DNA of 64,000 nt from Torpedo marmorata (lineage: Eukaryota). Shown here one piece after another: positions 1-64,000 of this stretch (positions are counted from its first letter, which is position 1; each line of letters starts with the position of its first letter). Under the pieces are notes generated by a model. The model was given only the letters and a program-made list of their open reading frames with translations, made no database searches and was not told the origin of the DNA. The position numbers were made by a program, and so were the translations under genes. The stretch covers positions 224,874,001-224,938,000 of the forward strand of contig OZ360221.1 in NCBI GenBank assembly GCA_977017645.1. The letters run 5' to 3'.

Positions 1-277
1 AAATTTCATTGTCACTAGGTTTCGGCAATAACATTGTTGGGCCTAATTTTTCTCTTCAATATGCTTTTAACTGATAGTAACAAAAAAGTGTATTATTTTG
101 TATTCCATATTTATTTCTTAATTGTTGACATTAATTTATCGCCTTCATAACAATCTTCTATATATTTAATTCCTTTGCGAGACCATATATTTAATAGTTG
201 ATTATCCATTGTAAAAGGAATGTCGATTTTGAATTAAAGACATTCTTGATAACATACTCTTTTGCATATTCTTAAAT
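1..277 (-). mobile_element. L1-clade LINE ORF2 C-terminal fragment (runs off window start)
   Basis: Minus-strand translation IPFTMDNQLLNIWSRKGIKYIEDCYEG...NNTLFCYYQLKAY...EKLG resembles IPFTINNQLFKIWFQKGIKKINDCFEAG...NTLFAYYQIRAFLIEKLG in the L1 ORF at 46891-47823. Confidence 0.75.
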
Positions 278-284
278 TTAATTC

Positions 285-2210
285 ACAAGATCAGAAGATA
301 TAGGAGCAGAAGTAGTTCCATTGGCCCATCGAGTCTGCTCCACCATTCTAATCATGAGCTGATCCATCCACCCACTCAGCCCCACTTCACAGCTTTCTCC
401 CCGTAACCCTTGATGCCCTGATATCAAATACCTGTCAATCTCTGCCTTAAATACACCCAACAATGTCGCTTCCACAACCACCTGTGGCAACAAGTTCCAC
501 AGACTCGTGACCCTCCAACTAAAGAAATTTTTCCGCATCTCTGCATTAAATTGATGCCCTTTTATCCTGAAATTATGCCCTCTTGTCCAAGAATCCCCTA
601 CCATGGTGTTGTGATGGGAAGAGTATCAGGTTCGGTGGGTTCACAGAGAGATGAGTCTGGACACAAGTGTTACAATCACACGTAACTTTAATTAACACAC
701 AGGAGACAAACAGGGGAGAACGTTAAACGGTACTCAATTACTATTTCACTTAAGCAACGATATAGACATTCACCTCAGACCTAGGTTGGACTCTGACAAT
801 AGAGAACCTATACTCGACGCTCACACACTACAAACAGAGACTCTTACACACACCCGGTTCCCTGACCAACGGGGGTGCGGCTCCCTGCAAGTATTGCTCT
901 ATCGCAATACTACGGCTCAGCTTCAGTGTAGTGCACACCTTACCTGCGACACTTCTAGCGATGTCCACAGTAGCAACCTGGCGTGGAGCGATGTCCGGGG
1001 CTTGGACCATGAGACAGAGAGAAAGAATGTGCTGTGCGTTGGTGTTATATACAGTGCTAATCTGTGCTTCTAGCCAATAATGACACTAGGTGATTTAAAT
1101 TAGCCAACGGCAAGGTGTGCACTAATGGGTGGCCGGAGTCCAACCTCGATTGACAGGTGATGTGACTTCCGAATAAGTTTCAGACGGGGAGGACACATGA
1201 CCACCCGCAATACACACATTCCATACAGGCAGGGAGGCCACGTTTCCTCCACACATAACACATGGGAAACATCCTTTGCCACATCTACTCTGTCCAGGCC
1301 TTTCAGCATTCAAAATGCCTCTATGATCAGCTCATGATTAGAATGGCGGAGCAGACTCGATGGGCCTATGAGGTCCCCCCTCATCCTTCTGTACTCCAAC
1401 GAGTACAGTCCAAGAGCCGACAATCATTCCTCATATGCTAACACTTTCATTCCTGGTATCATTCTAGTAAATCTTCTCTGAACCCTCTCCATCGCCAGCA
1501 TGTCTTTTCACAAATACGGCACCCAAAACTGTACACAGAACTCCAAGTGAGGTCTCACCAGTGCTTTATAGAGTCTCAACAATACATCCCTGCTCTTATA
1601 TGCTATTCCTCTAGAAATGAATGCCAACATTGCATTCGCCTTCTTCACCACCGACTCTACCTGGAGGTCAACCTTTAGGGTATTCTGCATGAGGACTCCC
1701 AAGTCCCTTTGCACCTCGGAATTTTGAATTTTCTCCCCATCTAAATAATAGTCTGCCCGTCTATTTCTTCTACCAAAGTGCATGACTGAACACTTTCCAA
1801 CATTGTATTTCATCTGCCACATCTTTGCCCATTCTCCTAATCTATCCCTCTGCAGCCTTTCAATATCCTCAGCACCACCTCCCCTATCATCTGCAAATTT
1901 AGACACAAAGCTATCTATTCCATAATCTAAGTCATTTATATACAACGTAAAAAGAAGGGGCCCCAACACCAATCCCTGCGGAATACCACTGGTAACAGAT
2001 AGAAAACCAGAATAGGATCCCTTTATTCCTACTCTCTGTTTCCTGCCAGCCAGCCAATGCTCTACCCATGCTAGTATCCTTCCTGTAATTCCATCTTGTT
2101 TAGCAGCCTTATGTGTGGCACCTTGCCAAAGGCCTTTTGAAAGTCCAAATACACAACATCCACTGCATCTCCCCTGTCTATCCTACTTGTGATCTCTTCA
2201 AAAAATTGCT
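285..2210 (-). mobile_element. CR1 LINE 3' portion (RT C-terminus plus 3' UTR), split by a solo LTR
   Basis: ORF 1508-1972 has LGPLLFTLYINDL, SKFADD, RDLGV and LYKALVRPHLE; ORF 278-604 has RTRGH-like/RKNFFS CR1 C-terminal motifs; sequence is continuous across the 607-1260 insertion. Confidence 0.9.
607..1260 (-). mobile_element. Solo LTR (654 bp) inserted in CR1
   Basis: Termini TGTTGTG...CATAACA; 5-bp TSD CATGG at 602-606 and 1261-1265; ATTAAA on the minus strand near 690. Confidence 0.85.
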
Positions 2211-2379
2211 TCTCTGTCAGCTGCGCAGACTCTAAACTCTGGAATCCCCTACTGTGCCTCTCTTTCTAACTTTCAGGGCTTCCCAAGCAATTTCTTAAAT
2301 CACGTTCGCCAAGGTTTTGATCATCTCCCCTAAAGCATCCTTGGGTGGCTTGACGTATATTTTTGTTTGATGTTCCTGG

Positions 2380-2600
2380 GAGGAGAATGTAGAGAGGCTT
2401 CAGGGAAAAGTAGACAGGTTAAGTGAATGTGCAAGGACATGGCAGAGGAAGTATAATTTGGAAAGATAGGAACATCTATTTTTGTAGTAAAGACAAAATG
2501 GAGTTTTTTTAAATGGTGAGAGATTGAAAGGCACAGGTATTTAAAAAGATGTGAGTGACCTTGTATACAAAGCATGGAATTAGAGAATAGTTGTATCTCA
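2380..2600 (+). mobile_element. Degenerate CR1 RT fragment
   Basis: Decayed LQ..DRLSE.A..WQ..YN CR1 motif. Confidence 0.5.
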
Positions 2601-2899
2601 GAAGGAGATAATTCTGGCCATTGTACCAATGTTGACTCTCGATCTAAACAACTCTACAGTTCCACCCATTGCCCATTTTCTCCTTAGTATTGCAATTTTT
2701 TCTCTACCCTATTCATGTCTAATTCGTTCTTGAAGACCCCAATGGAACCTGCCTCCACCACATCTGTAGAATTCCTGATTCCATAAACAAGCTGCATTTT
2801 AAAAAATATATTTTTTTTTTTCATGTCTTTCCTAATTCTCTTTACCTTTTTATTTTGTACCAATAACAGCTATTTTTTTGACCCTCCATCAATGGGTCT

Positions 2900-3545
2900 A
2901 GCCTCTTGTTATACACTGTCTGGTCCCCTCAATGATATGTGTACTTCAATCAAATCTCCTCCAGCCTTTGCTTCAGCAAAGAAAAAAGTCCTGTCCTCTC
3001 TATCTTTGTAACGTTAGCCCTCAATCCCAGAACCATTATCATAAACTGTTTCTGGACCCTTTCTCATGCATTCACATCCTTCCTATAATAGAACAACCAG
3101 GATTGAGATGGGGTTAGTGTTTTGCAATGGTTTAGCATGACCTCCCTGCTTTTGTACTCTGTGCCTCTAAAGATAAAACCCATAATTGTCTGTGCCCTAT
3201 TGACTACTTTCTCAATCTTCCCTGCTACTTTCAATTGTATGGGCATGCATATCACCTCTCCATTCCCAGTCCCTCTGCTCCTGCTCATTCTATCAACTTT
3301 TCTCCACATCTCCACATTAATGTTCACCTGATCTGTGCTTGACCACTCTGCCAGCCAGTTTATATTCTGCTGCAGTTTATCACTATCACTTTAAAAGTTC
3401 ACAATGCAACCAAATTTTGTCATCTGCAAATTTAGAAATTGTGGGACTTTCCCTTTCAAGCCTAGGTCATTAATAACATTCAAAATCAGCAATCAATAGC
3501 TGACACTAATTCCTGGGGTATGTCATTATTCACCTTCATTGTCTA
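2900..3545 (-). mobile_element. Degenerate CR1 RT fragment
   Basis: ORF 3064-3327 KVVNRAQTIMGFIFRGTEYKSREVMLN; minus-strand SKFAD motif near 3420-3435. Confidence 0.7.
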
Positions 3546-4258
3546 GAACTTTGCCAACTTCATAGCCATATTATTAATGACCCCTTTATGTTATGTGCTT
3601 CAGTTTTGGGATATTTACAGTGAGGTAGCCAGAATGATATGGAAATATCTGCTGAATGGAGCAGGGAACATTATTGGACCGAGGGACACTTTTGGGACAA
3701 TGCACAGGAATTTTGAACCCAAGTTTTAAAATATTAAAATTCCCATCCATGTTTATGATCCATCCTTATTGTCCCTCCCAATCTCTGTAATTTCTTCCAT
3801 TCCTACCATTCCATTGGAAATGCATGTGCTCCTATATTTCAGGTATTTTGATTGTCCTTGTATCTAATTTCTTTATATTTGATGTTCTTGCTTTCAGCTA
3901 CCTAGGCCCTATGCTTTGGGATTCTCTACTTAACCTCTCCCAATCTATATACATTTTTCAACCAGAAATACAGAAGTAGGGAAATTATGCTTCAGTTAAA
4001 TGGATTAATTTGCATCTGGAAGACTGTGTGTTATATTGGTCTCACTATTTGATGAATGATATTAATACTTTGAAAACAGCTCAAAGAAAGTTTATTTGTC
4101 TAATACCTAGAATAGTTGGGTTGTCTTATGAGGAAAAGTTGCAGAGAGTAGGCATGTATCTGTTGGAGCTTACAATTGTGAAAGGTGACATGATTGCTGA
4201 AAATAATATTCCAAGGGATCTTGAAAGGGTGGACGTGGAGAGAAGGTTTCCTCTTGCT

Positions 4259-5412
4259 CAGTGGTTCCCAACCGGTGGGCCATGGCATATTTCCATGTGG
4301 GCCACGGAGACTTCCTAACCCACTGAGGTCAGGGTGGGTCTGAGGTCATGTCTCAGTCCTCCCGGGTGACTTTAGGTGGGGTGGCGATCAATCTGCCACT
4401 GAGATCATCTGGCCGTCTCTCAATTGCAGTGGCTTGGCGCTCAACTCTCAGTCACAGTTCCTATCAGACCTCCACACAAGACAGATTTAGAAGTGAGTGT
4501 TTTCTGTCTTCTTACTGCTTGTTGTTCTTCACTTCAGTCAAGACTCAAGAGGGTCCTGTTTATAAGGTAAGGCACATGATATATTTCTCCTCTAAAATTG
4601 GATATAAATTATTTTTGCAAAAATTTTCATCAAAGATTTACCCTGAAAGGGATTGCATGATTGTAGAATATGTTGCAAGTTTACTTGGCTATTGCGAGCA
4701 AATGAGTAACCTTTAATGTTCAAGGAAACATCCCAACATGATAGAAATAAATTAAACATAAACTAACAGACCATATATTTATGTGTAGTAATTATTTGGA
4801 AGACGAACCCTTTGTAAATTGCAATAAAATTAGTGTTTTCTTCTGTTATTTGATGCGCTTATCACGATTTGGTTATCAAGATGAACTCATTGACCTTCAA
4901 AACGATTCTGGATGCAGAGATGTGTTTGAGACTTCGTCTATCTCTGAGTTTTGGCCAAAAGTGATAGATAGTTACCCAAACATTGCGAAGGAGTGTCTTC
5001 AGAAGATCCTTCCTTTCACGACCGCTTATCTTTGTGAATCAGGCTTTTCGACATTGCTGCAGTTGAAGACAAAGATACGAAACCACATTGAAGTGGAGGC
5101 AAATCTCAGGTGTGCATTATCTACAATAGAACCAAGTATGTGGAAACTGGTGAAGAAACCTCAGGAAAGGGGGTCTCATTAAAGTGGCTTGAGCTTTGAT
5201 TTTGATTGGGAGTTTTTATGTTCCGTGTATGCTTGGAGTGTTTTTTGTTCTTTAAAAATGTTAAATAAAATACTTTAAATTCGATAAAGATGTGTTTCTT
5301 ACAGAGCTGCCTTTGTCTTGAAAATATTGCTCAGTCATTGCCACTAGTGGGCCATGGCATGTTAGGCCGGAAGCCAGGTGGGCCTTAGACTGAAAAAGGT
5401 GGACAACCACTG
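4259..5412 (+). mobile_element. Internally deleted hAT (Charlie/Buster-like) DNA transposon
   Basis: TIRs CAGTGGTTCCCAACC / GGTGGACAACCACTG; degenerate 8-bp TSD ctcttgct/ttcttgtg; subterminal TGGGCCA(T/C)GG repeats at both ends. Confidence 0.85.
4870..5182 (+). pseudogene. hAT transposase C-terminal dimerisation domain remnant (ZBED8/FAM200/Buster-like)
   Basis: FWPKVIDSYPNIAKECLQKILPFTTAYLCESGFSTLLQLKTKIRN. Confidence 0.85.
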
Positions 5413-5772
5413 TTCTTGTGGGACAATTTAGAATTAGGGGTGTCATTATTTTTAAATACAAGAGGTTTCCCATTTAACTCGAGATGAGGTGATTTTTTTC
5501 TGTTGTATTTTGAATTTTCTCACGTGGTGTAGGAAGCAGAGTCTGATTATTTTTAAGGCAGAGGTGGGTAGATAAGCCAGGGAGTGGGGTGATGGTGAAA
5601 GGTTACCACGGCTGGACTAGAATACAGATGTGATTTTATTAAATGGTAGAGCAAGCTCCGGCAGCTGAGTAGCCCATTTGGGCTCTTCATGCAATTGTGC
5701 ATTTATATGAGATGCTGTCCCTTTGACTTGTTTTTTGTTTGGATATCTAGGCTACATTGGAGGTACTATATA

Positions 5773-6323
5773 CAGTACAGCTCCGATTATCTGAAATTGG
5801 ATTATCCGAAATCCTCAGTTATCCGAAATTTTTTGGACCCGGAAGTGACGTCTGTTCGGCTCCGAAATTTTTTTCGGATAATTGAGGATTTCAGAAAAAT
5901 CAGAAATCCTCATTTATCCGAAAAATTTTGAAGCCGAAATGGCGTCATTTCGCCTCCGAAAATTTTTGGATAAATGAGGATATCTGAAACAATCAGAAAT
6001 CCTCAGTTATTCAAAAAAATTTTCGGAGCCGAACTGATGTCACATGTTGAAAAAACTTTGGAATTTTGGAAAAACCTCTGAGTAGAATTTTGAGTTTTTG
6101 GTGTTGGATTTATCTTATTTTGTTCAGGTTGTTTTTTGGTGAGAATTAAACATTATTTCATGCTTAAAAAGCCTACCCTTGTTGTTTGTTGTTGTTTAAA
6201 CACTGTTACAAGTGATTTGCTGTTGCTACTGGGCTGTTTTTAAAAAATGACCAGTTATCCAAAAATATCGTTTATCCGAAATAGGCCCGGTCTCGATCAT
6301 TTCGGATGATCGGAGTTGTACTG
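5773..6323. mobile_element. Tc1/mariner-pogo (Tigger-like) MITE
   Basis: TIRs CAGTACAGCTCCGATTATC / GATGATCGGAGTTGTACTG; TA flanks at 5771-5772 and 6324-6325; many internal TATCCGAAA repeats in both orientations. Confidence 0.9.
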
Positions 6324-6939
6324 TAAATGGAAGTTGTTGTTGTCGAGTCGTTCCTGACCAGGAGATGCTTCGCACTGAGACACGATACTTGAAATGGAAG
6401 AGCATTTTGCTGACCGCAACATTTTCTGAAAAAATAAAGACAGGATTTGTTTTTGGTTTGCATGCAGAGACGAAAGATAAATTTCAGCCACTCATTGCAA
6501 TAACTCAAATTGCATACATGACCCAATTTTTCTCTGGTATCTCTGCAAATGTTCTTCAAATGTTTAACCCCGGATATTGTGGAATAGAGTTGGGGAAACC
6601 TTCTTAACACTCTGGAGTCTGTGGCTGCAATCGGTGATTATTCTATACATAGAGATTCCAGGCTTCAAAGGCCTAGCTTCAAAGAGTGAGAGATAAACTC
6701 TCTGAAATATAAAATTCTGAAAGGGATTGACAGGATAGATTATGAGACGCTGTTTCCTCTGCAGGAGAGTCCAGAATTGTGCTTCTGTTCTCAAATAAAA
6801 AGATGTAAGAGAGGAGGTGAATCTGTGGAAATATCCACTCAATGATTATATTCAAGGCAGAGGTGGTTAGAATTTGGGATACCAGATTAATAAAGGCAAG
6901 GGGGATTGGACAGGAAAGTGGATGAAGTAGAAGATCCAA

Positions 6940-7155
6940 AGTCACTGCTGGAGGAACTCAGTAGGTCGAGCATCATCTGCGGATGCAAAGTGATGGTCAA
7001 TATTTCGTGTTCAGATCCTGTATCGGCCTTGATACAGAAACTCGACCCATAACATTGACTATCCCTTTGCATCCACTAATGAGCCCAATGAGTTCCTACA
7101 ACTGTTTTTTTTTTTCACTCCTGGTTCCAAAACTTGCAGTCTCTTGTGTCTCTGA
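6940..7155. repeat. Degenerate palindromic Penelope-tail-derived short element
   Basis: ctggaggaactcag... and ...tgagttcct form an inverted pair resembling the Penelope tails at 43200-43320 and 55225-55350. Confidence 0.5.
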
Positions 7156-8188
7156 AGTAGAAGATTGGTCTCGATCTTCCCACATGATACACCTCTGATT
7201 TTGCCCTTTTTTTGTGCACACTCTACAGCATGCTGTTATTTTTTACTTTGTGCTTCTTGTTTGGATTGTTGTGCTTGTTAGGGTTTCATTGCAGGAATAG
7301 ATAATGAGAGACTTCTTAGATTGCAAACTCAGTTGACTTCTCTCCCAAATGCCTCCCCAGGGAGGTTCACAGCCCACACATCACCTGGAAGCCGTCTGGC
7401 AAACCATAAATAGACAGAGTTTGCTGATGACACTACCGCTGCACTGAGTGATGGACACACATTGGGAAACAAATTGCTATTAGTAGGATTTCTTGTCAGT
7501 TTTCCCAAGAATTCAATCAAGCAGGAGTGAAGTACTTGGAGTCCAAGCTGTGCTGCAGGCTGGAAGAAGTGGAGAGGATTTGGACTCATCAGGAATGACC
7601 AAGAGGCTTAGAAAGAGAAATGTAATTGCCAATTTCCTGCCTTTCAAAAGGAAAACTACTGGAGAAAAAAAAACCACATTTGTATAATAGCTTTCATGAA
7701 ACCAGGATTTCCAAAGCATTCCACAGCCAATGAATCATGGTGGATGTGAAATGATTCTTGCACTGTTAGGGAACACAGCAGCAAGTTTGCACCTAGGAGA
7801 ATCCTATAAAAACCATCAGAATATTTTAGTCCTTTCATTCTTAATAATTAAAGGCTTCCTGTAACCATTGTTTCAGCCTCCTGCAGACAGTTCAGAATTC
7901 TGGAGTCCTCTTTAATCCTGAGTCAAATTTCTGGCCCATATCTTTAGCTCCTATCCATCTCACAAATGACGTGTCATAAACCTGCTGTGATCTTATTTGG
8001 TATTTATTTTAATTAGATTGGAAATGCTTGTGTTTTAGGAATTAATTTTATAGTTGAAATAACTTTAATTTACTTTTATAATGCCTTTCCCAGCCAATGT
8101 TACTTTTTGAATTGTAGTCACTGGTAATGCAGGGCACATGGAATACCTTGGTGCTCAGCCCCAACAAATTGCAAGGTGATAATGACCA

Positions 8189-8675
8189 AAAATGTATTGC
8201 TATTACTTGGAAATCAGACTTAGATTTAAATTTGGATAGATTACATGCAGAGTTACGCTCGTGTATACCATTGGAAAAAATTACGTATAATTTACGAGAC
8301 AAATATCATTTATTTCTGAAAATTTGGAGCCCATACATGAGAATTATGGGTATGAATTAATTCTCTAGAAGTTAGTACCGCTGACAAAGTAACCTCCAAT
8401 ATACAAGTAGAGTTAGCTTGAAATAGTTTTCTCCTCACACTAACACTAACTTTCTTAACTTTATTATTCAATCTATTTCTTTTCTTTTAACTAACATTTT
8501 TATATTCTATTTTTTCTTTTTTTTTAATTAGATAGCGTGGGAGGGTTGGGGAGGGGAGGGTGGGAAGGGGGGGTGGTAATATATCACATGTATTTTCAAT
8601 AATACACTATTTTTTTGATATATGTATTTTGTGATTTTAAAAAATTAAATAAAATTATAAAAAAAAAAAAAAAAA
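8189..8675 (+). mobile_element. 5'-truncated L1 (ORF2 end, 3' UTR, poly-A)
   Basis: 16-bp TSD AAGGTGATAATGACCA at 8173-8188 and 8676-8691; KCIAITWKSDL...IPLEKITYNLR; AATAAA then an A-run. Confidence 0.95.
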
Positions 8676-8691
8676 AAGGTGATAATGACCA

Positions 8692-8950
8692 GATATTATT
8701 TTTTTACTATTGTTGATTGAGGACACCAGGGATAACCCCTGTTCTTTTGCAAAACACTATTGTGGGGTTGTTTAGACATCCACTTCCAAGGTTAGGCGGG
8801 CCTTTAGCTCAATGCCTCATCTTCGTGTGTGCACCTCCAACAGTGCAGCACTCCTTCTGTACTGTGCTGGTGGATCAGCCTGGATTTTCATGCTGAAAGT
8901 ACTGGAATAAGGCTCGAATGCACTTCTGGCACAGAGGAGAGAGCACTTCT
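8692..8950 (-). mobile_element. Deu-domain tRNA-derived SINE (SacSINE1-like) remnant, host of the L1 insertion
   Basis: acagtgcagcactcc..ctgtactg motif and decayed tRNA head, recognised from shark SINEs. Confidence 0.6.
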
Positions 8951-9983
8951 CTCTGTGTTATCTACATATTATCTCTGTGCTGTATCAGGATTCCAATATC
9001 ACTGAAAGGTCAAATGTGTAAATTAGAGGTTGGAATGAGATTCTATGCAATGTTTATTCCTACATTTGAGTTTAATGAAATTTGAATTCTTTGCTTGAGG
9101 TGAGATTAAGGTCTATGCTGATTGTCATCTCTCTTGTTTCCCATCCTAAAATATAACATTCTGTTTACAGAAGTACATGGGCATTTTGAGTATGTTACAG
9201 GAGAGGTTAAATGAGTAGTCCAATCAATGGTCTGTCTTTTGCAAATGAATAGAAAATTTAATTAACTTTGCTGGGTAAAGTGGAGCACAAGTATTAATTC
9301 CATGGAGGCAAATTTAAGTGAGCTATTACGGAGACAGAGGTAGGTTGACAAGGTCTGTGTTTTTCCATCAATAATTGGAGCCACAATAACCTAAATGTCT
9401 GAAATAAATTGCAAATGTTCGTTGAACACTACTTAGAGGAAAAGGTCAGTTTCCTAAATTGATGGTTTGCGCAATGATCTCGTATACCTTTTAATTTGTG
9501 CCAGAGGTTCATTGGCCCTGAAGTCTGCTTTGTTTCCTCCTGTAATCTGAAAGCCCCTGTTCAGGCTAACCCCACCATCTCTCCTTACTTTTCCCAAAGA
9601 GTCAGTGCTACATGATATATCCTAAGGGGAGAGGTTCATCATGACTTGATCAATGGTGAAAAAAACAATAATCTCTGCTGATTTGACAACCTCTTGCCTT
9701 GGGGCTGAGAAAGAGATTGCAGATGAACTTTTGGACTCTGAATTCCCTTGTACTGATGGTTGGATGCAATTGCAGCGACGTTATTCATGGTCTGGGCTGT
9801 ACTGGAAGGATGTGATAACACCAGAGAAGATGGAGGGAAGATGTATAAAGATCTTGCTAGCACTGGAGAGTTCTAGAAAGATTGAAAAGGCTGAAGCTTT
9901 CTGTAGAACAGAGGAGGAAAATGGGAGATTTAAACAAGGTGTATGAAGTTGTGTGAAGTTTAGATAGAATGGATGGAAAGATT

Positions 9984-10225
9984 AGGGCAGCGCGGTTAGC
10001 GCAACGCTGTTACAGCGCCAGCGATCGGGACTGGGGTTCAAATCCCGCGCTGTCTGTAAGGAGTTTGTACGTTCTCCCCGTGTCTGCGTGGGTTTCCTCC
10101 GGGTGCTCTGGTTTCCTCCCACCATTCAAAACGTACTGGGGTTGTAGGTCGATTGGGTGTAAATTGGGCGGCACGGGCTCATAGGCCGAAATGGCCTGTT
10201 ACTGTGTTGTATGTCGAAATTTAAT
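9984..10225 (+). mobile_element. tRNA-derived V-SINE (HE1-like)
   Basis: A-box-like GCGCGGTTAGC, B-box GGTTCAAATCC, V-domain gagtttgtacgttctccccgtgtctgcgtgggtttcctccgggtgctc; second copy at 52262-52507. Confidence 0.88.
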
Positions 10226-10260
10226 TTTTTTTAAAAAATTTCCCTGAGAAGATGTGGATA

Positions 10261-11902
10261 AAAAACCAAACAGAGCAATTAACGGGCATGGTTCTATTCC
10301 AATCTTAAAAATCGTTGATAAGGTTTGGAAAATATCTTTCCAAAATCTTTCTAAATTTGGGCACTCCCAAACATATGAATCAGTGAAGCTTCAAAAATTC
10401 TACACTTCTCACATAGTGGATCAACATCTACATAAAATGAGATAATTTGAGTTTGGACGTATGTATTCTATGTACCACTTTAAATTGTAATAAACAATAC
10501 CTTGCACAAAATAAGGAATCATTGATCAAGCTAAGAGTAGAATACCAATCTTCATCTGAAAATGTTATATTTAAATCACGTTCCCAATCACTCTTAATCC
10601 CGGCCATTGAGGCTGATCTTAAATCCAATAGATCATTATAAATATATGATATTAATCCACCGTGAACAAACTGTAAATTAAAAAATGAATCAAGGATATT
10701 AGTATTTGAAATTCGAGGAAAATCCGAAAGCTTGGACTGAACAAAGTGTCTAAGTTGTAAATATCTAAAAAAATGTCTGTTAGAAAGATTAAATTTGGCT
10801 GATAATTGTTCAAAAGAGGCAAAATTATCTTGAATAAAAAGATCGTTGTAACTTTGGATACCCAATCTATACCATTCCTTAAAACCAGAGTCTAACACAG
10901 ACGGCTGAAAAAGATGGTTATCTATAATGGTACTAGCCAAAGAAAAACTGTTATAGCCAAAAAAAATTCTAAATTGAGCCCATATTCTCAACCTATTTCT
11001 CATTATCGGGTTATGTGTCAATTTAGAAAAGGGCAAGGGTAAAAATAAACCTAAAATTGCCAACATAGATGATTTCTGAGAAAACTTCAGTTCCATTTCT
11101 ACCCAGGAAGGGCGATTCACTAACTTATCGAAATGTAATAATAGGTGTTATTAATCGCCCAATAATTGAATCTAAAGTCTGGAAGTGATAGTTCTCCATT
11201 CCTTTTAGTCTTTTGAAGATGGGCTTTATTTATACGTGGTTGTTTTCCTTGCCATATATGTGAAGAAATAACCGAATCTAAACTGAATGGTTTTTCTCGT
11301 GAACCAGACATACTCAGGAAAAAGTTTTAGCTTTTACCACGTTGATAGCCAGACGAGCAATTCTATTGAAATGGAAAGATGACTCTCCACCTACTCATAC
11401 ACAGTAGTTACGTGATGTAATGACTTATTTAAGCTTGGAGAAAATTAGATACAGCATTAAAGATAAAAAGTTTCAATTTGAAAGGATGTGGGGCCCATTC
11501 ATAGAATACTATCATGTTTGGAAGAATTAAGAATTTTGATTGTTCCGGAGATTCTCTGTTCAGTGTCTGGAGGTCGCTATTTGATCCATACTCTCCTTTT
11601 TCTTAATGTTTTCTTTCTACAAGGAAACCTTGATTAGAGGGTGCAGATAGAATAGATTTAGTTTTAGGGTTTTTTTAAAAATACTTTTTATTTGAAAAAT
11701 TGGTTAATACGAGTTTAATATGGTTATTATAGATTATTCATAACTTGGATAAAACCGCTTTTTATTTAGAACAAAGAACTGTTCAAGGTAGTTCTACTTA
11801 TTCTTTGATTATATGCATATGAAATGACACGTTATGTATTGTAATAAAGAATTTGTATGTAAGATTTATATATTAAACTCAATAAAAATATTTTAAAAAG
11901 AA
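10261..11902. mobile_element. L1 insertion with 5' inversion (10261-11287 on minus, 11288-11902 on plus)
   Basis: 12-bp TSD AAGATGTGGATA at 10249-10260 and 11903-11914; minus ORFs 10428-11311 are L1 ORF2 (LSLPDFRFNYWA, FFRYLQLRHF, LLQFKVVHR); plus part LIARRAILLKWK, AATAAA, A-rich tail. Confidence 0.92.
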
Positions 11903-12409
11903 AAGATGTGGATAGATAGAAGGGTGTAGATTTGAAGGAATTGGAACAAGAGTGAGAGGAGAATTGAAAGATCTTTTCTGCCAGAGGAAAGTGGAGGTCT
12001 GGAATTTCCTACAGGGTGGTGAAAACAGATTTTTAAAATATCCTGTATAAGCATGTCATATGACTTAACCTGCAAGGCAACAAACCAAATGGGATTATTC
12101 AGGACAACCTGCATGCACATGATAGACCAAATGGTCTCTACTGATCGATAGATTCCGATTTAGTTGTGGAATAATAGAAATGTATCTGTCTAGTTTCTGG
12201 AATCTGACTCCTGAACATTACTATTGTGTTGTTTGTGCCTGAGCCCCATATTGTTTAGCTGATATGAACAAAAGCCATTTGGTAATAGAACTGACAAATG
12301 AACAGTTTAATAAATATTCAAGACTTGTATATGTCAATCATAACATTCATGGCTGTGTCTGAGAAAGCTAGAATAATTCTGGATGAAATAGCAGAGAAAA
12401 TTGGCAAAA

Positions 12410-12700
12410 TAGAAACATAGAAAATAACAGAAGGCCATTCAGCCCTTTGAGCCTGCTCCACTATTTAATGCAATCGTGATTGATCGTGTGACTTCAGTAC
12501 CCGCCTATTTGTGCGTTCACTCCATACCCCTTGATCCCTTGAGCCATGAGGGCCACATCCAACTCCCTTTTGAACACATCTAACAAACCGGCCTCAACAA
12601 CTTTCTGTGGCAGGGAGTTCCACGTTGACCACTCTATGAGTGACATTTCTCTTCATTCTCATTCTTAAAGGGCTTACCCCTTATTCTTCGACTGTGACCC
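12410..12700 (-). mobile_element. CR1 3' end fragment
   Basis: ggccattcagccctttgagcctgctccac 3' UTR motif homologous to 300-600. Confidence 0.7.
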
Positions 12701-12933
12701 TATGGTAAACCACTGTAAATACCTGTATATACGTTTATGGTCATCTGGACACGCCCCTTACTGACTGTACCTGTGGCTCCTCCCACAGACCCCTGAATAA
12801 AGGCTATTGTGCCACAGCTCCCTCCCCAGTCCAGCACAGACGACCACCAGGAGTGTACATCCATTCCAATGTGAATAAAAGCCTATCAGTTCTTGCCTAA
12901 CTTCTAGTCTTTGGAGTTATTGATGGTGCATCA
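12701..12933 (+). mobile_element. Solo LTR (233 bp), gypsy-type
   Basis: 5-bp TSD GACCC at 12696-12700 and 12934-12938; ends ...ATTGATGGTGCATCA; TATA-like gaataaagg and AATAAA; layout like the LTRs at 32579 and 36766; 5' TG reads TA. Confidence 0.75.
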
Positions 12934-13049
12934 GACCCTTTATTTGCAAAGGAACACGTTGCTGGTACTTTTCAGTTGTCATCACAGACCTTTCTCGGAA
13001 GATAAATTTTCTGGAAAGGGAATAGTACCAGTTTACTCTAGGTTCATGC

Positions 13050-13810
13050 TGGCTACAGAGGTTGTGACATTTAGAGGTATGAGGCTTCTACCTTCAATAT
13101 TGAAGAAGCCATGAATCGATGTTCTGCATGCTTCACTCTGCACCCCCTCTCCCCCCCCCCCCCACCCTCCTCTCCAATGGCAGGTAATCTGGACCTCTAT
13201 TCCATTCCATTTTAACTGACCTTCCCATTCCCACACAGATCTATCTGTCCTGGGCCTTCTCCACTGCCAGTGTGGACAACACTAAGTATTCTGTCTGGGC
13301 AATCTACTGCCCAATGGTAGGAACAGTGACTTTTCTAATTTCAGTAATTGGTCCTCTTTCTCTTCTTCTGTACCCCTTCTGCTCTTTCCTTTCTCAACTT
13401 ATTTGTCCCCTTCCCTACCACCCTCGCCCATTCTCATCCCCCCTCTTTGGTTCACCCCACAAGACCTTTCCACACTCTCCTTGTTTTTCTTCCCCTCCAC
13501 CTCCTTCCCTACCTTCCCCCACCCACATTTTGGTCCCATCTATTCTCTCTTTCTGCCACCATCATCGCCTTCTCTATTATCAGATTCCTGCACTGACAGC
13601 CTTTGCCTTCCAATCATCCACTCCACCCTATATGACTCTTCTTGTTCCACATGACACTCTCTGCCTGTGTCCGACATATTTTCACCTCTGCCTGGTTTCC
13701 CCAAATGTCGGTCATTCTTTTTCTCCCACTGATGCTGTTTGTCCCGCTGAGTTTCTCAGATTGTGTTTGGCTTCAGATTCCAGCATCTGCAGTCTCCCGT
13801 GTGTCTCCAC
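13050..13810 (+). mobile_element. Degenerate Penelope-like fragment (GIY-YIG end and tail)
   Basis: Decayed ...HFN..SHSHTDLSVLGLLHC..., pyrimidine tract, tail gatgctgt..cgctgagtt..ccagcatctgcagtc. Confidence 0.6.
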
Positions 13811-14972
13811 CTTCACCAGAATATCTACCACAATTTAAGAGGGTAGCTGATCATCATAAAGGCAATGAAAGATGGACAATAAATGCTGGCTTTTACAGCA
13901 CAGTCCATGTCCTGTAAACACGTCAAGAAATGAGCATCAAAGACTGTGATATTATTGAATGATGGGGTAAACTTGAAGCTGTATGTTTCTTATCTTTGTA
14001 TGTACAGGTCTTTAGAACTGACAGATGAGGAAGGTCTTGCTATGTTGCAAGCTGTCACAAAGGTTAATAAATTCAAAAGATAGTGTGTCTGGACCCAGAG
14101 GAAATATGGGAGCTTTAAAACTATCTGTATCAGTAGGCTAGCACAGCGTGACTTATCTAATGAGCTGTCACATCCTCAGCTTTGCACATTGTGCCATGTC
14201 AGATGTTTTCCGTGCAGGTCCCGGGGACACGTTGTGCTTTGTCACCAGAAATTGGGACAGTGACAGATGGCCTAAAAAAACTGGGAACTAGGAATTGCTT
14301 GGACTGAGCATATATAACAGCAGAAGTAATGACCATGCAACAATGACTGTGGAGTTGGATTAATGTTTCCCACTCACCAATATCATTGATCATTGACTCG
14401 TTAAAATGTGCTTTAAATGCAAGTATTTTATGCAGAACTTTGTACTGCGTTACACTGCTTTATTTGCTACCTCGCTAGAAAAGATGTTTTAAAATTTTGT
14501 CTCCGGGTAAACGGTCCAAAACCAATTGCAAGGAGGCAATAAAAAGGGCAAAATCTCCAGGTAACTTCCTGTTTTAATATAATAGTTTGATTGAAAAATA
14601 TTTTGCTGAGTTTTAGTGTTGACGCTCACAGCCTTGAGGAAATTGCTGTAATTGTGCAGCCAGACGATGCAGCCATTTTTGCGAACTGTTTTTGTGGTGC
14701 TTTCTGCCTGTGTTTTATGTGGCTGCAAACTCTCTGTTCCCTCACCACCATTTCCTGCCCCTTTCTCCTGTTAAACCGGAACAGGAGCAACTTTGACCCT
14801 TAGCTCTGTTTCGGACCACACATCCATGCCATCATTATTTCTACCTTGATAAGATTACCAATTCACCCCTTCCTTGGCTTATATGCTGTTGACATATTGG
14901 TTACTTATAGATTAGACTAATTCTGGCCAGCATTCCTCATTCTCCTTCTTGTAAGCTTCAGGATATTGTTTG

Positions 14973-15610
14973 TACAGGTGCTTATCCTTTTATCCGGAAT
15001 TCCGAAAACCGAACATTTTTTCCTTGGATGTCAGGTGCTCACCAAACATGAGCTGACGCGACCTACACTTAACTCACGCTTGAAAATCCCGTGTCGGTCC
15101 ACGTCGGTAGTTAGTGGAACGTTGGGGAGGCGGCCTCCTGGCAGCAGCGGAGACGTCGTACAGGTACAGACGCCGCTGCAACCCCCCCCCACCCCCCTTC
15201 CTTGTCCAGCACTGCCGCAACCCTCACCCCCTTGTCCAGCACCTCCGATTTGGAACGCATGCGCAGATTGCCATCGCTGGGGAGGGAGAGAGATTGAAGA
15301 GGGAGAGAACGCGACGGAAATATGTGCATGTGTTCCAAATGACAGCGCAGGAGCGACGCCGGCGTCGGCCTCCCGGCAGGAGCAACATCAGTAAGATCGG
15401 GGACGGCGTCGGCCTCCCGGCAGGAGCTGCACTGGCAGGAGCGGGGACGGCGTCGGCCTCCCGGCAGGAGCAACGCCAGCAAGAGTGGGGATGGCATCGG
15501 CATCCCGGCAGGAACGTCAGCGGCAAGAGCGGGGACAGCGTCAGCCTCCCGGCAGGAGTGACACTGGCAGGAGCGGGGACGGCGTCGGCCTCCCGGCAGG
15601 AGCAACACCG
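14973..15610 (+). mobile_element. Left end of a Tigger/pogo-like non-autonomous element (no right TIR found)
   Basis: TA|CAGGTGCTTATCCTTTTATCCGGAATTCCGAAA, similar in style to the MITE at 5773; GC-rich body. Confidence 0.5.
15356..15610. repeat. GC-rich minisatellite, six copies with a 44-bp period
   Basis: Core cggcctcccggcagg (with variants) starts at 15366, 15410, 15454, 15498, 15542 and 15586. Confidence 0.92.
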
Positions 15611-17658
15611 GCCCCAGTAAGACCACTTGTCTGAACCGAGGTTATAACATTATTTTCTGTTGTTTCCTTTTCCAATTCCTTGTTTCTGTTATGGATATGC
15701 AAAATTCTAGGATGTTTCAAATTGCATATGTTACAATTAATTCGCTTCTCGCAGTTTTTACTGATGTGTCCTTTACACAGACAGCTAAAACATATTCCAT
15801 TTTCCTTTAAGAAAGCGATCTTTTCCTTATGTTCCTTCTTTTCCAATCGTAAACACATTTCCAAAGCATGTCCACCTTTACAGAACAAACAACACTTTTT
15901 ATCAGGCAAACTTTCCTTTTCCTTATTTACTTTGTCATTTTCTTTACTTATAACTTGCACATTAGTAGCAAAAGTACTCCTTTTCACTTTCGGACTAGAC
16001 TGTGTGTTAAACTTCCTTACATCTTTGCCCATTGAATTATCTCTGGTATTTCCATATAGTGGATCTGTTTCAACGTACACCCGTCGTTCAAGAAAATTTA
16101 CCAAATCCTTTAAGGTAATTTTTCGACCGTAATCTACTTGTAAATCACAAGCCAAATTTCTCCATCTATCCCATAACTTGTAAGGTAATTTTTCTAAGAT
16201 GATTCGCATATTACTATGCACATCCAGCTCACGAATATTATCGATTTCTTCCATAGCATTACAACATCCTCTTAAAAACAGAGTATACTCTTGCAGAGCT
16301 TTTACATCATTTTGTTTTATTGATGTCCATTTAAGAGCTTTATCCATATAAGCTAAAGCAATTCGATGCTTGTTGCCAAAATATTGTTCCAGTAAAGCCT
16401 TAGCTTTGTCTAATCCTCTTTCTGAAGACATTTGTTTACAACTCTTTACCAGTTCTTTTGGATGTCCCTTTGTGAACATTTCCAAATAATAAAGACATTC
16501 ATCACGATCTTGGCATTTATCTTCAATATTGCGTTTGAAAGATCTCATAAATGATTGATATTGAAGTGGATCACCATCAAAAGTTTGTATCTCTTTCTTG
16601 GGTAAAGAAGAGAGAGACTGTAACTGAAACAATGATGCAGCAATTTCATTTTGTCTTTCCTTGGATGACAATACATTGCTCTGTTCACCATTTCTTGTTG
16701 CATGCAATGTATCTGGAAACCTCACTGGTGTAGTTTCTTCAATATTTCTGATTCTTGACTTAAATAACAAAGAAGCTGCTTCGTTCGACCGAACCCAAGC
16801 CGCAGCTTTGCTTTCAGATGTTACCGTTGGTACATGTGACTCGATATCAATATGTTCTTGAAAGGTTTGTCCTTGTATATGTAAGTTTTGTATCCTTGGT
16901 TCTAAAATATCTATCCTTTTAGTTGGTTTCTTTTCCTGTGACTTTTTAAAATATGACCTTTTATTATCAGACACTTTAGATAATTTACTTCTAGCACCAG
17001 ATACCATTGAGCCTTCTATTGCTTTCTTTTTTGCCTGGGCAATAACAATATTTGCTTCCATCTCCTGCTGTTCTTTTCTCTGCCTTAGCTGCTCCTGCAT
17101 TTGTCTTAGCTGCTTCTCCTGTCGTTCTAAAATATGTTTATCCTTAAGCGTTTTTTGTTGTGCAAAAAGAGCGGCCAAGTCCACTTCAATCTTTGTACGT
17201 GACGATGCAGAAATTGAAGTACGAGAAACTCTGGAGCTCGAACCAGAACTTCTTTTGCTTCTCCTGCTTTCAGCATTTGAGATACTGTCACTTGCTTGTA
17301 TTTCGTCCTGCAGTTCATATGTTGTCTTCATACTTACCTTTTTATCCAATTCAAATTGTATATCCTTTGCATCTTCAACCACTTTAATTTCTTCATCATT
17401 TGTTGACACAATTTCAGCCATTTCCAAGTTATCATCTTGTTCATTTAATGAAGCTGCCTCTTCATCGTTTGCCTGCTTCAATCTTTCGATAAGAACCCTT
17501 TTATTTCCTCTTATGTCCTTTTTCAGTCGCTTCAATTCTTCCTTAATATCCGCAACCTTCATGTCTTCAATACGTTGGTCCTCAACAGCAACATCAGCGG
17601 TTGCTGCGTCAGCTGCTGATATATCAGTAGCTGCTGTATCAGTGGCTGCTGCGGCCAT
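15541..17658 (-). CDS. BEL/Pao retrotransposon Gag (SAP-like N-terminus, coiled coil, DUF1759-like capsid, Cys/His knuckles), truncated before the protease
   Basis: Uninterrupted ORF; probable ATG at 17658 (aaaATGGCC); LPKKEIQTFDGDPLQYQSFMRSF; CLFCKGGHALEMC, CFSCLCKGHISKNC, CNICNLKHPRILH; GLTGAG then read-through into the minisatellite. Confidence 0.85.
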   Translation of the reverse strand: MAAAATDTAATDISAADAATADVAVEDQRIEDMKVADIKEELKRLKKDIRGNKRVLIERLKQANDEEAASLNEQDDNLEMAEIVSTNDEEIKVVEDAKDIQFELDKKVSMKTTYELQDEIQASDSISNAESRRSKRSSGSSSRVSRTSISASSRTKIEVDLAALFAQQKTLKDKHILERQEKQLRQMQEQLRQRKEQQEMEANIVIAQAKKKAIEGSMVSGARSKLSKVSDNKRSYFKKSQEKKPTKRIDILEPRIQNLHIQGQTFQEHIDIESHVPTVTSESKAAAWVRSNEAASLLFKSRIRNIEETTPVRFPDTLHATRNGEQSNVLSSKERQNEIAASLFQLQSLSSLPKKEIQTFDGDPLQYQSFMRSFKRNIEDKCQDRDECLYYLEMFTKGHPKELVKSCKQMSSERGLDKAKALLEQYFGNKHRIALAYMDKALKWTSIKQNDVKALQEYTLFLRGCCNAMEEIDNIRELDVHSNMRIILEKLPYKLWDRWRNLACDLQVDYGRKITLKDLVNFLERRVYVETDPLYGNTRDNSMGKDVRKFNTQSSPKVKRSTFATNVQVISKENDKVNKEKESLPDKKCCLFCKGGHALEMCLRLEKKEHKEKIAFLKENGICFSCLCKGHISKNCEKRINCNICNLKHPRILHIHNRNKELEKETTENNVITSVQTSGLTGAGVAPAGRPTPSPLLPVSLLPGG

Positions 17659-18107
17659 TTTACTCGTCTTGTTCCTCTTTCCTTCAAGCATACACAACAC
17701 TAGCCAAACAACAGTCCCCAATGGACCAGCGGCAGCAATTCCAATCTGTGTTCTTACTTGCTAAAGATACACTGAAGGAGTCCACAGACTTATGCTTACC
17801 ACTTCAAATGACTTTAATGTGCTGCAATCCACAAACGAGTTTCAACCACAACATCCGTCACTAATATCATTGATTTTCCAAAAATAGTTTCTCCAACGGA
17901 TTTATAGGACACTTTACTATAAGATTTGAAGCTTTAAATCCCTCTCTGGCTGTTATTCATGGCAGTGGTTGTGGATTACAAACTGCCCCCAACTCGAGGC
18001 ATCTTCAAGATGGCCACCATTTTATATCAGTCCCAAGCACAGAGAGATTTTTTTTTCTATCTTCTTTCTTTCAAACTTCTGTTCCAAACAGCCAACTCTT
18101 TATTGAC

Positions 18108-18640
18108 TATATAGATTGCGGTGACTTCGATCCAACGTTGGTCACCTGGAGGCTAAGTGTGGTCCTTGTCTTTGACGCGTTTCAATCAATTTACTAACAA
18201 CGTCCAATATGTTCAAAAAAACTTTATTTACACGAACTTGCAGTAATCTTCTATGACTTTAATATAAACAGTTCTTGAAATGATGCAAAACGCTGTAAAA
18301 CGATATAAAACAATGTAAAAAGATCTAAAACGATCAATAAAGATGTGGAGACCTCACTCACCCTCCTAACATCTCTTTCCTATCCTATTTTCTAGAAAAT
18401 TCCCGAATGCACCGTCCCTAAAACCACTGCGCACCCTGCCCCGCGCATACTACAATTCCCAGACTGCCCCGCGCCCAATGGCGTCACTCCACACTGCGCG
18501 TGCGCCCGTCGGCACTCCAGCGCATGCGCAGAGCACAGAACGGGCCGAGGACGGCCCGACGGACAACGCGAGCGCTCCGCAAGCCGACGAGGCGCCGGAG
18601 CGCCGCAGCAAGGTAAGTTAACGAGCCTACGGCTCTTACA
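18108..18640 (-). mobile_element. BEL/Pao 5' LTR (inner boundary approximate)
   Basis: Begins TGTAAGAGCC on minus at 18640; GC-rich U3; minus-strand AATAAA at 18223-18228; lies upstream of BEL gag in the same orientation. Confidence 0.65.
18425..18620. promoter_or_regulatory. CpG-rich promoter-like segment with ZNF143-type, NRF1 and CCAAT motifs
   Basis: ACTACAATTCCCAG 18449-18462; CCAAT 18475-18479; TGCGCGTGCGC 18495-18505; GCGCATGCGCA 18520-18530; dense CpG. Confidence 0.65.
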
Positions 18641-18737
18641 GGTCTCGTTGCGGGATTTGAATCAAAATCCATCTTGGTAATTGAAGGAATCCCAGTTTGG
18701 TTTAAGGCATTCCTTTTGTAAAGCTAATTAAAAGATA

Positions 18738-20993
18738 GTGTGTGTGCAACAAAAAACCAGCAACAATGGATGTAGAACATTTTTTGGATCACCTGAACCT
18801 GATACTTTAAAAAAGGCGAAAAAGGAACAGTTAGTGGCTATAGCAACAGAGTTGGGCATTGCTTCTGTAAAACCATCTATGAAAAAGGCAGAGATTTGGA
18901 GAAAAATTGTCAAATACTATATAAAAGAAAAAAAATTTGAGGAGAGCGTGTTAGAGCAGTTTCCCAAGGGTAAACCTTCTGAAAACATACAGTTGGAATT
19001 AAAGAAATTGGAATTGGAGGCAGCCAGAGAACAAAAGAAATTAGAATTGGAGGCAGACAGAGAACAAAAGAAATTAGAATTGGAATTGGAACAAAAGAAA
19101 ATAGACATGGAATTGGAAATAAAGAGACACGAGAACGATGAGAGAAATAGGAGATATATGCTGGAAAAGATAAAGTTGGAAAATGAGAGGAGACAAGAAG
19201 AGCGCCAAGATCAAATTCGTCATCCTGCTGAGGGGTTTTTGGCTAGTAGAGAAGTTAGGTTGGTTCCTCCATTTGAGGAGGCAGAAATAGATAAGTACTT
19301 CCAACATTTTGAGAAAGTGGCTGTGAAATTAAAATGGCCACAAGACCAATGGTCTCTTATGTTGCAAAGTGTAATAAAAGGAAAAGCTCAGCAAGCTTAT
19401 TCTACTCTCACCACAGAGCAAGCTGCTGATTATGAAACGGTGAAAAAGGCTATACTCCAGGCTTATGAGTTAGTTCCAGAGGCTTATAGACAGAAGTTTA
19501 GAAATTTAAAAAGAACAGCAACCCAATCTTATACAGAGTTTGCCTATGAAAAGGTTGTGTGTTTTGACAGGTGGTGCACATCTAAGGCAGTAAACAATGA
19601 TTACAATCAATTGAGAGAATTGATAATAATTGAGGAGATAAAAAGGTGTGTTCCTGAGGATATTAAGGCCTACTTAGATGAAAAGGAGGTGAAAACTTGG
19701 CAAAATTCAGCTAAGTTAGCAGATGAATATGCTTTAACCCACAAGCCTAAGTGGACGTCAGGTAGAATTTTCCAAAAGGTCACGGTGGATAATCAGAAGC
19801 AAGTGGAAAGTAAATTTGGAAGTGGTGTTAAGGAAAGGGATGAAGGAAAGTGGAAAAGGGAAAACAATTCGGGTCCCATTTGCCACTACTGTAGGAAGGC
19901 TGGTCATATGCTAGCAAGCTGTCCAGTGTTGAAAAAGAAGAGAGAAAAGGATGCAACACCTAATGCTTGTATTCAGAGTGAGAAGATGCATAACACCCAG
20001 GAAGGAGATAAATTTACTGACAAAGTTAAAGATGTATTTAAACCTTTTGTGACTGATGGTTTTGTTTCAGTTAAGGCAGGATCAAAACAAGTTCCAGAGA
20101 AAATCTTGCGAGATACTGGAGCTGCTCAGTCACTTGTGTTAGATAGTGTCTTGGAATTTTGTGAAGCTACTGACACCGGTGACATAAATTTAATTAAAGG
20201 AATTGGTGGTGAGGTAGAGTCCATTCCTTTGCACAAAATAGTATTGAACTCAGACTTGGTGGAAGGACCAGTTATAATAGGAGTGAGATCAGAGTTGCCA
20301 GTAGAAGGAGTCTCACTGTTGTTAGGCAATGACTTGGCCAAGGGTAAAGTAGTTCCTGCAGTGCGAATGACCACTAAGCCAGTCATTGATAAGTCAGAGA
20401 AAGACTCTGATATTTATCCGGCATGTGCCATAACCAGGGCCATGTCTAAGAAAAATATCACTGTAGAGAAGGCAGTGGAAAATAACTTGGTAAAAGAAAA
20501 AGACACTGATAATCAAGAAAACCTGGAAAAGGTTGAGCAATCTCCTATATTACACCCATCCACTGATAAGACACCTAAAGGCACAGATTTGTCACTATCC
20601 GGACAGGAGTTAATAGCAAGGCAAAAGGACGATCCTGATCTTGCTGAGGTGAGGGATAAGGTTCTCTCTGAAGAGGAGATTAAAAAGGTGCCAGTAGGTT
20701 ATTATGAAAAAGATGGGGTGTTGATGAGAAAGTGGAGACCACGTGATGTTCCTGCCAATGAAGAATGGGCAGTAGTGCAGCAGGTTGTGATCCCTAAAGT
20801 ATATAGGGATGAAATAATAACTTTGGCTCATAGCACACCCTTAGGTGGTCACCTTGGGGTGAAGAAAACTATACTGAAGATAATGAAACAATTTTATTGG
20901 CCCAGTTTGAGAAGGGAGGTTGTAAGCTTTTGCCGGGCCTGTCACATTTGTCAGGTGGTGGGTAAACCTAATCAGGGTCCCTGCTTTCAGTGA
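18738..20993 (+). pseudogene. Gmr1-like gag (SCAN-like capsid, CCHC) - protease - integrase zinc finger; likely ancestral ATG at 18766 is out of frame
   Basis: VRLVPPFEE..YFQHFEKVA..LKWP; AYELVPEAYRQKFR; CHYCRKAGHMLASC; ILRDTGAAQS; AHSTPLGGHLG...CRACHICQ. Confidence 0.9.
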
Positions 20994-23374
20994 GCCTTTC
21001 TCGAGAGTAATTGTGGACTGTGTTGGCCCATTGCCCAAAACCAAAGCGGGGAATGAGTATTTGTTAACAATTATGTGTGCAGCCACCAGATTTCCAGAGG
21101 CCATTCCTCTGAGAAACATAAAAGCAAAGTCAATTGTCAAGGCTATGGTAAGGTTTTTCACCTTGGTAAGTTTGCCAAGGGAAATTCAATCAGATCAGGG
21201 CAGTAATTTCATGTCAGGCGTTTTCCAACAAGTGGTTGATGGACTAGGAGTTAAACAGATTGTATCCTCTGCGTACCATCCAGAAAGTCAAGGTGCCTTG
21301 GAGAGGTTCTATTCGACTTTGAAAACCATGATTAGAACCTATTGTTGTGAGAAGGAAAAGGATTGGGTTGAGGGGTTCATTTGTTATTATTTGCAGCGAG
21401 GGAGTCTGTCCAAGACTCACTTGGTTTTAGTCCATTTGAGTTAGTTTTCGGACATGAGGTGAGAGGTCCTTTAAGATTATTAAAAGAACAGTGGATTAAT
21501 CGTGATGTGCATTTAAATCTGTTAGATTATGTTTCCAAATTTAAGGATCGATTGCATAGGGCTTGTGAGATGGCAAAGGAGAATTTAAAGGCCACTCAAC
21601 AGAGAATGAAGGTTTGGTATGATCGAAAGGCGAAGATGAGAACTTTTAAACTTGGTGAGAACGTATTAGTTCTGTTTCCCATCCATTCAAATCCTCTTAG
21701 GGCTAGATTTTCAGGACCCTATAGAGTTAAGTCAAAAATTAATGATGTCACCTATGTCATAGAATCACCTAATCGCAGACGAGACACACAGGTCTCTCAT
21801 GTGAATATGATTAAGCCATATTTTGAACAGGTGCCACACAAAGGGACTGAAAATGTACCAGAGGTATTGGTTATTGATCAGGGTAAGGAGGAGATAGATG
21901 AAACCAGTTTCAGAGAGGGTCATGGGACGCAGAAATTGATAAGCCCGAGGTTGGAAAATTCCATGATTTTGCGCAATCTGGAGACAAAGTTGGCTCATCT
22001 GAAAACTTCAGAAAAGGAAGAGATGAGTCAGTTATTTTTAAAATTTATAAGTTTATTTCCTGATGTGCCTCAGAAAATTTCCATCGCTTATCATGATGTG
22101 GATGTAGGAGATGCAAGACCGATAAAACAGCATCCCTATCGAATCAATGCGGAAAAGTGCAAACTGGTAGATCAGGAAATTGACAACATGGTAAAGAAGA
22201 ATATCATTCGAAAGTCTACTTCCAATTGGAGTTCCCCTTGTGTTCTAGTGCCGAAGCCTGATGGAACGGTTAGGTTTTGCACTGATTATAGGAAAGTAAA
22301 TGCTGTAACCAAGACAGATGCTTATCCTATTCCTAGAATAGACGATTGTATAGACAAGTGGGGAAGGCTAAATTTCTTACAAAAATTGACTTATTAAAAG
22401 GATACTGGTGTGTTCCTTTGACAAAAAGGGCTAGGGAGATTTCTGCATTCGTAACACCTTTTGGGCTGTATGAGTATAATGTTATGCCTTTTGGTATGAA
22501 GAATGCTCCAGGAACATTTCAGAGAATGATTAATTCAGTAATTCAAGGGTTGAAAAACACAGGTGCTTACATTGATGATTTAATTGTAAGTAGTGAGACC
22601 TAGGAAGAGCATGTCTTTGAGCTAAAACAATTGTTCAAACGACTGTCCAAAGCAAAACTCACAGTTAATTTAAGTAAAAGTGAGTTTGGACATGCTACTG
22701 TTATTTATCTGGGTTATGTTGTAGGACAGGGGCAGTTGGCGCCAGTAGAGGCAAAGGTTGTCGCTATTTCCGAGTTCCCTGTTCCAACTGGTAAGAAAAC
22801 TCTGAGGAGGTTCCTGGGAATGATTGGCTACTACCGCAACTTCTGTAAAAACTTTGCTGATCTTGCGCTCCCTCTCACAAATTTGCTTAGAAAGAAAGAA
22901 AAATTTGTATGGTCAACAGGTTGTCAGGAAGCATTTGTCAAATTGAAAGCCATGTTATGCCACCAACCTGTGCTTAAGTCACCTAATTTAGAACAGTCGT
23001 TTTCTTTAGCTGTGGATGCCAGCGATGAAGCTGTGGGTGCGGTGCTCTTACAGAAGAAGAACGAAGAGGACATTGACCATCCGGTATCCTACTTCTCGAA
23101 AAAGTTCAATGATCATCAAAGGAATTATTCAACTATAGAAAAAGAGTTGTTGGCTCTTGTGTTGGCTCTACAACACTTTGATGTGTATATCTGTACAGCT
23201 CAAAAACCACTCATAGTGTATACTGACCATAATCCATTGGTTTTTCTTTGTAAAATGAAAAATAAGAATCGACGGTTGTTGAATTGGTGTCTAATTTTGC
23301 AAGAATATAATTTGGTAATCACTCATATAAAGGGGAAAGATAATGTAATTGCTGATTGTCTTTCTAGATGTTAA
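20994..23374 (+). pseudogene. Gmr1-like integrase core, RT and RNase H, broken by frameshifts and a stop
   Basis: DCVGPLPKT, IQSDQGSNF, HPESQGALER; PIKQHPYR, RFCTDYRKVN, MPFGMKNAP, AYIDD; LAVDASD, YSTIEKELLA, TDHNPL, NVIADCLSR. Confidence 0.92.
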
Positions 23375-23506
23375 ACTTTATCAATGAAAATAGTTCATAT
23401 TTTGTATTTGTGGATGAACATTGTAGATTTTGTTTATATTCTGACACCTCAATTACTTTCCTAAATTTTGTTCATGCAGACCAAAATTTCCTTTGTGGGT
23501 GGGAGG

Positions 23507-24374
23507 TGTTACGGACCATGACTGACCATTTGGACTGCGGACGGTCAGCAGGAAGGATGAAGTCTTTTGGAGTACACACTGGGGCCAGGTACTGAAAAAG
23601 TTAACTTCCCCAGGACTTGGTGTACCCACAGAGAGAGAGAGAGAGAGCAGAGAGAGACAGACTGTGGAAAAGATACATTGTTGCACTTTTGCAAAAAGCA
23701 GGGGCAGATCTCTGCAAAGCAGACAGCAGTTGTAAGTTGCAAAGGCTACAGGACATAGCCAAATCCAGGCGTGTGCAAAGTCAGAGAAAAGACTGACAAA
23801 ATAGCACATGGCCTCCTGTCTCACAGAAATTCTGAGAAAAAGCAACTTCTGTGGAGAACAGGCGTGAGATCAACGAGACTAGCTGTGAGATTCAAGCATA
23901 CGCCTAAGTCAGTGGTATACTCATCTGGAACTTGCAATCCTTATGAACCTACAAGAAGGGGACGTCATCAGAGAAGAAAACAAGTATTTGTAAGCATAAA
24001 CAGTCATTGTCTCTCTCCAACGTTCATTCAGAAGTACTTCTACCAGACACAGAGTTGAATTGAAGCCTGAACTTAGAGAGTGAATCTTGTGGACTGAATT
24101 ATTCTTTTTTTTTGACTGAATTGTTTTTTATGACTGACCTGGGGTTTTTGGGGAAAGTTTTTCCATTTTTACATAGGGGTTGGGCACAGACTGTAGTGGT
24201 CTGGGCTTTACACACACACACACACACCTTTTAGATAAGAATAGAGTTTATAGACGTTTATAGTGGGGTTAATTGTTGTGAAATTATATGTTTACTTGTG
24301 TTTAATAAATAATAATTTCAATTTTACCCCTTTTGCATTGCGTCTTCTGTCGTTGCTGGTTTGAATTTGTAACA
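23507..24374 (+). repeat. 3' LTR of Gmr1-like copy 1 (868 bp)
   Basis: TGTTAC...GTAACA termini; AATAAA near 24304; homologous to 61019-61918 in reverse. Confidence 0.92.
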
Positions 24375-24399
24375 CTTGTCACATATATTTTGGAAAAAA

Positions 24400-24500
24400 A
24401 GACAGAAAATGCTGAGAAAACGTAGCAAGTGAGAGAGCATTGGTGGAAAGAGAAACAGGATTTAGGTTTCAGATCAAAAACCCTTCATCAGAACTGGAAA
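24400..24500 (-). ncRNA. Penelope-tail remnant with hammerhead ribozyme-like core
   Basis: Minus strand CTGATGA-agggtttttgatct-GAAAC; downstream cleavage triplet degenerate. Confidence 0.4.
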
Positions 24501-24829
24501 AGTGAGAAAATAAATTAATTTTAAATTGCAGAGTGAGGGGCAAATATAACAAAGCAATCAAGGGGATTCCAATATTTATGGATCCTTCGAGGTTATGGGT
24601 TAATGAAAACTACTAGGGAAAAAAAAAGCAAACATAGGAACATGTTAAAGCTGTTAAAATATAGGTCTGAGCTGCTGCTGAAACATAAAATCAAAAGAAA
24701 AATGCTGGGAACACCTCAATGTTTAGGCAGCAAATGTGTGCAGAGGGAAAATTTGGCCATTATTACTGATGGATCACCTTACAGTAGTTCTGATATAAAT
24801 AGAAATAGCAAGTTATCTGCATTGTTGAC

Positions 24830-25950
24830 TCCAAGAAATTAAAATTTGCTCACCCTCTCCACCTCTGATCCCCCAATGATCACTGGATCTATCTCCCTCC
24901 TGTAAGCTGACTCATCACCCCTTTTTATACAACACACTGCCATGGTATCGTCAGAAAATTTGTCGATGGTATTATTGTCGTACCGAGCCACACAGTCATA
25001 GGTATAAAGCAAGTAGAGCAGGAGCTAAGTACGCAGCTCTGTGGTGTAGTTAGATTCAAGATTAAATTTATTGTCATGTAATAAAACAGTGTCATATTAC
25101 ACAAAATTGCTTTTTTCTGCTGTAAGAGAGACAGATTCGCCATCGGCAGAAATTGCCTGAAGCGTCTCTTACAGTCAGAGAAAGAGAAGCAAAAGAGAGT
25201 TCCCCCCAGAGTCACCCAGTGTCTGTAGATTCACCTCCAGCGCTTCCGCAGCCTCCACAGCCACACAGAGTCCAGTCCAAACCATCAGCAACCCGAGCTC
25301 CAGATCCAAACCCTTCAGCGTTCTCGGCACCCTCTCGCATCCTGGTTCCGCATGGTGATGGAGATTGTGGAGGAGATGTTCTTACCAATCCTCACTGATT
25401 CAGGTCTGGAGGGGAGGAAATCCAGTTGCACAGTGGTGTATTGAGGTCTTGGTGTTTGTTGATCAATTTTGTGGGGATGATGGTATTGAATGCCGAACTG
25501 TAGTCAATAAAGAGCATCCTGATGTATGTGTCTTTGCTGTCCAGATGCTCCAGGGTTTTGTGTAGAGCCAGTGAGATGGCATCTGCCATAGACCTGTTGC
25601 TGCATTAGGCAAATTGGAACAGATCCATGTCGCCACTCAAAAGGAGCTGATATGCTTCAACACCAGCCTCTCATAACACTTCATCACTGTGGATATGAGT
25701 GCCACTGGTCGGTAGTCATATAGGCAGGTTACCACACTCTTTTTGGGCACTGGTATGATTAAGGCCTCTTTGGAACAAGTGGGTACCACACCCTGTCAGA
25801 GTGAGATATTAAAGATATCTGTGAATACGTTCACATTTGGTCAGCACAGGTTTTCAGTACTCGGCCAGGTACTCCCTCCGGACTGGATACTTTCCTTGGA
25901 TTCTCTCTCCTGAAGGCAGCATGCACGTCATTCTCGGATATTGACAGTGG
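24830..25950 (-). mobile_element. Rex1/Babar LINE RT fragment, interrupted at about 25050-25350
   Basis: [34 protein letters not shown] (25392-25589); KFSDDT-like motif near 24950. Confidence 0.8.
25050..25350 (-). mobile_element. 5'-truncated copy of the GC-rich non-autonomous retroposon seen at 58579-59428
   Basis: Shares reverse-complement blocks gagttccccccagagtcacc..., ccacacagagtccagt... and the gattcaagatt..tttattgtcat tail. Confidence 0.8.
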
Positions 25951-26402
25951 AGCATCAATAGAGTAGATAAGGTAGGAGTGTAAAATTAATGTGGCACCTT
26001 ACACAACAGCATGCTGGTATTATTGGCATTTTAATTAAAACATTAATATGTTTCTGTTAGCAATTTTGTCAATTCTACAACATCATGGCCATTGTTAATT
26101 TCTTTGGACTGCCAAACATCTTTAAAGGAGAATTTCATTCTACAGCATGTTTCACAATCCCAAACCATGTAAGGAGGTGCTTTTGAAGCAGAATATTGTG
26201 ATGCATGAAAATGCAGTAACCAGCTCCCACAAACAGCAGAAGGATTATGGCTTGTTAATTTGATTCATCAATATTTGTTTTGGAATAGTTATAAAAACAG
26301 TAAGGAGAACTATGCAGCATAATATCAAACAATGCCACAGGATCTTCTCCATCACAGAGGGAAGATCGGACCTCATTTTAACATCAAGGTCATGGGATTT
26401 CT

Positions 26403-27860
26403 ATTCGCAGTGTTCTCCGGTCCTTGGTGCTAAACATGCAGATACACAACCAGACATAACACACATGCAGACAAATAATACATACAGTGTATGCAGGACA
26501 AGTATTTCATCTCTACAAATAAATAAATATTGTTTCATGAATACGAGAGTCTCGGATGGTTAGTGTGAGCAGTTCCTTTGGTCGTTCAGCATTCTCACTG
26601 CCCGTGGGAAGAAGCTGTTCCTCAGCCTGGTGGTGCTTGCTGGCTCTGATACTCCTGTATCTCTTCCCCGACGGGAGCAGCTGAAAGATGCTGTGTGTAG
26701 AGTGGAAGGTGTCCTCAATGATTTTCCGCGCCCTCTTCAGACAACAATCCTGGTAGATCACGTCGATGGGGGAGGGGGGGTGGGTGGGAGGGAGACTCCA
26801 GTGATCCTCTCTGCTCCGATCCATTTCTCTGCAGCAACCGTTCCACACTGTGATGCAGCCGGCCAGGACGCTCTTGATACAGATCCTATAGAAGGGTGAC
26901 ATAATGGTGGGCGGTAGCCTTGCCCGCTTCAGTCTTCTCAGGAAGTGCAGTCGCTGTTGCACCTTCCTGACAAGTGAGGAGATGTTGAATGTTCACAATA
27001 GGTCACTAGTTTAGTGAACTCCAAGGAACTTGGTGCTCTCTACTCTCCCAACTACAGATTTGTTGATGTGTAGTGGAGGGCGGTCATTCCTGACCTCCTG
27101 AAGTCCACGATCATCTCCTTCGACTTGTCCACGTTGAGACTCAGGTTGTTACTCTCGCACTATTTCACGAGATTTTCCACCTCTTCTCTGTAGTGCAACT
27201 CATCGTTATTGCTGATGAGGCCAACTACTGTTGTGTCATCTGCAAACTTGATGACACTGTGGGAGCTGGATCTGGCGATGCAGTCATGGGTCAGTAGTGT
27301 GAACAGGAGTGGGCTGAGCACACATCCCTCAGGTGTGCCAGTGCTCAGCGTGACGGTGCTCGACGTTCTGCTACCGACCTGGACAGACTGGTCGTTCCGT
27401 TAGGAAGTCCAGGATCCAGTACAGACACCCCTTTTACACACCGATCCCATTTAATTGGTGTGTGAACGACCCGTGTTTAAAGCCAGCTCGGGTCGTTCAA
27501 ACTGAACCAAGAAAAGCTGGTTCAGTGCGACCTTTTACATAGGAACCCGGCAAAAGGAGGTGGGACCTGCAGCATTACAGCGTCGGCGTCCCAGGAAGGC
27601 GGGTAAGCCTTTTACACAGGAGCTGATGCGAAACGCATCGGCTCTGATACTACCTACCTTGGTGGGTAATTACTGGGATGAAAATGACCCCCCATCCTGC
27701 ATTCGTCGCATTCACACAGGTACGTGAAGCGGTTAAAAGGTGGTTAATTCCCGTCTTTTAAGGGCAGTGTAAAAGGGCCAAGAGAGGGGTGTTAAGACCC
27801 AGCGAGGACAGCTTCTCCACCAGCCTCTGGGGAATGATCGTATTAAATGCCGAGCTGAAA
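26403..27860 (-). mobile_element. Rex1/Babar LINE 3' part, interrupted by a MITE
   Basis: QQRLHFLRRLKRA...FQLLPSGKRYRSI (26513-26962); KFADDTTVVGLI; [14 protein letters not shown]. Confidence 0.85.
27426..27780. mobile_element. PIF/Harbinger-like MITE
   Basis: Imperfect TIRs ..CCCTTTTACAC / GTGTAAAAGGG..; 3-bp TSD AGA; internal CCTTTTACA repeats; cleanly splits the Rex RT. Confidence 0.7.
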
Positions 27861-29030
27861 TCAGAATCAGAATTTATTGTCATGAACAAGTCACGAAATT
27901 CGTTGTTTTGCAGCAGCATCATAGTGCAATTAACATTCATATAAACCACCTTACAAAAATAAATAAAAATAATGCATGAACAGTCAAAGTAAGGCAGTGT
28001 CTTTGGTTCATTGATCATTCAGGAATCTGATGGCAGCAGGGAAGAATCTGTCCGTGTGCCGTTGAGTGCTCGTCTTTTGGCTCCTGTACCTTTTTTCTGA
28101 TGGTAGCAGAGTGAAGAGGGCATGGCCTGGGTGGTGGGGGTCTTTGAGGATGGAGGTTGCTTTCTTAAGACACCGCCTCATGTAGATGTCCTCGATGGAG
28201 TGAAGTCTGGTACCCGTGATGTCACAGGCCGAGTTAACAATCTTCTGGAGTTTTTTCTTGTCCTGAGCGTTGACAGCTCCATACCAGACAGTGATGCAAC
28301 CAGCCAGAATGCTCTCCACAGTACACCTGCAGAAGTTTTCGAGAGTCTTCGGTGACATACTGAATCTCCTCAAACACTTCACAAAGTATAGCCGCTGGTG
28401 AGCCTTCTTCATGATTGCATCGACATGGAGGCTCCAGGACAGATCCTCTGAGATGTTGACACCCAGGAATTTGAAGTTCTTGACCCTCTCCATTACTGAG
28501 CCCTCGATGAGGACTGGTTCGTGTTCTCCTGATTTACTCCTGAAGTCCACAATCATCTCCTTGGTTTTGCTAAGGTTGAGCGCAAGGTTGTTGGTGTGAC
28601 ATCACTCAACGAGCTGATCTATCTCCCTCCTGTACACTTCCTCATTGCCGTTTGAGATTCTGCCGACAAATGTGGTGTCATCGGCAAATTTTTAGATAGC
28701 ATTGGAATTGTGCCTGAACTGTGGAACAGTTTCTTTTATAGGCGAATTGAAATGGGTCCAGTGCCTCTGGGAGGTGTGTTTTGATGTATTCCATCACCAG
28801 ACGCTCGAAGCATTTCATAATGGTAGAGGTCAGTGCCACAGGGTGATAGTCATTGAGGCTTGTTATTGTCGCTCTTGGGTACTGAGATGATGGTGGCTGC
28901 AGGACCGATGGACTGCTGCAGTGAGGTGTTGAAGATGTCCGTGAAAACCTCCGTCAATTGGTCTGCACTGTCCTTCAGTACCCGACTAGGTATATTGTCT
29001 GGTCCCGCCGCCTTGTGTGACAGTACTGTA
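27859..29030 (-). mobile_element. Second Rex1/Babar LINE 3' part, with internal deletion
   Basis: Tail aatcagaatcagaatttattgtc; ORF 28008-28556 MIVDFR..FKFLGVNISEDLSW..TLLPSEKRYRS; KAAGPDNIP. Confidence 0.88.
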
Positions 29031-29667
29031 GAGGCAGCCAACTACACACTGGAGTGGGTCTGTAAGCCACGACTTTGCCTTGGATGCAAGTGTACCACCC
29101 ACTGAGCCACAGCTGCCATTTTTGACCCTGAAGCTTAAAGAGGTGGGTCTGTGTGGCAGATGTTTCCTTTGTATGCTGGAGGACAAGGATCTGATCCCTT
29201 GAGATGTATGAATGGGATATTTATAACTAATAGAGCGCACCTTGCGTCATTGTGGGAGTACGGTCACCACGTATGCTACAGTAGTTCTGGACCATTAGCT
29301 TTTTGGAGACAATTAATCCTGTGAAAAATTAAAAATGTTTTTGTATTGGGATGTTTTTGACTGGGGAAATTACAGGTCTTTTAAAGACCAATGGATCCTC
29401 TATATTTTGAACATTGCTAAAACACCAAGAGAAACATTGTTTATTCTGGGTGCTTAAATTCCTGCCAGCAATGTTTAAATAATTGTTCTGACAAAGGCCA
29501 TGCTAAAGTTTGGATTAATATGATGTTATCCTATTATTTATAAAGTAAATAGAGTATTTCAAGAAATTAACATAAGGGGTTTAAAATATAAAGTATAATT
29601 TCTAAGGAGAAATCAGACAAAACATTGAAGAAAAAAATATCGTAAGGAATATTCTGTTTTGATTTTC

Positions 29668-29921
29668 TAGAGACAGAAAGGGAGAGGGGGAGATGGTCGG
29701 GGGGAGACGATCGGGGGGGACGGGAGGGGGGACGGGGAGAGAGAGACACACACAGAGGGAGGGAGAGAGAGACGGAGAGAGAGGTGGAGGGAGGGAGAGA
29801 GGCGGAAGGAGAGAGAGGCAGGGAGAGAAAGAGGGACGGAGAGCGGGAGAGAGACGGAGAGAGAGCAGGAGAGAGGGAGAGACGGAGAGAGAGAAGGAGA
29901 GAGAGAGATGGAGAGAGAGAG
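29668..29921. repeat. Polypurine (GA-rich) low-complexity tract
   Basis: About 250 bp of GAGA/GGGA/GACGGA repeats. Confidence 0.9.
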
Positions 29922-30279
29922 GTCTAAGTTAACACTGGATTTAGTTCACCTACATTCTGAAAGGCTTCAATAAGGTAGCACACATGAGATGGGAAAATAC
30001 TTCAGAAGAGGACTAGAAGCAGAATTAAGACTCAAAACAATGAGTGGATATAAAGGAATGTTCAGCGATAGATGGTGGGAGGTGGATCGTGGCTGGGGCC
30101 ATTTTTGTTCTCAATTGTTTTGTACTTTAAATCACCATTTCTAATTTAATATGGGGACGCAGGAGTGAAAGGTTGTTGAAAAATGAGGTAGTTGACATTA
30201 AAGAAAATTATTGAAAATTACAACAAGCCTGATAAGCAGATTATTGGCAGCATATTGGGATACTGGATAGGCATGATAC

Positions 30280-30560
30280 GACAACTGGAAGGCACACTTG
30301 GATTGTTTTCACTGGAAAATCAGAGGCCGAGGGCCATCCGGATCGATGTATGTCAGGATGACCCTCTGAATACAGTAATAGATATGGTAGAAAGGCAGAT
30401 TCTTTCCCAGGGTAGAAATATCAAATAATAGAGGGCATAGCATCAAGGGAAAAAGTTTAAAGGAAATTTAGGAGGGAAGTTTTCTACACAGTAGTAGATG
30501 CCTGGCACAGATATTGTGGGCCGTAGGGCCTGTTCCGTACTGTAATGTTCTATGAAAGAA
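30280..30560 (+). mobile_element. CR1 3' end fragment
   Basis: LGLFSLE..R.R motif; gggaagtttttctacacag; gggcctgttccgtactgtaatgttctatg tail. Confidence 0.65.
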
Positions 30561-32578
30561 CAAATTGACTGAGGCTCTACAAAAAACACAAGGTTGATGA
30601 CTGATGAAATCGGTGTTTTTAAAGTGATTAAGATTATTCCTACATTTGGAGTAGATGCCATTAATACCTGATATTCACCTAAAAATTAAATAGGGAATAT
30701 AAATGGAACTCTCTTGCCCAGAGAGTGCCATGGGCAGTTGCTAAGACAATTAATATTGACAGGTTTAAATACAACTGAGTTGAGTTTGATGAGGGAGGAT
30801 GAGAGAGACTTGAGTGAAGCAAAGTTACCTGCATGAATATTTTGGGCCGAAAGCCCAGTTTTTATGCTTTGTTTACCATTAATGATGAGAAATTACACAT
30901 CCTTTTTATTCTACACTGTTCCACAATTTTGATGCAGCAATAAAGAAAGCAGAAGTGGTAAGGTCTTCAATGTAGCCTGCAATACTATACCATTTATTTG
31001 CAGATGAATAATAAAAAATAAGTCTTTGCCATGCATTGGTAATGATCATTCATTTTGAGGAGACTCCTGCAAAGATACTGTTGATTAATCTGAACTGGAA
31101 ATTCTACTCTTTGCTGTTATTGGCCTGTAAATGCACAATGATAAGAATTGGTACAGAAATAAATTCTACTGCCTTGCTGTTCCCCAGCTTTGACACCTAT
31201 ATATGTTTAACAGCTTCAAATTAATTCTGTTTTTGTGAAATTTGTGCAATTGTTAATTGTTTCATTATGTTGGTTCTAAGTTAAAAACAACCATCGCTAT
31301 GGAAATAAATTGAATTTTTCGTAGTGGAGTTGACTGTCCTTAATTGGCATTGAATTCAAAGAAGTCTCTTGGGTCCTGTACATTATCTCAATCTACAGCA
31401 GCCCTGTACATATTTTTGAAAGCTAAATGTGCCCTAATACATGATATATAATTGCATCAGATTAAATATTTGATCCTACCCACGTATTTATTTATTTCAA
31501 AATACTCAACATGAAAAGCCCTTTTGCTATTTAGGAAATATAAGATTTTAGGATATCCAGTTTTTGCCTGATTTTTCTCCCTTTCCCATGTTCTCAGGGC
31601 TCAAGTACTAGTGTGATGAGGTCTCATGGGGGCCAGCTAATCTTTGGCAGGGTTCAACTTGGCGTTCATTGCGAGTCTCAAGAGTAAATGCTCATAGGTC
31701 ATTGAAACATGACCAAACCTAATGTCTTTACTAATGCCCTTGCATCCTGCATTTTAAAATGCGATCGAGAGACCAATTTTAGTTCAAGTGCACTCACTTT
31801 TTTTAGATGAGCTGAGATGCCTGGCAAAAGGCCTAAACTTTTATCTCTGAATAGCTGAGTAGCTTCCTCTTAACTATCAAGTCAGGGGAAGGATTGTGGT
31901 AAAAATTCATCGTGGATGGTGATACAAAATGGCAGTATTGGATTGGCTGCCTGTTACATGCAGCACCTGATTTTGAATTCAGTTGAATGCAAGGAATTGT
32001 ACACAAGGTGCCCAGTTTAATGGGTAGCCAATCTGATGCTGCCTGTTTCGATCACTTGCAATGCATTTTTACTTTATTGGCAGTGCAGTGGTTACGATAT
32101 TATACTAACTATCCTTGGGTCTGGACTTGGCTGTTCAGTCAAGATGATGCATTGCTGTTGAAGGACATCAGGGATTTCTTTGGACTGACGCCTGACGTGA
32201 ACCAGTATTAGAAAAAGGAGACTCTGTGTCCCAGAAATCTGTTGCATTTTGGGAACCAGCGCAGTGGAGAGGCCGTTGCTTCATTGACCACAAATGTTAA
32301 ACCAAAGTTCTGTTTTCTCTTTAATTGTGATAAATGGGTCAGAGAACAAAATTGTATGAAGGATCTCTTTGCTCTGTTCAGGATCAGAAGTGACTTATTT
32401 TTTTGCACCATTTGCAAAGTTAGAAGAGAAACTTTTACATTTGGCAAATTTAGGAAAATATTATTTCAATAAATAACTAAATAAATTAACACGTACCTAA
32501 GCAAAGATCTGGACTCACTACAATTCGCCTTTCGTCACAATCACTCCACAGCAGATGCAATATCGCTGGCTCTCCACA

Positions 32579-32773
32579 CACAGACACGAAGAAAGTGATC
32601 AAAGGCTTTATTGATCAGAAAGTTCGAGCATGCCTCTACATGCTGCTGGCTCACTTCCAAGGCAGGTATAGGGGAGGAGACTGGGGCTCTCAGCCTTTAT
32701 TAGGGGATGTAATGGGGAGGGGCAACAGGTTAGCCCGGTGAGCCAGTGAGGACATGTCCGCAGTACCACCACA
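32579..32773 (-). repeat. 3' LTR (outer about 22 bp deleted)
   Basis: Near-identical to 36788-37007; starts TGTGGTGG on minus immediately after the PPT. Confidence 0.9.
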
Positions 32774-32974
32774 TTCACCCCTCCTTTTTTTTTAATAAAG
32801 TCCGGCGGGGTGAAGCGCAGCAATGACAATACAGTTGATAGTCTCATAGGTTCAGCCGCTCCGGTGGTTTTCTTTCGCGCTGAGATCTCCGAAGTACTGG
32901 CTGTATTTTCGGTTCAAGCTGAGCGGTGTCGTGAACTGTTTCTGTGTGTCCCGGGTCCAAAGGGGGTGGTGAAT

Positions 32975-35703
32975 TTATTGGTAAGAGTGGGGGGGACACA
33001 CAAGTGAAGGGAAACAATCGGGGGGCCGTCTTGGGGGTGGGATCCCCATTTCATTTGTCAGGGTGATCCCTGGGGCCGACTGGTCGCTGCCTGGGGATAT
33101 CGGGTGCACCTCCCGTGCCGGGGCCCCCGCTCGCGCCAGATCCCGGATAGACACTGTATCGTCCCGTCCATCCGGGTACCTTACCAGCGCATACTGGGGT
33201 TTGGCATGCAGGAGGTGCACTTCCTCGACCAGTGGGTCCACCTTATGAGTCCTAACGTGCTTCCGAAGAAGTACCGGCCCTGGGGTCATCAGCCAGACTG
33301 GCAGCGTGGTTCCCGACGCCGATCTCCTAGGGAAGGAGAACAATTTTTCTTGGGATGTAGCATTGGTGGTCGTGCAGAGTAGGGACCTGGTAGCATGCAG
33401 CTCATCAGGGAGGACCTCTTGCCACTGGGATACATACGGGCATCCCTTTCGACTTGAGGGCCAAAAGGATTGCCCTCCAGATCGTACCATTCTCCCTTTC
33501 TACCTGCCCTTTCCCGCGGGGGTTGTAGCTGGTGGTTCTGCTCATAGCTATGCACCTTGAAAGGAAGTATTTCCGCAACTCCTCACTCATGAAAGCAGAT
33601 CCCCAGTCACTATGAACGTAACTAGAGTATCCGAACAGAGTCAATACTGAGCGGAGTGCTTTAATGACCATGGATGTGGTCATATCCGGGCAGGGGATGG
33701 CGAATGGGAAACGTGAGTACTCGTCCCCGATGTTCAGGAAGTAGGGGTTCCGATTCGTGGACGGGAGGGGCCCCTTGAAGTCAATGCTGAGACGTTCAAA
33801 AGGGCGAGTGGCTTTGATTAGTTGGGCTCTATCCGGTCTATAAAATTGAGGCTTGCATTCGGCACAGACCTGGCAATTGCGAGTCAGCTCCCTTACTTCC
33901 TCCACTGAGTAGGGAAGGTTCCGGGCTCTCACAAAATGGTAGAGCCTAGTGACCCCGGGATGGCAGAGACTATCGTGGAGGGCCTGGAGGCGATCAACTT
34001 GCACCCTGGCGCAGGTTCCCCTGGACAGGGCATCGGGTGGCTCATTGAGCTTACCCGGCCGGTACCATATTTCATAATTGTAGGTGGACAGCTCAATTCT
34101 CCACCTCATGATTTTGTAATTTTTGATCTTACCCCGCTGTTTATTGTTAAACATGAACGCGACGGCTCTCTGATCCGTCAGCAGGGTGAATGATCTGCCG
34201 GCCAAGTAGTGCCTCCAGTGACACACTGCCTCCACTCTAGCCTGTGCCTCCTTCTCGATGGCGGAGTGCCTGCGTTCGGGGCCTTGGAGGGTACGGGAAA
34301 AAATGCGACTGGCCTGCCTGCTTGGTTCAGCGTGGCGGCCAGGGCGAAGTCAGAGGCATCACTTTCCACATGGAAAGAGACGGATTCATCAATGGCGTGC
34401 ATTCCCGCCTTGGCAATCTCGCCTCTGATGCCCTCGAAAGCCTTACGGGCCTCCGCCGACGGTGGAAAAGTCGTGCTTCTCACTAGAGGTTGGGCCTTGT
34501 CCGCATAGTTAGGGATCTACTGGGCATAATAGGAGAAGAGCCCCAGGCACCTTTTTAAAGTCTTGGGGTTCTGTGGCAAGGGTAATTCCAGTAGGGGGCG
34601 CATACGCTTGGGGTCAGTGGCAATAGCCCCATGCTCCACCACGTACCCCAGGATTGCCAGCCTTTTGGTTCTAAAGACACACTTTTTCTCATTATACGTG
34701 AGATTGAGTGCCTTTGCGGTGGCCAGGAACCTCTGAAGGTTCTCGTCATGTTCCTTTTGGTCATGGCCGCAGATGGTGACATTGTCCAAGTATGGAAACG
34801 GAGCCTTCAGCTTATTGTCATCCACCATGCGGTCCATTTACCTTAAGAACACTGACACCCCATTCGTGAGACCGAATGGTAGAGTCGGCCGTTGGCCTCA
34901 AATGACGTGTACAGCCGGTCTTTTGGGTGAATCGGGATCTGGTGGTACGCCGCTTTTAGGTCTATGGTCGAAAAGACCCTGTACTTGGCGATCTCATTTA
35001 CCATCTCCGATATGCAGGGCAAAGGGTAGGCGTCCAGTAAGGTGAACCGGTTGATGGTGTGACTGTAGTCAATTACCATCTGATGTTTCTCCCCACGCTT
35101 CACCACAACCACTTGCGCCCTCAAGGGACTATTGCTTGGCTCTATAATGCCCTCCTCCCGCAGCCGCTCCACTTCCGTTTTAATGAATTTTCTGTCCCCG
35201 GGGCTGTATCGCCTGCTCTTAGTAGCAATGGGTTTACAGTCCGGGGTGAGGTTTTGGAACAGCGGGAGCGGAGGGACCCGGAAGGTGGTTAGTCCACAGG
35301 TCGGGTACCCAGCCCGGCTTTCAATCGTGTGATTGGGCCTCCTCTGGGTAATGGGCGGGGACTGGTTATTAGTGACGGTGAGTGGGGGGTGGGGCCCGTC
35401 AAACTGCATCAGCACCTTTTTGAACTGGCACTGGAAATCTAGCCCCAATATGACGGGTGCATAGAGGTGGGGCATTACCAGCAGTTTAAAATTCTTATAA
35501 TTGGTGCCCCCCACAGTTAGGGTCACGGTGCAGCTTCCGCGGATTTCGACGGAGAGGGATTTGGAGGCTAATGCTACCTTTCCCTTGGCTGGGGACACAG
35601 TCAAGGAATAATGCTCAGCAGTGCCCGGGTGTATGAAGCTCTCAGTGCTTCCCGTGTCGAACATGCAGCCAGTGGAGTGACCGTTTACCTCAACGTCCAT
35701 CAT
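32975..35703 (-). pseudogene. Gypsy pol (protease, RT, RNase H, integrase) with several frameshifts and stops
   Basis: MFDTGSTESF; KPIATKSRRYS, DAYPLP, IDLKAAYHQI, PYLDNVTI; VESDASD, TDQRAV, DALSR; HDSLCHPG..CQVC, IDFKGPLP, GQVERENG. Confidence 0.92.
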
Positions 35704-35706
35704 CGA

Positions 35707-36739
35707 TCACCCCAGCTGGTGTGATCTCCCTTGGTCCAGCATGATGGACGCCAGCGTCAGCTCACTGTCCGAGTCGCTGCTGCTGTTTCGGGGTGGCTGC
35801 CACCAAGGTGGCCGCAAGGGAGGTCGTGAAGATGGCCGCCCCCATGGATCGCATGAAGTTGAGTCCGGAGAAGAAGCAGGAAGTGACGTCAGTCCTCTTT
35901 GTTGCGCCCCTGTTCCGGAAGCTCTGTTTTCGGCAGCCGGAAATGACGGCGGAAGTGGGTGGGTCCAAGATGGCGAGGTGAGTCGCGGTCCGCACGCGGT
36001 ACTGCTGGAGTGGGGCTTGGAGCGACAAACCCTGGCATAATGTCCCTTCCTCTGGCAGTTTGAGCAGGTTGAGCTACGAGCCGGACAGTACTTCTGCAGG
36101 TGTCTACTTTGGCCGCAGTAATGGCACCTCGCATGGTCGGTGGTGGCCGCTGCAGTCAGGGGCGTCGAGTCCCAAGATGGCACCACCCGTTCTCCCCACC
36201 TGGTGGCCGCGTGGCCCGCTGAGTAGGCCTCCGCGTTCTTTTGGGCCGTCTCCATCGCTCGGGTCATCTGCACCACTACCTGGAGGGACCGATCTCCTTC
36301 CTCCAGGAGTCGCTCCCTTATGTGCTGGGAGCGGAAACCCATCGCGGATGAGCTCCTCTTGGTAGAGCGCCGCGCTCACGTCCCTGCACCCACAGGCTCA
36401 TCCCAGCTCCCGCATGGCCCTCACAAACTCGTCTACTGACTCACCTGGACCCTGGTGTCGGGAGCCCAGCTGGAAGCGTGCGTACATGGCGTTGGCCGGG
36501 ACTCCGTATCGTTGTCGAAGTAGAGCCATTGCCTCTTCATATTCGGTGCAGTATCGTATAATTTGGTACATTCTGTGGCCCACCGCTGCGAAGAGCAGAT
36601 CATACTTATCCGGGTCGGTTGTGATATCGTGGTGCCTCAGATAGGCCTTCAAGCAGTGTAGCCACATATCGAACTTTACGGAGGCCTCTGGTTCCTTGGG
36701 GTCGGTCTCCAGCTTCTCCAGTCTAATTCCCTTCTCCAT
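35707..36739 (-). pseudogene. Gypsy gag with two CCHC knuckles, frameshifted
   Basis: ATG at 36739 MEKGIRLEKL...; RHQGPGESVDEFV; CHYCGQSRH...C and CSNCQRKGHYARVC. Confidence 0.85.
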
Positions 36740-36765
36740 GGCACGTAAAATTCTGATCAATAAAT

Positions 36766-37007
36766 TGTAGCGCGATCAATGACCACTCACAGACACGAAG
36801 AAAGTGATCAAAGGCTTTATTGATCAGAAAGTTCAAGCATGCCTCTACATGCTGCTGGCTCCTTCCAAGGCAGGTATAGGGGAGGAGACTAGACTCTCAG
36901 CCTTTATTAGGGGATGTAATGGGGAGGGGCTACAGGTTAGCCCGGTGAGCCAGTGAGGACATGTCCGGACATGCCAGGACATACCCGCAGTACCGCGTTC
37001 CACCACA
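36766..37007 (-). repeat. 5' LTR (242 bp)
   Basis: Minus strand TGTGGTGG...GCGCTACA; AATAAA at 36816-36821 (minus). Confidence 0.92.
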
Positions 37008-38540
37008 CTCTGGATCACCTCGAAGAAAGCAATTCATACATACGGCTGCTCTTCATCGACTACAGCTCGGCCTTCAATACCATTATTCCCTCAGTGCTGG
37101 TCAAGAAGCTACAAACTCTAGGCCTCTGTACGCCCCTCTGCAACTGGATCCTTGACTTTCTCATCAGAAGACCACAGTTAGTATGAATTGGAAACAACAT
37201 CTCCTCCTCAATGATTATCAACACAGGCGCACCCCAAGGATGCGTGCTTAGCTAACTGCTCCACTCGTTATACACCCCTGACTGTGTGACCAGGCACAAT
37301 TCCAATGCCATATACAAGTTTGCCGATGACACCACAGTTGTCGGCAGAATCATAAACGGCAATGAAGTAGTGTACAGGAGAGAGATAGATCAGCTCGTTG
37401 AATGGTGTAACGACAACAACTTGCGCTCAACATCAGCAAAATGAAGGAGATGATTGTGGACTTCAGGAGGATGTCAGGGGAACACGACCCAGTCTTCATT
37501 GAGGGCTCAGTAGTGGAGAGGGTCAAGAACTTCAAATTCCTGGGTGTCAACATCTCCCAGGATCTGTCCTGGAGCCTCCACGTTGATGCAATCACAAAGA
37601 AGGCTTGCCAGCGGCTATACTTTGTGAGGTGTCTGGGGAGCTTCGGTATGTCACCGAAGACTCTCGTAAACTTCTACAGGTGTACCGTGGAGAGCATTCT
37701 AGCTGGTTGCATCACTGCCTGGTATGGAGGCGCCAGACTTCACTCCATCAAGGACATCCACATGAGGCGGTGTCTTAAAAAGCAGCCTCTATCCTCAAAG
37801 TCCCCCACCACCTATACCTCTATCCCCCACACAGAAGGTCTGAAAGCACTTCGCTTCTTCCTGGACCAAAGACCCGACCAGTCACCCTCTACCACCACCC
37901 TCCTCTGCCTGGCAGAACTTGTCCTCACTCTCAATAACTTCAACTCATCCCACTTCCTCCAAATCAAAGGTGTAGCCATGGGTACCCGCATGGGTCCCAG
38001 CTACGCCTGCCTGTTTGTGGGCTTTGTGGAGCAATCCATGCTGCAAGCCTACACAGGCAAGACCCCTCATCTCTTCCTCCGTTATATCGACGACTACATC
38101 GGGGCTGCCTCATGCACCCGCGATGAGCTTGTCAACTTCATCCACTTCGCATCCAACTTCCACCACGATCTCAAACTCACCTGGTCCATCTCCGATAACA
38201 CTCTCCCCTTCCTGGATCTCTCTGTCTCCATCTCGGGAGACAAGCTTTCCACCGACATTTACTACAAACCCTCCAACTCCCACAACTATCTGGACTACAT
38301 TTCCTCACACCTTGTCCCCTGCAAGGATTCCATCCCCTTCTCTCAATTTCTCCGTCTCCGCCGCATCTGTTCCCAAGATGAGGTGTTCCACTCCAGATCT
38401 TCTGAAATGTCTGCCTTTTTCCACAAACGTGGCTTCCCCTCCACCACCATCAACTCAGCCCTCACCCGCATCTCCTCCATTTCCCGCTCATCTGCACTGG
38501 CCCACTCTGCCCCCAGACGCAACAAACATAGAATCCCCTT

Positions 38541-41500
38541 CTTCATTTAATTCTAAAGCAAGAGGGGTAGCTATATTAATTAATAAAAAGTTACCTTTTA
38601 AGATACAATCGGTAGTTATAGATGTGGCAGGTAGATATGTTTTGGTACATTGTCAGATTTACTCAGAACTCTGGACACTTATGAACTTGTATGTACCAAA
38701 TGCAGATGATGAACAGTTTATTCAAGATTATTTTTTACATTTGTCAGAAGCTAATGAGAATATTCTAATTGGTGGAGATTTCAACTGTTGTTTAGATCCA
38801 ATAATGGATAAAACTTCAAGATCACTTGCTAAAACTAAAATTGCTAAAAGAGTTCTTACTTTGATGAAAGATTTAAATTTAATAGATATTTGGAGGAAAT
38901 TGAATCCTAGAGAAAAAGATTATTCTTTTTATTCTTTTAGACATGATTCATATTCTAGGATAGATTTATTTTTATTGTCTTCACAGGTTCAAAATAGAAT
39001 AACGCAAGCATCTTATAAAGCGAGAATAATTTCTGATCATTCACCTTTATTGATATCTTGTATAATTCTGGAAAAAGAGAAAACTGTATACAGCTGGAGA
39101 TTTAATTCTTCTTTATTAAAAAGAAAAATTTTTGTGATTATATGAGAAGGGAAATTTAGGAATTTTTACAAATAAATTCTAATTGTACTGACAATAAATT
39201 TATTATTTGGGAAGCTTTAAAAGCTTATTTAAGAGGTCAAATAATAAGTTATTCAGCAAAAATTAAGAAAGATTATCTTAGGGAAGTTGAAAATTTAGAG
39301 AAGGAGATTGAGTGTTTAGAAAAAGATTTACAAAAAAATAGATCAGTTCAAAAAAGGAATAATTTAATTGGGAAGAAATTACATTATAATCTATTACAAA
39401 CATATAAAATGGAAAAATTAATTGAAAGAACTAAACAAAGATATTATGAGTTAGGGGAAAGAGCTCATAAGTTTTGGCATGGCAATTTAAAAAAGATCGA
39501 TCTTCTAGAACTATAAATGCCATACGGAAAAAGAATTCTAGGGAAATAACTTATAAACCTCGAGAAATAAATGATTCTTTTTAAAGATTATTATTTGAAT
39601 TTATATAAATATCAGATTGATCAAGATGATTCTAAAATTATTAGATTTTTATCTAAAATTACACTACCTAAATTAAATACCCAAAGTAGAGAATCTTTAG
39701 ATTTACCTTTCTCAATGAGGGAAGTTAATGAAGCTCTTACTTTAAAGAGTGGTAAATCTCCAGGTGAAGATGGATTTCCATCAGAATTTTACAAAGAGTT
39801 TAAAGATTTATATGATGTATTGAATCAAATTACGGAAACCCATTCATTACCAGATACTTTTTTAAATGCAATAATTACAGTCATACCAAAAAAATATAGA
39901 GATGTATTGAAAACTGAATCATATCGACCTATTTCTTTGTTAAATGTAGATTATAAGATAATGGCAAAAATTCTAGCAAATAGAATGGCTAACTATTTAC
40001 CAGATTTAATTCATGTAGATCAAGCTGGTTTTATTAAAAATAGATAGTCAAAAGACAATATAGCTAGATTAATTAGTTTAATTAATCTACATAAAAAGAA
40101 GGAAGATTTACCATTAGTTTTAACGTTAGATGCTGAAAAGGCTTTTGATAGATTAGAGTGGAATTTTTTATTTAAGGTATTGGAAAAATTTGGTTATGGA
40201 ACCATATTAATTAATTGGATTAAAACTATATATAAAGAACCATCCGCTAAAGTAATTACAAATGGACAAATTTCTTCAAGATTTCCCCTGACTAGATCTA
40301 CTAGACAAGGATGTCCTCTGTCACCAGCATTATTTATTTTGGCGATAGAACCTTTGGCAGAATTAGTTAGAAAAGATCCTAAAATAGTTGGTATTAAAGT
40401 TGGAACGGAAGGACATAAAATTAGTTTATTTGCAGATGATGTATTGATATATATGACAAAATCTACTACATCTTTAGTACAACTGTCTGCGTTATTGAGA
40501 GAATATGGGGAAATATCGGGATATAAAATTAACTGATAAAAGTGAAATTATGGCATTATCACAAGGGGATTATAGTAAGTGTAAAGAAATTACACAATTT
40601 AAGTGGGCAAAAGAAGGAATTAAATATTTGGGAATAAAGATTGATACAAAATTGGATAATTTATATAAATTAAATTATTTACCATTATTTGTGAAAATAA
40701 AAAAGGATTTAGAAAATTGGAAAGATTTACCTATAACTTTAATGGGAAGGGTAAATTGTATTAAAATGAATATTTTTCCAAGAATTCAATATCTTTTCCA
40801 ATCAATTCCTTATGAAGTTCCTCAAAATTTTTTTAGAGACTTAAATTCAATTATTAGAAAATTTTTATGGAAAGGAAAGTTAGCAAGAGTAGGTATAGAA
40901 AAATTAACTTGGAATTTTGAAATGGGTGGTTTACAACTTCCTAATTTCCAAAATTATTATAAAGCAGCTCAATTAAAATTTGTTAATGAACTTTTTGATC
41001 CAACTAAATCTTCTGCTTGGATTAAAATAGAATTAAATAATATAGAAGAAGATTCCAAAGAAGAAGTTATTTATAAATGGGATTCTAAATTAATATCAAC
41101 AAGAAGGAAAATTTCTCCTATCTTTAAACATTTGTTAGAAATATGGAATAAGATGGATAAGGAAATAGGAGGAAGAAGAATGATTTCTCCAAGGATGGCT
41201 TTATATCAAAATGGACTTATTCCATTAACTATTAATAATCAATTATTTAAAATTTGGTTTCAAAAAGGAATTAAGAAAATGAATGACTGTTTTGAAGCTG
41301 GGAAATTTATTACTTTTCAAAGAATGAAGGATAAATTTAATATACTAGATAATACACTTTTTGCTTATTATCAAATTAGAGCATTTTTGATTGAGAAATT
41401 AGGTTATAGTTTAATTTTACCAAGACAGAATGAATTAGAATTACTAGTTACTAAAGCAGATGTAATAAATTTATTGCTCAAATGTATAAATTGTTTCAGA

Positions 41501-42410
41501 GGAAAACTTCTAAAGTAGGAATTCATAAATCAAGATTAAAATAGGAATTAGATTTGAATGTAACAATAGATGAAAATCACTGGAAAGAATTATGTAAATT
41601 ATGTATGACGAAGATTATTAATGTTAGATATAGATTAGTACAATACAATTTTTTTCATCAATTATATTTAACACCTAAAACATTAAAGAAATTTAATCTG
41701 ACATTATCAGGTTTATGTTTTAGATGTAATAAAGAAGAAGGTTCTTTTGTACATTCTACATGGTTTTGTCCAAATGTTTATGATTTTTGGTTGAAAGTTA
41801 AAAATTTTTTAGATAAAGTATTTAAGATTACATTTCCAATGGATCCTATGATATTTTTGTTCAGAGATATTAGAAAATTTAGTATTAAGATGAAATTAAA
41901 CATGTATTAAATAGAATTTTTGTGAATTGCTTTAGCTGTTTCAAAGAAATGTATTGCTATTACTTGGAAATCTGATTTAGATTTAGGATTAGAAAGATGG
42001 CATGCAGATCTTCGTTCGTGTATACCACTTGAAAAAATTACCTATAATTTACGTAATAAATATAATTTTTTCTTAAAAATTTGGAGCCCATATATGAAAG
42101 TTGTTGGTTTAAGGATTTGAAGATCTCTGTACATTGGATCTACTGACATACCTGACCTCCACAATAGAATTAGTTTATAGATGTATGTTTTTTAGATTGG
42201 CATTCTCCTTACTCTATCTTTTTCTTTCTTTTTTTTTAATTTCTTTATTTTTATTTTATATTTTTTATTTTTATTAGATTAGTGGGGTTGGGAGGGTTGG
42301 GGAGGGGAGGGTGGGAGGGGGGGTGAAAATGTATCACAAATATTTTGATAATTTCATATTTTATTTTATGTATTCTGTGATTTAAAATTTTAAATAAAAT
42401 ATTTTAAAAA
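38541..42410 (+). mobile_element. L1-clade LINE, nearly complete ORF2 (APE endonuclease, RT, C-terminus), disrupted
   Basis: ARGVAILI, LIGGDFN, YSRIDLFL, ISDHSPL; KSPGEDGF, YRPISLLNVDYKI, TRQGCPLSP, LFADDVL; CFRC..H..W.C; approximate 15-bp TSD AAACATAGA(A/T)TCCCC at both ends. Confidence 0.93.
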
Positions 42411-43211
42411 AACATAGATTCCCCCTCATCCTCACCTACCACCCCACCAGCCTCCGCATCCAACACATTATCCGTCGGAATTTCCGGCACTTACTACAGG
42501 ATCCCACCACCAGACACATTTTTCCTTCTCCTCCCCTCTCGGCCTTCCTTAGGGACCACTCCCTCCGCGATTCCCTCGTGCACTCATCCCTCCCCACCCA
42601 TCACACCCCCGGCACCTTCCCCTGTGCCCGCAGGAGGTGCAACACCTGCTCCCACACCTCCCCCCTCACCACAGTCCAGGGCCCCAAACAGGCCTTCCAA
42701 GTGAAACTACACTTCACTTGTACATCCAGAGAACTTATTTACTGCATCCGGTGCTCCCTTTGTGGCTTTCTCTACACCAGAGAGACCGGTCGTAGATTGG
42801 GAGATCGCTTTGATGAGCACCTCCTCTCCGTCCGCAACAACAGCGATCTCCCAGTTGCCAACCATTTCAATTCCGGGTCACACTTACTCACTCACATGTC
42901 TGTCCATGGCCTTACGTACTATCCCACCCAGACTACCCGCAAATTGGAGGAACAACATCTCATTTTCCGTCTCGGCACTCTCCAGCCAGATGGCATTAAC
43001 ATTGACTTTTCTGCTTTCCACTAAACTTGCTTGTCGTTTCCTTCCCCTTCCCCCTTACCTGTCCTTCCTGTTTTTTTCCACCCACCCAGCCATCCCTCCT
43101 CCCCCTCTTTGCTGCTGTCCCCTCCCTCCTTTCTCCACCTATCATCTCCTGCCTTTGCCACCCCCCCTCCCCCCCCTCACTTTTTTGTTCGGATGCCTGC
43201 TGGCATTTTCT

Positions 43212-43252
43212 CATACTTTGATGAAGGGCTCAAGCCCGAAACGTCGGTTATG
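43212..43252 (+). ncRNA. Minimal type I hammerhead ribozyme-like motif in Penelope tail
   Basis: catact-TTGATGA-a-GGGC tcaa GCCC-GAAAC-GTC-ggttatg; stems I and II can form, stem III is the ACGT palindrome. Confidence 0.65.
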
Positions 43253-44429
43253 TATTTCTACCTTTGCTACATAAAATACACTGTTTGACCTGCTGAGTTT
43301 CTCCAGCATTTGTGTTTTTTACACCACCCAGCCCAAGCCCTCTTCACTCTGCTACCATCGGGAAAAAGGTACAGGAGCCTAAAGACGAGCACTCAACAGC
43401 ACAAGAACAGCTTCTTCCCCGCTGCCATCAGATTCCTGAATAATCAATGAACCAAAGACACTGCCTTACTTTTCTTGCACTATTACTTATATATTTTTTT
43501 TATAGTAATGTCGTTAGTTGGTTATAATATGAATGTTAATTGCACTATGATGCTGCCGCAAAACACTGAATTTCATGACTTGTTCATGACAATAAATTCT
43601 GATTCTGTTTTTGTTTCAGAAACAAATCTATTGATCTTTAGCATGATTGCAAAATGTTGTTAAATAATCACTCTGTAGCCACTAAAGTAATCATAGTTGG
43701 TAATAAGGAGTCCAAATCACCACGTCATATTCCCTTTCCATGGCAATCTTTCAGTTGGTCTAAAAATGGACATAAATGTATTGGTTTATTTCTTCAGAAC
43801 CTCAGTGTTAAAAATGTTCATCATTATTGCTTTGCTCTTTCTGTTAATTCCATATTGGAGGAGAGCCACACATCTTTTGACCATTTTTTTCCCATCTGCT
43901 CACCATTCTAATTTTCTTTGCTTTCATAGTTCAGTTCTGGCTGTTTCGGCTTCCTGTTAGTGTAAAATAGCTAGTCAATATCTAGGTCCTTACAAAATTT
44001 AATTGCAAGGTCTCAGATTTTCTCATGTTTAACAGAAATAATTGGGCTACAATTAGCTGCCACAATCTTGAGCTTCTGCAAATGTCAATAAAATTGATCT
44101 GGCTGAGATTGAGGAACACACTAAGTGTACTGAATCATCACTGGCCATTATTCGTGGTCAGGTCACATTGCTTGTTCAGGAGGGGACCTTTCCTATCTCA
44201 ATGCTACTCCTTTAACTCCTCTAATAACATTATGGTGGACACGTACTGAATCTCTACACTATCCATTCAGCTGCTGACCCTTCCTCTCAATCTTCTATTT
44301 TCAGAAAATTGGTCTAGTAAAAATCAAGCAAGTTCACACAGCCTAACATAAATTGTTCTGAAGAGTTTGGCAAGTGGTGAATGTCTGTGGACTGTTACGC
44401 CAGCAGTATTACAGTGTTTACAGCACTTA

Positions 44430-44630
44430 TGTGGCAGTGAACAAGCTGTCACTGATCTCGCAACCAACATCAGTAAAACAGATTAGATAGTCCATCGTTC
44501 ATTGCAAGAGTTTCCCATGTGCAAATTAGCTGCTGCATCGCTTGTATTAAAATAGTAGCTCTCTGTTTCAGTTACTTCCGTAACAGTAAAGGGCTTTTGG
44601 TATAAACTGGGACTGCGAAGGGTGCAATGG
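44430..44630 (+). mobile_element. Deu-domain SINE remnant
   Basis: aaaacagatta..tgtgcaaattagctgctgc motif; similar remnants near 7690-7815, 26130-26400 and 56700-56790. Confidence 0.5.
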
Positions 44631-46788
44631 AATTGGAAATAATTTCATTATTTAAAATTCTGTATCATGGCAGCCCGATTCTTTTATCTTATTTCTGTAG
44701 ATGTCACAGTGAAAGTTTTGTATTTGTTATTTTTAGAACTCTCAATGATCTTGATGAACACTCCAAAGTATTTTGAATCTTTGTTGCTAACTGCTAAACC
44801 ATTTCCTCCCTTGGCTATTTTGCTCTCATTGTTCTACACCTTTGTCTCTCCAGACCCCTTCCAATGTTTTTTTTAAGATGAGGATTGGTGCCACATGATT
44901 GTGATAATTTGTCCCATGCTTGTAAATTCACCATATTGTACACTGGATGTAGTCTAGTTCTGATGCCCCACCCCAAATTATCCTCTTAACTTCTTAATTC
45001 AGACATTCCCTCCCATTACGTCAGAACTTTTCCTCCAGCTTCTTGAGCAAATTGGGTTTCATTTGTGTGGAAGCTCTCAGTGTACTTCCGGTCCTTCTCA
45101 AATCTTGTTCTGCATTGGAAGGGCTTCTGTAAAATTCTGAGGACACTCATTCAACAACAGCAAACTTACTTTGCTTAGCAACTTTTAACAGAGAAAAACA
45201 TCCCAGGGATAGGACTGCTTTCAGGTGAAGTATTATCTTTATCCTACTGAAGCCCTGACCTCCCCATCTTATTTTCTTCCTTTAACACATTCTTTAAAAC
45301 CTACCTTTTCCATCACACTTTTGATCATTTGCCCTATCATCCCTTTATTGTATTTGGTACCATATTTAATTTGATAATGCTGCTATGAAGAGCCTTGGGT
45401 CATTTTGAAACATTTACCTGTTGAATAAAGGCCTGTTAAAATATCGACCCAAGCTATATCACTTTATTTGTCATGATTTGCTAACATATTGAAATTCTGT
45501 CTAAATCATGATTTACAAGGTGTTGCATCTTTTCCTAGGGGAGCTTGGTTGTTTTCCTTCTCTAAGCAATTTATCCTAAAGGTATTCTGCCAATTGTTAA
45601 TTGTACCATTTCTTGTTTTCAATATCACACATTATAATCCAATCCAAAGGGTTACTCACTCATGCAAAATCTTCTCTTCATTTCTCGTTAGATTTCCAGT
45701 TAGTACATTCAGTGGAGTGTTCATGGCTGTTGCCAAGGCAACCTGTTCACAATGAAGTGGCCTTCTGAGTTTCGAAGTCACACTTCACTTTCGCAAAGTA
45801 TATATTATGTCAATATGTGGCACTTGGTCAAAATTTAATTCATGTTCTTTATGTTTTGAATAAATTGTGAGGGGATTAAAGAGTGCATGGTTTTTGTTAT
45901 TTACCCTAAGCATTGAATAAATACCATCACCAACAGAAAACTATTGGAAGAATATGCTTTCAATCAGGTCCTCAGAATCAGGGTATTGTGGCACTTTCTC
46001 GATCCACTAAGGATTTCAACTCCCACCCACAGTGGTCCTGCAATATTTTGTAAGTTCCTGACATTTCAGGTTGTCCACTAATAACCAAGCACAGTTACGG
46101 CATAAATTCAGAGAATCTCCACCGATATGTTTGAAGCCAACATAACACAAGTCAATAAATTCTGTGATGTGGGAATAATTGAGAGGGAATGAATCTGTGA
46201 TTAAGTTGAGGGAAAGCAAATGCCAATTGTAATAGTCAGGTTTGAGGATTCAATATTTGATAGAATGCCTCTAGTTCAATCCAAACTCATAATTGCAGAT
46301 CATGATTGTGCTTGCAATTAACTCATCATATTTTAATCAGTTCTACAGAGGCTGAGTGCTATAAATCAAGGTCACTTATTGCCATGATATTCATTTAAAT
46401 AAATTACAAGCAAGAGGGGTAAATTAAGTTATTTTTCGCGGTCAAGTAGTTGACTCCAATGTTAATAAGTTTATTATTAAGTAATGTAAATGGGTTTCAA
46501 TAACAGTAATGATAGAACCATGGAAATTAACTCGAATAGAGCAAAAGATAGCCAAAGGCATATCACAAAAATGTTATCAATTAATGAAACAAAATGACAC
46601 TGTACCACTAAAGAAGATATTAGAATAATCAAAGCTTGGTCAAGAAGATGAGTTTTAAGCAGTGTCTTAGGAGGAAATTATGGTAAAAAGGTTTAGGGAA
46701 GGAATTCTAGAGTTTTGGGCTTGGTCTGCATAAATGCCTCCAAGATGGGTAGTGCAACTCTATCTGCGATAATCAAGAGCCCAGAAGT

Positions 46789-48128
46789 AAATTAAATAAT
46801 ATAGGAGAAGATTTCAAAGAAGAAATTATTTATAAATGGGATTCTAAATTAATATCAACAAGAAAGAAAAATTCGCCTATTTTTAAACATTTGTTAGAAA
46901 TATGGAATAAGACGGATAAGGAAATAGGAGGAAAAGGATTGATTTCTTCAAGGATGCCTTTATATCAAAATGGACTTATTCCATTTACTATTAATAATCA
47001 ATTATTTAAAATTTGGTTTCAAAAAGGAATTAAGAAGATTAATGATTGTTTTGAAGCTGGGAAATTTATTACTTTTCAAAGGATGAAAGATAAATTTAAT
47101 ATACTAGATAATACACTTTTTGCTTATTATCAAATTAGAGCTTTTCTGATTGAGAAATTAGGTTATGCTTTGATTTTACCAAGGCAAAATGAATTAGAAT
47201 TATTAGTTACTAATGGAGATGTTAATAAATTTATTTCTCAAATGTATAAATTGTTTCAGAGGAAAATGCCTAAAGTAGGATTGCATAAATCAAGATTAAA
47301 ATGGGAATTAGATTTGAATGTAACAATAGATGAAAATCATTGGAAAGAATTATGTAAATTAAGTATGACGAAGATTATTAATGTTAGATATAGATTAGTT
47401 CAATACAATTTTTTTCATCAATTATATTTAACACCTAAAAAATTAAAGAAATTTAATCTGACATTATCAGGTTTATGTTTTAGATGTAATAAAGAGGAAG
47501 GGTCTTTTGTACATTCTACATGGTTTTGTCCAAAAGTTTATGATTTTTGGTTGAAAGTTAAAAATTTTTTAGATAAAGTATTTAAGATTACCTTTCCAAT
47601 GGATCATATGATATTTTTGTTTGGAGATATTAGAAAATTTAATATTAAGATGAAATTAAATATGTATCAAATAGAAATTTTGCAAATTGCTTTAGCTGTT
47701 TCAAAGAAATGCATTGCTATTACTTGGAAATCTGATTTAGATCTAGGATTAGAAAGAAGGCATGCAGAACTTCGTTCGTGTATACCACTTATAATTTACG
47801 TAATAAATATCATTTCTTCTTAAAAATTTGGAGCCCATATATGAAAGCTGTTGGTTTAAGGATTTGAAGATTCTGGATATCGGATCTACTAGCATACTTG
47901 ACCTCCATAATAGAATTAGTTTATAGATTGGCATTCCCCTTACTCTATCTTTTTCTTTCTTTTTCTTCTTCTTTTTCTATTTTTATTTTATATTTTTATT
48001 AGATTAGTGGGGTTGGGAGGGTTGGGGAGGGGAGGGAGGGAGGGGGGGTGAAAATGTATCACAAATAATTTTATATTTTATTTTATGTATTTTGTGATTT
48101 AAAAATTTTAAATAAAATATTTTTTAAA
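46789..48128 (+). mobile_element. 5'-truncated L1 (same family as 38541-42410); ORF2 C-terminal 310 aa open
   Basis: 14-bp TSD AAGAGCCCAGAAGT at 46775-46788 and 48129-48142; ORF 46891-47823; G-rich 3' UTR and AATAAA. Confidence 0.95.
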
Positions 48129-48366
48129 AAGAGCCCAGAAGTGCAGAATCATGGAGGGGAGTAGGACTGGTGGAGGTTGGAGATGGTGAGAGTTGAGGAC
48201 ATGGAAGAATCTGAAAACAAAAGGGGAGAATCCTAAAGTTGTGGATGTCAGGATTGGCCAGTTCCCACAGTATGTCCACCAAGCCTTGATCCTCTGGAAG
48301 TCACTGAATTGTGGTCTGCCTGCCTGTGTGTAGTGTTGTCTTGAGAGGTAGACCTGCCCAGTTATA

Positions 48367-48890
48367 CAGTGCCCTCCATAATGTTTGGACAGACACTTTT
48401 TTCCTTTATTTGCCCCTGTGCTCCACAGTTTTAAAGTTATAATCAAACAATTCACATGTAATTAAAGTGCACATTCCAGATTTTATTCAACATTATTTGT
48501 ATACATTTTGGTTTGACCATGTAGAAATTACAGCCTTTTTTACATAGTCCCCTCATTTTAGGGTACCATAATGTTTAGGACATTTGGCTTCACAGGTGTT
48601 TGTGAGTACTCAGGTATGTTTAATTGCTTCATTGGTGCAGGTATAAGAGAGCTAGGCTTGCTTCTAAGCTTTTGATCACCTTTGGAGTCTGTAGTTGCCA
48701 TTTTTCAACATGAGGACCAGAGTTATGCCAATGAAAGTCAAGGAAGCCATTATGAGGCTGAAAAGCAAGAATAAAACAGTAAGAGACATCACCCAAACCT
48801 AAGGATTACCAAAATCAACAGTTGGAACATCATTAAGAAGAAAGAGCGTACTGGTGAGCTCAGTAATCACAAAGGGACTGGTATTCCAAG
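48367..48890 (+). mobile_element. Tc1-like transposon left arm and transposase N-terminus (truncated)
   Basis: TA|CAGTGCCCTCCATAATGTTTGGACA; inner direct repeat CATAATGTTTAGGACA near 48567; ATG at 48710 giving ..PMKVKEAIMRLKSKNKTVRDI....GLPKSTV paired-like HTH. Confidence 0.8.
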
Positions 48891-51174
48891 TAAGCACAAT
48901 TTACAATTTGCTATTTACCTAACACAAGCACATTGTTGGAAGATGAGATAAATGATACAGATGTGATATTATTAAGTGACGAGCTGGCTGTAATTACCAA
49001 TTTGCCTCCTCCATCTTCTGTTTATAGTTTGAATTAGGAGGCCTCGAAACATCTGGGAACTTTGCAGAAGTGACCTAGTGCTTTCCAGGACTGACCAACT
49101 CAGACCTATGTGAGTGCACTCAAACTCAGGGCTTCCATTGTGCAAACAAAAATGAACCCTGTATCATGTGGCCTGAAAGATCTCGGATGGACATACTTGC
49201 AAAGGATTGGATATGCAATACTACTCAAGCATCAGCTGGTTTAGTCAAGCAGTGCTCTGCACTACACAGAAATATTGCCTCACCTGATTTTTGCTCTAAT
49301 TTGTTTTGCATTCCAAACTTCGTGGTTTCTTTTTTTCATTTATTTTCAGTTTTATTGAAATCCTGAATTTTATAGATACAAGTGTGAAAAAAAGTAAAAT
49401 TTTGCTTTGTGCATTTTCCAATGGCAAATGAAAAATCAATGCTCTTCCATATTGTGAGCAGCAGAGTATTGTCACTTTGTGGTGACCTTACACTCCAGCT
49501 TTAGTATCACAGTGAAATGCATTGTGCATCAGCATCAATTGTGCTTAACACCTTAAACCAATTGTTCAAAGATGGTTCATGGTGGGTTAAATAAGCCCAA
49601 CAGTAGGCGAGGAATAGCTTTTAAATGTGTTCACAGAATATAGATAATACTGGGATGTGCCAGCATTTATTGTCCACCCCTAACTGGACCTGAACAGAGA
49701 AGGCAGGTAAAATCAAAACCATTGGTGATCTATAGAGTCATATTGGCCAGGAGGAGTAAATGTGGCAACTTTCCTTCCCTAATATGAAGGGCATTGATGA
49801 ACCAAAAGTTTTATTTTGCAACAATCCATCAGTTTCATGGTTACCGTTACCGAGACTAGCTTTACTTCCTGATCTATTTAATTCTCCAGCTGCCATTGTT
49901 AGATTCAGATTTGTATCTCAGATTTGTTTAAAGATCCAGGTACTGAAACATTTGAAGGGAGCAATGCAACAATGTTGAAGGAAGGAATTCCCTGAAAGTT
50001 TTGCATATGAACAGCACCTTCAACACAGAAAATCTCCACAAACACTTGCCTAGACTATTGCCAAATAAGATTTGATAAATTGGCCAAAAGATAAGGGACT
50101 GATTTTTAGCACCAGGGTCTTGTGAATCAACTATTCATGCCGTTATGCACTCATAAATTCAGCTAGAATCAATTTGCACAGTTTTAGACAATTTCTCATT
50201 GTGACTGGTCCTCAGTGTACAATTACAATGGCATTAAAGTTTTGATTAAGATTACATTAATTGTAAAGCTTAACCTAAAAATATAACCTCTCTATCATAG
50301 TTTTGGAGCCAGTTGATCTCTGGAAGAAAAATGGCAAGATTAGTGACACCAACCAGCCATGCTATTAACTGCTGCAATAGTGTCTCAAAAGGTCCAATCC
50401 TTTATGGGTATAATCAGAGAGTTAAGAGTGCAGGAGGGGCTATTGGTTAAGAAGAGGAGTGTGTAAATTCAGCTTGGCTTGCAGGGGGATTTTATGACAC
50501 TGAAAGCAACCAGTTGCAGTCAGCTTTGACCACATTGCTGATTTCGAAGTATAGGGCATTACAAATTACAGCAGTAACACTTTCTGCAAAAAAATATATT
50601 GATATAAAATAATTGCAGGTGCTCACAGAAAAATAATAGTGTCTTGTTATGGGAATATTTCAAGATAAGTCATTGTTTAAAACATAAAACATCAGAAAAT
50701 GTTAGTGCTTCATTATTGTGCTCCAACAATGAGATAAGTCACCTACTTGAAACTAATCAGTGAAAGTGGTAGAGTCAATAGGTAACTACTATGGAGACTT
50801 GCTATGGTAATGCTGATTTGTGTTTCAGAAACATTGTGTATGACTCTCAAGTAATTTAGAGAGGATGTTCATATAATATTTCATAGCGGCTGCATTCACC
50901 AAGCAAAGGCAGTCACTTTATCTTGGACGGAATGAGAAAAGAAACGCATCCTGCGATTTTGCTTTGTCACCTCTGATCAAAAGATTCAGAGGACATCCAA
51001 ATCAAAGCAGCACCATCCTGTTCCATATGGATTCCATAATTAAAAAGACAACTTTTCTATTCTTCGGTGTGAATAAGTGTCAGCTATGGCTCAGTGGTAG
51101 CTCTTTTGCCTCGGAGTTCAAAGGTCAAGAACTCAAATCTTGTGCGAGAGACTAGAGTTCAAAAGTTTTTATAA

Positions 51175-52020
51175 GTTCAAAGTTCAGATTTATTGTCAGA
51201 GTACATACATGACATCACATAAAACCCTGATTCTTTTTCCTGCAGGCCAGTCAGAATTTCTAAAAAAGAAATGTAAAGAAACTGTGCAAATACAGAAAAA
51301 ACAAAATATATATACCGGTATATACACACACAGTAATAAATACAGTAATAAATAATGAGCAAAGTACGTCCTTAAATGAGCTTCTGAATGAGCCTATTGT
51401 TCAGGGGTCTGATGGCTGAGGGGTGGCAACTATTCCTGAACTTGGCGGTTCGTGTCGTGTGGCACCTGCACCTCCTTCCTGATGGCAGCAGCATGTCCTG
51501 GGTGGTGTGGACCCTTGATGATTGCTGTTGCTCTCCGACAGCAATGTTCTATGTAGATGTTCTTGATGGTGGGGAGAGTTTTGCCTATGATGTACTGGAC
51601 TGTGTCCACTACCTTTTACAGGGCTTTTTGCTCAGAGGTATTGGTGCCCCCATACCATGCCATGATGCATCTGGTCAGCACCTTTTCCACTACACATCTG
51701 TAGAAGTTTGCCAAGGTTTCCGATGACATACCGAACCTCCGCAAACTCCTGAGGAAGTAGAGGCACTGACGTGCTTTCTTCACAATGGCATTAATATGAT
51801 GGGTCCAGGAAAGTTCCTCCAAGATAGTGACCCCCAGGAATTTAAAGTTGCTCACCATCTCCACCTCTGATCCACCAATGTTCACTGCATCTTACACCTC
51901 TGGTTTTCCTTTCCTAAAATCTACAATCAGATCCTTGGTCTTGATGACATTGAGTGTGAGGTTGTTGTTAGAAGACCAAGTTTTTTCTCCCTCCTGTATG
52001 CTGACTCATCACTCCTTTTA
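51175..52020 (-). mobile_element. Rex1/Babar LINE 3' fragment
   Basis: ORF 51616-51885 FKFLGVTILEELSW..KKARQCLYFLRSLRRFGM; tail gttcaaagttcagatttattgtc. Confidence 0.82.
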
Positions 52021-52261
52021 TAGAGCTGCACTGATGGAAGTTGTGCTCCTCAGAAGAGATGTTGTATCTTTCAGGTGAAGCATATAAGCTGCAAGAGCCC
52101 TGCATCATTAGAAAAATATTGAAATGTGAGAAAGTTAGGGTCTGAACAGAGCTGAAAGTAGCCAATGGAAGACTGCTTCTGCAATTCCCTCAATCATTTC
52201 AAATCAATGTTGCAATTTGTAAAACCTTTTGCAGAATGACATTTTATTTTTAATTTGTTAA

Positions 52262-52507
52262 AAAAATTTAGACATACAACACAGTAACAGTCCTTTCGGC
52301 CCAGGAGTCCATGCCGCCCAATTATACCCAATTGACCTACAATCCCCGGTACATTTTTGAATGGTGGGAGGAGACTGGAGCACCCGGAGGAAACCCACGC
52401 AGACACGGGAAGAACGTACAAACTCATTACAGACAACGCCGGATTCGAACCCCGGTCACTGGCGCTGTAACAGCTTTGTGCTAACCACTACGCTAACCGT
52501 GCCGCCA
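52262..52507 (-). mobile_element. tRNA-derived V-SINE (HE1-like), full length
   Basis: Minus strand GGCGGCACGGTTAGCGTAGTGGTTAGCAC...GGGTTCGAATCCGG; V-domain; homologous to 9984-10225. Confidence 0.9.
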
Positions 52508-53353
52508 AATTTATTATAACTCAGAGCTTTGATCCATTTTAGCTCCACAGCACTGCTTCTCAGGTACTCTTCGCCTTTATTTGCTTTTCTCAGAGCTTGT
52601 TTGTTGATCTCAGTGACATTGGTGCAGATGTGATTGCATATTGTTGGCTTATTTCAAGGAATATAATTTTGTGTAAATCAGTGAACCTTTCCCTAAATTG
52701 ACATAGCACCTGCAAGTTTGAAAAGCATTTCCAAAAATGTCAACACAGCTGCAGAGAAATTTGTGAACAGGTCCGCAGCCATTTTACTGGTTTGATCAGA
52801 AAGATTTCCATATACCGAGAGTAGAATCCACAAATTGAAAATTAGGAGTGTTTCGATTGAAGCTTTCGTCCACGTTGTCTACACTTACAGCAACAGAAGA
52901 GCTTCACAAAAGGTCTCGAACAAAGGAAGGTGGTTGTGATTGTGATTGTGAGAGTTTATTCATCCCAACCCCAAGACATCACTGCAGGAGTTAAACAGTC
53001 CTCAGTCCATCTTGAGCTGCTTTATCAATGACCTTCATAGGTCAGAAAGTTCATCAGCAAACAAAACAGTTCATGTTTGCATGCAGGAAGACCAAACAAC
53101 CCTTGGGCATGGGCTGATGAGTTGCAAGTAAAATTTGTATCACAAAAGTGCTGAGCAATGACCATTTCCAACAAGAGAAAATCTAACCTTTCATTCTTGA
53201 CATTCAATGGGATTACCATTGCTGAGTACCTCGACATTAACATCCTGGAGGCAACATTGACTAGAAACCACCACTGATCAGAATCTCAACTCCTTCAACC
53301 AACTCCATAAATATTGTGGCCACAAGAGTTGGTCAGAGGCTTTGTATTATGCA

Positions 53354-54612
53354 GTGGTCCATCTCCGATAACACTCTCCCCTTCCTGGATCTCTCTGTCT
53401 ACATCTCGGGAGACAAGCTTTCCATCGACATATATTACAAACCCACTAACTCCCACAACTACCTTGACTACACTTCCTCACACCCTGTCCCCTGCAAGGA
53501 TTCTATCCCCTTCTCTCAATTTCTCCGTCTCTGCCGCATCTGTTCCCAAGATGAAGTGTTCCAGTCCAGATCTTCTGAAATGTCTGCCTTCTTTCACAAA
53601 CGTGGCTTTCCCTCCACCACCAACAACTCAGCCCTCATCTGCATCTCCTCCACTTCCCGCTCTTCTGCCCTGGCCCCCTCTGCCCCCAGATGTAACAAAC
53701 ATAGAATCCCCCTCATCCTCACCTACCACCCCACCAGCCTCTGCATCCAACACATTATCCTCCAGAATTTCTGGCACTGACAACAGGATCCCACCACCAG
53801 ACACATCTTCCCCTCTCTGCCTTCCGTAGGGACCGCTCCCTCCGTGACTCCCTCATGCACTCATCCATCCCCACCAATCGCCCCCCGGCACCTTTCCCTG
53901 TGGCCGCAGGAGGTGCCACACTTGCGCCCACACCTCCTCCCTCACCTCGGTCCGGGGCCCTAAACAGGCCTTTCAAGTGAAGCAACATTTCACTTTTATA
54001 TCCGCAGGACTGATTTACTGCATCCGGTGCTCCCTTTGTGGCCTTCTCTACATCGGAGAGACTGGGCTCAAATTGGGAGATCACTTCACTGAGCACCTTC
54101 GCTCCGTCCGCACCAGTGACAGAGACCTCCCAGTAGCCAACCATTTCAGTTCTGTGTCACATTCCCACACTTACATGTCTGTCCATGGCCTTATGCACTG
54201 TCCCACCAAGACCACCCGCAAATTGGAGGAACAACACCTGATTTTCCGTCTGGGCACTCTCCAGCCAGATGGCATTAACATCTACTTTTCTAGTTTTTGC
54301 TAACCTGCTCTCCTCTTCCCCCTCCCTCCTTCCCTTTCCCTTTCCAGTTCTCCTCCCTCCCTTCCCCCTCCCTTCACCTAACCACCCCTCCTCCCCTTGA
54401 TCGCTGCTGTCCCCTCCCTCCCTTCTCCACCTATCACCTCCTGCCTTTGCGACCACCCCTTCCCTCCCTACTCTTTTGTTTGGACGCATGCCGACATTTT
54501 CCCATACCTTGATAAAGGGCTCAAGCCCGAAACATTGGTTATGTATTTTTGCTTTGCTATATAAAGGAAACTGTTTGACTTGCTGAGTTTCTCCAGCATT
54601 GTGTTTTTATTT
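53354..54612 (+). mobile_element. 5'-truncated Penelope-like element (RT end, GIY-YIG, tail)
   Basis: WSISDNTLPFLDL..SIPFSQFLRL; LIYCIRCSLCGLLYIGETG..F.EH; highly similar to 38180-38540 plus 42411-43321. Confidence 0.9.
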
Positions 54613-54679
54613 GCAATCAAAAGTTGGGAGAAACTGGGTAATTTTATTGTTGCATTTAAAGACCGATCACGTATTTTTA

Positions 54680-54910
54680 AAATTAAACACGAAAGTCTGC
54701 CGACACCGTGATTGAAGTAAAAACACAATGCTGGAGAAGCTCAGAAGGTCAAACAGTGTACTTTATACAGCAAAGATAAAGATACATAACCAACATTACA
54801 GGCTTGAGCCCTTCATCAAGGTATTCACCTTGATGAAGGGCTGGTTGTGTATTTTTATCTTTGCTATATAAAGATTGACCTTCTGAGCTTCTCCAGCATT
54901 GTGCTTTTAT
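54680..54910. repeat. Palindromic pair of Penelope tails (hairpin centred near 54824)
   Basis: acaatgctggagaagctcagaaggtcaa ... gcccttcatcaagg | ccttgatgaagggc ... ttgaccttctgagcttctccagcattgt. Confidence 0.85.
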
Positions 54911-55224
54911 TTTTTTTTAATTTTGGATTTTGTTTTTGGATCAGAGACAGATTCATATCATGCCCAAGAGATTAAAGCATCCAATTGAAGTTATGAGGCA
55001 CATAAAAAAGCTTGTCGCTTCTGTGGACATGGCAGCCAGGAATGTATAAGAATTCCATTCTATGACTGTTATATCTCTAGCTGGAAAAGGACAACTGGCA
55101 AGGTTTTGGCCCAGGAAGAGGGACAGGATTATGAAACTGCAAATAACACCAGTCATTATTATAGATGTACCAGCAATCATTCCCCAAGTAACTGTTCTTT
55201 TAAAGTCTAAGTACTACTCAGGAG

Positions 55225-55350
55225 ACACGAAAGAGACTGCAGTTGCTGGAATCTGGAGCAGTCTCGGTGAAGGGTTCTGACCCGAAACGTCAACTATTCT
55301 TTTTCTCCCACTGATGTTTCTCGACTCATTGAGTTCCTCCAGCAGATTGT
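55225..55350. repeat. Short Penelope-tail-derived element with degenerate hammerhead core
   Basis: ggtga-agggt tctg accc-GAAAC-GTC; tgagttcctccagca. Confidence 0.6.
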
Positions 55351-56319
55351 TTTAAAGTATTATTTATTTCAGAAGAAAACACTCATTGCGGTTGCTTGCA
55401 AAGCAAAATGCAAAACAGTTGAATGGAACATCAGCACAAAAGTTTTACATGTGCAATACACAGATGAAATCTAGAAATATTATAACCACTTCAGATGACA
55501 CAGCATTTATTTGTCCAGTATTTATGCTAAAGCAACTGTACTGTGAAACAAGAGGAAGTTAAGGCTGCAGTCCTAATTGATGAAACACAATAAGAAATGC
55601 AGATTGGCATTTTAGAAGACTGTTCCATTATGGAGATGGTGTCTGAATGACAAGAGCAATCACTCTTACCTCATCCCTGGAATTTAGCTCTTTGGTCCAT
55701 ATTGGATCAAGGTCACAATGAGGTCAAAAGCCAAGAGATCCTGGCAAAGCAAAAAATGGGTAATCGTGAATGGATTATTGTTAAGTGCTCCGGCTTCCAT
55801 CACTGCTAATTGAACAATGACATATTGAATTTGTGGGTTTTTTTTGGTAAACAGTGTATATGTGGATAATATTTGACATTGTTAGGTTGATGTAACAGAA
55901 CTACCTTTCTAAATACAAGTGATCAATACTGTATTACAATTGGGATATTGTCTGGTCCCATAGCCTTTGTTGCATGCAATGCTCTTGGCTGCTTGTTATC
56001 ACATGGAATGAATGGAATTGACTGGAGATTGGCTTCCATGAGGGAGGCGATCTCAGAAGGATAAATCATCCTTTTGGTACTTCTGGTTGAGCATAATCAC
56101 GAAAGCTTCAGCCTAAAGTACCCACGTGCTGGGCCTGCCATCATTGAGGATGGGAATGTTCTTGGAGCCTCATCCTCCTGTTAGCTGCTAAATTCTCTGC
56201 ACCAATGATAACTAAAAGTAATAGGACTGCAGAGTTTTGACCAGATACATTGGTTGTTAGATGGCATAGCTCCATCCATTGCATGCTTTTCTGCTATTTG
56301 CTTTTCAACATGCATGTTG

Positions 56320-56590
56320 TTCAAGATTATGAGAGGCCTAGATAGGATGGACAGCCAGCACCTTTTCCCAGGGCAAGAGTGGCAAACACCAGAGGCCCTG
56401 GTGAGGGGAGGAATGTTTTGGAGAAATGTCAGGGGTAAGCTTTTTACACAGAGTGGTGGGTGCCTGGAATGCATGCTGGGGGTGGTGGTGGAGGCTGGTA
56501 CAATAGAGACATTTAAAAGACTCTGAGAAAGGCACATGGATGCAAGAAAAATAGGGTTATGGGCGTGAGGTAGGGAATGTTTAGTTTGAT
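56320..56590 (+). mobile_element. CR1 3' fragment
   Basis: FKIMRGLDRMDSQHLFP...RGKLFTQ...VVEAGTIETFKRL. Confidence 0.8.
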
Positions 56591-58578
56591 CAGTGTTTTA
56601 TGTATAATATTCCTATGCCATAGATGCTCTGTGGTTTGTAAGGGATTACTTAAGGTGGTATGTGAGTGGAAAAACAAAAGTTGAGAATCACTGGTCTAAT
56701 CAATAATTGTCCTTCCTCAACATTATCTAAAAAAGAACATTAGATCTGAACATTATCATTGCCATTTGTGAGAGTTTATTGTACACAATTTGAATATTTG
56801 AAGCCAACCAATTCTTTTGCCTTTCGCTCATTACAGATGACACACCATTTAAAAAAAAACCTGTTTGTTTGCTCCAAGTTCAATCTCATTGTTATTTGAG
56901 GATTCCGATTAAATTTCACAGCTTCTATTCAAACTTGAATTAATTTGAAATATTTTAGATGCACCCTAGATGGAGAATTTGATCCTATTTATTTCCAGGT
57001 CTAATTGAAATGGAACAAGTGCCTTTTTCAGGAAAAGTTCCTGGTCAAAACTCGATTCCCTTTTGCACGAGTTTCTGAATTGATCTTGTGAATAGTTGAT
57101 ATCATAAAGGCTGAAAGAATTCCAAACCAAATTGGGGCGTGTGTGTGAATAATGTGATGATGTCAGTGGAAAAACAAGTCAGAAACACAATCATTCTGAT
57201 AAATCTTCTCACTCACTTAGCCGTGAATGTGTTGAGCATTCTCTGCTCCGTACCTGTGAGGGCTGATGAATATGGCACAGAAGGAAGTTTCTTAAATCCA
57301 TCCTGCCTTTGTCTGCAACCAGCTTCTATAGCTTAGAGTTCTCCCACAACTAACAGATGGACTTTAATGTATTCTGTGGGGGTTTTCCCCAAGATGAGTG
57401 AAACCATGCTGCAGGTTCTTTAAAGACCAGGATGCAATCACACACACATCAAGTTTGGAAATGTATATTATTTTTGGATATGGGTAACCGCTGCTGGGCT
57501 TCAAAGATAGCAACAGTGACTAAACTTCAAGAAGTACCTCGCTGACTATGAAGCTTTGGAATTTATTGAAAGGTGCTAATGAAAACACAATGAAAAAAAG
57601 TGAAGAGACTCCTACCAACCACATAAAAAATACTTAAATTTCAATCTATGCTCCACCCCCCCCCCACCCCACCCCAACACACCAAAATGTGATGTGGCCT
57701 CCTGGGGACTGTATGGCTCCAATGGAGAATGGCTGGTCTATACTAATGATCTGGAGAGAAAGGTACAACTCCCAAGGCAAATGGAGAATTTAAATAACTC
57801 AGTAAATCTGGAATAAAAAGCAGGTGTTAGTAATGGTATTAGCATGCTTATCATAAAATATGGCTTATTATTGCCTTTCAGGGAAATAAATCTTTTTGTC
57901 CTCTCATTGTAACAGTTGCAAAGTACTATAGTGTACCAGGAACAAACATGACTTAAATGAAGTAGCAGTAGTTAAGGAGGAAGTAGGAATGAGCAGTAAA
58001 TGCTGGCCTTCCTAGCAATGCTCACAGTTTTTGAATGATCAAAAAGAAAGTTTATGTAGTGGGCAAGTAATGCAAGGCTCGAGAATAACCTGATAAATTG
58101 TGCATTGTCCACCGACAATGAATGCAAGTAGGATGCGGAATTGTTGCTATGAAGAAAGATGGGATAAGTTAGTATTTTTGACTTTGGAACATAGGAGGCT
58201 AAAGGGAACTATAAATGAGATATATACAATAATTAGCAGCCTAGGTAGAATGTTTCCTATTCCCCTTGGCAGAGGGTTCAGTGAAGATGAGGAAAGTCTT
58301 GTTCAGCACCAGGGTGGTGAATTCTAGAAATCATTGCATACAAGGGTACTAAAGGCAGAAGCCATAATATTTAAGACATACCGTAGTTTCATGTTCTTCA
58401 AGATCTGCGGCCTGTATTGTTACAGATCCAGTACTAAAACAAAGGTGAACACAGGTAACACCTTTTGAATATGTAGAACAGCAGGCTGAATGACCCTCCA
58501 TCTGTGCCAGAAATATTCTAATTCAATTCTATGATTCTCCACATACAGCTTTATAGCTTAATGCTATCCCATCAGGCA

Positions 58579-59428
58579 AATGGCGGCGCTGCCGGAGCCA
58601 CTGTAGCGGCAGCGCTGCCGCTAGTGCGGACCCGCAGGGAGCGAGGGAGCGGAGATACAGCGCTCCCGCGGGTCCAGCAGCCCAGTCGACTGCCGTCGGT
58701 TCCGCACGGGCTTTGAACGGCCCGTTAAAGGAGCTGATGGTGGTTTTATTTGAGATCCCGCGACAGCTGGGTCTGCGCCCAAGATGGCAGCGTCTTTTAA
58801 TCGGCAGCAGCCACGAGGGGCTGCAGAGTCCGGGGAAGTGGGGAACTGGAGCAGGGCACCAGAGGACGGGAAGATCACCCCCCGTCTGAGAAGGAGAAGC
58901 GGAGGAGACGACCCTCGGGACGGTGACCACAGCGGCGAACCGGTGAGGGGCTCTGAGGCTGAAGGACCAGTGCATGCGGCGGGCTGCTGGCGACTCGAGG
59001 CGAGGAACCCGCGGAGGCTGTGGGCTGCTGGAGACTGCTGTCGGGGGACTCACGCCGGGCTGCGGACTGCTGGAGGCCTGCTCAAACTGGTTGGAGGAGT
59101 ACCAGGTATCGGAACCGGGATGCGAGGGGGTGCCGAGGGCGACCTGACCGTGTTGGAGGTTCAGATCTGGAGCTCGGGATGCCGATGGTTTAGACTGGAC
59201 TCTGTGTGGCTGCGGAAGCACTAGAGGCGAATCTATGGACACTCGGTGACTCTGGGGGGACTCTCTTTTGCTTCTCTTTCTCTGACTGCAAGGAATGTTA
59301 GAGGCGCTTAGGCAATTTCTGCCAGTGGCGAATCTGTCTGCCTTGCAGCAGGCAAAAAGAAATTTCATGGAATATGACACTGTCTTATTACTATGACAAT
59401 AAATTGAATCTTGAATCATGAATCTTGA
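58579..59428 (+). mobile_element. GC-rich non-autonomous retroposon (about 850 bp) with Rex-type 3' tail
   Basis: CpG-rich body; ends gacaataaa(ttgaatc)n like the Rex tails in this window; truncated sister copy at 25050-25350. Confidence 0.7.
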
Positions 59429-59874
59429 AGTACCAGGTATGAGGAGCAACTCTTGGAGCAGTTCCAACTTGATGTTTAGGGTCTCCGAAGGGATACTAAC
59501 ACTATCCACAGATCATTTTCTTAAAATGAAACAATAATGTTTTCATTTTTGCATAGCTTGTGAAGGTTATATTATCACTAATTATTTGACTGAGCAATTT
59601 TTGCATGCTCTAACAGAATTAAAGACAACTTGCATATGTGTCGGCCCTTTAATACTGCAAAGTATCCCAGGGATACTTCAAACTAATGTTTACTCCCTTT
59701 AATACTGCAAAGCATAAAACAAAGCATAAATTCCTAACAAGGTATTTGGACAGATACGAGGTCAAGGAATCAAGTTTTAAGGTGAGTCTTTAAGAAGGAA
59801 AGAGAGGTGGAGAAGCAAAGGGGTTTGTGAAGGAATTCTAGAGCTTAGGATCCACGCAGCTGAAGATATGATCA

Positions 59875-61018
59875 CAGTTTTACAGCACAGGAACAGGCTC
59901 TGCGGCCCAACTTCTCCGTGCTGATCAGAGAGTCTTCCCAAACTCGACTCATTTGTGTGTGTTCAGCCAAAATCCCTCTAAACCTTTCCCATCCACGTAC
60001 TATACCTGTCCAAATGTCTTTTAAATGTTACAGTCGTACCGGCCTTACCACTCTGGCAGCTCGTTCCATATACCAACCACCCACTAAGTGAAAAATATGT
60101 CCCTCAGGTTTCTTTTAGATCTTTCCCTTTCTACCTTAAATCTATGCCCTCCAGTTTTAGTTTCCTCTGCCCTGGGCGAAAGACTACAACTATTTACCTT
60201 GTCTATAAACCTCTATTAGGTTACACCTCAGCCTCCTATGCTCCAAAGAGAGAATTCCAAGCCTAACCAGCTATAAAGCCCACTCCCACCAAATGTCGGT
60301 TATGTATTTCTACCTTTGCTACATAAAAGACACTGTTTGACCTGCTGAGTTTCTCCAGCATTTGTGTTTTTACTTCAACCACGGTGTCTACAGATTTTCG
60401 TGATTTACTACTGTTGTACCATTCCTGTGCATCTTTCCAAGTTAATGGCATCCTTCCTATAGCTGGGTGACCTGAACTGCGCACAATACTCCAAGTGCTG
60501 CCTCACCAAAATCTTGGACAATTGTAGCATAATGCGCCTGTTCCTCTATTCAATGCTTTGACCAATGACGTCAAGCATGCCAAATACCTTCTTCCCTACC
60601 CTATATCACTACTTTAATGGATTTGTGCACCTGTACCACTAAATCTCTTGTCCTGCATCACTGTCTGCAGCCCTACCATTTACAGTGCAAGTTCTGCCAT
60701 GGTTTAACCTACCAAAGTGCAACACCTTGAACTTGTCTGAGTTAAATCCCACATGCCATTCCTTGGCCTATTTTCCTCATTCACCTGGATCCTATGAAAT
60801 CATTCTTCACTGTCTATTCAAAATTTTCGTGTCATCCACAAATTTACCAACCATGGTAAATTTACCCACAATTTACCTACATTGTCATCCAAAATGTTAA
60901 TATAGATGACAGGCAATGTTGGACCCAGCAATGATTCTGAGGCATACCATTGGACACAGACTTCCAACCTGAGTAATAATCTCCACTATTTTCCTCTGAC
61001 TCCTACCATCAAGCCAAT
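59875..61018 (-). mobile_element. Degenerate CR1 3' part with a Penelope tail inserted at about 60290-60410
   Basis: CR1 3' UTR gaacaggc..cggccca; LEYCAQF.SP; KFVDDTKI; Penelope tail ctgtttgacctgctgagtttctccagc. Confidence 0.75.
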
Positions 61019-61918
61019 TGTTACAAAATCAAACCAGCAACGACAGAAGACACAATGCAAAAGGGGTAAAATTGAAATTTATATTTATTAAAGACAATTA
61101 AACATATAATTTCACAACAATTAACCCCACTATAAACATCTATAAACACTATTCTTATCTAAAAGGTGTGTGTGTGTGTGTAAAGCCCAGACCATTACAG
61201 TCTGTGCCCAACCCTTATGTAAAAATGGAAAAACTTTCCCCAAAAAACCCCAGGTCAGTCATAAAAAAACAAGTCAGTCAAAAAAATAGAATAATACAGT
61301 CTACAAAATTCACTCTCTAAGTTCAGGCTTCAAATTCAGCTCTGTGTCTGGTAGAAGTACTTCTGAATGAACGTTGGAGAGAGACAATGACTGTTTATGC
61401 TTACAAATACTTGTTTTCTTCTCTGATGACGTCCCCTTCTTGTGTGTTCATAAGGATTGCGAGTTCAGATCAGTATACCACTGATTCAGGCGTGTGCTTG
61501 GATCTCACAGCTAGTCTCGCTGATCTCACGCCTGTTCTCCAGAGAAGTTGCTTTTAACTCAGAATTTCTCTGAGACAGGACGCCATATGCTATCCTGCCA
61601 GTCTTTTCTCTGGCTGCACAAGCCTGGATTTGGCTGTGTTCTCTAGCCTTTGCAATTCACAACTGTCTGCTTCTTGCAGAGATCTGCACCTGCTTTTTTA
61701 AAAGTGCAACAAATGTATCTTGTCCACATTCTGTCCCTCACTCTCTCTGGTCTCTCCCTGTCTGGGTACACCAAAAGTGCAACAATGTATCTTGTCTGGG
61801 TACACCAAGTCCTGGGGAAGTTAACTCTTTCAGTACCTGGCTCCAGTGTATACTCCAAAAGACTTCATCCTTCCTGCTGACCGTCCGCAGTCCAAATGGT
61901 CAGTCATGGTCCATAACA
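61019..61918 (-). repeat. 3' LTR of Gmr1-like copy 2 (900 bp)
   Basis: Minus strand TGTTATGG...GTAACA; homologous to 23507-24374. Confidence 0.92.
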
Positions 61919-62478
61919 CCTCCCACCCACAAAGGAAATTTTGGTCTGCAAGAACAAAATTTAGGAAAGTAATTGAGGTGTCAGAATATAAACAAAATCT
62001 ACAATGTTCATCCACAAATACAAAATATGAACTATTTTCATTGATAAAGTTTAACATCTAGAAAGATAATCAGCAATTACATTATCTTTCCCTTTTATAT
62101 GAGTGATTACCAAATAATATTCTTGCAAAATTAGACTCCAATTCAACAACCGTCGATTCTTATTTTTCATTTTACAAAGAAAAACCAATGGATTATGGTC
62201 AGTATACACTATGAGTGGTTTTTGAGCTGTACAGATATACACATCAAAGTGTTGTAGAGCCAACACAAGAGCCAACAACTCTTTTTCTATGGTTGAATAA
62301 TTCCTTTGATGATCATTGAACTTCTTCGAGAAGTAGGATACCGGATGGTCAATGTCCTCTTCGTTCTTCTTCTGTAACAGCACCGCACCCACAGCTTCAT
62401 CGCTGGCATCCACGGCTAAAGAAAACGACTGTTCTAAATTAGGTGACTTAAGCACAGGTTGGTGGCATAACATGGCTT

Positions 62479-63993
62479 TCAATTTGACAAATGCTTCCTG
62501 ACAACCTGTTGACCATACAAATTTTTCTTTCTTTCTAAGCAAATTTGTGAGAGGGAGCGCAAATCAGCAAAGTTTTTACAGAACTTGCGGTAGTAGTCAA
62601 TCATTCCCAGGAACCTCCTCAGAGTTTTCTTACCAGTTGGAACAGGGAACTCGGAAATAGTCACAACCTTTGCCTCTACTGGCGCCAACTTCCCCTGTCC
62701 TACTACATAACTCAGAGAATGAACAGTCCCATGACCCTCTCTGAATCTGGTTTTATCTGTTTCCTCCTTACCCCTGTCAATAACCAATACCTCTGGTAAA
62801 TTTTCCGTCTCTTTATGCGCCACCTGTTCAAAATATGGCTTAATCATATTCACATGACAGACCTGTGTGTCTCGTCTGCGATTAGGTGTTTCTATGACAT
62901 AGGTGACATCATTAATTTTGGACTTAACTCTATAGGGTCCTGAAAATCTAGCCCTAAGAGGATTTGAATGGATGGGAAACAGAACTAATACGTTCTCACC
63001 AGGTTTAAAAGTTATCATCTTTGCCTTTCGATCATACCAAACCTTCATTCTCTGTTGAGTGGCCTTTAAATTCTCCTTTGCCATCTCACAAGCCCTATGT
63101 AACCGATCCTTAAATTTGGAAACATAATCTAACAGATTTAAATGCACATCACTATTAATCCACTGTTCTTTTAATAATCTTAAAGGACCTCTCACCTCAT
63201 GTCCGAAAACTAACTTGAATGGACTAAAACCAAGTGATTCTTGGACAGACTCCCTCGCTGCAAATAACAACAAATGAACCCCCTCATCCCAATCCTTTTC
63301 CTTCTCACAACAATAGGTTCTAATCATGGTTTTCAAAGTCGAATGGAACCTCTCTAAGGCCCCTTGACTTTCTGGATGGTACGCAGAGGATACAATCTGT
63401 TTAACTCCAAGTCCATCAACCACTTGTTGGAAAACGCCTGACATGAAATTACTGCCCTGATCTGATTGAATTTCCCTTGGCAAACCTACCAAGGTGAAAA
63501 ACTTTACCATAGCCTTTACAATTGACTTTGCTTTTATGTTTCTCAGAGGAATGGCCTCTGGAAGTCTGGTGGCTGCACACATAATTGTTAACAAATACTC
63601 ATTCCCCGCTTTGGTTTTGGGCAATGGGCCAACACAGTCCACAATTACTCTCAAGAAAGGCTCACTGAAAGCAGGGATAGGTTGCAAGGGTGCCTTCGGG
63701 GGACCCTTATTAGGTTTACCCACCACCTGACAAGTGTGACAGGCCTGGCAAAAGCTTACAACCTCCCTTCTCAAACTGGGCCAATAAAATTGTTTCATTA
63801 TCTTCCTTATAGTTTTCTTCACCCCAAGATGACCACCTAAGGGTGTACTATGAGCCAAAGTTATTATTGCATCCATATATACTTTAGGGATCACAACCTG
63901 CTGCACTACTGCCCATTCTTCATTGGCAGGAACATCACATGGTCTCCACTTTCTCATCAACACCCCATCTTTTTCATAATAACCCACTGGCAC
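62479..63993 (-). pseudogene. Gmr1-like integrase (HHCC, DDE, GPY) fused in frame to RT connection region
   Basis: AHSTPLGGHLG..CQACHTC, VDCVGPL, SDQGSNF, GALERFH, FSGPYRV, then HGT|VHSLSYVVGQG. Confidence 0.88.
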
Positions 63994-64000
63994 CTTTTTA

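Follow-up and report, generated by a model that had tools for sequence, protein, structure and literature searches.

Structure of the element

The window, i.e., the whole 64,000-nt stretch of DNA that was analysed, carries a decayed Gypsy LTR retrotransposon on its minus strand (Table 1). This element belongs to a large family and is inserted into a plus-strand LINE, the RT reading frame of which it interrupts. It has the hallmarks of Ty3/Gypsy elements, i.e., TG...CA LTRs, a 5-bp target-site duplication (TSD), a polypurine tract (PPT) and the order gag-PR-RT-RH-IN. The ORF pieces of its gag-pol encode a zinc knuckle, protease, reverse transcriptase (RT), RNase H and integrase, and the frame is interrupted by stops and frameshifts. 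The two LTRs of the window copy are 96% identical over 187 columns; an earlier note is corrected here in that the 3' LTR of this copy has lost 17 nt at its end as well as a part of U3. The sequence-only reading had found no recognisable chromodomain or sushi-type gag, and neither was detected in the seven ORF pieces of the window that were scanned. A chromodomain was also absent from four full-length homologues and was not listed by Pfam for any of the best 120 of 1600 homologues. Rfam returned no match, and the Atlas search returned generic gag clusters only. The window also contains another long repeat, of which the copies at 20681-24378 and 61015-64000 are inverted, 93-98% complementary and approximately 38-42 kb apart.

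Table 1. Parts of the Gypsy element in the window (a slash marks the predicted cut).
Feature	Position	Strand	Remarks
5' target-site copy CAGAG	37008..37012	-	AGAG left at 32573-32570
5' LTR	36766..37007	-	242 nt, TGT...ACA (TG...CA); ends set from family copies with two LTRs and 5-bp TSDs
TATA-like motif TAATAAAGG	36901..36909	-	34 nt upstream of the predicted start; putative promoter element
Putative transcription start and 5' end of the self-primer	36875	-	Predicted from fold-back ends
LTR arm TTCTGATCAATAAA	36816..36829	-	Would form the paired 3' end of the self-primer
AATAAA within the LTR arm	36821-36816	-	
Predicted RNA cleavage site AAA/GCC	36815..36816	-	Motif kept across families; truncated U5 copies
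R/U5 loop	36766..36815	-	50 nt; predicted second helix and GU-rich stretch; putative template of the first cDNA
Spacer base A	36765	-	Between LTR end and PBS
PBS TTTATTGATCAGAA	36751..36764	-	1 nt past the LTR end; complements the LTR arm; no TGG
Decayed gag-pol	33077..36739	-	gag ATG at 36739; lower bound is the end of a tblastn match
RT catalytic motif YLDN	34781..34792	-	Typical of the lineage
PPT and TGAA	32774..32793	-	Ahead of the 3' LTR
3' LTR	32574..32773	-	200 nt; final 17 nt missing and U3 deletion

Pairing between the PBS and the LTR arm

In tRNA-primed Gypsy elements (i.e., Mag, Gmr1 and CsRn1), the PBS starts from TGG and complements the 3' end of a tRNA. The lineage of the window element differs from them: as the sequence-only reading had noticed for the window element, its PBS lies 1 nt past the LTR end and does not begin with TGG. 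The same reading had claimed that this PBS is a perfect complement of the AATAAA-containing part of the LTR, and the two segments, TTTATTGATCAGAA (36764-36751) and TTCTGATCAATAAA (36829-36816), are indeed exact reverse complements over 14 nt. An anchored search found 14 Watson-Crick pairs, a number that none of 1000 dinucleotide shuffles reached (0/1000), the best of them having 10, and the 87-nt region had a folding z of -4.7. Both arms were intact in 29 of the 30 best family loci, and exact normal LTR-PBS junctions of the window family numbered 785.

When 20 family copies were fetched at length, 14 had both LTRs, 13 of them with a TSD of at least 4/5 as judged by eye. In these 14 copies, the 3' LTR had the same CA-type end followed by host DNA, and the local hairpin is therefore specific to the 5' end, where alone it had been claimed to form. 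Seven loci (L006-L011 and L015) had identical upstream flanks on small contigs and represent one insertion that was either multiplied in an array or duplicated by the assembly. At another locus (L050; G000:C41:50888300-50898200), LTR fragments and an internal piece were followed by the PPT-LTR-PBS of a full element within one 5-bp TSD, an arrangement that resembles the tandem Tf1/Tf2 products described in part of PMC11042837.

Covariation within the genome and across animals

A sibling family was found in the same genome, with 86 of its 90 loci anchorable. The arm and the PBS were perfectly paired over 14 bp in 76 of these 86 copies, in 8 arm variants. At positions -8, -9, -10, -11 and -13, the compensating base was found in 125 of the 127 minor-allele copies, a count of copies and not of independent events, which are represented by the at least 7 changes separating the 8 variants. 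The pairing stopped at position -15 (6/86). In total, at least 9 different PBS sequences were found in one genome, each matching its own LTR. The control families from the same genome (Mag-type and Gmr1-type) mostly had TGG-type PBSs, with self-complements of at most 9 nt.

Relatives of the element were also found in metagenomes (80 loci), 29 of which had a gag-start match together with approximately 200 nt upstream. The PBS of 22 of these 29 loci formed 11-18 pairs after CA+1 nt, better than all 60 shuffles, and the remaining 7 had fewer than 11 pairs in this strict test. No arm-PBS pairing was detected by this test in L084, L093, L097 and L099, and the pairing was weak or mutated in L057, L064 and L116. 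The LTR ends at CA+1 were verified in the metagenome loci with paired LTRs. The complementarity claimed for the single copy in the window is thus borne out by compensatory changes in the sibling family (125/127) and by the pairing in 22 of 29 metagenome relatives.

The metagenome set, which included several near-copies, was represented by 16 distinct rows. In the latter and in 3 own-genome rows (L076 being mis-anchored), the arm ended with AAA followed by (G/A)CC almost throughout. The combination of AAA/RCC and the CA+1 geometry was constant across rows, and the PBS, which began with TTTA or TTTT, varied along with the LTR. The arm had AATAAA or ATTAAA at its end in 8 of the 16 metagenome rows and in all 3 own-genome rows. 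A second helix starting right after the arm was enriched over all rows (sum of 82 vs 63; 0/1000), but was weak in the window family itself (p 0.88). Many invertebrate arms carried YTTT-AG(T/C) 11 nt ahead of the arm end, which would instead suit a short, Tf1-like primer. For the window and sibling families, we considered a primer of 11 nt from AG(T/C) onwards and dropped it, given that the covariation reaches position -13.

The best 120 of 1600 protein homologues were mostly single polyproteins of up to approximately 1200-1450 aa, and those with named hosts belonged to rays and sharks (71-76% identity) as well as to a sea anemone, Trichuris and Seison, so that the host of the window element is probably a cartilaginous fish. 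Among the 106 of these 120 homologues with a readable RT motif, 83 had DN and 23 had DD. The presence of YxDN instead of YxDD could bear on the behaviour of the RT; our literature search on the YLDN motif found nothing relevant. No relatives were found in the viral contig collection.

Fold-back junctions

In addition to normal LTR-PBS junctions, we looked genome-wide for junctions in which the LTR end, the spacer and the PBS continue with LTR sequence from upstream of the arm in reverse complement. The window family had 29 such fold-back junctions (vs 785 normal ones) and the sibling family had 61, and all 90 were fetched. Genome-wide searches with reversed-pattern controls gave 0 matches, as did a control pattern at a neighbouring TGATCA palindrome, which is a weak, single-pattern control. 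For 32 fold-backs, a candidate far end lay within the locus, and 18 of these had a TSD of at least 4/5. Three fold-backs were palindromes throughout, with a U3 end on either side and a perfect TSD. Given that TSDs flank these fold-backs, the rearrangements must have preceded integration.

The ends of the copied segments were counted after duplicates and known U3 deletions had been removed. The AAA/GCC site had been predicted before the U5 stops were tested. In the window family, 7 of the 19 copied U5 segments stopped at -2 to +3 of this site (p 5e-5), and in the sibling family 6 of 42 stopped at 0 to +4 (p 0.005), both against a local uniform null. Each of the seven window-family copies ran on into a different internal position. 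The six sibling copies also ran on into other sequence; 5 of these 6 stops lay at +4 within a T run, three of them with one acceptor site in common. U5 copies that stop at GCC imply a template with its 5' end there, and these stops are what a template cut at AAA/GCC would leave.

The upstream ends of the copied segments were clustered too. Three of the 11 in the window family lay at one nucleotide (61 nt; position 36875), 34 nt behind the TATA-like motif. Six of the 19 in the sibling family lay at 52-55 nt, at the Inr-like CCAGTCC and 33 nt behind the same TATA-like motif, which is found at -33 in that family. This clustering was noticed post hoc, with p values, after correction, of 0.08 (not significant) in the window family and 0.002 in the sibling family; in later-fetched loci it recurred in 3 of 15 non-full copies of the sibling family and in 0 of 4 truncated copies of the window family. 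The position of the cluster suggests a primer that would span from the cap to the hexamer.

Seven insertions (L384, L403, L409, L447, L451, L461 and L464) were of solo-LTR size (239-261 nt) and had a TSD, with part of U5 inverted directly past the arm; in three of the seven, the switch point lay at the same place in a T run.

Phylogenetic placement

The RT-RH tree contained 48 rows (LG+G4), after 15 of 63 rows, near-duplicate or short ones, had been omitted, and its rows did not include Tf1, sushi, CsRn1 or Cigr-1. Own-genome candidates for chromovirus references were unsuitable: the SH3_Tf2-1 matches had the integrase before the RT and were hence of Gmr1-type, 15 chromodomain matches had no RT or IN nearby, and a search of the same genome with DUF4939 returned none. 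References were therefore taken from eukaryote-like contigs and labelled by Pfam. Dozens of intact eukaryote-type Gypsy elements, some of them with chromodomains, were found in prokaryotic assemblies and viral contigs (L240-L319), where they are most likely contamination.

The lineage formed its own clade (100/100) on a long stem, which can mislead. It fell outside the main chromovirus clade (98/97), and two chromodomain-bearing rows were placed elsewhere. Nesting with one chromovirus trio was rejected (p-AU 0.012), but a sister position to chromoviruses was not (p-AU 0.22), and the attachment to Mag-type rows was weak (76/43). These results, together with the lack of a chromodomain and the mostly YLDN motif, support a lineage that is separate from the sampled chromoviruses. 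The sequence-only reading had suggested that the element may represent a separate lineage, and the RT phylogeny agrees with this suggestion for a tree without Tf1 and sushi.

Comparison with known systems

The features of the window lineage are similar to those of Tf1/Tf2 of S. pombe, Tj1, Tosmo and the Tf1/sushi group, whose PBS, according to the relevant parts of the published accounts, adjoins the 5' LTR, complements the R region of the same element and involves no tRNA (PMC7175516, PMC10085805, PMC4600332). As in Tf1-type elements, the PBS of the window lineage is complementary to its own LTR, lies directly past the LTR end and covaries with it. In Tf1, the PBS pairs with bases 1-11 of the RNA, which RNase H separates from base 12 (PMC7175516, in part), priming requires a structure of three duplexes (PMC10085805, in part), and approximately half of the cDNA retains a single-stranded PBS copy (PMC11042837, in part). 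The RNase H cut that frees the primer in the Tf1/sushi group, as far as these accounts describe it, would have a counterpart in the window lineage, and the extra helices beside the primer duplex may have one in the second helix, which is enriched over all rows but weak in the window family.

Other features differ. Tf1/sushi elements carry a chromodomain and fall among chromoviruses, whereas the window lineage lacks a chromodomain, forms a separate RT clade and mostly has YLDN. The Tf1 primer comprises 11 nt from the very start of the RNA, all of them paired, whereas the primer predicted here would be 53-61 nt long and paired only at its 3' end. The window lineage also differs in its 11-18 bp of pairing and in its arm, which ends with AAA/RCC and often includes the poly(A) hexamer.

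Self-priming has been described for Tf1/sushi, Tcn1 and TAR copia in the accessible parts of PMC6317226, PMC4600332 and PMC5341516. For TAR (Houba/Osr-1) Ty1/copia and Tcn1 of plants, it was predicted from the complementarity between LTR and PBS, and TAR would be, like the window lineage, a case of self-priming outside chromoviruses (PMC6317226, in part). Unlike the window lineage, both have plant hosts; TAR is of a different superfamily and Tcn1 is of a chromovirus clade. An unexplained variant is mentioned for Skipper in part of PMC5006619.

Mag-type elements of the same genome (L157-L162, tentatively labelled by structure) share with the window lineage a double zinc-knuckle gag, short LTRs and a single ORF, but have a TGG-type PBS, the YLDD motif and no self-complementarity. 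They include a very young family (L160-L162) with 146-nt LTRs, 100% identical in L160, and a C-terminal KSPEK repeat (DUF1388) past the integrase. An abundant young Gmr1-type family (L141-L156, L159 and L163) has the integrase before the RT. In L141 of this family, the LTRs are 99.9% identical and an open frame of 1310 aa seemingly lacks the RT core, so that this copy is possibly internally deleted and still mobilised.

Cigr-1 of Ciona intestinalis reportedly has LTRs of approximately 245 bp, one ORF of approximately 1200 codons and an echinoderm-type gag. This reported size suits the LTRs of 242-244 nt and the many homologues of approximately 1170-1260 aa in the window lineage, which, judged by size, may be the Cigr-1 clade. 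In part of PMC6238403, Cigr-1 is a small clade in molluscs and the reference is labelled 'Mag'. Animal clades are defined in PMC6238403 and PMC8220671, the relevant parts of which do not analyse PBSs, and Cigr is not mentioned in PMC2238898 and PMC2774666.

Proposed mechanism and alternatives

The sequences show that arm and PBS pair and covary, that the CA+1 geometry is fixed, that the lineage forms a clade and that fold-back junctions were integrated. From this we propose, with a probability of roughly 0.85, that a widespread animal Gypsy lineage without a chromodomain primes reverse transcription with its own RNA in a Tf1-like manner. Transcription would start near 36875, and the arm ending with AAUAAA would pair with the PBS. 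The RNA would be cut after the last A (AAA/GCC), on the analogy of Tf1 by the RNase H of the element. The released 5' fragment of approximately 53-61 nt, with its last 14 nt paired, would be extended over the spacer base and U5. The primer, still attached, would then be copied by the plus strand, and the PBS would be rewritten from the LTR in every cycle. Because of this rewriting from the retained primer, compensatory changes would be automatic, and arm and PBS would change together cleanly. Occasional read-through or snap-back would yield the fold-back insertions. For the release of the primer by RNase H, the pointer is an indirect one, i.e., the U5 copies that stop at AAA/GCC. That the primer is a longer one, paired only by its last 14 nt, is slightly more likely than not. 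More tentatively, and at somewhat less than even odds, we suggest the combined scheme of an origin independent from Tf1/sushi, a capped primer of approximately 53-61 nt cut behind the hexamer, the rewriting of the PBS, the hiding of the poly(A) signal until the cut, and fold-backs that map both start and cut.

The primer may also come from the other copy of the arm, in that the 3' end of the element's own or a partner RNA, at AAUAAA, pairs with the PBS and no cut occurs near the 5' end. Since the 3' LTR carries this 14-mer as well, pairing and covariation alone cannot separate the two copies, and 1 of the 86 sibling copies has an arm and a PBS of different subfamilies, as such priming would allow. 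The fold-backs argue for the 5' copy instead, since the stops of the U5 copies at GCC imply that the 5' end of the template lay there and the upstream stops cluster at a promoter-like position. Polyadenylation, moreover, normally leaves extra bases and a tail past AAUAAA. We thus consider priming by the 3' copy very unlikely.

The 5' poly(A) signal of HIV-1 lies in a hairpin and is thereby partly shielded from 3'-end processing. It is even less likely than priming by the 3' copy that the helix described here mainly serves this function and that another primer is used. The AATAAA positions, inside the helix, are nearly invariant in the 86 sibling copies, a GU-rich stretch follows the hexamer, and the predicted start approximately 55 nt upstream would let the host read the 5' signal. 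However, AATAAA or ATTAAA is present in only 8 of the 16 metagenome rows, with the helix kept regardless, and masking therefore cannot be the reason of the lineage for the helix, the constant features of which are AAA/RCC and CA+1. The helix always starts 1 nt past the LTR end, i.e., at the place required for the end of a primer, and no other PBS is present. The tRNA-primed Mag-type family has AATAAA approximately 35-40 nt behind its TATA box without such a helix, and masking would leave the stops at AAA/GCC unexplained. Masking is thus at most secondary and may be a by-product in vertebrate families. Of the two functions put forward by the sequence-only reading, tRNA-independent priming in a separate lineage is strengthened by the covariation, the tree and the fold-backs, whereas occlusion of the 5' poly(A) signal as the defining function is not upheld.

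Least likely of all is that a host tRNA fragment or small RNA is the primer, with an incidental LTR match and fold-backs that are template switches at the inverted repeat: the host tRNA set was sampled in part (33 predictions of 9 anticodon classes, with a longest PBS match of 7 nt and failed positive controls), the inverted repeat itself can favour snap-back, and switching at the full repeat seems to have produced L423 and L438, but one host RNA cannot follow at least 9 PBS sequences that each match their own LTR, and there is neither a TGG for the CCA end nor an Rfam match.

Implications

The self-complementary PBS is a real and conserved feature. Self-priming as such is a known mechanism, and what appears to be new is the lineage in which it is proposed, together with the fold-backs that appear to record the cut. 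The parts of the literature covered regard self-priming as characteristic of Tf1/sushi chromoviruses and name TAR copia as one predicted exception, and no report of self-priming in a non-chromoviral animal Gypsy clade was found there (a search without Repbase and the primary papers on Cigr-1 and of Levin). If our reading is true, mis-copied insertions that record cut and start sites would allow the intermediates of reverse transcription to be mapped at exact nucleotides from DNA only. Self-priming by a widespread non-chromoviral animal lineage would mean either a further origin of this mechanism or a much older ancestry, and, with no dependence on host tRNA, such elements may escape silencing by tRNA fragments.
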